The translations under genes were made by a program, and so were the position numbers. The notes under the pieces were generated by a model. It worked only from the letters and a program-made list of their open reading frames with translations. It had not been told where the DNA came from and did no database searches. From Octopus vulgaris (lineage: Eukaryota), in contig OX597834.1 in the NCBI GenBank assembly GCA_951406725.2, positions 42,842,001 through 42,906,000 of the forward strand: 64,000 nt of DNA, written 5' to 3'. Of this stretch, positions 1 to 64,000 are shown piece after piece (position 1 is the first letter of the stretch; every line of letters begins with the position of its first letter).

Positions 1-246
1 AAACTTGTCCCTTCTGTGTTGTCTTTTTTCTGTTTTCTTGCTTCATATTACAGAGAGAGAAAGAGAAAGAGAGAGAGAGGGGGGAAGGAAAGAGAGAGAG
101 AAAAGGGAGAGAGAGAGACAGAGCGAGAGAGAGACAGTGCGAGAGAAGGAGATGTATATAGATAAATAGATCTATCTAGAAAGATATTTATTAGTATCAT
201 ACGGTTTTTGTTTTACTTCAAACATATCTACTTACATACAGACGCG

Positions 247-299
<53 letters not shown>

Positions 300-387
300 A
301 CACGCACAAATACACACACATACGAAGAACTATTTTTCCGGTTGCTTATATACATCAAAATACGCACACGAATACGTACATTTATTC

Positions 388-420
388 TTATTAATATTAT
401 CGTTATTATTATTATTATTA

Positions 421-499
<79 letters not shown>

Positions 500-500
500 C
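388..500. repeat. (TTA)n/(TAA)n microsatellite
   Basis: Near-pure ATT run; source of the poly-I/poly-L ORFs at 208-617. Confidence 0.97.
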
Positions 501-840
501 CTGACGTTTTTCAGAAATCTATCAGCTTTATTTTCGGTCATCAAAAGTTTCACTGTTCATTCTACACCACGTGGGAATTCCATAAGAATCCAACTAGCAG
601 AGCTGTCTTGTTGGTAAACATCAACCAAACTTCCAAACGCATAATTTCGTCTCGGTAAAACTTTGCACGTCTCCGAATTCCTAGAAGTGACACTTCGACT
701 TAATCCCCCAAGAACATCTGTAATATGATGTCAGCAAAAATACTGAAACAGTTCTTCCCTTGATATTTACCATTTCAGGGCCCGTTTCTGGTCTACGGCT
801 AAATTTGATGCTACCAAATAGATGATGTCTTTATAATCTT
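501..840 (-). mobile_element. Old, heavily decayed R4/Dong-like non-LTR retrotransposon 3' fragment
   Basis: Minus-strand translation gives SRRPE...VNIKGRT and TNKTALL, resembling the RRPD and QKTALLG motifs of the restriction-like endonuclease region; its 3' end runs into the (TAA)n tract. Weak similarity only. Confidence 0.4.
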
Positions 841-942
841 GTCACTTTGACCAACTAGGTAGAGTTTTCTGACATCCGGTAGATGTACATATTACCGCCT
901 GCTTATCTATCTCTGTGTCTCTGCCTGCTGCCTATCTATCTA

Positions 943-1020
<78 letters not shown>

Positions 1021-1147
1021 CCTACCTATCTATCTATTTATCTAACAATACACATGTAGAAAGTACACAGAGTTTTTTATGCATAATACGCACACATACA
1101 CCAGTTCACTTATGCAAAGACACGAACACATAGAGACACAGGCACGC

Positions 1148-1218
<71 letters not shown>

Positions 1219-1254
1219 CATTATTATTTCTAAATCTCTCAAAGAGCGATATTC

Positions 1255-1510
1255 AGTAAAGACTATTTGCCAACATAATGTGGCAAATAGGGACGACTGT
1301 TACTGTTCTTTATCCCCAGGAAATATCTTTTTTAGCAGTCTAAATGACAGAATATCTGTGTCCTTATATTTTCGAACAGGGTGTCCATCACCCCAATCCA
1401 GCACAAAGCCCTGTTCGAAGATATAAGGACACATGTTTCCGGGGGTTAAACAACAGTAGCAGTCGTCCCCTCCGGGACAGTCACATTATGTTGGCAAATA
1501 GTCCTTAACT
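1255..1510. mobile_element. Foldback / MITE-like palindromic element
   Basis: Perfect 22-bp IR gactatttgccaacataatgtg (1261-1282) / cacattatgttggcaaatagtc (1482-1503), plus inner IR blocks gggacgactgttactgtt / aacagtagcagtcgtccc and gtgtccttatattttcgaacaggg / ccctgttcgaagatataaggacac. Confidence 0.8.
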
Positions 1511-1522
1511 ATACATATACAT

Positions 1523-1569
<47 letters not shown>

Positions 1570-2239
1570 CTTCGAAACGTAGAGTAGATGAAACCATAGC
1601 GACTGAAGAAGGGTTTTTTCTTTGTGTTAATTGTCGTGTACTCTATTTTTTTGTTGTTTAAAAAAATGTCCAGTTCCTTGGGTTTGTGTCTATGTTTTCG
1701 TTTCTCATTGTGTTCGACGTCTGTTTGGTGTCCTGTACTCATATATGCGTGTATATGTACATGTAGAGGTAGGTACGTACATATATGTTTATATATGTGC
1801 ATATGTTTTATTTATTAATATATATATATATATATATATGTTTCTCTGTGTGTGTATGTGCTAGTAATTTGTTATAAAATCAGGCAGTACAAGTTGAATT
1901 TAATCCTACCTATAAAGACAAGGGTTCCCTGAAAAGTGCGAATATCTTCGGTGAATCAGTTATTAAATAAGGAATTAAAAAAAAAAATGAAGAAACAGCT
2001 AGATTACTGATGATGAAAAATTCCCGTTGTTGTAATACCATCGTACAATATTAATTTTTGGTAATAATCTAGGTAGCATGCAGCTTCTAAAACAGAATAT
2101 CGGGGTGATTCTTGAAGCTGTGAAACTAGCCATGGCTGCCTCCAAATAGATGGTTTCTTTATAATCAAGTTCCTTTCACCAACTGAGTAGAACTTTCTGA
2201 CATCCCTCAGTAAAACTCTGGAGTACCATTCTGATCGCA

Positions 2240-2770
2240 ATGTCACTCAAGGTTTGTTGGCAGGAATTCCAGGACACGCCAGTCATATCCACAAGGCCGT
2301 CAATTGTTCGGTGACGGTTCTCCAAGACCAGTTCATGAATTTTCAAGATGTTTTCATTCGTTCTGGACATCGACGATCGATCTGTACGAGGTTGGTACTC
2401 AGGCGAAAAGTGACCCTTCCTAAAGCGTGGAAACCACTCGTAAACTTGTGCTTTGCGTATGGCGGCGTCCCCGTAAGCTGTTTGAAACATGACAGCTGTT
2501 TTGGCCACCGTTTTCCCACAGCATCTGACAGAATTTCACGGAAGCACACTGTTCCTTCGATTCAGCCATCACAAAACTCCACGAACAGGGGACAAACACT
2601 GCAAAACAAAAACAAAAACGCGTTACGTGGCAGTACAACACTCCTGGACGACGTCCGTCGGGAGACGGATAGCTGAGCGTCGTATCATGTGGTCACTAGC
2701 GGTGGAAGCTTGAACTACAGCGCGCTTGTCCCACAGAGAACTTTTCCAGTTACTTTCGGGTTTCCCCTAG
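2240..2770 (-). mobile_element. Mariner transposon 5' fragment: candidate TIR plus frameshifted N-terminal HTH region of the transposase
   Basis: ATG at 2569 (-) gives MAESKEQCASVKFC, then after a frameshift KTAVMFQTAYGDAAIRKAQVYEWFPRFRKG...PRTDRSSMSRTNENILKIHELVLENRHRTIDGLVDMTGVSWNSCQQTL, a typical mariner (Mos1/Hsmar-like) N-terminus. Mariner-like TIR candidate aggggaaacccgaaagtaactggaaaag near 2741-2769. The catalytic domain is absent. Confidence 0.9.
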
Positions 2771-3240
2771 AATAAACTCCTTCGTTCACAGGCATTTTCA
2801 GGTGGCTTACGATTAAGTTTTTCAATCTATTTTTCTGCACATGTGCATACATTTCCGCTGTTCATGTAAACAATCATTTAAATACCAGCAACGCGTTCTA
2901 GCGTTCTGCACATTATCCGTTACATAAACTCATATTTCTATTACACAGATCAATTTTCATTTTCATCGTGTGTGTGTGTGTGTGTGTGTGTCTGTATGAA
3001 TGCACGTATATTTATATATTTATTTTTATAAACTAATACACATACAAATACATACATATAAATATGAATATGTATCTTACGGATATATGTGTGTGTTAAT
3101 TATAGCATAAGACACAATTTTTATACACATATATTCATATTATACACATATTTACATGTAATATATTCAGATATACAAATTTCTGCACGCACACATCTAC
3201 ATTTACATAAACGCCAAAATTCCAACAATCAGTAGATTAC

Positions 3241-3310
<70 letters not shown>

Positions 3311-3360
3311 GTTTGTCTGTCTGTCTGTCTACATAGGTGTATATATATATATATATATAT

Positions 3361-3438
<78 letters not shown>

Positions 3439-3443
3439 TATAC

Positions 3444-3484
<41 letters not shown>

Positions 3485-4068
3485 CACATATATACACGCA
3501 TATATATATATATATATATATGCATGAATGTATGTATGTATGTAGGTAGGTAGGGAGGGAGGGGGTAAGGATTAAGGTGAATCTCTACGTAAGTTATTTA
3601 AAATGTTCCTATAATTATCTTATCAAATTATCTTTCATAATTTTCTTGTTTTTCTCTTGTTGTTGTTGTTTTAATTGCTCTACATGATATTCCAGTCATT
3701 TAGTATGACCTGACACGATTGTTCGTGTTTCAATACAATTTGGAAAAATAATTGTTAAAATATAATTACTGGTAAATAAACTATAATTAGCAATTAAGTA
3801 TGCTTGAAATCTCTCATTCTCTTCCTCCTCGTTTCTCGCAATCTACCAAACTCTGAGAGTTAATTTGGTGACATTTTGTTTTTGTGTATTCTTTCTTATT
3901 GTTTAGCTCGAGGCCAATAACTTATGAAGCAGAGTCCTATGTTCGTAATTGTTCCAACGGATAACATCCTAATTTGTTTTGTTTTTTTCTCCCTACGTTA
4001 TACAATTTCATTTTCCCTGTTTTAATTGTGATTTCTGAAAAGAATTAGCTGCTATTTCTAGAAGTGTT

Positions 4069-4501
4069 CAGGTGCAGGCTTTGCTGTGTGGTAAGAAGCT
4101 TACTTCCCAACTACATAGTTCCGAGTTCAGTCTCACTGCGTGGCATCTTGGGCAAGTGTCTACTACTAAAGCCATGTAAGTGGGTTTGGGAAGAGGGAAA
4201 CTGAAAGAAGCCCGTCGCGCGCGCGCGTGTGTGTATACATATTTGTGTATGTGTGGATGGTTGCGAGTGTGTGTCTCTGTTTGACCCAACACAACACCGC
4301 TTGATAACCGGTGTCCCTGTGTTTACGTTCCCGAAAATTAGCGTTTCAACAAAACGGAACGATAAAAATAAGCACCAGGCCTTACAAAAAAACCCGCAAA
4401 AACAAAGTGTTATGAACTGAGGTCGATGGGTTTGAGAAAAGTTCTGCAAGGATGTGCCCCAGCATGGCCGTAGTCTAATGACTGAAACAAGATAAAAGAT
4501 G
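4069..4501 (+). mobile_element. tRNA-derived SINE family A (CORE-like segment, central microsatellite)
   Basis: Head gctgtgtggtaagaagcttacttccc...gagttcagtctcac, CORE-like catcttgggcaagtgtct, tail ccagcatggccgtagtctaatgactgaaacaagataaaag; matches more than 10 other copies in the window. Confidence 0.88.
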
Positions 4502-4852
4502 CCACCAGGGGACCTTTTTTGTTGTTTCTGTTGTAGTAGGCGCTGTCGCTGTGGTGAGGTCAATAGTTGACTGCAAGGCAGCCCTGATTAATCGCTCCCT
4601 ATAATCAATGACAATCTATGCATGACCATTCACTTTTTATCTCAAACATGAATTACACGATGAGCCAAGCTGTATCGACCCCTTTGCCTTTCCTTTGGAA
4701 ACATCGGTGACGTGGAGAGGTGAGGCAGGTATGCTTAGGCGTCTGTTGGTCTTCTATAAAACAACCTTGCTCGGACTTCTGTCTCAGAGAGCATCTGTTA
4801 TAGGTACAATCGCATGGTCATTCATGACCGAAGGGGTTCTTTATCTTTGATA

Positions 4853-5319
<467 letters not shown>

Positions 5320-5384
5320 GTATGTATGTATGTATGTATGTATTTAGAAATGCGTCCCTTCTACGGAACGGCGCAGTGACGCAC

Positions 5385-5783
5385 ACCAGTCTCCCGCATT
5401 TGGCCACGCCGCTTCACTCGACGAGGGTTCCACTTGATCTGATCAGTGGAAGAGCTGCTCGTGAAATTAACGTGCAAGTGGCTGAGCACTCCACATTCAC
5501 GTGTGCCCTTCAAGTAATTCCCAGGGAGAATCAGCGTGACACAGAATGTGACAAGGCTGGCGCTTTGAAATACTGGCACAACAGAAACAGGAAGAAAGAG
5601 AGAGAGAATTTTGTGGTGAAAGAATACAGCAGGGTTCGGCACCCCCACCCATCTACTGCTGGAGCCTCCTGGAGTTTTATTTGTTTTTACTCAATAAACA
5701 CTTATAACGCCTGGTCTGGGAATCGAAACCGCGATCTTATGACGGCGAATCTGCTGCCCAGACCACTGGGCCATTGCGTCTTC
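5385..5783 (-). mobile_element. tRNA-derived SINE, head H1 + tail T2
   Basis: Minus-strand head gacgcaatggcccagtggt...ggtttcgattcccagacc (Pol III A/B boxes), as at 29486 and 33664; tail gatcagtggaagagctgctcgtgaaattaacgtgcaagtggctgagcac shared with 36250 and 37765. Confidence 0.85.
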
Positions 5784-6323
5784 ACACACACACACACACA
5801 TACATATGTTTACACAAGCACCTAATCGTCTCACTCATAAATAATAGAAACGCACTTTATTGTACAAAACGCGCACGCACGCTCTGTCTGTCTCTCTCTC
5901 TCTCTCTCTTACACACACACATACACACATGCACAAACGCATTAAAATGCAGACATGTGCATATGAAATACACGCCGATGCAATCACATTTGTTGCAATC
6001 TCGCCTCACGTATAAAAGGACAATTCGAATAGTTTTATTCTTTTCGCTCATCCACACACACAGCGCCACACACGTATTCACAGGTGAGTATATTGTCGAA
6101 GATGTGCGTAGCTGCAACTTGTATGAGCTTATCTCTCTTCCCTCACACTCTCACTCCTTCTCAGCAAAGACCAAAGCCACACACGCGTGCGCGCGAACGT
6201 ATTATGTATTAAGATACGTGTATGCATATATGTGTATTTATATCCGTGTGCAAACCTGTGTGTATTAATATGTGCGTTTTTCGTCAGGAGAACCACACTG
6301 ACCGAATAGAATACCCATCAACA

Positions 6324-6364
<41 letters not shown>

Positions 6365-6615
6365 CATATCTGTGTGCGTATATATGTATATATATGTACA
6401 TATATACTCACACATACATATATATATGTATATAATATTAATTACATATATATGAGTGTGTGTTTACATATATTTATATGCATGCATCTATACATCTCTC
6501 TCTCTCTCTCTCTCTCTCTATTTATATATATATAAATATGCATATATATGCATATTAATATGTATGTATATATATTTACATGTGTACGACTGTATATGGA
6601 GATAGGTTGGTGTAT

Positions 6616-6646
<31 letters not shown>

Positions 6647-7406
6647 CACACACATACACACACATATACATAAAGAGAGAGAGAGAGAGACAGAGAGAGA
6701 GAGGGAGTGCAGAATGAGAGATTGAAAAATATATAAGTTGAGAGACAGACACAAAGAGAGATAGTGTGTGTATATCAATTCACAGATACACCCACATCAT
6801 AAAGATATATTAATATATAAATACATATACACAGATGCATATATATATGTAAATACATATATATCTATATCTATATCTATATATATATACATATGTACAT
6901 ATATATACATATATATGATGTCTTAATATGGCCATAGACTATATATAGCATAGACTAACTGAATTACAGAACAATCCAAATTATATATATATATTACAAT
7001 AAAATATCTATTTCTTTTTTTCGTCTTGAATTATTTTCGAGCTATCTCAGTCTCTGTATTATATTAGGTTACAACGCTCCAAACCCAGATTAGAGAACGT
7101 TCTCAATGATTGCAAGTTTACAATGGATTGCTGTTGTATTTTCATATCTACCTTCATGGACACACGCACACACACACACACACATACAAACACGCACACA
7201 CACTTGCAAACACTTGCTCACATAGAGACACAAATGTGTAGTATTTACAGTAACGTACACTCATATCTATACATCAATATATGAATATGTAAACATACAC
7301 ACACACACGCACTGACACACACACACACACACACAGAGACATACAGGCACACACACACATATTAAATATATATGTTTATATATCTATAAGCACATGCATT
7401 TGTGTG

Positions 7407-7459
<53 letters not shown>

Positions 7460-7471
7460 TACATATATATG

Positions 7472-7518
<47 letters not shown>

Positions 7519-7628
7519 CATTTATATATATATACATACATATATATATAGACGTACATCTGTATCTATCTCAAACTGTTTCTCTCTCACTCACTTACAT
7601 ACATGCATACATACACACACACACACAT

Positions 7629-7661
<33 letters not shown>

Positions 7662-8438
7662 ATATACATGTATCATACTAATGTATATATGTGTATATAT
7701 GTACTTATGTATGTATTTATCTGTATAAATATAAGCGTGTGCATATGTTTTTTTTTTTTGTGCGTGTGTGTGTTTGTGTGTCCGTGCGTGTGAGAGACTT
7801 GTCTACACTCACCGTCAGACCCACAACACACCACATATGAAAATTACTCCCGCAGCCCGTCTGTAATTATTAATTTAAGATCAATTCAAGATATCTCGAA
7901 GCATTTTCTTGACAATACCGTACTGAACTTTATTATATCTAGACTAATTTTTTTCTGCTAAAATTAGCTGAAGAAATAGTAAAGTATAGCATTATAGTCT
8001 AGAATATATGCCAAATGGTACCAACAAAAGGAGGAAGCAGCAAAAGTGGAGAGGAGGAAAGAAAGGGACGCAATCGATATTTCAATAAGAACTAACATAT
8101 ATATATGATCTCATTTATTTATGCGTGTAATTAAAACGGTGTATAGAAATAGATCTTCTTTGATTGAAAATACTCCTCCCATACTTAGCACTCCATGTGT
8201 GTGTGAGTGTGTGCCTGTGTGTGTGTATATATATATAAATATATATATATATATGTGTGTGGGGGGGGGAGCGTGTGTGCATAGAAATACACACAGACAA
8301 ATTAAATATGCGTACTAGATATTGATGTGTGTTAATCTGAGCCTGTGTGTCTGTGTGTCCGTGCGTCGTTTCTGCATTTATGTCGATACACGTATGTTTG
8401 TGTGTGTGTCTGTGTGTGTGTATATATATCTATCTATC

Positions 8439-8475
<37 letters not shown>

Positions 8476-8545
8476 ATATATGTATATATATATATATAAT
8501 TACACATATATATACACACATACACAAACACACACACATATATAT

Positions 8546-8598
<53 letters not shown>

Positions 8599-9035
8599 TA
8601 TATTTAAGATTTTTTTCTTTCATACACAATAACGTTGAACATGTGAAGTATTTGTTTTGCTTCAGTTACAGGTAAATTTTGAATTAAGAAGACTTTTAGA
8701 AATTCTTAGAACTTCAAAGTAATCCAATCATTTTGCTTCAGTACTATAACTTGGTACTGCTGTTAAAATACATAATATTTACTCTACCTGCAAGAACATT
8801 TAGGGTAATCTCATAGTTCCTTGGAATCTTGATTTGATTGTTTCTCAGGGATCACCTATAATTCTTTTCCGATCGTTGAGGGAACACGATCTTCCTTGGA
8901 AAGATTATAATTTTGAGCTGAAAAATTTTAGGGAACAAAATGAAAAGTAGACAAGAATTAATACATATATACATGAATGCGTACAACTATATTTATATAT
9001 ATATATATATACATATTTTCATAGCGTTTTTCCGA

Positions 9036-9109
9036 TGGCCAGATAACTGAAGAGATGTTAGCGTGGATTTCCACCTCGGTATCCAAAACTCAGAGTTTTA
9101 TCGTGGCTA
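9036..9109 (+). ncRNA. Decayed type I hammerhead ribozyme motif
   Basis: tggccagataa-CTGAAGA-gatg...tatcc-AAAA-CTCAGAG-TT-ttatcgtggcta: 11-bp bulged stem I and intact CUGANGA, but GAAA reads AAAA. Confidence 0.6.
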
Positions 9110-9199
9110 CCGAATAATTGTCATATATTACATTTACAGATAAATTCCTCTATTTACATAATATCAAGGTATCTTTCTTTTGTTATCTTACCGTTTTTA

Positions 9200-9276
<77 letters not shown>

Positions 9277-10390
9277 TCATATGCATTTTATATGTATACA
9301 GTCACAAATAATCTATACGTTGCAGTACATATCCTCACTGTCTTGGGCGCTAATGCATAATTGATCATTTTTCATGTGCATTCTTCAAAGTTTTATTAAG
9401 TATTGAATCGAGATAAACTCTACATTCACAGGCATTATCTCATAAGTCGGTCCTGCGGTTAAAGTACACATTCCACATACTCTCTGCCTGCAAAAACACT
9501 TCGGTTAATCTCCCAGTTCCTGTCATTTTGTTTTGCCGTTTCTCGGAGATCAATTACAAATTATTCTAATCGTTAAGAAAATAACAGCTCTTAGTTATTC
9601 AAAGATAGGAAAATCTCACTGAGAAATTAATCTCTCTGACCTAATTTGCATAACACAATAATCGTTTCAAATGTGTATTAATAATTTGTAAGAAAATTAT
9701 GGATTTTCAGAGTAACTTAGGAATGGGGTAGTTATTATACATAAAATTTATTCGGGTTACACAAGATGAATTTCATTTCCACTTAAAGTTCTGTATGCTA
9801 TAAATACTTATAAGCGATTGTTATTTCTGGGATCAAGAAATTTAGTAGCTAGTCTCTCATGAAACCTAAATATAACACTGAAACTAGTTTAGTCGATAAG
9901 CGTTTTTCTAGTCAGAAAGAGAGAGCTATATTTTACAATTCGGTTAAAGTTTTGTACTTGGTAAGAACACATCCCAGTAACACATCTCACCTTATATTTA
10001 TTTATCGAAGTGTCTGAGACACCGAAGTCACTATTTCATTGGGACTTGTAGATCAAACAGTTATGACATCATGTAGTGCACATATTAAGTATGAATATAA
10101 GTATTAAGTAAGTTATGGCCATCTTGAAACAACTCTCGAGATAAGACTTTACACAATTCTGCCGTTATGCTTTGCCTTTTTCTTTATTTAGTAATCTGCA
10201 CTTTGTTGTCCATGTAAATATACGTCTAAAGCCTACATTTGTTCATTTACATTGTTACTGACGGTCAAACATTTAATAATAACTATCTAGGTGTCTCTCT
10301 GTCTCTCTGTCTATCTATCTACACACACACACACACACATGTATATATTCAGTACTATCAGCGGCAAGCAGAGTATAGACACGAGTGAAC

Positions 10391-10456
<66 letters not shown>

Positions 10457-10863
10457 CATACATATATGTATGTGTGTGATGTGTGTAGGTAAAAATATCT
10501 CAAATAATATATACAGATCATAATTGCTCAGTTAGGACCTACTACCTAATCCATCTTGCAATGTAGGTAGGATGATTCAGAGCAGGTATATATTATTGGC
10601 CCTCGGCAAAATTATAAGAAACGCATAAATTATTGCAAAATTAGGACGCCGGAACAAAAGGAAATATGGCGCAAAATGTACTTGGTAGATAATCAGCCCA
10701 TACGAAATATTAACATAATCAAATGTTTGTTAGTCAAGACAACGTCGACTTTATTTTAAACACATCCATTAGACATGTCGTTTCTCAATCTTTTGTACAC
10801 GTGAAAAGTAAAACTGATTTAAACTGCTATTTCTAGCAACTTGAACAACCACGAAGAAATTTC

Positions 10864-11290
10864 TCCGCAGGAGTGACTGCATGGTAAGAGGATTGCTTTC
10901 CAACCACATGGTTCCGTGTTCAGTCCCATTTCGTAGCACCTTGTGGCACCTTGGTCGAATATGCTCTAATATAGACTCGGACCGACCAAAGCGTTGTGAG
11001 TGCATTTCGTAGACGGAAACTGAAAGAAACCCGTTGTGTATATATAAGTGTATGTATATATATATATACATGTATTTGTGTCTCTGTGTTCGTCCCTCCC
11101 GCGACATCGCTCGATAACCGATGTAAGTGTGTTTACGTCCCCGTAACTTAGGGGCTCGGAAAAAGACACCGATACGTAAGTTTTAGGCTTGCAAAGAATA
11201 AGTCCTGAGGTCGACATGTTCTACTAAAGGTGATGCTCCAGCATGGTCGCAGTCAAATGACTGAAAGGAGTAAAAGAATAAAAGAATTAA
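10864..11290 (+). mobile_element. SINE family A, near full length
   Basis: cgcaggagtgactgcatggtaagagg... through ...ccagcatggtcgcagtcaaatgactgaaaggagtaaaagaata. Confidence 0.88.
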
Positions 11291-11604
11291 AAAATACCGT
11301 AGAATTTAGCCCATTACTGAACCATAACCAGCGTTCACATCAATATATTTGCTGTTGCTATAAGCTCAGCAGCCATTAGCAACGGATGACTAAATACACT
11401 CTAAATTAGATTCAAACTAAGCTTGGTCATGCTTTAATGAGAAAATCTATTAGCTCTATATTGGACGGGATGTTTTTCAGCATTTTAAGTTGTGTTTTTC
11501 GCAGTGAGATAACGTGCGTACGTACGAATGTGCGCATGTGCAGACTTGTGCGTGTGGGTGTGTGTGCGTGTCTGCGTGTGTGTGCGTGTGTACGTGTGGC
11601 TATG

Positions 11605-11669
<65 letters not shown>

Positions 11670-11749
11670 GTATATATGTATATATGTATGTATGTATACA
11701 TTTATATAATGATATTTATAAATACATATGTAATAATATATACATACAT

Positions 11750-11805
<56 letters not shown>

Positions 11806-12396
11806 ATGTGTGTGTGTGTACACATATAAATTTATACTGATTATTGCAGTTATTATTTATATAAATTATATGTTATCTATACAAACATAAATGTTATGAA
11901 AACAAAAACAAAAACAAAAAGTAAGAATTAATGAAAATCATAATCCGAACAAAAAAACGCAAACAAAGAAAACCCCCAAAACAAATTGCACAAAAAAGCA
12001 TACAAAAAAAAAGGCCCACATTTGCACATATACAATAAATGGGTCGTAATTGTAAAATGATTCATTTATATATATTTTAGATAAAAAAAATGTTGTAAGT
12101 CAATTTGAGCGATTTTATCGTCTAAAATGTTATATAAATCATACAATTATAAATTTCATTAGAACTTTTTTGTTATAGTTGCTAAACTGCTAATGGTGCA
12201 GTTTACGCACGCATGTGTGTGTGTATGTATGTATGTGCATGTATGTACGTATGCATGTGCGTGTGGCTAGATGCATGTATGCGTATTTAACTATAATTGT
12301 CTCTGTATCAATCTATTTATCTCTGTTTCTCTCTCTCTCTATCTATTCATCTGTCCGTACCAGTCTGTCTCTCTGTCTATCTATCTATCCATCCTA

Positions 12397-12441
<45 letters not shown>

Positions 12442-12779
12442 CATCCGTCTATCTGTCTGTCTGTCTGTCTGTTTATCTAACGATCGAACTATCAGTCTAT
12501 ACAGCCATCAATGTACATATTTACACACGCACACACACGCACGCACGCACTCTCGTACACACACACACATATAAATTATAAACTTGAGTACTTTATATTT
12601 AGTCGTATGATAACGAACCGCTCACATGTACATATATAATATACCATATACAAATTATGACAGTTCCATACGCGCCAACACACTCACAGACACACTCACT
12701 AAATACACATTCATATATACAGGCTAAACACGCACGCGTACACACACGCACTAAGTTACACACACACACACACATAAAC

Positions 12780-12812
<33 letters not shown>

Positions 12813-12987
12813 ACACACACACACAAACACACACACACATACTAACGAAATACTCATTCCTGTCTGCATGATGATAAGTCTTTTGAAGCACAAATAGACA
12901 TAGATGGCAAAGAAATATTGAAGATGCGCTTGGAGTTAATTCAAATGTTTATTTACATTTACTTCCTCGGTTTCGCAAATTCATGTA

Positions 12988-13192
12988 CGGCAATTCCACC
13001 ACTATCGTGAGTCTTACGTTCCAAAACCTCCCATAGAAATAATTAAAGCCTAAAAGAATATAGAAACCTATCGGCTGCAAAAACCCGCGTTATTCTGAGT
13101 AATCCCAGTATAAATTTACATATATTAGCCTGAAAAATCCGCGATGTACTGAGTGCGCGTTAGGTGAACCGCGATATGGCGAGGGATTACTG
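12988..13192. mobile_element. pogo/Tigger-like MITE
   Basis: Right end ccgcgatatggcgagggattactg|TA and degenerate left end TA|cggcaattccaccactatcgtg; a related right end occurs at ~29250-29301. Confidence 0.6.
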
Positions 13193-13244
13193 TACATCAG
13201 GTATAATGTCTGATGGAAGGAATCAAGGCTATAGTTGCCTAGAC

Positions 13245-13320
13245 CTGTGGTTCTCAGCAAATTTCTTTTTACCTATGGACCTCTTTGAATGTCGTTTTAC
13301 TCGTGTGAGCTCTCATAATC

Positions 13321-13351
<31 letters not shown>

Positions 13352-13529
13352 TGTATGTATGTATGTATGTATGTATGTATGTATATATGTATGTATGTAT
13401 GTATGAATGTATGTATGTATGTACTTATGTATGTGAGTGCGGCTAGATGCAAGTATGCGTATTTAACTATATCTAACTGTCTCTGTATCAATCTATTTAC
13501 CTCTCTCTCTCTATCTTTCTATCTATCTG

Positions 13530-13615
<86 letters not shown>

Positions 13616-14039
13616 AATCCATCTATGTGCTATATTTTCTATAAGTAAATAATATTAGGAACTGCGCAAACACGTTTTTAAAATATATTGTGTATTGTAG
13701 CAGAATGTAGAGGCGCGTGGCTTAGTGGTTAGGGTTACAGCACCATGATCGTAAGACTGTGGTTTCGATTCCTGGATCGGGCGACGCGTTGTGTTCTTGA
13801 GCAAAACACTTCATTTCACGTTGCTCCAGTCCACTCAGCTGACAAAAATGAGTAACGTTACGATGGACTTGCGTCCCGTCCAGCTGGGGAACACATACGC
13901 CATAGAAACCAGGAAACCGGGCCCATGAGCCTGGCTAGGCTTCAAAAGGGCGCATTTATTTATTTTGCTCACAAACTTTAACAAGAAAAATCTTATATGG
14001 GCCCTTAAGGGTTACATGGAGAACGGTTGAGAACCGCTG
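13245..14039. mobile_element. hAT (Charlie-like) non-autonomous element interrupted by microsatellites and a SINE
   Basis: Ends ctgtggttctcagc and gttgagaaccgctg resemble the cagtggttctcaac TIR; no clean 8-bp TSD visible. Confidence 0.45.
13709..13960 (+). mobile_element. tRNA-derived SINE, head H2 + tail T1
   Basis: aggcgcgtggcttagtggttaggg (A box)...ggtttcgattcc (B box), gtgttcttgagcaaaacact, tail cgatggacttgcgtcccgtccagctgg...aaaagggcgca. Confidence 0.88.
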
Positions 14040-14642
14040 TATCTAAGTGTTAAACTGAAATTCGATCCCACAACGCTACCGTTGAAAATCATGGAAATTG
14101 GTTTCTGATCGAGAAAGCGAAAACACATTTTAAAAATGTGTGTTTTCAAAATTTGATTTCTTTACAAAATCACAACCGCGTACACAAACGAACTGATGCA
14201 AAAATACACACAGATACACACACATACACGACGCACCCACTTACACATATGCACACAGAATCGAACAGAAATGCACGCACAGAGACACAGACACACAAAG
14301 AGACACTCACATGCATAAACATGTAAATGAATGTATATATAACATAAAGAAAAGCTTACAATGGTGTACCTGTGTAGTAAGAAGTTTACTTCCCAACCAA
14401 CAGGTTCCGGGTTCAGTTCCACTGCGTGGCAACTGAGATAACCATATGTTTTAATATAACCTCGAATGGCAACCAAGGCCTTATGAATGTGTATTAGAAA
14501 AACACATTTATAAATTTTAATTCTTAATATTACAAAGTATAATTTTTATTCTTAATTTTTAATTCTTAATTTTAGCTTTAATGCTTAATTGTATTGCTTT
14601 TCTTTAAAAGGATATAAAATTAGATATATAATATTTTGAAAT

Positions 14643-14754
14643 AGAACCTGAAGATGTGTTGAAATAATTGTAAATCTGACGATTGCATATATGTATTCAT
14701 ATATGTATATAGGTATACAGTGTAATCTTCCATTACAGAAACACGTGTAGTTCT
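14643..14754 (+). ncRNA. Type I hammerhead ribozyme motif, intact core, long loop II
   Basis: agaac-CTGAAGA-tgtg[75 nt]taca-GAAA-C-ACGT-G-TA-gttct: stem I agaac/gttct, GUA cleavage triplet, palindromic loop III. Confidence 0.75.
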
Positions 14755-15075
14755 TCATATTTGATAAGTATAAGTTTTAACTAAAGTAGGATATAATTAA
14801 TGAAGTATGTTATATAACCTGCTGGTAATTTTGATTATATCCTTTAAATATTATTATTTCGCGATGTGCAAACTGATACTGTGAGTTTACTGTCAGATAT
14901 GCTCATTAGGTTCTTTTTGTATTATCTGAAATAGAATACGAACATATCTATTAATCCCCCAAAATTGAATGAATATATATATATGTGTGTGTGTGTGTGT
15001 GTTTGCTTCTGTTTGTCAACTTCCATCGATTGCCAACCGATGTTGGTGTGTTTACAACCCGAAACGTAGGGATTC

Positions 15076-15305
<230 letters not shown>

Positions 15306-15428
15306 TATATATATATATATATATACAAACATAATTATCAATCAATATCAGAGGTTTTATCGATTGTGAAGGAGAAGCCTTTTCCTGGAACCCTTCCACA
15401 TAAATGTACTAATATACACATATGCATA

Positions 15429-15567
<139 letters not shown>

Positions 15568-16085
15568 CTATAAGTGTGTATTTGTATGTTTGTCTCTCTC
15601 TCTCTGTTTTGTATGTATGCATGCATGTAAGCATGGATGCATATATGTAAGTTTGTGTGCGTCTGCATGTGCGTGAATGGTGTGCGTGCATTTGTGTTTG
15701 TGTTTTTTCTGTGATACGTACAGTCACCAGATCGCTACCATTTTAGAAAAATTGTCACTGCTGATAACCAGCCCCACGTTTCACTCTCAGCAGTAACAGC
15801 AGAGGTAATCGACATTTTTTTTTTATTTTATATATATATTTTTTCTTTTTTTTTATTCACTATTAAATTATATAATGAGATTATATCGGACATACACGAA
15901 AGATTGCAGCGAAATTAAACGCACATTAAATCCATTTTAGATATTGTTCGTTTGCGATTACTCGTTAATGATTCATTATTGAATAGCAAATTATAAATTT
16001 TTGTCAGCCTGCATCATAACTATCCACTTCTTATCTGTTGTTAGGTTTATTTTTATATCATTATTATTTGGAATAATATTCGTTA

Positions 16086-16142
<57 letters not shown>

Positions 16143-16189
16143 CTATGTATATATATATGTGCATATTTAAGTATATATAAATATATATA

Positions 16190-16272
<83 letters not shown>

Positions 16273-17164
16273 ATATATACTGATGTATGTGTGTATATGT
16301 ATGCATGTATGTGTTCTTGTTTAATTTGGAATCTATCCAGCATTGTACATGCTATTCTCTTGTGATTCAATCTTGCGGCGTCAGTAATTTCAGTAAGTGC
16401 CAAGGGTAGATAACATGAAACAGAGTAGAATAAAAATATAATAACACTTAAAGGCCCTCACCAACTCTCACCACCACTACCACTACCAGCACCACAACCA
16501 CCACCACCACCTTCGCCGCCGCCACCGTAACTCTGTTACGTATATTAATGTTCTTTATAGCAAAAATGCTCCCATGTTTTTAGAAAGTGGTGAAGTAGTG
16601 AGAATATTAACGAACTAAATAGATTATAGGGCTAAATATTATTTCCTAATACCCCCTTCTCTTATTTTCCCTTTGTCCACTCTTTCCTCTGTTTTCTAAA
16701 TTGCAGCCGCTCTTTCTTCTCTCTCTCTCTCTCTGTCATCCTCTCTTTTGTCTCTGCCTCTTTGTCTTCCTGTCCTTCTCCTTCCTTCTCGCCTCTAAAT
16801 CGATTCCATGACTTTGAAAGTTTTGTTTTCTGCCGAGTATTTATCCTCTTTGTGTTCGGTGCTAACAGCTTCGTTTGACAACTTCAAATAGGTGAGACCT
16901 GTTAACTTTTTAGTTTCTCTACTGCTAATAACTTTTTATATTTATTTCTGGCGTCATAAGTAAAAAGACATAATACATGCACACATACATACTGACATAT
17001 ATATATATATATATAATGTGCGTGTATAAATGTATGGATGTATCACTTCCTTTTATCTTTTATCGACTTCAGTCATTAGGCTGCGATCATGCGGGGGCAC
17101 CGCCTTAGAAAGTTACACAGTAATAGTGATTTCAAATTTTGAAACATGGTCAAGAATTCAGGGG

Positions 17165-17290
17165 ACCGTGACGAGTCGATTACAACGACCCCAGTGTTCA
17201 ACTGGTACTTATTTTATGGACCGTGCATGCATGGAAGACAAATTCAAAATCAGGCAGAATTTTGAAACAGAAGATGAAGACGGACGAAGT
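17165..17290 (-). mobile_element. SINE family C (Nin-domain-like), diverged
   Basis: gtcgattacaacgaccccagtgttcaactggtacttatttt is the reverse complement of the family C core. Confidence 0.7.
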
Positions 17291-17638
17291 GTCGCAACGC
17301 TCAGTCTTAATAAAAATAATTTTACATTAATCTAATGGAATGTTCAATACGTTTGTAGAGTACGAGTTTATTATTCTTATGCAAAAATATTATTGATAGG
17401 GATTTCGAAGTTTCGGCTGTCAATAATACGCTTGTTATATTTTTCTACATGTTGACTCATTTACAAACTCTCAATTAAACGTTTGAAATATGAACTAGAA
17501 ACTTCTTTACAAAAATTTGATATATTACAATAATTTTAATGTGATGATTCGGAAAATGCCAAAACAGCTGACTATCACTATGCTCTACTATATAAAATAT
17601 ATTAAAACTATATAAACTGTGTGTGATTTCCTTCTTTA

Positions 17639-17693
<55 letters not shown>

Positions 17694-17695
17694 TT

Positions 17696-18083
17696 ATTTC
17701 CTTCTTTCTTCAAATTTTCTTCCATTTCTCGCCGGGTATTTTCCGTACACCTAGGGCAGAGAAGCTCATTGTAAGCATTCCCAGATTACACACGCAAATT
17801 GACAGGTAAGATATATATTTTAAAAAATTAATAAATAAATAAATTCATTAATGGATGTTTTTTTCACAGCGATTATGCTTTTCTCAGTACACGAGTCATT
17901 CCAGTTAAAAGGATTTTTTGCCCTTGCTGTAGGGATGGTAAGCCTGGAATCATTTTCAAATAGGTTTCAGTACTTTTTTTTTATCATTCCTAGAGATCCT
18001 ACAATCACTGGTACTGTAGTCGCCTTGAGATGCCACATTTTTTCAATTTTAATTTACTGACCTTGTCAAATTATTTCGCTGGT

Positions 18084-18085
<2 letters not shown>
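17696..18085 (-). mobile_element. R4/Dong-clade non-LTR retrotransposon 3' end inserted in (TAA)n
   Basis: Minus-strand translation KIEKMWHLKATTVPVIVGSLGMIKK/TETYLKMIPGLPSLQQGQKILLTGMTRVLRKA* (one frameshift in an A-run) matches the C-terminus of R4/Dong ORFs; flanked by TTA tracts at 17636-17695 and 18085-18175. Confidence 0.85.
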
Positions 18086-18124
<39 letters not shown>

Positions 18125-18128
18125 GTTA

Positions 18129-18165
<37 letters not shown>

Positions 18166-18191
18166 CATTATTATAATATATGTATTACATA

Positions 18192-18330
18192 TAAGTTCAA
18201 ATGCCACCGAGGTCGACTTTATCTTTCATCCTTTCGGGCTCGATAAATTAAGTAGTACCTGTGAAATTCTGGGGTCGATATAATCGACTAGTCCCCCCCC
18301 ACCAAATTTTAGGCCTTGTGCCTCTAATAA
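18192..18330 (+). mobile_element. SINE family C fragment
   Basis: agttcaaatgccaccgaggtcgactttatctttcatcctttcgggctcgataaattaagta. Confidence 0.78.
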
Positions 18331-19011
18331 AAAAATTTATTTTTCCAGGACTTTCATTATGGCTGACGAAATGTTGAATACTATACTGTATGAGAAAATC
18401 TGCTCAAATTCTTATAGCGGAGTGAGCTTTGAGACAGACAGGTAGTGGTGATAAACTAGGCAAGAGTCTAAGTCTGCGAACCAAGAACTGAAAAGGGGTA
18501 TGAACTAATAAGAAAAGGTATCTTGTTCCAAGCTTTCATATTTCTGCCAATTACAGCACCATGTGGGCGTGTTATAATTTTAAGGGCCCGAAAAGAAAGT
18601 AAGCAGAAGGTAGAAATAAGATCAGTGGAATTTGATCCCAGAACACAAAGATCGGGAATAAATATCACAAAGTATCTCATCCGATGCTCTAATACAACCA
18701 CCAATTCATTTGTGCGGAGACTATTTACGTTTTTGACTCAGAATAAAATTTAACTCGGTGAGATTTGATCTCAGTGAACAAATATTGTACAGTAATTTTG
18801 TCCTTTTCTCTAACCACTCAGCCACTTCACTGCCTGAATATATAAACCCGTGTTTTGATACACAGCTTCTTCCTGATTCAATATGAGTCATGGTTTCGTC
18901 CTCCCTTTACCTACCAAACTTAGAGGCTTTGCAAAATGTCAGAGACATTCCCCTTTCTGCCCCCACTATTCGTCATTATCGTCGTCGCCTTCCTGCTGCT
19001 GCTGCTGCTGT

Positions 19012-19089
<78 letters not shown>

Positions 19090-19090
19090 A
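19012..19090. repeat. (TAC)n microsatellite
   Basis: Pure TAC run; source of the poly-Y/T/V ORFs. Confidence 0.97.
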
Positions 19091-19134
19091 CCATAGCATA
19101 AATCAATAATTGAATAGGTACAATTACCGGGAGT

Positions 19135-19340
19135 GTTTTTAGGAACATAGTTACGCCAGGCAAAATGCTTTAGCGGCATTTTCTTCCGCTTTTTACAATC
19201 CGAGTTCAAATTCCGCCGAGAATGACCTTGCTTTTTCATTATTTTGGGTTCGATAAAATAAGTACCATTTGAACACTGGGGTCGATGTAATCGTCTTATC
19301 CCAATCCCGAGCTCCTCAGCGTTGAGTCAAATTTGAAACC
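19135..19340 (+). mobile_element. SINE family C
   Basis: gagttcaaattccgccgag...gataaaataagtaccatttgaacactggggtcgatgtaatcg. Confidence 0.78.
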
Positions 19341-19686
19341 AAAATTTTTGTTTCTTAATTTTTAAATTTTAAATCTTATTGCAACTGGATTTTTTCTGTT
19401 CAGCAGGCAATTTTCAATCTCCTCAATGCCTGCTCGATTTGATTTCATATTCGGTGTAATGATATGGTTTTATATGCTAATCAATGCTTTGAAATTGAAT
19501 TTCGCAATAAAGCAGCAAATAAAGAGTTATTAACTTTTAAAGTTAGCAAATTTGGGGTAATTTTAGCCAGTCATAAGCCACAGACACATTCATGCCTGTT
19601 CCATAGTAACAAGCCAAGCATGAGAACTCTTTTGTCTGTGAGAAAGCACGTGTTGACAAATATCCTCCACTCACTTACGAGACAAA

Positions 19687-19921
19687 ATACCTATTTCTTT
19701 ACTACCCACAAGGGCTAAACACAGAGAGGACAAACAAGGACAGACAAACGGATTAAGTCGATTATATCGAACCCAGTGCGTAACTGGTACTTATTTAATC
19801 GACCCCGAAACGATGAAAGGCAAAGTCGACCTCGGCGGAATTGGAACTCAGAACGTAACGGCAAATGAAATACCGCTAAGTATTTCGCCCGGCGTGCTAA
19901 CGGTTCTGCCAGCTCGCCGCC
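19687..19921 (-). mobile_element. SINE family C, full length (tRNA head + Nin-like domain)
   Basis: Reverse complement of ggcggcgagctggcagaaccgttagcacgccgggcg...gcctttcatcgtttcggggtcgattaaataagtaccag...aaagaaataggt; near-identical to 35554. Confidence 0.9.
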
Positions 19922-20290
19922 TTTCACCTCTATACACATTCTCATTTCGAATTCGACGCATAATTATGTTAATTCTATTGAACTGCCTGTCATAACGCAA
20001 AATATTCGATTGTAACTTCAAATTCGTTCCCGAGTGAACGTTGCTAAGAAGACGGAATTCTCATATATATATATATATATGAAAGACTGTGTGGTAAGAA
20101 GATTGCTTGCCAACCACATGGCTCCGGGTTCAGTCCAACTGCGTGGCACCTTGAGCAAGTGTCTTCTACTATGAACACACACAAACACACATATGTGGAT
20201 ATATTGTATAAAGATAGAAAGGTATATGGGTTACTCTGAGGGCACATATTTACACCTAAATAGACACAAACATGTATACATGTATACACT

Positions 20291-20355
<65 letters not shown>

Positions 20356-20425
20356 GTATATGTATGTATGTGTGTATGCACATAATATATCTATCTTTGT
20401 ATCTATTTGTATGCATACACGTGCA

Positions 20426-20484
<59 letters not shown>

Positions 20485-20784
20485 CGTATATATATATATA
20501 TGTATACATGTTATACATACATATACATATATATATATGTTATACATGAATATATATATATATATGTATGTATATATATATACTATATATATATATATAC
20601 ATAAACATGCCTCTATCTATACAAATAAACTTATCAACCAGAATATCTATGCATCAGTTTATTCATATATGTATACAAGCATATCTATATATACGTATAC
20701 AAATATAGACATCTATCTATCGAAATTATCTATCTATTTATCTCTCTATCTATCTATTAATGTATCTGTCTTTCTATCTGCCTA

Positions 20785-20827
<43 letters not shown>

Positions 20828-21359
20828 TACATGCACGCGTAGCACGCAGTTATGAGAGCTCGCACACGAACCTACATCAGCACATATTGTTCAAACATAT
20901 TTCCATATTGAATGACTCAGCTTCGTTGGATTTAGACCTGAGATCAATGGAACCGTAGACTTCCAGTTGATATAAATGTGACAATTTATCGCCTAATAAC
21001 TGTCACAAGACTCTCATCAGAAAATATTCCATACATCTTGGAGCAAGAATCACGTCGCATCTTTACCTTTAAACCGTGGCAAGAAAAACTGTGAAGGAAT
21101 CTTTGATGCGAAAGATACAATAAAAAGCAAAAGCTAACGGCCAAAATACCTGATGTGCCGCTTTGGCATTGTGTGTAAGGAGAAGCAATAAACATCAATA
21201 AAATGGACAATTATTATGCGATAGCCTTTCCACAGAATATACGATGACCGCGAGGGAAATTGTGGGAAACGAAGGAAGGATCGCGAGGAAAGATGGGATA
21301 TGTATATGTATATATATGTATGTACGAATATACATGTAACGATAAAGGTTAGGTGTTGC

Positions 21360-22197
21360 AGTAGTTGTTGGTGGTGGTAGTGGTGGTTTTGGAGGTGGTG
21401 ATGGCGGTGGTGGAATGGGCGGCAGCGGTTGTGCTGATGGTGCTTGTGGTAGTGGTGGTGGGGTTTGGTCATTGTGTTGCCGGTGGAGGTGGCACTGGCG
21501 ATGGTGGTGATGGTGGTGTTAGTGGTGGTGGTGATGGTGACAGCGGTGAAGATGGGGAGTGGTGGTGATGGTGATGATGGTGGTGATAGTAGTGCTATTG
21601 ATGGTGGTGGTGATGGTGGTGTTGGTGGTGGTGATGGTGACAGCGGCGAAGATAGCAAGGTGATGATGGTGGTGATAGTGACTGTAGTGATAGTGATGGT
21701 GATGGTGATGATGGTGGTGATAGTGGTGGTAGTGATGGTGGCGGTGAAGGTCGTGTTGGTGGTGGTGATGGTGGGAATGATGGAGGTGATAGTGATGGTA
21801 GTGGTGATGGTGGTGGTGGTTGTGTCCGTGTCGGTGATGATCGTATTTATGCTTCTTCGTCAAGATTGTGTTGGAGTTGGCGGGAAGTGTTGCTCCTCAG
21901 GATCAGGTTCTTGATGCTGATGGTGATGATGATGATGGTTGTTGTGTTAACGATTACGACCATGATGATATGCATAAAGATGATGATGATGATGACGACC
22001 ACGACGAAGGCGACGACGATGATGATGATGAAGATGACGAGGACAATGGTGATGACAATGACGATGACGAGGGGGCAGAGGAACACTGAAGGAGAAGAGA
22101 TGATGATGACGCTGGTGATAATGATGATGAGAGGATAAGAAAGATCATGGTGATGATGATGATGATGATAATGCTGACAAGCGACGACGACGACGAC

Positions 22198-22296
<99 letters not shown>

Positions 22297-22435
22297 GAAG
22301 AAGATGAAGAAGATGATGATGATGACGACGATGCTGCTGGCGACGGTGTGTACTATGTTAACGATGAGTGACAATATAGGTGAGAGTAAATGCTGCTGCC
22401 GATGATGATGATGATGATGATGATTATGATGATGA
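21360..22435. repeat. Compound degenerate (GGT)n/(GAT)n trinucleotide low-complexity tract
   Basis: Mixed GGT/GAT/GAC triplets with a pure (GAT)n at ~22198-22293; the ORFs in all frames are homopolymeric. Confidence 0.93.
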
Positions 22436-22728
22436 AAATGGTTGAAAGGGAAGGCAGCAGCCGAAGTGAAAATAAATGAAAATGCGCTGAGATGGGCCGT
22501 AATACATAAATAATCTTCCTCCTCCTCCTCCTCCTCCTCACTCCCCTACTTTTTCCCCCCACTGACCATTTGACCAGTAACAGTTTTATTTTTATTCCAG
22601 CCAGTTTACTACGGAGAACACGGTAAACATCTCGCTGAATGTACAAACGCTGATCTGCAGCTGGGCGATGTTCTCTCATGTGCATTTTAACATATATGTA
22701 CGTGTGTGTGCGCATGTGCGTGTTATTA

Positions 22729-22983
<255 letters not shown>

Positions 22984-23599
22984 TTATCTTCATGCTAGTT
23001 TGTACAAAGGTTTACCTTTTCTTTTTCGCTCTCTCTTTCGCTGATTCTTCTCGTTTTATGAGGTGTATCTACATATATTCTCTGGTAAACCGTATAAATA
23101 AACAAATGTAAGAATTATCGGAACGGAGGCTGGATATATGAAAATCTGCGAAAAGGTGATGGTAGGATAAGAATGGTATGGCAGTAAGCGTTGTGGTTTT
23201 AAATAACAGCAATGTAGTAAAAGACAATGATATTCGAGATAGAAATGAAAATGAATGTCAAAAACTGTCGGATTTTCGGTTCAACGATGAATTTGAGAAT
23301 CACCATGTTGATTCGATGCGTTCGGCTTTTGTTTTATATGCGCTGTTGTTTTGTATCTTGTTTGCGATAGGAAAAGCGAAATCGAAAATAGATGTAAAAA
23401 CATGCGAAACAAACAAACAAACAAATAAAAATGAAAATGAGAAGAAGCAGAATAAATAATATAAAGGGGAAAGTAAAAAGTGTATTTGTTGTGTTTGACA
23501 TGTGACGTGAAAAGTTTCACTTCTGTCCTGTGTTGTGACAATACGCAAACACACAGACACGCAAACACAAAGATACACACACACACACACATATATATA

Positions 23600-23757
23600 T
23601 AGGAGAGGATTTGTGGTAAGAAGATTGCTTCTCAACCACATGCTTCCGGGTTCAGTCCAATCTAGTGGCACCTTGGGCAAGTGTCTTCTATTATAAGTTC
23701 CAGCCGACCAAATCTTTCTAAGTGACTTAGGGAGTCGGAAACTGAAAGAAGCCCATC

Positions 23758-23760
<3 letters not shown>
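23600..23760 (+). mobile_element. SINE family A 5' half
   Basis: gtggtaagaagattgcttctcaaccacatg...ggcaccttgggcaagtgtcttcta...gaaactgaaagaagcccatcg, then (TA)n. Confidence 0.82.
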
Positions 23761-23824
<64 letters not shown>

Positions 23825-24069
23825 CATAAATGGCAATTTCTGTTTGTTTGTAGTTGCGTGTTTTGTTACTTTAATTCCTCCGAGACTATCCAACCAATCT
23901 TGATGAAATTTGAACCCTGTGCAGAAATTTCAAAAAAGAAATCAATAATTTTTATTCAGCATCCACTTTTCAAAAAGCAATAGGACATTTCAATGCTAAT
24001 TATCGTATAAATTTTTTTCTGCCATTACTGCAAGGAGTTTTTGTGAGAAATACTGTCTTTTTTTGCCAC

Positions 24070-24510
24070 ACATTTTGCCAAGTAGCCCACGCTTCAGTTT
24101 GAACCCTAGTCATTGAGAACATGGACTTCTCTTGTAACGTTGATTTCTGATAACATTACTTCAAAGTGCAATGATCGCTACAGTTTGAAATTCCAATCTC
24201 ACGACTGGCATTACACTTTCAGCAGCCGTTCTTGCTTTCTGGGTTTGTTGATGCCTACTGACTTCTGGAACGTTTCTTGTAGTAGACATTCGGAACCGCT
24301 TCACCTCTCTCTCAGACTAATTTCTAATTTGAATGGTGGTAAATCGCATTGGCGCATCTGTTTGAAATTCTGTTCAAATCTGCCTTTGCACTTTGGCTGT
24401 GTGTTCAAATTTATTTTGATCAGATCTTACTCTGGGGTCTATTCATTATTTCTGATGGATTAAAGACAGCAGTTTTTAAAATGCGAATACAAATTTTGAG
24501 AACACCCTAT
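24070..24510 (+). mobile_element. Highly decayed Tc1/mariner transposase C-terminus with right TIR remnant
   Basis: PSSPRFSLNP/IENM resembles WPxxSPDLNPIENLW; LNGGKSH resembles the terminal GGH motif; ends ttttgagaacacccta-ta. Confidence 0.45.
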
Positions 24511-25041
24511 ATACATCTTCAACATCTTGCCCTTTGCTCTTTCCATTTTTATAACAGACATAACACTAAAGAGCTTTTATGGTTTAAGATTTCTAAATTC
24601 TATAAGGTGTGTTATAGTAGCTACCTGAATGTAGATCAATCTCTGTATGTGCGTGTGCAAATTTAACCAAAGCCAACTTGGGATTTTATTCTACCAATCT
24701 GTGTATAGATAGCTGTGTCTTGAAACGTGACCAAGGATCATAGCAGAGCAGAACGCACAGTGTTTCACACACAAAAAGCATATATAATAGCAAATACAAT
24801 TCGATAATCTTTTGATAACTAATAGCAATAGATGTCTTCATAGCTAAGCACAGAGAACCACCAAATACACTATCATATTATTATATACACACGCACAAAC
24901 CAACGACAAAGGCACAATGATATACGCACAATAAATATCTGTAATTCTATGCATACGCATAGAGATACTCTATACCGGACTGAAGTGAACTCACATACAC
25001 ACATACACCCATCATACACACATATAATATATATGTATATA

Positions 25042-25093
<52 letters not shown>

Positions 25094-25100
25094 TAGATAG

Positions 25101-25169
<69 letters not shown>

Positions 25170-25425
25170 CGTATGTATGTATGTAGATATATGTATATGT
25201 GTATATATGTTTAAGGCGTCAAATTATATTAGTGCAATTATTGCGCAATAATATTGCTTTCGATTGTAACGAACAATTCCTGAATCATCAAGCACACATT
25301 CATGGCCTTCCACAAATACCACTTTACATGCAACCGCATAAATATGTCGGCAAACATAGACACACACACACACACACGTATATACCTCTGTAGGTATATA
25401 TATATCTAAGTATACATATATACAA

Positions 25426-25460
<35 letters not shown>

Positions 25461-25496
25461 CGTATATAGATATATATTGATATATATTGATATGTA

Positions 25497-25541
<45 letters not shown>

Positions 25542-25795
25542 ATATAGCCTTGGTTTTATGTTTGTGTATGGAAGTACGTGTGATAGTTTAAGTACAGTTT
25601 GCTGCATAAAGTAAACCACATTTAAGGTCAGAGTCTGCACTAAAATAATACATTATCTGCACCTAAAAATACTTTTAAGTAAGCTTCCATAAAATAAGAA
25701 AGCTAACCACTCACGAGAACACATATATATATATACACATATACATATACATACACACATACATATATATATATGTATATGTATATGCGTGTAAC

Positions 25796-25872
<77 letters not shown>

Positions 25873-26315
25873 ATATATGCGTGGAAATGTCTGTATGTAT
25901 ATAGGTGTGTGTGTGGTGACATATGTGTTGCTTTGAGTGTGTGATGTTTTGTGTGTGTTCTTTCTGTATATGACGTCGTTCTTTTTTGTTTTTTTGTTTG
26001 TTTTTTTTTTATTACTTTTTTAATGTTTCTCTTTCCGTTCGCCGCCCCCCCTTCTTCCTCTTCTCCCATTATCTTTATCTAAACATATAATCGAAGAATT
26101 GGTATCGACGAGGTAATCAGTGTATTTTGATTCTTAGCATGTTCCTGACTGACACTGGGGCGTGTTTCATAGTCTATTAGCCAACAATTAGCAGCGAAGA
26201 TCAATGGCTGGAGTTTGCAATTGTGTGCTGATAGCGGAAGAGTAAAAATGCTTGGAGAGAGATAGATAGATAGATAGATAGATAGAGAGAAAGAGAGAGA
26301 AAGAGAGAGAGATGG

Positions 26316-26364
<49 letters not shown>

Positions 26365-26391
26365 GATAGAATAATAGATAGATAGATAGGT

Positions 26392-26464
<73 letters not shown>

Positions 26465-26471
26465 GATAGAG

Positions 26472-26559
<88 letters not shown>

Positions 26560-27831
26560 GGAGAGAGACAGAAAGGGAGAGAGAGAGAAAGAACTTGGCT
26601 GCCTTCATTTATAGGGTGAGGCGAAACGACACGCCGATGCATATTATGGAAGCACAAAACTGCAGTAAATATCTTCGACTTCTACTATAATGATTCTACG
26701 CGTAAATAACATCGTGAAAAACCAATTTACTTAAAACATTTCGAATAAATATATATGCTTGTATGTATGTATGTATGTATGTATGTATGTATGTATGTAT
26801 GTATTTATGTGTGTGTGAGTGTGTGTCAGCGTGTGTGTGTATTTAGGTACAATTATGAATATATAGGCATATATATATATATATATATATACACATATGT
26901 ATATATTTATACACACTGACGTACACACAAATATATATGTATATACATACATATATATATATATGTTGTAAATATATGCAATTATACGCACATATAAAAG
27001 TACGTATACACATTAAACCCAAGCCCGCACACACACATACACACACACACGCACACACATATATATATGTATGTATATGTATATACATATATGTGTGTGT
27101 GTATCTATATCTATATAAAGATATAACGTTATATACGAGTATACACACATACACAAACAAAGGCACACAAACATACACACACACTCACATAAATACACAC
27201 ACACGCACACAAATATATATATGTATATTTATGTTTGTGTGTGTGTGTGTGTACATGTATACTTAACAACATTAACTGTATAGAAATCAGTAAATCAGAG
27301 AGAAAAGGCAGGCGGTGTAAGTCTTCTGTTTGCTATCTTAAATCCTACTTACCGGCTAAATTACCTTTACCTCATAAAACGTGGAAAAGCTTTTCGCTAA
27401 TGTATCGCATGAGTGAAGCATTCTGCGCCAACAATAAATGATGCACAAAAGTCTTCTAGTCTTTGGAATGGTAACTCCAAAAAGCTTTTACTTTCTGAAG
27501 TTGCTTTCAGATGTCGTCCTAATGGAAAGTTGTTCATTCAATGCCACGTTGCCGTTTTGGTAAGGTTAGAGTTAGTGTGTTTATTAGCTACAAACAGCGA
27601 TATGTATATACATATGAATGTATGTATGTATGTATGTATGTATGTATGTATGTATGTATGTATGTATGTATGTGCGTGAATGGGTGTATAATGTATATAT
27701 GTATGTATATATGTATGTATGTCTGTATACAGATATAGATATAGATAAATATGTATTTCGAAGCATAAATATGTATATTTGCAAATATATATAAATAAAA
27801 AATTGCTCATATATAATTTTAAATACATAAA

Positions 27832-27886
<55 letters not shown>

Positions 27887-28082
27887 ATGCGTGCAATTGT
27901 GTGTATGGAAGACTAGTCATATACATTCTTTTTTGACTTCCTATGTGTAAATTTTTACTTGAATTTCTCACTTCATACATACATTTTCGTTAATATACAA
28001 ATACACACGTTTCAATTGATGTATATATGTATGTATGTATGTATGTTAGTATACGTATATCTATATATGTGTGTGTATATAT

Positions 28083-28141
<59 letters not shown>

Positions 28142-28282
28142 ATATATATGTGTGTGCGTGTGTGTGTTCAAATATAAGTATCTCTATGAATATTTATACT
28201 TACATGAATCTATCTTTGTACAAGTGTTCTTTCTGGGCCTTTGTACACATACCACGACACTCACACACGCACGCACAGAAAT

Positions 28283-28319
<37 letters not shown>

Positions 28320-28932
28320 CGTATCTACACATACATACATACATACATACATACATACATACATACATGCATACATACGTAATGTCGGTAAAAGAAATTA
28401 TAGCTCGTCAGCAAATCTGCTTCCATTCCGTGATTAGATTTCTCGCTCAAATGAAATATATTTTTGAATGCATGAGATTTCTTTTTTCTCATTTTAAGTT
28501 AATTTTAACCGACCACCTGCTTACTAATAAGTTTTTAAAGGAAACGGTCTCGGGTCTTGCTGACTTTCGTTGTCCTAGAGATGATTTTTAGCGTATGAAT
28601 TAAAGAGTTCCATTCACAACCAAGAAACTGAAGTTCAAACATAGATTGCTCCAGAAGGGTTGTTACGTTAGTTGGGTATGAAACGAAACTCCTCTCTTAA
28701 GTGCTTGATTTTCAAGCTCCCCATGAATGGCATATACACGTTTTCTTTCTCTTCTATTTTCTTAACCAGGCTAGGGTTCAGTGGGCATCGTATTCTAATG
28801 TGTATGTACATATGCATTTATGCAGTTTGTTTGTCTGTGTGTCTATCTGTCAGTCTATATGTATATATGCATGTGTGTTTATTATATATATATATATATA
28901 TATATGTTCTTTCTTTTCTTTTCTTTTTCATT

Positions 28933-29197
28933 CATTTTTATTTGTTTCAGTCATTTGATTGTGGCCATGCTGGAGCACCGCTTTTAGTCGAGCAAATCGA
29001 CCCCAGGACTTTATTCTTCGTAAGTCTAGTACTTATTCTATCGTTCCCTCTTCCCGAACCGCTAAGTAACGAGGACGTAAACACACCAGCATCGGTTGTC
29101 AAGTGATGTTGGGGGAACAAACACAGACACACAGACACACACACACACACACACACTTATATATACGGCGGGCTTCTTTCAGTTTCTGTCTACTATT
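28933..29197 (-). mobile_element. SINE family A 3' half
   Basis: tttgtttcagtcatttgattgtggccatgctggagcacc...acggcgggcttctttcagtttc. Confidence 0.85.
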
Positions 29198-29485
29198 ATA
29201 AATGCAAGACAACAACACTGAGGAATCGACGTAACCTTAAATGACAAACCGCGATAGTTTAACCGCGATAGGTGAAGCGTGGTATGACGAGGTATTACTA
29301 TAAATTTGTGTTTATTGTAATTTCTTAATTATTTCTCTGTTTGTTCTTTGACTCAATTTCACCTCAAACCTTTCTATGGAAGAGCGTAAGGTCAAAACAT
29401 CAAAGACTTTCCCATTTTCCCCTAGTGCAGGCTAAAACACCTTGCCAGTTGTTCTCGAACGTCTCTTTGTCTTTTTTATGTTTTG

Positions 29486-29790
29486 GAGGCGCAATGGCCC
29501 AGTGGTTAGAGCAGCGGACTCGCGGTCGGAGGATCGCGGTTTCGATTCTCAGACGGGGGCGTTGTGTGTATTTATTGAGGGAAAACAACTAAAGCTCCAC
29601 GACGCTCCGGCAAGGGGTGGTGGCGACCGCTGTTGAACTCTTTCGCTCCAACTTTTTCTCACTGTTTCTTCCTGTTTCTTGAGCTAACGCTGCGATGGAC
29701 TGTCGTCGGGTCCAGCTGGGGGGAACACATACGCCATAGAAACCGGGAAACAGCGCCCATGAGCCTGGTTAGGCTTGAAAAGGGCGCAAA
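29486..29790 (+). mobile_element. tRNA-derived SINE, head H1 + tail T1
   Basis: ggcgcaatggcccagtggttagagcagcggac...ggtttcgattctc; tail gcgatggactgtcg...gcttgaaaagggcgca. Confidence 0.88.
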
Positions 29791-29922
29791 AAATGTAATG
29801 TTTTATCTCTAGATATATACGACCAGACACAACCGAGGTTTCTTCTTTTAAATATCCTATGTTTATGTGGGAAATATCATCTACTGGGGAGAAAGTATTG
29901 TCTTATAAAACACACACAGACA

Positions 29923-29977
<55 letters not shown>

Positions 29978-30480
29978 TTGTTTTGTAGTTAAAGTTCTTG
30001 ACAGTCCGAAGATTTCCTCTTTAGAATAGAAAATTGACGAGGCGTTTTGGGGGATTTACAAAATAGACGTATATCCAAACATCTGTAGTTTTCCACATTT
30101 AACAATGAAAGGTTATATTTCAGTAAAGAAGTTATGAAAAATGTATTTTCTTGTTGATATAGCGACAATATACGACAGCAAAGTAATATATAATTTTACA
30201 TATCCACGGAGAAAGATTATATCTGTTTGACGTTTATGAGAACAAAAACAAAAATAATCATTAATTTGAAACATTTTCTACGATAATCAATCTTTGTTAT
30301 CGAAAACATTTCAAACACCTGTTTTTATACACACACACACGTGCACATACACATATATGCTTATATATATACATATGTGTGTGTGTGCGCGTGTATATAT
30401 ATATATATATATATATGTAGATATATACATATATACATGTATATGTACATGTGTGTATAAACATTGATACACACACACAC

Positions 30481-30521
<41 letters not shown>

Positions 30522-30633
30522 CATGTATGAAGTATATATGTGACTGATATAAGTGCTTAATGATAAATAGGTTCAATATTTTAGAAAGGTGACAATTTAT
30601 CAAACGGATATAAATGTGTGAATTCGCCACCTG

Positions 30634-30691
<58 letters not shown>

Positions 30692-32294
30692 CATTATTAT
30701 CATTATTATTACTTATTTATCTATATATTTATTTACCTATCCATTTATTTTATATCGAAATATTTTCATTAAAAAGAAAACTTAACACATTCTAAAGAAA
30801 GTGTTTGGCTCCAGAAAAAAATAAACCGAAATTTATAAAAGCATTATTCATACTTATATATAACTTTTACCTTTTACTTGTTTCAACCACTAGACTGCGG
30901 TCATGCTGGGGCACCCCCTTGAAGAATTTTTAGCTGTAGGGATCGACTGCAGAATGAATGGAGAACAATCAAAGCATGTTATAACATAAGCAACAAGACC
31001 ACCATAAGTCAAAGAACCAAAAGTACTTAAACACGATTTACTCTGCGGAGACTAGAGTTACATGAAAGAACAACTTAGAACGACAACAACACAAGAAGGA
31101 AAAAATTCACAAGTCAACCATCATATCAAATGTAACATCTATCATCAGCAGCCTATCGGATAGCTTTATGGTTTCGGCTCCCGGCCAGTACCATTCTTTT
31201 AGAACATCGAACAATATACTCAGATATCTTTATTCCTACTCTCTCGAATCTAAGTTCCACTCCTGCCGAGGTTATTTTTAGTTATCATCCTTTCGGATTT
31301 GGTAAATTAGCCTTACTCCTGGCGGAAATGTAAGAACCTCTGAGTAGACGCATTGCCCTGTCTGTTGCTGCTCTTGCGCTGCGCTCTTAGTTGAAATCCC
31401 GCTGCCATCTAATTGGATGATAGACTTAAGTTATTTCCCGGTTTACCACCACCATCGGACATTTTCAGTGCATTTAGTGGATACTAATCCGTTGTAAATA
31501 TACGAGACAGGCTTCCATTTTGAGGATATCTTTGTTCCTCTGTCACCCATTTAGAAGGACGTCTAGTGAGTTATAGTCATTGACTTATCTCCTGACTAAA
31601 AGATGAAAGTATGGTTTTCGTTCGCTGCGAATTTATGACGATACGAAATTACTATGAAACAAAACTGATCATCTGAAAAATCTTTAAACTTGACACCTAC
31701 GGAAAGTTATCTTGGATGGCGAAGTTTTGTTATAAATTTATGGTTTTGCAGGAAAGACTAGCCAGATCTCGGTGTTGTAACTATCAAACAGCTTACCAAT
31801 ACTTGAAAAACACGAAGACACATTATCGATACTTATATCGTATTTGTACTGTTTTCTAAAAAGTACATAAAACTGAAAAGTACATAAAATAGCATAAAAC
31901 TGAAACAAATCTTCTCTAAAGGGATCCATGAAATATTTAACGATTTTATAGCACTAACTATTGTATATGCGATAGAAATGATGTCATCTATAACAAAGAA
32001 AGGCCATGGCATTGTCCATCAATAAGTAAGTCTAGTACAAAAGCAATAGTTTGTGAAATGAAATAGAAATGAAAACCTAGAATTTTATCAGAGAGAAGAG
32101 ATATGGGCAATATTTTCTGAAATTGCTGGTCTTGTATCAAAATCTGAAACTACTAATAATAATCTTTTCTGTTATAGGGAAAAGGCCTGGAATTCGGGGG
32201 AAGAGGGATAGTCGATTATATTGACCCCTGTACACAACTGGTACTTATTTTATCGACTCCGAAATGATGAAAGGCAAAGATAAAAATTAATAAA

Positions 32295-32478
32295 ATTAAT
32301 AGTTATCGCCAAGCTAATATGGCAGTCCATAAATATAGGACTAAAGCTGTCGTTGATTAGCTCCAAGAGGCCATCGCCTCTAGCTAGCTATATGACACAC
32401 GAACTTGTGGAGCTAATCAACGGCAGCTTTAGTTCTATGTTTATGGACTGCCATATTAGCTTGGCGATAACTGTTAAT
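32295..32478 (+). repeat. 71-bp inverted repeat with 42-nt spacer (long hairpin / MITE-like)
   Basis: Arms 32295-32365 and 32408-32478 pair without gaps: 67 Watson-Crick and 4 G-T pairs. Confidence 0.93.
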
Positions 32479-33046
32479 ATCCAGTACCGCTGCTGTTGTT
32501 TCGTTTAGAGAGACTTAGCAATAATAATATTTCTAATAATAAAATTGAAGTACAACAAAACGATTTCATTATAAGTCTGTTTACTCTTGGCTAGCAATGT
32601 GATACAGAACATCAACAAAAAGTACCGAATTGAGTACAAATAGAACAAGTACATAGTATGTTCTATATCAGCAAACATAAAGTGCTGTACATAACAACAA
32701 GAAGAAAAATGATATGAGTTTATAGCTAGAGGTAAGACTATGTAACAAGTTCTATATTAACAAATACTGACTAATACGACAAATACAACATCAACGCCAG
32801 CAACAAAAACAACAACAACAAAATGTAAACACTGATCACATCAACAACAACAACAACAACATCAGTAACAACAATAAAGATAAGCGGCAAAGAAATCATT
32901 ATGGTATATTACTATAATCGTTAATCTTATTAAACGTGTTAAGTCACATCAGAGATGACAGCTACAACTCTGTAAGTTAATATTATGAAGAGATAAGAGA
33001 GGGGAAGGGGGAGAGAGATAGAGAGGGGGAATGAGAGAATGAGAGG

Positions 33047-33082
<36 letters not shown>

Positions 33083-33228
33083 TTGCATGAAGATGCGCAT
33101 TCACATACGCACACATACATATGCATATGTATAATAATAATAATAATAATAAAAAAACTTAACTAGATCAGGGAACATTGATTTAACCATCTATTAACAG
33201 CTGCAGCAGCATCACCACACACATAATA

Positions 33229-33278
<50 letters not shown>

Positions 33279-33537
33279 CCATCATCATCATCACCACCAC
33301 CACAACCACCATCACCATCATCATCATCTTCATCCTAATGAGCAGCAGCAGCGGCGGCAGCAGTAGCAACTGTTGCTCTCAGCTTCATCTCCATCATTAC
33401 TATAATCGGAACTAACATTATCAGTATCCTTCTCCTTGTGTAACGTCGATTCTCTTCCTAAACATCATCATCCTCATCATGATCATCATGATTAGCATCA
33501 TCATCATCACCATCGTCATCGTCATCGACGTCATCAT

Positions 33538-33574
<37 letters not shown>

Positions 33575-33663
33575 GCCACTACAACCACCAACAACACTGC
33601 CATCTCTACCATTACAAAAATACCAATAGCGACTAATATTAACTAGTATGAAAATCACTACCC

Positions 33664-33962
33664 ACAATGGCCCAGTGGTTAGGACAGAGGACTCGCGGTC
33701 GGAGGATCGCGGTTTCGATTCCCAGACCGGGTGTTGTGTGTGTTTATTGAGCGAAAACACCTAAACCTTCACGAAGCTCCGGCAGGGGGTGGTGGCGACC
33801 CCTGTTGTGCTCTTTCGCCCCAACTTTCTCTCATTCTTTTTTCCTGTTTCTTGAGTAATGCTGTGAAAGATTGGTGCCCCGTCCAGCTGGAGGGGGGGGT
33901 CATACGCCATAGAAACCGAGAAACCGGGCCCATGAGCCTGGTTAGGCTTGAAAAGGGCGAAT
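33664..33962 (+). mobile_element. tRNA-derived SINE, head H1 + tail T1
   Basis: Colinear with 29486-29790. Confidence 0.88.
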
Positions 33963-34080
33963 AAAGATTAAAAATATCCACCACATTATCATCATCACTA
34001 CCGCAAACAGCATTTCGATCAGCCATAAATACATTATCAGCTCCAACACACATACACACACACACGCGCGTATGTGTGGA

Positions 34081-34524
34081 ATCGATGGATGGATGTCATT
34101 ATTCAGTTTTATTTCGAGATTTCTCACCAATAGAGAAAGAGCCGGTTTCTAACCTACATCCATTGGTCCTTCATTAAAATTTCAACATCAAGGGTATTTT
34201 TGTATGTATTCATGTAGCTTTTTATGATTTGTCTCTTTCTATCTGCTTACCTGTATCTCCTCCTCCTCCTCCTCGTTTTGTCCCATTCTGTTCGTACACC
34301 GCATCTCACTCGCTCACTATCTTTGTGTACATCCATCTATCCATCCATATATACATACATATATATATATATCTACCCCTTTTGATGTTTGGGAATTCTG
34401 TGATGTTTTTTCGGCTGACGAGTACGAGCCATCTGTATTCACTGCATTTTTTGTAGCTTATTAAAGATGTCCTCGTACGAAACGATCGTACCGAGATTTT
34501 AATCCATTCTTGTTGCTTTTTCCT

Positions 34525-34559
<35 letters not shown>

Positions 34560-34721
34560 CAAATAACAAATCATACAAATCTACATGTATACTTATAAAA
34601 ATACCCTGTTGTTGATGTTGAAATTTCAATGAAGTACCAATGGATGTAGGTTAGAAACCGGCTCTTTCTCTATTGGCAAGAAATCTTGAAATAAACTGAA
34701 TAAAGGCATCCATCCATCGAT
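34081..34721. mobile_element. Long inverted-repeat cassette (~150-bp arms) enclosing a hammerhead motif
   Basis: Arms ~34081-34232 and ~34566-34721, including a perfect 41-bp block ccaatagagaaagagccggtttctaacctacatccattggt and its reverse complement. Confidence 0.85.
34409..34496 (+). ncRNA. Type I hammerhead ribozyme motif, canonical intact core
   Basis: tttcgg-CTGACGA-GTACGAG[43 nt]CTCGTAC-GAAA-C-GATC-G-TA-ccgaga: all conserved core nucleotides present, 7-bp stem II starting G-C, GUA triplet with predicted cut after 34490. Confidence 0.88.
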
Positions 34722-34759
34722 AACATACATACATATACTGTATATATATACATACATAC

Positions 34760-34808
<49 letters not shown>

Positions 34809-34814
34809 TAAATA

Positions 34815-34865
<51 letters not shown>

Positions 34866-35553
34866 TACTCTATCTCTCTCATTTTGTTTTTTTTTTTACT
34901 AAATATGTGTTTTTAAGATTAAAGCTTTTTGTTGTCTTCCTCTTCTTTCGTCTCCTACTGTCCAAAACCTACATTTTGTTGGTTGTAGAGTATACTAATC
35001 AGCGAATTAATTATTAGATATATAATTAAATAAAAAAAACTTACCAGCCATTTCATTCTGTCTTCGTAATCCCACCAGATTACGAACTAATTATCCTTTC
35101 ACTCAGAACCAGGTTGCTTCTGGTCGAAAAGACTACCGCCTCTTTCTCTCCCTCCCTCTAACGCCAACATCACCACCACCACCACCATCACCACTACCAA
35201 CAACAACAACAAATGGAACAACAACGTCATCAACAACAAAAGAACAACCTATCAATCAAACTGTCACTGGCAGCAACAACAGAAACTACAATTTTTACGT
35301 ATATTCCTGGCTTACTAGAAAGAGCAACAACGCTTGTAGAACCACTACAGCTGAATAGTCACTTACTACGGGCACCAAGGCTTACAAGCTTCCACAGCAT
35401 GCCTAGAATTAGCAGCCCCATCAAAGCGTTGCCCGGGCCCACGGTCTATGCTTCTCGTCAAATAATACATAACCGTCTTTATAAATGTTATGGATAATGT
35501 AAACCTGAGTTCCCTACAAAAACGACGTGATGGTCACAGATGTTCTACTTCGT

Positions 35554-36170
35554 AAGGCGGCGAGCTGGCAGAAACGTTAGCACGCCGGCCGTAGTATTTC
35601 GTCTGCCGCTACGTTCTGAGTTCAAATTCCGCCGAGGTCGACTTTGCCTTTCATCCTTTCGGGGTCGATAAATTAAGTACCAGTTACGCACTGGGGTCGA
35701 TATAATCGACTTAATTCGTTTGTCTGTCCTTGCTTGTTCTCTCTGTGTTTAGCCCCTTGTGGATATTAAAGAAATAGGTATTTCCCCCGCCGCTGCGTTC
35801 TGAGTTAGAATTCCGCGGAGGTCGACTTTGCCTTTCATCCTTTTGGGGTCGATTAAATAAGTACCAGTTATGCACTGGGGTCGATGTAATCGATGTAATC
35901 GATGTAATCGAATTAATCTCTTTGTCTAGCTAAAGGCGGTGAGCTGGCAGAAACGTTAGCACGCCGGGCGAGATGCGCAGCTGTAATTCGTCTGCCGTTA
36001 CGTTCTGAGTTCAAATTCCGCCGAGGTCGACTTTGCCTTTCATCCTTTCGGGGTCGATAAAATTAAGTACCAGTCACGCACTGGTGTTTATGTAATCGAC
36101 TTAATCCGTTTGTCTGTCCTTGTTTGCCCCTCCCCTATGTTTAACCCCTTGTGGGCAATAAAGAAATAGG
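35554..36170 (+). mobile_element. Three tandem SINE family C units (full, 5'-truncated, full)
   Basis: gaggtcgactttgcctttcatcctttyggggtcgat recurs at ~35635, ~35818 and ~36024. Confidence 0.92.
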
Positions 36171-36249
36171 ATGTTCTATTTCGTTATAGTTTTGCTCGTT
36201 CAACAGCAAAAATGACAAAAAGTTTCAGCAGTGTCTGTCACTGCGTCGG

Positions 36250-36556
36250 TTGCAGCGACGTGCGTTTTAGTTGATCCGATCAGTGGAATTGCTGGCCCGT
36301 GAAATGATCGTTCAAGTGGCTGAGCATTCTCCAGATACGTGTAAGCTTAACGTCGTTCTGAGGGAGATTCAGCGTGAAGCAAGATGGGGTGAGGTTGGCC
36401 CTTTGAGTAACAGGTACAAATCATATTTGCCAGTGGAATGAACTGGAGCAACTTAAAATAAAGTATCCTTCTGAAAGACCCAAAGCGCCGCGAACAATCG
36501 AACTCACGACCTTTCTATCGTGAGCCGAATAAACTAACCGCTTAACACGTGCCTTC
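36250..36556 (-). mobile_element. tRNA-derived SINE, head H2 + tail T2
   Basis: agttgatccgatcagtgg...tggctgagcattc...ctggagcaac...cgaactcacgacc. Confidence 0.8.
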
Positions 36557-36957
36557 ACAGCAACGTAACAGTATTTTTTTTTTCGAACTTTTATTTCGTC
36601 TGCCGCTACGTTCTGAGTTCAAATTCCGCCTTCGCAGCAACGTAACAGTTTTTTTTTTCCAACCTTTATTTCATCAGCCACTACGTTCTGAGTTCAAATT
36701 CCGCCTTCACAGCAACGTAACAGTATTTTTTTTTTCGAACTTTTATTTCGTCTGCCGCTACGTTCTGAGTTCAAATTCCGCCTTCGCAGCAACGTAACAG
36801 TTTTTTTTTCCAACCTTTATTTCATCAGCCAGTTCAAATTCCGCCTTCACAGCAACGTAACAGTATTTTTTTTTCCAACCTTTATTTCATCAGCCACTAC
36901 GTTCTGAGTTCAAATTCCGCCTTCGCAGCAACGTAACAGTTTTTTTTTTCAACCTTA
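36551..36957. repeat. ~76-bp minisatellite, 5.5 units, partly SINE-derived
   Basis: gccttcRcagcaacgtaacagt starts at 36551, 36628, 36703, 36780, 36843 and 36919. Confidence 0.92.
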
Positions 36958-37764
36958 TACATCCCCCGACGGAAACTAAGAGACTGACTACATGGTTAGT
37001 CGATGTGCTACACAACCTAAGAGTGAGTAGTAAACTACATTTTCATTATATTAAGATAGGAACGAAGGAGGCCTGCAGGAAAAATCGTTAGTACGCCGGC
37101 CGAAATGCTTACATTCTGCGTTCAAATTCTGCCGACGTCAACTTTGACTTTCATCCTTTCGGAGTCAATAAAAAAAGTACCAGTTGAGTTTATATATCAG
37201 AGACTGAAGGATGTCGGATTAGATACCTTCCAGCGCTTGTAAGCGAAGACTTTCTACTAAAGTTACCCCAAAACTATGTCAAACAGCGAAATATATAATA
37301 ACTATCCAAAAAACGATGCAGTCTGTTCGTCACCATTTGCAATAAACCTGTTACTACGTGTGGTTAAGTTAGAGGACATGTTCCCGTGCCGTGAAATCGA
37401 AATGGGAAGCGACGTGAATGTGAAGTGGAAAGTTCGAACCCTGTCATGCTGGCTTCCATCGCTAATATTATATCGTTCGTACGAGGGAATTCTACGCGAA
37501 CAATCCAATCAAGGTGCAAAAAGAAAAAGCGCTTCGATCTCTTTGTCTGTCTGTCTCTAATGAACCCCCACCCATTTTTAATTACGAAAAACCTTTATTA
37601 CTCTTTTACTTGTTTCGGTCATTTGATTGTGGCCATGCTGGAGCACCTTTGATAATAATTCTTTCTTTGCGATCTCAGATGCTCCCCATAAATGTAGGAT
37701 AGTCTGCACAATCAGATTTCCTCTGTGGCGGAAACAACAACAATTGGAAACTGGGACTCCGTCT

Positions 37765-38068
37765 GTTGCGACGGTATGAATTCCAGTTGATCCGATCAAC
37801 GGAACAACCTTCTCGTGCAATTAGCACACACGTGGCTGAGCACCCTACAGACACACGCACCCCTTCACTCTCAGTGAGATTCAGCCTGATACAGAGTGTG
37901 ACAAGGCTGGCTCTTTGAAATACAGGTACAACACATTTTTGCCAGCTGAGTGGACTGGAGCAACAGGAAATAAAGTGTCTTGCTCAAGGACACAACGCGT
38001 TGCCGGGAATTGAACTCACAGCATTTCGATCGTTAACTGACTACTCTAAACACTAAGCCACGCGCCTT
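37765..38068 (-). mobile_element. tRNA-derived SINE, head H2 + tail T2
   Basis: ccagttgatccgatcaacgg...gccagctgagtggactggagcaac...gtgtcttgctcaaggacac...cactaagccacgcgcct. Confidence 0.88.
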
Positions 38069-39026
38069 CATGACAACGAAAATTATGACTAAATGAAGTC
38101 AACATTGATGCTTATCGGCAGACCCTCGACTTGCTAGAAATAGCAATGTAGTTCCCATGCTCCTATTAATTCTTGATCAGGAAGGACACGGTAAGAGACA
38201 CCGAATTCCTTCTACATGATACCACTAAAATTATGGGTTGTTCTGGGCCATTACATTTCTTGGAGCACTATGGCCGATAAAAAGAGGAACTGCTCAAATA
38301 TGGAATATCTTTGATCGTAAATCTGCTCAACAACAGTTGACCCAGAGTTAAACATTCACTCAGAGCAACAAAAACAACAACTGAAATACAAAAACGAAAA
38401 GTGGAAAAAAATATAAAGAGAATTTTTTTTTTCTATCCTCTTTTTAATGTATTACAGATACAATCTTGGCTGCATAAACTAAAACTGTAAAATGAAATAT
38501 AGAAACAAAGATAAGGCTTAAGAAAAGTTTATTCGGCAGTTAATGAGACGGGTTCGACGCGAAATTAACGACATAAAACACAGCGAAAGGTGATTTCTGA
38601 GCTGATTTCGTTATTGATTTCTCCCTTCGCTGTTTATTTTAGAAATTTTTACTTTGTTTTTTGAATAGATTAAAATGTGTTATAGGAAATTTATTCGTCT
38701 TGCTATGGAGTGAATAGATTGGACATTCTTCCCAGCATTCGTTACTCTATTTGAAATGTCCTGGATGGTTTTTTGTTGGGAAGAAACTTTTTTTTCTGGG
38801 GCGTGAGGGGCTGTTATATGGCGGTGCTTGGTTTGTTGGTTTGTTGTATGGTTGTGTATTCTTAGTTGCAAATTAAGTTCAGTCGAAAATGTCCTTTTTC
38901 GTTATTCAAACGTTTAAAGCCATAAATTGCCAGAATTCTATTTCCTTGTCAGACAATATCATTAGCATCGGAATTACTTCTGTGAATGCGATGCCGTAAT
39001 GTAAAGCTCTGAATTGGACGACTATT

Positions 39027-39057
<31 letters not shown>

Positions 39058-39395
39058 ACACACACACACACACACATACACACGCACACACGCACCCACA
39101 CACATTCACACATACATGCATGAACACATACACACATATATACATCTACACACAAACATATTGACTGACACACACACAGACATACATACACAAACACAGA
39201 CACACACATATGCAAACATGCACACGCACACATACACACACTCACACACACATACATACAGAAACACAGATACACACACACACATACATACGCACACAAC
39301 CACTCACAGTTGCAAATACGCGCACGCACATATGCACATATGCGATTATACATACACTCATAGACCCGCAACGACGCAATCATCGACAATCAAAC

Positions 39396-39445
<50 letters not shown>

Positions 39446-39599
39446 ATATATACACACATATGCATGTTTATGCATGTTTATATTCCTGTATTTGTTTTAA
39501 GGCAGAATTGGTAGCCATGATGGAGTGCCACCTTTAGTGTAGCACGCCCTCATGGCCACATGATACATATATATATGCATATATCTCAATATGCGAGCG

Positions 39600-39790
39600 T
39601 CTTTATATCTGTGTTGTTCCTCCACCCCCAACGTTTAACAACCGCTGCTGGTGCGTTTACGTCCCCGTAATTTAGCGGTTTGGCAAAAGAGACCGTCACA
39701 ACAAGTACGAGACTTTAAGAAAAAACTGAGTACTGTGGTCGATATATTTGACTAAAAATTCTTCAAGGTGGTACCCCAGCATGGCCGCAT
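39600..39790 (+). mobile_element. SINE family A 3' half
   Basis: gtttacgtccccgtaatttagcggtttggcaaaagagacc...ccagcatggccgca. Confidence 0.8.
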
Positions 39791-39962
39791 AGCCGTGGCG
39801 ACGAGGGTTCAGACAATATTGCCTTTAGGACATAGCCGTGGCGACGAGGGTTCGGAAAATGTCGCAACTGGAACAAAGCCGTGGCAACAAGGGTTCGGAC
39901 AATATTGTCACTGGGATATAGCAGTGGCGACGATGGTTCGGACAATATCGCCACTGGATGTA
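39791..39962. repeat. 43-bp tandem repeat, 4 diverged units
   Basis: agcMgtggcRacRaKggttc starts at 39791, 39834, 39877 and 39920. Confidence 0.9.
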
Positions 39963-40924
39963 TCAGTCCCACATCACAGTACCTTGTGCAACTGACTTCT
40001 ATATAGCTCCGGGCCGACCGATGTCTTGTGAGTAACGACGGCAGACGGAAACTGTGTGGAAGCCGGTCGTATAGCTATATACACCTAATTATATATATAT
40101 GTTTAGGTGTCTTTGCGTTTCCATCACAACCCAAAGACTGATAATGGTGTTATTCTGTTTACGCCCCCACCGATGAGACATCAACTGAGATAGAACGAGT
40201 ACCAAAGAAGAAAATACCTTCTAATATCGAGGTGTTCGATTAAAGCCTTTGAAGTGCTGCCCCAACATGGGCGCAGTTCTGTCAATGAAACATATAAAAG
40301 AAAAGACAAACAATAAAAGGTATATACACAAAGTTAAACGTGTCTATATCTTTTATATATACATGCTTAAACGCATTGTATATGAAGAGTACGCATGCAT
40401 CCACCTATAAACCATCCGAAAATCCATGTTCACATAAATACACACATACATATACACAGACATACACAAACATACCTACATATATACATACATACATACA
40501 TACATACATACATACATACATACATACATACATACGTACATATATACATACGTACATATATACATACATACATGGATATGTACGCATTTACATGCATACG
40601 CAACTAACCCGCTAAAGTTGTCTAAATTCCAGTGAGAGAGACTTGTCTCTGTGTTAGAAAACGTCAGTTTCTCCATTAGCGAAAAATTCGAAAAGTAAAA
40701 CCGGAAAAACAAACAAACGATTGCGCCCCCCCACACACGCACATTCGTATGTAGTATATATATATACATACATATATATATATACATACATACATACATA
40801 CACATATATATATATTCATACACACACCCATATATATGCATATATATATATATATATATATATATGCGTATGTATATATATATATATATATACATATATA
40901 TATGTGTGTGTGTATATATATATG

Positions 40925-40974
<50 letters not shown>

Positions 40975-41040
40975 CATACATACTTATATATATATGTATA
41001 TATACATATGTATATATAAATATATATACACACATTGTAC

Positions 41041-41123
<83 letters not shown>

Positions 41124-41759
41124 TATATAACATTATATATACACTTCCATATATATATATGTGCTTATGCCTTCAATTAAATTGTGGTTAAATGTGACAA
41201 AGACACAAATAGAAATAAAATTATCGTTCACTTGAAATAAGAAATAAAAGAGAAATATTCGGAATAAATAGAAAGTAATACAAACCCACGTCGTGGCACT
41301 GCGGGAATCGGGAGAATTATGCAGGCAAACTATAATGTTTCTCTCAAACAAATTAGTTATTTTCATAAATAATAAATATATTTAATCCGCTGAATGTCTT
41401 TCAAGCTGGATAACTATACGAGGCATAGGGTATCAGAACGGCTCTGGTGTATTTACGTATGCGCTATGGCTGTGTACGCATATACGTATATATATACATA
41501 GATATAATGACATACGTGTGTGTACGTACATGCATATATACATACATACATACATACATACATACATACATACATACATACATACATACATACATACATA
41601 CATACATACATACATACAAACACACACACGCACACACACACATATATATATATATATGTGCATATCTCTAAAAATATCTATATCTGTATTTCTATCTACG
41701 TTTGTGTGTTTGCATACCTATTTATGTATACAAACATGTACACATATATCCATATATGC

Positions 41760-41819
<60 letters not shown>

Positions 41820-41892
41820 TCATATATATATACATATATATATATATATACATATGTATGTATATATACGCATATATATATGTATTTGTATG

Positions 41893-41945
<53 letters not shown>

Positions 41946-42586
41946 GTATGTATGTATATATATATATACATATATATATCTATGTATGTATATATATATA
42001 TATATATAATATACATATATATATATATACATATACATATATATATATATATATATACATATATGCATGTATGTATATATATACATCTACAGGATAAAAA
42101 TGTATGCGCATTTTCACATTGCTTTCCATTCCATTTTCAGAGTTTATCCTCGTCTACCTTTTCTCTCTCTCTCTCTCTTCTGTTAAATATTTAATAAGTC
42201 GGCTATTATATGGATACTGTAGTAATTATGGCTTATAAACGTGCTTCATTATTACACATTGATGTTGAAAGAAATAAGAAGATAAATAAATAAATGGCCG
42301 CTCTAATACATTAAACTAACAGAGTCCTTGTCGGCACTTGTTAGCAAGAAAGAGTAAGCTTGTTAATGGCACTGTGATGGGTACGGCCAGGAAACCCAGG
42401 GGAGTAAAAATGGTGGTCCCTGATATAATTATCTTAATATACGTACAACAAAAAATACACCCTTTCCAAAATATCGATTTGATCATCAATTTGTATACAA
42501 ACATACATGCATACATACATACATACAGACATACGCACAAATACATATATGCACACATAGATATACACATAACTATACATACATAT

Positions 42587-42650
<64 letters not shown>

Positions 42651-42737
42651 AGTAGGTCGATATCTATATAGTTATATACGTAATTCATGCGTACATATGT
42701 ATATATGTATATATATTGATATATATAAATATATGCA

Positions 42738-42768
<31 letters not shown>

Positions 42769-43199
42769 GTACATACGCATACGTATAATAAAATACGTAT
42801 TGGGGTCTCGATGTCTGCCCGTGTGCGTATTAGTGAATGTGTATATCTATATATACATGCTCAGTTTACTATTTTACATGTAGACATGAATATAAACCTA
42901 TACAAATGTTCAAATATAAGGAACAAAAATATATATGCAGACAGAATAACGATTATATGTGCCTCAATAATATGTGTGCGAAGAGATATTTGTATATCTC
43001 TCGACGTTTAAGTGTATCCTGAAGTATTATATATACATATAATATATGAATTCTCATTCACATTCATACGATCATACTCTTCTATTATGCTTTTCATTTA
43101 CGGTGTGTTTCATATATTGCTATTCAGAATATATATATAGCATCAATATTATATATATATATATATATATATGGGTGTATGTGATTGTGTATAGAAGAG

Positions 43200-43505
43200 T
43201 ATATTAAGAAAAGGAATTCCAACCTTGTCTGATTATCACGTTTTATTTACAATCTTAATATGATATAATATAATATAATATAATATAATATCTGTCAAAA
43301 ATTGTGAAGCATGACTGTCACCACTACTACATGAACCTGAAGATTGCAGAATTTAATGCATGAAAGTACTAGTTCAATCAGAATGAACATTTAAAATTCT
43401 ACTATTTTTTATTTTATTATATTATATTATCTTATATTATATCATTATAAGATTGTAAATAAAACGTGAAAATCAGACAAGGTTGGAATTCCTTTTATTA
43501 ATATA
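43200..43505. mobile_element. Inverted-repeat cassette (~90-bp arms) enclosing a hammerhead motif
   Basis: aaaaggaattccaaccttgtctgattatcacgttttatttacaatctta (left arm) versus taagattgtaaataaaacgtgaaaatcagacaaggttggaattcctttt (right arm); arms continue inward as (TATAA)n/(TTATA)n. Confidence 0.88.
43332..43376 (+). ncRNA. Minimal type I hammerhead ribozyme motif
   Basis: tgaac-CTGAAGA-t-tgca-gaatttaa-tgca-t-GAAA-GTAC-TA-gttca: 5-bp stem I, 4-bp stem II behind a T-T mismatch, palindromic AGTACT stem III. Confidence 0.75.
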
Positions 43506-43516
43506 TATATATATAT

Positions 43517-43705
43517 TCGGCATGATAGATCACTGGGCACTACACATTCTTTATTTTCTCTCCTTGTTTCTTTCAGTGTTCCTTTCTGCCGAAGAGCGTA
43601 GGCTCGAAACGTTACAGACGTTTCCACTTCCCGAGCGTTATACTAATACATCTCTTTCTTGTCTACACTACCTGTCTTCGTCTTTTTTTTGTGAATTCTC
43701 CTTAT
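43517..43705 (+). mobile_element. Dispersed repeat with hammerhead-like motif (probable Penelope-like terminal repeat)
   Basis: catgatagatc...gaagagcgtaggctcgaaacg...cttcccgagcgtta.actaatacatct...gtcttcgtctt; second copy at 56555-56758; ends in (TA)n. Confidence 0.6.
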
Positions 43706-43729
43706 GAATATATATATATATATACACGA

Positions 43730-43891
43730 CGAGCGTCTTTCAATTTTAGTCTACTAGATCCACTCAGAAGGCTTTGGTGGACCCTAGGGCATAGTAGAAG
43801 ACACTTGCCCAAGGTGCCACGCAGTGGGACTAACCTCGGAAGCATGTTGTTGGTAAGCAAGCTATTTACCGCACAGCCGTTCCTACGCCTA
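43730..43891 (-). mobile_element. SINE family A 5' half
   Basis: tagaagacacttgcccaaggtgccacgcagtgggact...ttaccgcacagcc. Confidence 0.82.
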
Positions 43892-44001
43892 TATAGGGAG
43901 TCAGAGAAAGGCAGAATGCCACTTATATCTGAACACTACTATAGAAATATTCCTTTAAAAAAACTTTTCTTCTAATTTTTCTAAATTTAATTATTTAATC
44001 G

Positions 44002-44045
44002 TTACAGTTGAAAAGGTCTCAAAATGACCGAAACCGGTACTGAAA
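44002..44045 (+). ncRNA. Decayed minimal hammerhead motif
   Basis: cag-TTGAAAA-ggtc-tcaaaat-gacc-GAAA-CCGG-TA-ctg: stems I/II and palindromic stem III intact, but two substitutions in CUGANGA. Confidence 0.55.
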
Positions 44046-44128
44046 TGTTCACGATAAAATTATTTTAGCATTTTCTATTTTTGACTTGTTTTATCATATA
44101 TATCAACTCGTGTGTTCCTTTTCACCCA

Positions 44129-44227
<99 letters not shown>

Positions 44228-45309
44228 GTACCTTTAGACACGCTGATCTCTACTAGCAAATGCATGAAGGCGTCCAAAACTATCCTTTCAAAAATTACAG
44301 ATCAAATTATGCATGCGGAATTGAATGTTGCATTTTTACTTTCTTGAAATACTTCCTTCTTCTTCTGAAGCACTACCTATTCTAATTGTTTATTTTCTTT
44401 CCCCTACCAGTGAGATTCTAGCAGAAAAAAATATCATTATATATACCAATAAATTCTTACCTGAGGCACATTTGAATCGTGAATTCAGGTCAATGACCTC
44501 TTTGAATTTTTTTTTTGGTTACTTAGCGGTGTTTATGCAAATAGCTCTGATAAAAATACACAGTCCACTCTTCATTAGTGTGTTAAATTGCCCAGACAGT
44601 CTGGAGAGGAAAATATCAGTGTTGTTGTGCTAACGATGTATAGACAAAGACGAAACACGCCCTTTGCTGTGCAGTCCTTTCTAAGTGAGACAAAAACCAA
44701 AATAAATAAGCGAGAGATTTTTCAGTTCTTGAAATCATCTCCACTTCCCAATTCAGACGTGCTAAAAATTATCGTGAGTTCTTTATTCTTTTTCCCGGCT
44801 GCCCTGATGAAAATTTTACCAAATTAACAATTTATTGTGTACAGCAAACATTAGAATAAACTAGCAGCTCTCCCCCTCATTCACTTTCTCACTCCCTCTC
44901 TTTCTCCCTCTCACTCTCACACACACATACACACATACACACATGCACACACACACATTTACAAATATGTTATCTATCATATGTCTACAATCTGTACACC
45001 GATTATATACGATTAAACAGATACACCTAGTCTATACATAGCAATTCATATACACGCATTCGTCATTTCTCTGACAGCAGAGCGGAATAAAAGGATAAAT
45101 TGATATAACTAATACATAAAATATGACAAAAATCCTATCAAAGCATTAATGGGAGAGAAAGGATTTTGTGTCTCAATTAGTTTTGTTACAAACGAAGTGT
45201 AAAAATGAAACTAGACGCAAAGAACAAAGCAAATTTAGAAATAATGCGCATATAAATATTTCTATCTGGCAAGTTCTTTGTCTAATTTGTATGTGTGTAT
45301 ATATATATG

Positions 45310-45468
<159 letters not shown>

Positions 45469-45481
45469 ATAAATATATATA

Positions 45482-45674
45482 TAGGCGCAGGAGTGGCTGT
45501 GTGGTAAGTAGCTTGGTTAGCAACTACATGGCTCCGGGTTCAGTCCCACTGAGTAGCACCTTGGGCAAGTGTCTTCTACTATAGCCTCGGGCCCAATAAA
45601 GCATGGTGAGTGGATTTGGTTGACGGAAACTGAGAGAAGCCCGTCGGATATATGTGTGCATATGCATATATATT

Positions 45675-45733
<59 letters not shown>

Positions 45734-45785
45734 TTGTGTGTCTGTGTTTGTCCCCCCCAAACATTTTTTGACAACCGATGTTGGC
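45482..45785 (+). mobile_element. SINE family A, 3'-truncated
   Basis: aggcgcaggagtggctgtgtggtaagtagc...caccttgggcaagtgtcttctactatagcctcggg...gacaaccgatgttgg. Confidence 0.88.
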
Positions 45786-45857
45786 TACTTCTACTATGTA
45801 AAATTACCTGTTAAAGGGTAATTTCTTTTGTGTTTAAATGTACACTATTTAAAATTT

Positions 45858-45893
<36 letters not shown>

Positions 45894-45906
45894 CAGATAG
45901 ACAGAC

Positions 45907-46025
<119 letters not shown>

Positions 46026-46316
46026 GGAGGACGATAGAAAGATAATTAGATATGCGTGCAGGCGAGGCGATGTATTTGAGAAGCTCACATTGCAATTATG
46101 TCGATGAGGGTTCAGTCCTACCGTACTGCATTTTATATCTTCTGGTCGTTTACTGCCTCGTGAGGGCATTTGGTTGTCAGGAACCGTAGAGGAGCCAGTG
46201 GCAAATACATATATGTTTGTGTGTGCGTGTGTATTTGTGTGTGTGTGTGTGTGGGGGGGTGTCTGTGTGTTAGAGTGAACGTATGTCTATCCATGTATTG
46301 TCTCACACTCTCGTTC

Positions 46317-46354
<38 letters not shown>

Positions 46355-46478
46355 TACACACTGTCTCTGTTTCTATCTTCGCCCCTGTCTATTTTAGTGA
46401 GTATGTACGTGTTTATGTGTTTGGATTCAAAAATATGCGTGAATGTTGATATATCGCGTTTGTTACTGGTTGAGCATT

Positions 46479-46826
46479 TGGCCTCCTATTTCCTCAGATC
46501 ATGACAAACTTTGGACTATTACATGTGGAACGTAGTTGAGAGAGAAGTCAATGAACACATCCATGACACCAAAGATTCTATGAAAGCTGCCATAGCCAGA
46601 GTAATGTCCAAAATGAACCAGGACAACTTGATTCAAGCATGTAGATGATTTAGATTTCATATAGAAGCAGTTTTTGAAGCAGAAGGTGGCTTTATTGAAT
46701 AACATTATGGAAAGGAAGGTTTATTTCTATCGTCATAGCATTTTTGATAAAGTTATCTGTTATTATAAATCTGTTTTTTTCTTTTATAAACATAAATATG
46801 TCCTCAAATATCTTATGCTCCCTGTA
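46479..46826 (+). mobile_element. Tc1/mariner (DD37D/maT-like) transposon 3' fragment: transposase C-terminus + right TIR + TA
   Basis: WPPISSD, frameshift, then LDYYMWNVVEREVNEHIHDTKDSMKAAIARVMSKMNQDNLIQACR*FRFHIEAVFEAEGGFIE* (stop 46700-46702); end tgtcctcaaatatcttatgctccctg|TA at 46824. Confidence 0.88.
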
Positions 46827-47032
46827 TGTATGGCAAATGAAAGACGGAAGATGGAATATATGAGAATTTATTAATCACGTCAATTGTTTCGAAATATCTA
46901 TCATCGATCCATTTTAATTAAATGTTTTGTTTTTTTGCCGAGCCGCTAGTTTCAGTGATGTAAGCAAACCTACACCGTTTGTAAATCAATAGGGATCGAA
47001 TACCTGAATGTACACTCACTCACTCACTCACT

Positions 47033-47206
47033 CCGCCTTTAGTCGAGCAAATCGACCCCAGGACGTATTCTTTGTAAGCCTAGTACTTATTCTATCGGTC
47101 CCTCTTGCAGAACTGCTAGGTGACGGGTACGTCGACACACCAGCATCTGTTGTCAAGCGCTGTTGGGGGGACAAACACAGACACACAAACATATGAACAT
47201 ACATGT

Positions 47207-47260
<54 letters not shown>

Positions 47261-47417
47261 GACGGGCTTCTTTCAGTTTCCGTCTACCAAATCCGCTCAC
47301 AAGGCTTTGGTTGGCCCGAGGCTATAATAGAAGACACTTGCCCACGCATTTGGACTGAACCCGGACCCTATCTGGTTGGTAAGCAAGCTTCTTATCATAC
47401 TGCCACTCCTGCGCCTA
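47033..47417 (-). mobile_element. SINE family A, near full length
   Basis: ccgcctttagtcgagcaaatcgaccccaggac...gaagacacttgccca...gccactcctgcgcct. Confidence 0.88.
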
Positions 47418-47529
47418 TGCATTTATATATACATACTTATATACATAGATATACACACACCCTTATATATATATATATATATATATATTAAACATACGGT
47501 AATACACACACACACACATATACATATAC

Positions 47530-47576
<47 letters not shown>

Positions 47577-47886
47577 CATATAAGTGTCTATGTGTGAGAT
47601 TGTGCACGTTCATGTGCGTGTGTGTGTATGTCTCTCTTAATGTGGGAAATCATACGTTTTATTGGACAGTTATGTGAGAAGTTAGTGTTTGTTTTTAAGA
47701 GAAAACTTTCCACTGCCGCACCCTTGCTATGACAATAAAGAATAAAGCGCAAAAATAAAGCCACCAACAAGTCAAAAGGCGTTAGCACCACCACTATAGG
47801 GAGAAGCACCATATAGAGGAGAGCTATAGAAAGAGTTGAGGAAGATTCGTTTTATAGTTCAAAATAACCCATGCAAATGTATATAT

Positions 47887-47970
<84 letters not shown>

Positions 47971-47979
47971 TATATATAT

Positions 47980-48011
<32 letters not shown>

Positions 48012-48130
48012 CATACATACACGCACACATATATACACGTATAAAGAACCAGTTGGTTTTCGTCATTTTTTCTTTTATTATTAGTAATATTATTTAATCA
48101 TTTCACTACTATTACTATTATTATTACGAC

Positions 48131-48210
<80 letters not shown>

Positions 48211-49099
48211 GTATTGTGAATATTATCATTATTATTTTTTATAGTTATGATATTAATATAAAAATACTATTGTTATTAGTATTATTACGGTAGTTCTTTG
48301 TTGTTGTACTTGTTAGTGGTATAAACTGCAAATCCACCCATATCAATAATACGATCGAATTGAAAAAAAATATATATATTTATGATTTTTTTTTCTGTGA
48401 CAATTCATTGAATGTACTCGTTAGTGTGTTGCAACAAAGTTTTTTTTTTTCACAACAAAAAAGGCTGAAGGCAATTAAGGTACAATACAATAATATTTTT
48501 ATGATTTTTTTTTCACGAGGAAACACTATCCTGTCAATACATATCTGGGAAGGTAATTTTATATATGTATATATATATGTATATATATATATAAAATAAC
48601 AAAGCATTACTATTAAAATGGGTGAAGAATAACGGAAAAAATGAAAAACAAAAATATCTCATATACTTTTCCGCTGTCCACCCGTTTCATTCTCGTCTGC
48701 TTTCTTTTCTTTTGTCTAATAATTGGTAGGAGATGACGACAGAATAATGGCGACATTTTCAAAGGACAACAATGGAGCCCAGTTTTAAAAACAGCGGCAG
48801 TCTCATCAATATTTTGCCGGTGACAACGTGCCTATAAATGTTTATGTGTGATTACGTAGTAAATTAATTGACGACATCTTTCGTACTAAACGTTAGAGGT
48901 GTCGGGTTCTGCTCTTTGTGCATAAACATTTTAGTAGGAAACAGAAAATAAAATCATAAAAAAAAATGTTTGCATTTTTTTCTTTATACTCTTCTCTTTT
49001 TTTGCCATTCAGTTTCTTTTTTATCTTCATTATTTTCTCTGCCTATTTTCTCTTTATATACATAAATAAATGAATAAATGCAGGCTCACACCATACACA

Positions 49100-49168
<69 letters not shown>

Positions 49169-50530
49169 ACATCAATATGCATATATATATATGTGTGTGT
49201 GTATCTATCTATCTATCAATCTCTCTCTCTCTCTATCTATCTATATATCTACATATGTATATTTATGCATATATATATATATATATACAGCCATACGTAG
49301 ATCTGTCTGTCTGTCTACCTATCTATCTATTTCTATATGGATGTATATATATATATTTATATATATATATGTGTATGTATATTTATATTCAAGCATTCAT
49401 ACACAAAGTGTCACAGCAGTACTCATATACAAGCACAAACATACACATAAACTCTCTCTCTCTCTGACACACAGACACACAAGCACACACCGACACGCAC
49501 ACACACACACCAACACACAGACACACGCCGACACAAACACAACAACACAACACGGCAGCGGTAAAATAGCTTAGAGGTCGTCCTGCATACTGAATAAAAA
49601 TTAAATACCATAAAACAGATGCCATGTATTCGGTTGAAAACTCTTGATTAACCGAGAGTATTCATGCAATTAGGCGACAGAAACTTTCTTTTTACCAAGT
49701 GTTAGTACAAATGATTCCAGTAAAATCTATTATTCTATTTTAGATAAAGTATTTGCAAGTAGAGGGAGCTTTCGTCACTAGATTGTGGTTGTCTCACTCC
49801 GAGGACAGTAAGTACTCAGAAACCTAGGTGTATGAGTATCACGTAAGGCTAGAGATGGGACCGATGACCTCCCTTGCAAATGCTGTACAGACAAAAACTG
49901 TTTGTCGATAGCCAGCTGGAAAAGGTGTTTTCCTGGGGCTAAAACAATAGTAATATCGTATTTTATAGGACTGCCACATTCTGTTGGCATATAATCATTT
50001 CGATTATTCTATCTTTTTCGTTACATAGACTCTGTGCATATCGAATGGAAACTGATCGATAAAGCAAAATGGTGAAATAACTATCATGTTTCGGTGTTAT
50101 ATGATTTCCTCAATAAATAACATTCTACAGTCTGTCATTCTTGTAACTAACTGCGCGGTGTGTGTCATTTATGGAGGGTTCTCTTCTCGCTGCAATACTT
50201 ATGTAAAGGATATACACTCCCGCACACAAACGTATATGTTTTGCTGTTCCATTACTGATAGGATCAACAAATTAGTTCTCTATCCCGTAAAAGATAAATA
50301 TCGTTTAATGCATGCCGAATTTAAAATAAGAACTACTGAGAGTTTCATGCTGTGGAGACACGATAATTCGTCGGATTTAAATGACGTGTTTTGTGTATCC
50401 AAGCAATATTTTAAGTTTAGTGTACATAGTGCTTGGAGACGTGAGTGTGTGAAACGTATGCATGTGTGAACGTGCAAACGTATGCACGAATGCATCTCAT
50501 TCTTTCTCTCTATGGAATATCTTTCTCACA

Positions 50531-50802
50531 GGCTTTAGTCCAGCAAATCGACCCAAGGACTTATTCTTTGTAAGCCTAGTACTTATTCTATCGGTCTCTT
50601 TTGCCGAACTGCTAGTTGACGGGGACATAAACAAATCAGCAATGGTTGTCAAGCGATGATGGGGGGGGGGGGACAAACACAGACACACAAGTACATACAC
50701 ACACATATATATATACAAATATATATATATATATACGACGGGCTTCTTTCGGTTTCCGTCTAAGAAATCCACTCACAAGGCTTTCGTCGGTCCGAGGCTA
50801 TA
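50531..50802 (-). mobile_element. SINE family A, central part
   Basis: cagcaaatcgacccaaggacttattctttgtaagcctagtac...ccactcacaaggctttcgtcggtccgaggctata. Confidence 0.85.
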
Positions 50803-51365
50803 TATATTCTACCACTGTCCTTCGTTCAATTTTTCTTCTCTCACAGACTATTTCTCTTTTTATCAGCCACGTATTGCGACGATACTTCAATCCCTCGCTA
50901 CATCCATCCCAGCATTCCTTCCTTCTTACCTTCCTTTCTTCCTTCCTTCCTTCCTTCCTTCCTTCAATCCTTCCTTCCTTCCTCTCTCGACGTATTATGC
51001 CAGCCATTCCTTTTCCTATTTCACTCTAACTCTTTCCAATTTTTACTCTTCCCCCTCATCCCCTTCCCTTCTTATTTCTTCTCCAGGTTGGTATTTGTTA
51101 TATTTCTATTTTTTCTTGTGTGTCCTTTTTTCTTTATTTCCTAATACATTAACAAACGATAGTAACACTACTACGGACAATTGGTATCCACCCGGCTACA
51201 GAGACCCGACACCTAATTAGTTGTCATAACAATACAATACGATGTCCTTCCAACACAGTCATGGCTGCAGTATAAAATATTTGAAGGACAAAGTGTTACC
51301 AACACTCATTCATACACAATACGCAGATAAAAAATATACATACATACGTACATGATACGCATATG

Positions 51366-51400
<35 letters not shown>

Positions 51401-51565
51401 ATATATATATGTATGTATGTATATGTATATATATATATATATTTAAAGAGAGAGAGAGAGAGAGAGGGAGAGAGGGATATATAGATAATGCAGATAGATA
51501 TACATATGTACATATATATTTATATATACATATCTATATATGTGTGTATATATATATACATATAC

Positions 51566-51620
<55 letters not shown>

Positions 51621-52413
51621 TACATATATATATATGTATATATATGTATATATATGTATATATTTATATATATGTATATACTTATATACATATATATGTA
51701 TACCAGATCTACAAACCAAACTGTAAAATGTATATAGATATATAGACACGCACGCACGAACACACACAGCGCGCGGACACACATATACGCACACACACAT
51801 GCATATATGTATGTATGCGTTCATTGTGTGAGATAAAATACCTGATATATATTACATAAATCAAGCTATCGGCAATATTACATGATTCAAGCTATATGAT
51901 GACATATGAAGCAGTTATCGACAGACCTGGACGGTGGATACGTTGTAGACTGGCCTGGTTGAACTTGGGCATTTTTGGGAGAGAACGCAAATCTTTGATT
52001 CATGCACTTCAAATGATCTTGATATCTGGAAGTATAAAAAATAGTGAAACTTCCCAAGATTTATATGGTGATGAACAAAACAATATGCCTTCGTTCATAC
52101 CCCTGCTACCAAGTAGGCAGTTGATCACAATACGTTCTAAATTAAAAGAGAAAGAGAACATCCATCCATCCATCCATCCATCCATACATACATACATACA
52201 TACATACATACATACATACAAGTATATATACCTGAGTGATGAATGCATATATTTCCATATGAGTGTATATCTATACATCTATTTACACCATATAAGCAGA
52301 CACACATATATACATACATCAATACATATATACATACAGGCAAACAAACATAGAATATAGGTATACGCATATCTATACATAAAACCATATATGCTTATGT
52401 ATACATAAATATA

Positions 52414-52496
<83 letters not shown>

Positions 52497-52538
52497 TACA
52501 TATATATAAATATACATATATATATGCATATATATATT

Positions 52539-52570
<32 letters not shown>

Positions 52571-52576
52571 CATATG

Positions 52577-52691
<115 letters not shown>

Positions 52692-53279
52692 CACATTTAG
52701 GCATATCTGCCGTTGTGTTTTTTTATGAGTAAGTGTGAATATCTATTAATTGTTTTGGAGGCGTATGTCTCTGTTTTTGCGCAAATATTTCTTTGACTTT
52801 CTGATTGTATCGTATGCGATGAACACTTCACTGTTGTTGGAGGGAAATACAATTTCCCCTGCGTAAAATGGAGGCGGCGTATGTGGGCAAAAGTTGTGTG
52901 TTAGGCGATAGCATCAATGTTATTTAGTCTCCGGTCGGAAAGAAATTCGAAGATACAAGGCAGGAAGTGTATAAATAATATATCATATTATATACATTAA
53001 GAATTATTCGCAAGAACAAACATCTAACGTGGAAAAAAGTAAAAATGAAAATGAAAAATAAAATCTATGTTTGGTAAAAGGTAAAAAGAGAACGATCGTA
53101 TCCTTAAGGAAAACTGATATCAGATATATGTAAGTATATATAGATATTTCAAGACCTAAATAAGTGAAGATCCACGGACTTTATTTATATATTTATATAA
53201 TTATATGTGTGTATGTATGTGTGTACGTATGTTTGTAGGTAGGTAGGTATATATACACACGTATTCGTATATGAATAGT

Positions 53280-54722
<1,443 letters not shown>

Positions 54723-54849
54723 TGAATATATACAGTAACGGACATCTTACACGGTTTACAAGAATCCAAGATCTCAAGTAACCCTAGGGCACTATGTTAT
54801 ACTTGTATTGATTAAACAAGCCCTTTGTCTGAAGCTGGTTGATTTGCAA

Positions 54850-55950
54850 ACGGTATGTTAAGAGCAAAACTATCACTTGTTTCTTGGTTGTTCCTATAAA
54901 TTTATATGATTGGTTTGAGGCCATCTTCGAAACGTTAATGTGGTGAACAACACTTTGTCCTCAACTTTCAAACGCTAAAATAGAATGCTTTTGGCAGCCT
55001 AGAGTCAAACTTTCTCACATGTCTTGCCAAGGAATCTGGATTTCCTAGAGTTGGGCATTGGTACATGTGAGAAAATCTGTATCAAGAATTCTATCCCGTC
55101 GCTTTCTACCAAAAGTCTTCTAAGAAAAGAAATATGGGATTATTTCAGTATTCAAAATGAGATTCCTACGCTGTCCAGGTTTCAGCATCGTAAATGAGTT
55201 TTGGAAATGCGACAGCATTAGCATTGCATACTTTCATTCTGGTTTGACAATCAATGTATGAAGAGTTCCACACCCGAAACCATAAATTTGCATAAGCTGC
55301 ATTCACTGTACTATTACGTGTGGATACTTCATCCTTGTCATCTGTGAAATTTGTTTATGAAAGTGTTGTGTGGACGCCCCCAGACGATGAAGTAGGCTGG
55401 CCTAATACATAGATATAGAGGGAGGAGTCTAGACGTCAGAGTTGAGTAGAGGTCATCCGAATGTGCGACATAACAGTGGTGACGAGGATGAGATGCTCAC
55501 ACAGCCACTGTGTAGTATTGCGACATAACAGAAAGATACACAAAATCGTCATCATTATTCACTGTGTGGGTATCGTCGTAAAATTTGATGTTGAACTTCT
55601 GTTCTTTTGCACTACTGATAGGGTGGAAAAGTTCTCACAAGTCTTTAAGAATCGCTAAACATTCTGGATTCCCATTGCACAAACATTTGACAGTCATCTG
55701 TAAGCATTAAATCGCATACTGCTTGAATTTGCTTGTTGCAGTTCTCAAAAACCGAGTGATATACCGAATGTCCATTTCAAACGTGTATTGTGTTTCTTGT
55801 GTGAAGAAGAAGTCGAATACATAAGTAGTGAAATCGATATTAAAATAACAATTCTTTCAGGTAATGCGCCAACATAACCGTATTCTAGAGACTGCAACAA
55901 GCAATAATTACAAGCACCACTGCGAGACAGATTTTGACGCTCCGGCGCGT
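54850..55950 (-). mobile_element. Decayed RTE-clade LINE reverse-transcriptase fragment
   Basis: Minus strand, in the expected order: AVCDLMLTDDC (~RDFLFADDC), KRTEVQHQ (~KKTEVMHQ), DEVSTRNSTVNAAYANLWFRVWN, TRMKVCNA...PKLIYDAETWT (~TKLKVYxAVVLPTLLYGCETWT), HVRKFDSRLPK, RFEDGLK. Confidence 0.85.
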
Positions 55951-56366
55951 CAGCCACTCGGCTTACAGTCCTTGCTGAACATTATGTTACGTTTGTTCTT
56001 GTACTGGTGACTGATTTTAGCTGTATTATGTAGACTCATTCACATACAAACATATACACACACACTTCCACACACACACAACACCGCCCCCATACATACA
56101 GCCATACATGCATACATACATACATATATAAACAGATACATGTATACATACATACACACACATATATATACACATATACATATACATGCATACATACATA
56201 TATATATAGTTGACATACGTTTCGAGCAAATGTAAAGTAATTTTTTTCTTCCTTTTTTATCTTTTTAGGAAATTGGGTTTCGAAGCACATTTAAAGTTAC
56301 AAGTAATAGAATGTAAATATTGGGTTTCAAAATCCCTTTTCAATACAAAAAGTCGAAGGCCGACCG

Positions 56367-56383
56367 TGGTACTCAAAATCTGA

Positions 56384-56423
<40 letters not shown>

Positions 56424-56452
56424 TATATATAAAGTTCAGATTTTGAGTACCA
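56367..56452. repeat. Perfect 22-bp inverted repeat flanking a (TA)n tract (86-bp quasi-palindrome)
   Basis: tggtactcaaaatctgaacttt-(TA)n-aaagttcagattttgagtacca. Confidence 0.92.
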
Positions 56453-56554
56453 GATTTTGAGTTTATATATATAAACGCACGTGCACCTTTGTTTTGGGAT
56501 TACAACTATTTTATTATCTCCCTTTCTTCCTAGCTCTCCTATCTGACTCTCTGT

Positions 56555-56758
56555 CCGGCATTTGCCATGATAGATCGCTAGCCACTAAACCTGTTTTACT
56601 TTCTCTCCCTTTATATTTCCGTGTTCCTCTCTTTTGAAGAGCGTAGGCTCGAAGTGTAAAATACTTTTTCACTTCCCGAGCGTTAAACTAATACATCTGT
56701 TTGTTGTTTACACACCCGTCTTCGTCTTGTTTTTTTTCTTTGTAAATCCTCCCAATAT
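56555..56758 (+). mobile_element. Second copy of the 43517 repeat (hammerhead-like motif decayed)
   Basis: ttgaagagcgtaggctcgaagtgtaaaatactttttcacttcccgagcgttaaactaatacatctg. Confidence 0.6.
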
Positions 56759-57129
56759 ATAGATGCATGTGTGTGTTCGTGCGTGTTGTGGGGGCGTTGC
56801 ATGAACCATAGTTTACTGAGAAACTGAGCCTCACATAATTATTTTAGTACAAACACCCACGATTGTACAACCTCCGACGGACATCTATACCTTTGACATC
56901 TATACAGCTTTAAACATGTATTAATGCTTAAATAAACACGAAGCTATTGAAGAAGGCACAATGTGACGTGCAGTAGAACTGAATTGCCCCCACCACACCA
57001 TATATGATTGCTAATCGTACATTTTAATCACAAACCGAATAACTAATAATTGCTACTAGTTTTAGACGTTACACGACAGGGGGGGGGACAAAGTTTGTAG
57101 TTTAACATTATCCACGAAGAATCCAGCAA

Positions 57130-57485
57130 AATGCTTCGCAGCATTTGAACAGTTCTTTAAGTACTGAGATCAAATACCACCGTAGAGAAAATAAGTACCA
57201 GTTAGACACTGGGGTCGATGTAATCGACTTATTCCTACCCCAAAACTTGCTGGCTTTGTGACAAAATTTGAAATTAATATTTTGCTACAGAGCAGTGACC
57301 TGCCGAGCGAAATGCCTAGCAGATTTTAGTCCGTCTTCAAGTTCTGAGTTCAAATTACGCCGTGGTCGATTGTGTTTTTTATCTTTGCGAATCGATAAAA
57401 TAGTAACCAGACGAGCAGTGGTGTCGATGTTATCGGCTTAACCCTTCTTCAAACATGCTGGACATGAGCCAAAACTTTGAACCAA
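57130..57485 (+). mobile_element. Two diverged tandem SINE family C copies
   Basis: aaataagtaccagttagacactggggtcgatgtaatcgac and gttctgagttcaaattacgccgtggtcga...tcgatgttatcggcttaacc. Confidence 0.7.
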
Positions 57486-59035
57486 TATGATATAATGCTA
57501 TCCATTGCGAATAATAACATATTTGCTGCTAGAAAATAATGTCTATCGATTCAGGCACAAATTCTGTAATTCTATAAGTGCCACCTCATATATGAGACAG
57601 TTTATCATACACACGTAGTAAAGTGGGCAAGCTTCAGAGTCGTGACAATTGCATCAGGAGTTGGAATCTTGGTGAGGTTTACGAGTGACAATTTTATCCA
57701 TATTGAGGCAGCAGTTGTATGATTTATTTATCGGCCATTAAAAATCGTCCTGTAATTATATTTCGATGGGAAATGCTTATCTAAAAGAGACAAAAATTAC
57801 TTGCCTACGTTAGTTGTAACATATAAAAGGAAAAGGGAGCGAATCATATTATTTTCGTATATCTCTAGTTATGTACGTAAGTATACATTTGAACGCGTGT
57901 GCGCATGTTTATGTATAAATACAAACACACACACACACACACACAAATTCATGCATATATAGATGCATACATGTATGCATATGTATATGTAATCACGATT
58001 TATTACCGTTAAGAATAACAATTTAACTGTTAATTACTGTTGCAGCATATTGATTAATTTCACATAATAAGCGTAAGTAATTCGATATAATAAGCAATCA
58101 TTAATTCTTAACAATAATGATGTTTATTTTCAATTAGTTACACATCTTTCATATCAATTCTAAATAAAGCAAAGGTTTTAACCCACAATGAGTATTGATC
58201 AGATTCAATAGCGACAAATCCCTTGATGAGAAACGAAACCGGAACCCGCTTTCTTAAAATGCCCACGTACAAGCGCGATGACTAAAGCCAGCGGATGGCC
58301 TTTCACTATGCAGGCAACTAATAATTAATGCTGATTATTATGCTCGCCTAAACATTAATGAAGGAAATAAAGACGACAAAACAGCGCTTATCAACGAGAA
58401 GGCCAAGAGAATTAAGTTATTGCGTTATCAACATTAATTGACTTCGCTTATCGCTTGTGCATTTACCACTATCTGTCGAAATTCGTTAGGAAATGCGAAT
58501 AGAAATAAGGCGGCGTGGTGTACCGTATTGCAAGGTGGTGTGTAATGATGTAAGTTGTCATGTCGTAGTGGTGATGTGGTTGGAGTGACGCGGTACCGTA
58601 GAAAGGAAGACGGAAAATAATGTAAGAAATTAAGGAGGTTATGTTGTTTTGTTTCATTTTATCAATTCATTGCCCGGAAATATTCTTTTTCAAACATGGT
58701 AGTTTTTCACTTTTACTTCCATTTTCATTCTCACCCTCTCTCGTCTCTCATTCTCTCTTGTTCCTCTCTGCTTAGACACACATAGAAGCGTACAAACATG
58801 AATACTGATACACATATTAATACATACACACATGCATATATATATATATACACACAAACACATGTCTGTATGTGTATGGGTGCGTAATTCATTGTGTGTG
58901 TATATACACACACAGAGACACATAACCCATTTATATATATATGTGTGTGTGTGTGTGTGTATAGATATATATATGTATATATTACTGTATATATACATAT
59001 ATGAATGTATCTATATATATATGTATATAAATGCG

Positions 59036-59070
<35 letters not shown>

Positions 59071-59112
59071 ATATATATATATGTATGTATTTATATATAT
59101 ATATATATAAAT

Positions 59113-59176
<64 letters not shown>

Positions 59177-59571
59177 GCGTACATATCTATATATGCACAT
59201 ATATATGTGCGTGTGCGTTGATGTTGTACAGTGTTCTTCATACCGAATAAAAGAATAATATCAACATATTACCCAAACCATTACAACAACAACAACAATA
59301 ATAACCACGACGACGAGGAGGAGGGCGACGAGGTCGACGACGACGACGACGACTGAAAAGATGGAATGAGAAGAAAATTAGGAAAATGAAACACGTGCAG
59401 AGAGCATCGACAGTCAGGTACGGTCGTGTGTATGAGCGAGGCATAGCATTTGTATATGTTCGAGCAAACATACGTTGCATATACACATACACATCTAGAC
59501 ATGTGTGTGTGTGCGTGCGTGTGGCTTGTGTGCGTATACAGGTATGCCGGGATACTTACACATATACATAC

Positions 59572-59621
<50 letters not shown>

Positions 59622-59796
59622 ACATATGTATATATATGTATGTATATATATATATGCATACATACGTACACACACACAACACACATACAAACATACACAC
59701 ACATATATACGTGAAAATATTTATACTACGCTCCCTTATATATATGTTTATATGCCTATAAAAATAAATACATAGGTTCTCACAGGTATATATGTA

Positions 59797-59845
<49 letters not shown>

Positions 59846-59988
59846 TTATGTGTGTACATACACATCCATATGTTTTTATTTCTCTCTCTCTCTCTTTCTC
59901 TCTCTCTCTATTTATATATGTATATATATATACATACATATATACATACACACACACACACACAAACACACATATATATATATGTATG

Positions 59989-60019
<31 letters not shown>

Positions 60020-60614
60020 ATATGTATGTATGTATGTATGCATGTATGTATGAGTATACCTGTGCTTTTGTCTCTGCGTATGATTACAAGCAATAATTCT
60101 AAACCTATACACATCTGCAAACCCATATAGGCACGTATATGTAGTTATTTGTATTTGTCTCCGTATCGGTGTGTGACTGTGTGTGTGTCTCTATATATCA
60201 ACGTGCCTTTAGTGTGTGTTCATGTTCGTACACGTATGTGTGAATGATTCATATGTAATTAAGGAAGCATATGAGCATCTCGTTCGAACACACGCTCGCT
60301 TTTCTTTTATATCCTTTTATTTCTCTTCTATCTGAGACTGTGTAGATTAATACATGTTTGTGTAACTATGGAAAGCAAACGTTTTTAATTAAGTATTAAA
60401 TGAAGAATTAAAATTCAGAGAGTAAATGAAAAGTCTAATTGAAAGAGACTGGGAATCCAGCTATAATATCAGTGGAATCTGCATTAGTAAATATTAATTG
60501 GCTATTTGTAATACAACGAAACAAGGTTATTGCGGTCCATTGTTGTAAGCAGCCAGTAATTAACAACTTGCTCAAAGCATATGACACAATGCCACCAATG
60601 CCGCAGTAATGGTC

Positions 60615-60902
60615 GCCAGTGGAACCAGCCAGCCAGTGGGCCAGCCAGCCAGTGGAACCAGCCAGCCAGTGGGCCAGCCAGCCAGTGAGCCGGTAAGCCA
60701 GCCAGCCAGGGGAACCAGCCAGCCAGTGGAACCAGCCAGCCAGTGGGCCAGGCAGCCAGTGGAACCAGCCAGCCAGTGGGCCAGGCAGCCAGTGGAACCA
60801 GCCAGCCAGCCAGTGGAACCAGCCAGCCAGTGGGCCAACCAGCCAGTGGAACCAGCCAGCCAGTGGAACCAGCCAACCTGTGAGCCGGTGAGCCAGCCAG
60901 TC
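60615..60902. repeat. GC-rich minisatellite built from (CCAG)n plus TGGAA/TGGG
   Basis: Repeated ccagtggaaccagccagccagtgggccag variants. Confidence 0.93.
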
Positions 60903-61100
60903 TGTGAGGCAAGCTAGTCAGCGAGTAATCCTAGAGACAGAGAGATAAAGAGAAAGAAATGGAAAGAGGGAGAGAGAGAGAGAGGGAAGGATTGGGGAAC
61001 AGAAATAAAAGGTATTGCGTGCGAGGGGTAGAGAAATGAGAGTAAGGGAGAGGGATATCTAATTTGGGCTATGTAAATCGTTACGGTAATGAAAACGTGT

Positions 61101-61111
61101 AATGATGATGT

Positions 61112-61183
<72 letters not shown>

Positions 61184-61314
61184 CGATGGCGACGATGACG
61201 ACGACGACGAAGATGATGATGACGACGACAATGTTCATCATGATGTTGATGATGACGATGACAATAATAATAATAATGATGATAATGATGATGATTATGA
61301 TGATGATGATGATA

Positions 61315-61379
<65 letters not shown>

Positions 61380-61395
61380 TATGATGATGATGATT
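61101..61395. repeat. (GAT)n microsatellite, degenerate
   Basis: GAT/GAC/AAT triplets; source of the poly-D/M/S/I ORFs. Confidence 0.95.
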
Positions 61396-62095
61396 TTCGA
61401 TAATTGCAGTGATAATTATATTTTTCTATTTCTTTATTAGACACAAGGGCGACACAAGACGATGAAGGTCGTTACAAATTACGAATAGAATAAGGCTTTA
61501 CATCGAATCGATTTCTAAAAATATTCAACTGCCACAGAATACAATACGATACAAAAGAAGTAAAAGACAGCGTCCTCATGAAAGGACAATTTCCTTGTGA
61601 AGCTAAGGAAACCTCACAAATTAAGGTTTACTATAAGCAAGTACCTTGTGACAGCTGTGTTATCTACCCCACGGGTCAGAGCATAGATGTATTTGTCCAA
61701 TTTGGTTGTTGTTATTTTTAGACACTTTATTACTTTAGTTGATGTGTATCTGCTATGTCATATTCGCAGTCATATTTGCTTGCGTAGATCGAATAGCTTA
61801 AACTGTTTGGGATTTTCCACCTATTGCTCTGCTATACAAACGAAAATTCACAAACATTAAGGTAGCGATAGCATATTCAAAGTGAGGAGCGTTAAAATTC
61901 TATCTAGAATTAATTATGTAAGTGAGAGAAATGGGTTGACAGACAGACAGCTACGGAAGCCTATGTTAATATACTTCTTTTTAAGAATCACTAAAGAGCA
62001 ACATAGAAATATCTATGACTTAAGAATAATGAATAGATAAATAGACAGAGATTGACAGATAAAGAGATGAACAAATAGACAGACAGACAGACAGG

Positions 62096-62182
<87 letters not shown>

Positions 62183-62397
62183 ACAGATGTGCAAATAGAT
62201 AGATAGAAAAAATAGATAGACAGACAGACAGACAGACAGATAGATAGATAGATAGGCAGATAGATAGATAGATAGAGAGTCAGACAAAATGACAGATAGC
62301 TAGCTAGCTAGCTAGCTAGATAGATAGATCGATAGACAGACAGACAAATTGACAGATTGAGAGATAGATGTATAGATAGATAGATAGAAAGATAGAT

Positions 62398-62431
<34 letters not shown>

Positions 62432-62702
62432 TTTTATAGACACAGGGTGCACAAGATAGAACAAATAGGTTTCTTTAGGTTTAAAAAAAAAAAAAAAAAA
62501 GGAAGGGTATAAAGGGACGTAAAGGAGAAAGAGGACAAAAAGGGGGTTAAAAAAAAGGGGAGAGGAAAAAAAATTGATCAATAGGGATCGTTATCACAGA
62601 AATGTCAATATGAAGTGTAAGATAGATAGATAGATAGATAGATAGGTAGGTAGGTAGATAGATAGATAGATAGATAGATAGTTAGACAGACAGATAGTTA
62701 GT

Positions 62703-62780
<78 letters not shown>

Positions 62781-63363
62781 TACGACAAGAAAAGAGATAG
62801 TTTAGTGTTAACATAATACAGGCAGTATTAAGTGTTAACTAAGAATAATTACGTAATGAAACCGATAGCTAGCTAAATGAGTAGGTAGGTATTTAAATTA
62901 GTGTTAACAGTTGATTAATCGCTAATAATCTATTCTTGTTTTCCATGTTTAACTTTTTTTCTAAAAGCTTTTTAATCCTCCCCGAATTAAATAAATTAAC
63001 GCCGACGTAGCAAGTATATTCTTTAAGCGAAATTTGTCAACCATTTGTAAGATAGTGTGTAAGGCTTTTCTGCGTAACCCATATTTTCACGTGTGCGTCG
63101 TGAGAATGATTTCCATTGCCAGTGGAACGACATTTAAACTCATAAGTAAAAAAAAAAAAAAAAAAAACTTCTTTTGTGCGTAAAGGCTCTGGTTATAAAT
63201 ATTCATGAGTTTGACAGTTTGACACTAAATAACTTCGTCTTAATTTTAATTAGCTTGCTATGCCATACACTTCTAAACAGCAAGACGAACATTAACGTGA
63301 AAAGAAACGCTGTTAATTACAGGTTTTGAAACAGTCCGTTGCTGGTTCACGTTCAGCCGATAT

Positions 63364-63741
63364 TCTTGTATTTGTTTCAGTCATTTGACTGCGGCCATGC
63401 TGGAGCACCGCCTTTAGTCGAACAAATCGACCCCAGGACTTATTCTTTAGAAGCCTAGTACTTATTCTAAGTGACGCGGACGTAAACACACCAGCATCAG
63501 TTGTCAGGCGATGTTGGGGGGACAAACACAGACACACAAACACACACACACAAACACACACACATATATATATATATATACAACGGGCTTCTTTCAGTTT
63601 CCGTTTACCAAATCCACTCACAAGGCTTTGGTCGGCCCCAGGCAATAGTAGAAGACACTTGCCCAAGGTTTCACGCAGTGGGACCGACCCCGAACCACAT
63701 AGTTCGTAAGCAAGCTACTCACCACATAGCCACTCCTGCGA
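63364..63741 (-). mobile_element. SINE family A, near full length
   Basis: tttgtttcagtcatttgactgcggccatgctggagcaccgcc...gaagacacttgcccaagg...ccacatagccactcctgcg. Confidence 0.9.
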
Positions 63742-64000
63742 TATACAAATTTATATTATTAATCTTAGATTCAGATGCGAAATTTAAACCCTATATACAT
63801 TATTTATTATTATTTCCTGAAATTAGAAATTAGATACTAGGCGGTTTTCTTTCGTGAAGATGAAGTAGAGGTAGGTATTCAGTTTTCAAACTTATGCGCC
63901 ATTTTCGGCTTTTGTATCGTAGGAATCAATAAGACCATTGACGTCATAGTAATTCTGAAATGTCTAACATGGCGATTGACAAGTTACGTCGTTGATCCTA

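Follow-up and report, generated by a model that had tools for sequence, protein, structure and literature searches.

A hammerhead ribozyme from the end of a Penelope-like element, likely inserted by chance between older inverted LINE 3' ends in Octopus vulgaris

We analyzed a stretch of 64,000 nucleotides from Octopus vulgaris (contig OX597834.1; hereafter, the window, in whose positions all coordinates are given unless a locus is named), in which a hammerhead ribozyme lies between two long inverted arms. Sequence comparisons make it very likely that this hammerhead is the terminal-repeat ribozyme of a Penelope-like element (PLE), and that it came later, by chance insertion, to lie between older inverted 3' ends of a LINE. 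The features of the locus are listed in Table 1.

Table 1. Layout of the inverted arms, the PLE piece and its hammerhead motif, in window positions
Feature	Position	Strand	Remark
Left arm, assigned to the 5'-truncated 3' end of an old RLE-type LINE	34070..34242	-	CATC/CATA-type tail pointing outward
Single-copy spacer, decayed simple-sequence DNA	34243..34345	.	1 genome match for 34250-34345
(TA)n microsatellite, left of PLE target	34346..34369	.
Last 156 nt (3' pseudo-LTR), assigned to a young Hydra-clade PLE, 5'-truncated	34370..34525	+
Type I hammerhead	34409..34496	+	every core element as in the original prediction
Hammerhead stem I	34409-14 with 34491-96	+	one G-U
Hammerhead core CUGACGA	34415-21	+
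Hammerhead proximal stem II, 7 bp	34422-28 with 34472-78	+
Stem II extension, 5-bp second helix	34430-34 with 34465-69	+	predicted
Stem II distal hairpin	34442-46 with 34452-56	+	predicted
Hammerhead GAAA	34479-82	+
8-nt perfect palindrome, stem III region	34482-34489	+	A-U and C-G around GATC
Hammerhead cut site	after A34490	+	predicted
(CA)n(TA)n microsatellite, right of PLE target	34526..34556	.
Right arm, sister of the left arm and likewise a copy of this LINE 3' end	34557..34732	+

As the original prediction had stated, all core nucleotides and stems of the hammerhead are found at the positions that it named; the CUGANGA core, the GAAA, a NUH triplet and stems I and II are all present. 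A strict type I descriptor detected this one site on both strands of the 64 kb, compared with 0.04 sites per window in 100 block-shuffled windows, and no shuffled site had both a stem II of at least 7 bp and a stem I of at least 6 bp. Between its two strands, the proximal stem II contains 43 nt, which are predicted to fold into a further helix of 5 bp and a distal hairpin. The Rfam scan suggested in the original prediction yielded 8 matches to E=10 in 34050-34740, none of them to a hammerhead model, and no hammerhead was found among the best 150 of the 460 matches from a broader scan, probably because of the 43 nt between the proximal stem II strands. The word 'canonical' used for this motif is accordingly overstated, and the palindrome that had been ascribed to the GATC loop does exist but comprises the entire 8-nt stem III region.

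In the predicted fold of 116 nt, stems I and II had pair probabilities of 0.95-1.0, and stem III had a pair probability of 0 as a monomer. The active monomer fold was computed at -22.0 kcal/mol and the monomer minimum at -26.4 kcal/mol, and a double-hammerhead dimer was the cofold minimum at -58.8 kcal/mol. The ribozyme is therefore predicted to be a poor cutter as a monomer and to reach its active fold as a double hammerhead joined through the 8-nt palindrome, a combination that fits the low, dimer-dependent activity described in the available part of PMC4209133. The link to dimer cleavage drawn in the original prediction is supported by this predicted minimum and by the retention of the palindromic stem III.

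The PLE piece that carries the hammerhead covers positions -121 to +36 relative to the predicted cut, is bordered by microsatellite on either side, and is 98.7% identical to the 3' end of a full PLE copy in locus L061; its private changes amount to a single substitution and a shortened run of T. Since 34370-34525 matches the 3' end of coding PLE copies, the suspected link to Penelope-like terminal repeats is borne out, and the window copy is, by these alignments, a short 5'-truncated PLE insertion. A genome search with 34375-34525 returned 1053 first-look candidates, of which the 40 scored showed 98-100% identity, and an exact 26-mer of the piece had 293 matches in the 2.8-Gb genome (0 for a control 26-mer). 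At other loci the match to the window was limited to 34370-34525 and the adjoining microsatellite. These copies share a common body upstream, with variable 5' break points, and run straight into the coding element; downstream, they either finish in (TA)n or continue into a 5' UTR that they have in common.

The full copy in L061 consists of a partial pseudo-LTR, a 5' UTR, an ORF of 1072 aa, a 3' UTR of ~1.2 kb, a pseudo-LTR and (TA)n; its predicted cut sites lie 4722 nt apart (the unit length of a ~4.7 kb repeat). A second uninterrupted ORF, of 1071 aa, was found in L108. A circularly permuted copy in L108 was considered and discarded, as the permutation is only apparent and reflects a gap of Ns in the assembly. 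The single ORF encodes a reverse transcriptase (RT) followed by a C-terminal GIY-YIG domain, with no CCHH, and carries the motifs RIRWR, DKT, YRDD, CxCX5C, YVG, CxxC-E and N..CxH in both copies. Pfam matched GIY-YIG on the ORF C-terminus with an E of 1e-4, above the cut-off, whereas Pfam applied to the entire ORF and a profile search against the PDB both gave no match, RT included; the RT call therefore rests on the YRDD motif and on comparison by eye with published Hydra proteins. Two Asn-rich inserts of ~160 and ~220 aa (22% and 35% Asn) interrupt the ORF, which outside them aligned at 36-39% with eight unnamed database proteins of ~700-770 aa.

According to the available part of PMC8557442, the Hydra clade is diagnosed by a RWK-like motif, DKT, a CxCX5C linker, GIY-YIG without CCHH, and CxxC/CxH near the end. 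This family has RWR, and a subfamily at 84-85% has RWK. From the motifs, compared by eye with the published supplement, we assign the parent to the Hydra clade. Its unit of 4722 nt exceeds the usual size of Hydra elements, which are generally <3 kb, a figure that is descriptive and not diagnostic in the same available text (PMC8557442). The 3' end of the family is covered by contigs of three presumed RNA runs, and some of these contigs span the predicted cut, although strand, level and cleavage are not readable from them. As a separate observation, the first ~200 residues of an Octopus sinensis ankyrin-repeat protein model (P0019) are 66% identical to the N-terminus of the PLE ORF, and represent either an exonised PLE piece or a gene-model error.

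The two arms, described in the original prediction as long inverted arms flanking the hammerhead, are indeed 86.5% identical over 178 columns (34070-34242 versus 34557-34732), and the region 34060-34740 folds with z = -26. Among 1331 genome candidates, the best full-length matches to the arm were 82-89% identical. Other arm copies are preceded, on the same strand, by the decayed end of an ORF that contains a CCHC knuckle and the endonuclease motif RPD..E..D, and the homologues of this LINE ORF are 674-1162-aa proteins carrying RVT_1. Reciprocally, of 12 loci retrieved with the LINE protein, 8 (the query locus among them) have the arm downstream of it in the same orientation. On the basis of the upstream endonuclease motifs and this reciprocal linkage, the arms are identified as 3' ends of an RLE-type LINE, which, from motif resemblance, we take to be R4/Dong-like. 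Both outer arm ends run into microsatellites. Dong-R4 elements are listed as abundant in Octopus vulgaris in Table 1 of PMC13282606.

In some copies of the arm family (L054:1395-1517, L045 and L034), the last ~110 nt are parted from the LINE body by (CATA)n and are sometimes tandem; this ~110-nt end forms a hairpin with a GAAAC-CGG motif and bears a faint likeness to a hammerhead. The idea that the arm is itself a decayed hammerhead found no support: one copy had an intact-looking core, but the intact-core pattern had only 3 genome matches, in a family whose protein has 54,988 first-look genome candidates.

The two window arms have 10 derived sites in common, compared with at most 6 in any of 561 pairs from 34 other copies, and they group together with tree support of 100/88. 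No inverted partner was present within ~1.5 kb at any of 28 other arm loci, 6 of which contained extra arm copies on the same strand. The sister status of the window arms, together with the lack of inverted partners elsewhere, points to their origin by local inverted duplication.

The original prediction had proposed that arm, ribozyme and arm together form a new class of non-autonomous mobile element, and had suggested searching the genome for arm and ribozyme separately. The symmetrical layout is the sole point in favor of this proposal, which we regard as scarcely credible. No arm was present in any of 69 hammerhead loci (40 in list order and the 29 loci L002-L030, some overlapping) examined out of ~300 copies, and an exact-match adjacency pattern had a single match in the genome, the window locus itself; the absence of arms from these loci and the single-copy spacer indicate that the composite is not a mobile unit. 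Moreover, arm and hammerhead each have their own autonomous-type parent. The arms are an abundant independent repeat and inverted pairing was absent at the 28 other loci, which is the very situation in which the original prediction would have seen the nesting as chance. A non-LTR retrozyme was likewise considered and set aside, as the window has one copy of this hammerhead and no tandem array, and the other copies are joined to a PLE body.

The relative ages of the parts are consistent with this separation. The arms differ at 12 of 154 sites (7.8%), compared with 1 private substitution in the PLE piece, where ~6 would be expected if the arms were of the same age (P about 0.016, a comparison that rests on one substitution and on assumed equal rates). 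The ~8% divergence of the arms, set against an almost unchanged PLE piece, suggests that the arms predate the ribozyme. A contig from another study spans 34138-34323 with 0 differences. Public contigs from 4 of 24 listed runs were short and repeat-swamped, and none extended across the locus; since they stop at microsatellites, no pre-insertion (empty) allele was seen.

We further considered whether the locus might be transcribed and retained for a host function, its RNA forming a double-stranded stem with a self-cleaving loop that serves as a source of small RNA or in RNA turnover. A transcript of the locus, if made, would form a long hairpin according to the folding model, whose stability is very high (z -26); the hammerhead core is intact, and one run guessed to be RNA contained 0.30 of the locus words, versus 0.15-0.16 in the other such runs that contained part of them, although these words were not placed on the locus. 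However, an intact core is expected of a young copy, as 37 of 48 copies are identical over 34409-34496. Within the arm context, the predicted pair probability falls to ~0.1 for stem I and is 0 for stem III, no partner ribozyme lies nearby, and no gene-like ORF was evident in the window (introns not modelled). Retention for such a function is thus extremely unlikely, and at this solo locus the ribozyme is likely an inert passenger.

The positions at which copies of the family end were scored at 40 loci taken in list order from the search with the 26-mer. From the predicted cut, 24 of 48 copies end at +29 to +42 and the other 24 at +152 to +161; none of the 48 ends at the predicted cut itself, and nearly all ends are in (TA)n. 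A first set of copies gave 19 short and 17 long ends among 36 informative rows. Rows were dropped in 2 of 38 cases (locus-edge artefacts) from the first set and in 1 of 49 (a deletion removes the GAAA) from the 40-locus set. In head-to-head pairs with both ribozymes scored, one short and one long end were found in 18/18 (9 + 9), and similar site pairs are visible in sister subfamilies. The two end sites (~37 and ~161 nt past the cut) lie ~124 nt apart, and both are in or beside TA-rich patches, by which the exact ends are blurred. In the available part of PMC11167929, two internal RT start sites produce a PLE tail of 30-40 bp, and hammerhead cleavage is not needed for PLE insertion in vitro. 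By analogy, we infer that this octopus family may likewise use two internal RT start sites, with a tail of ~124 nt.

The complex locus C9 (about 84.175-84.184 Mb) has two short ends, yet its outermost ends are at +161 and +37. There, L061:1-2697 versus 5648-8322, and L016, show ~1 kb of host flank repeated in an inverted arm with 99% identity, and the inverted left arm terminates in another ribozyme copy, which is truncated and bears the +161 end. Either the PLE may have driven an inverted duplication of its flanking DNA, or the arrangement may be an artefact of the assembly. If genuine, flank copying of this kind would in principle allow the window arms, too, to have been made by the PLE insertion through inverted copying of flanking DNA, so that the nesting would be causal and not due to chance. 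C9, in which ~1 kb of the right-hand flank recurs in the inverted left arm, offers a precedent, and the window arms are sister copies; nevertheless, they are 7.8% apart around a nearly unmutated PLE piece, and the duplicated flank at C9 is accompanied by a second PLE end, which the window locus does not have. We therefore consider a causal nesting very unlikely.

Under the preferred reading, a chance insertion of the PLE, the LINE 3' end would have come first, followed by its inverted duplication and then by arrival of the PLE in the spacer's (TA)n. Judging from PLE biology, the protein of the parent PLE would have nicked the (TA)n target; reverse transcription would have been primed within the PLE's own RNA, ~36 nt past the point of ribozyme cleavage, and presumably halted after 156 nt. 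In the parent PLE, the ribozyme likely processes tandem transcripts.

A protein search (121 matches) recovered related PLE groups at about 96-100, 91, 84-85 and 63-64% identity. A hammerhead was present in 13 of 16 related stretches that were fetched, upstream or downstream of the ORF depending on the place, and all 13 combined a long stem II with a self-complementary stem III region (ACGATCGT, ACAATTGT, ACGATTGT and ACATATGT). This self-complementarity is preserved in subfamilies A-D, with all cells paired in the 8 rows counted, which were selected from 41 distinct sequences, are related to each other and were scored on a structure hand-drawn from the window copy; the divergent hammerhead families D-G aligned poorly and were omitted. 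Over the whole structure, 89.5% of cells in the 8 rows pair, versus 31-52% when slid. The percentage paired and the covariation score exceeded those of shuffles (0/500), but the count of two-sided changes did not (221/500); such changes were seen at 4 pairs, one of them in stem III. Further long-stem-II hammerhead families were observed beside PLE copies at L002:1762-1873, L065:7300-7410, L116:6031-6120 and L123:1879-1995, with mostly self-complementary stem III regions, and the long-stem form thus seems widespread in the genome.

Other elements were noted in passing. At 14630-14769 (+; core 14648), a hammerhead-like motif combines a very long stem II with an 8-nt palindromic stem III and is probably the end of a different PLE family, and a compact Hydra-like hammerhead motif at 43319-43391 (+; core 43337) belongs to a repeat that is also present in L074 and L086 at 92-94%. 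A decayed Hydra-like PLE ORF fragment lies at 57561-57832 (-; tblastn E about 1e-5 to 1e-7). The fragment at 2176-2535 (-) resembles a transposase N-terminus, presumably of the mariner type. At L066:4216-10000, copies of this PLE family are adjoined by several of a different PLE, assumed by us to be Neptune-like, whose linker is rich in cysteine and whose GIY-YIG contains CxxC.

Earlier publications already describe solo hammerheads derived from truncated PLEs, PLE ends in inverted orientation, and the occurrence of the Hydra clade in octopus. In the openly accessible literature, we found nothing on octopus PLE hammerheads beyond Craig et al. (PMC8557442), no PLE hammerhead with so long a stem II, and no bench study of the Hydra clade. 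The window locus is ordinary, a truncated retrotransposon end within older repeat debris. Its parent family, with a hammerhead shape missed by Rfam and intact young copies, is of moderate interest to specialists in PLEs and ribozymes, and the sharp pattern of one end of each kind, together with a tail that is three- to fourfold as long as those published, is relevant to how PLE insertion is completed and to the purpose of the ribozyme. A broader proposal, which we put forward tentatively and rather doubt, is that the family combines an undescribed hammerhead with a stem II module (the conserved distal hairpin as a putative tertiary contact or binding site for an element protein), obligatory paired priming at ~37 and ~161 nt, and copying of ~1 kb of flank. 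If true, insertions of this family would naturally record how PLEs synthesize the second strand and form inverted ends.

Both kinds of repeat at the locus can be compared with known systems. RLE-type LINEs, here presumably R4/Dong-like, have the same CCHC knuckle, PD..(D/E)-type endonuclease upstream and microsatellite tail as the arm family, of which the window holds only ~170 nt of 3' UTR, twice and head to head. The insertion ends resemble those of Poseidon PAc of Anolis, which, in the available part of PMC11167929, likewise has two ends downstream of the cut, never at the cut, and AT-rich targets; however, the octopus end sites are ~124 nt apart compared with 30-40 in Poseidon PAc and, unlike in that element, lie in or beside TA-rich patches similar to the target and precede the start codon (+209).

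With the Hydra clade, including Hydra-1_Obim of Octopus bimaculoides, the parent element has in common the single ORF with RT and C-terminal GIY-YIG, the motifs and the lack of CCHH, as well as a hammerhead near the 3' end, a (TA)n target and inverted 5'-truncated partners, as far as described in the available part of PMC8557442. By the same source, Hydra-1_Obim is a different family (709 aa, 2507 bp and an 8-nt loop II). Loop II measures 3-10 nt in all 26 Hydra rows of its File S2, in contrast to the 43-nt stem II insert of the octopus family, and the only rows of that file with a long loop II are two for spike-moss PLE-X1, both flagged there as deviating. Non-LTR retrozymes are also short non-coding units with a type I hammerhead and PLE-derived, but, according to the portion of the preprint available (bioRxiv 10.64898/2026.07.22.740005), they form tandem arrays, which are absent at the octopus locus. 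The metazoan PLE hammerheads of the pseudo-LTRs, as presented in the available part of PMC4209133, have the same type I topology, long helix II and tiny palindromic helix III, and occur, as here, mostly as single truncated copies with some close pairs on opposite strands. A dimer requirement was likewise proposed for them, and dimer cleavage of PLE hammerheads is the subject of a 2017 paper according to the available text of a review (PMC6765202). The octopus helix II differs from that of the metazoan PLE hammerheads in PMC4209133 by its internal loop, second helix and distal hairpin.
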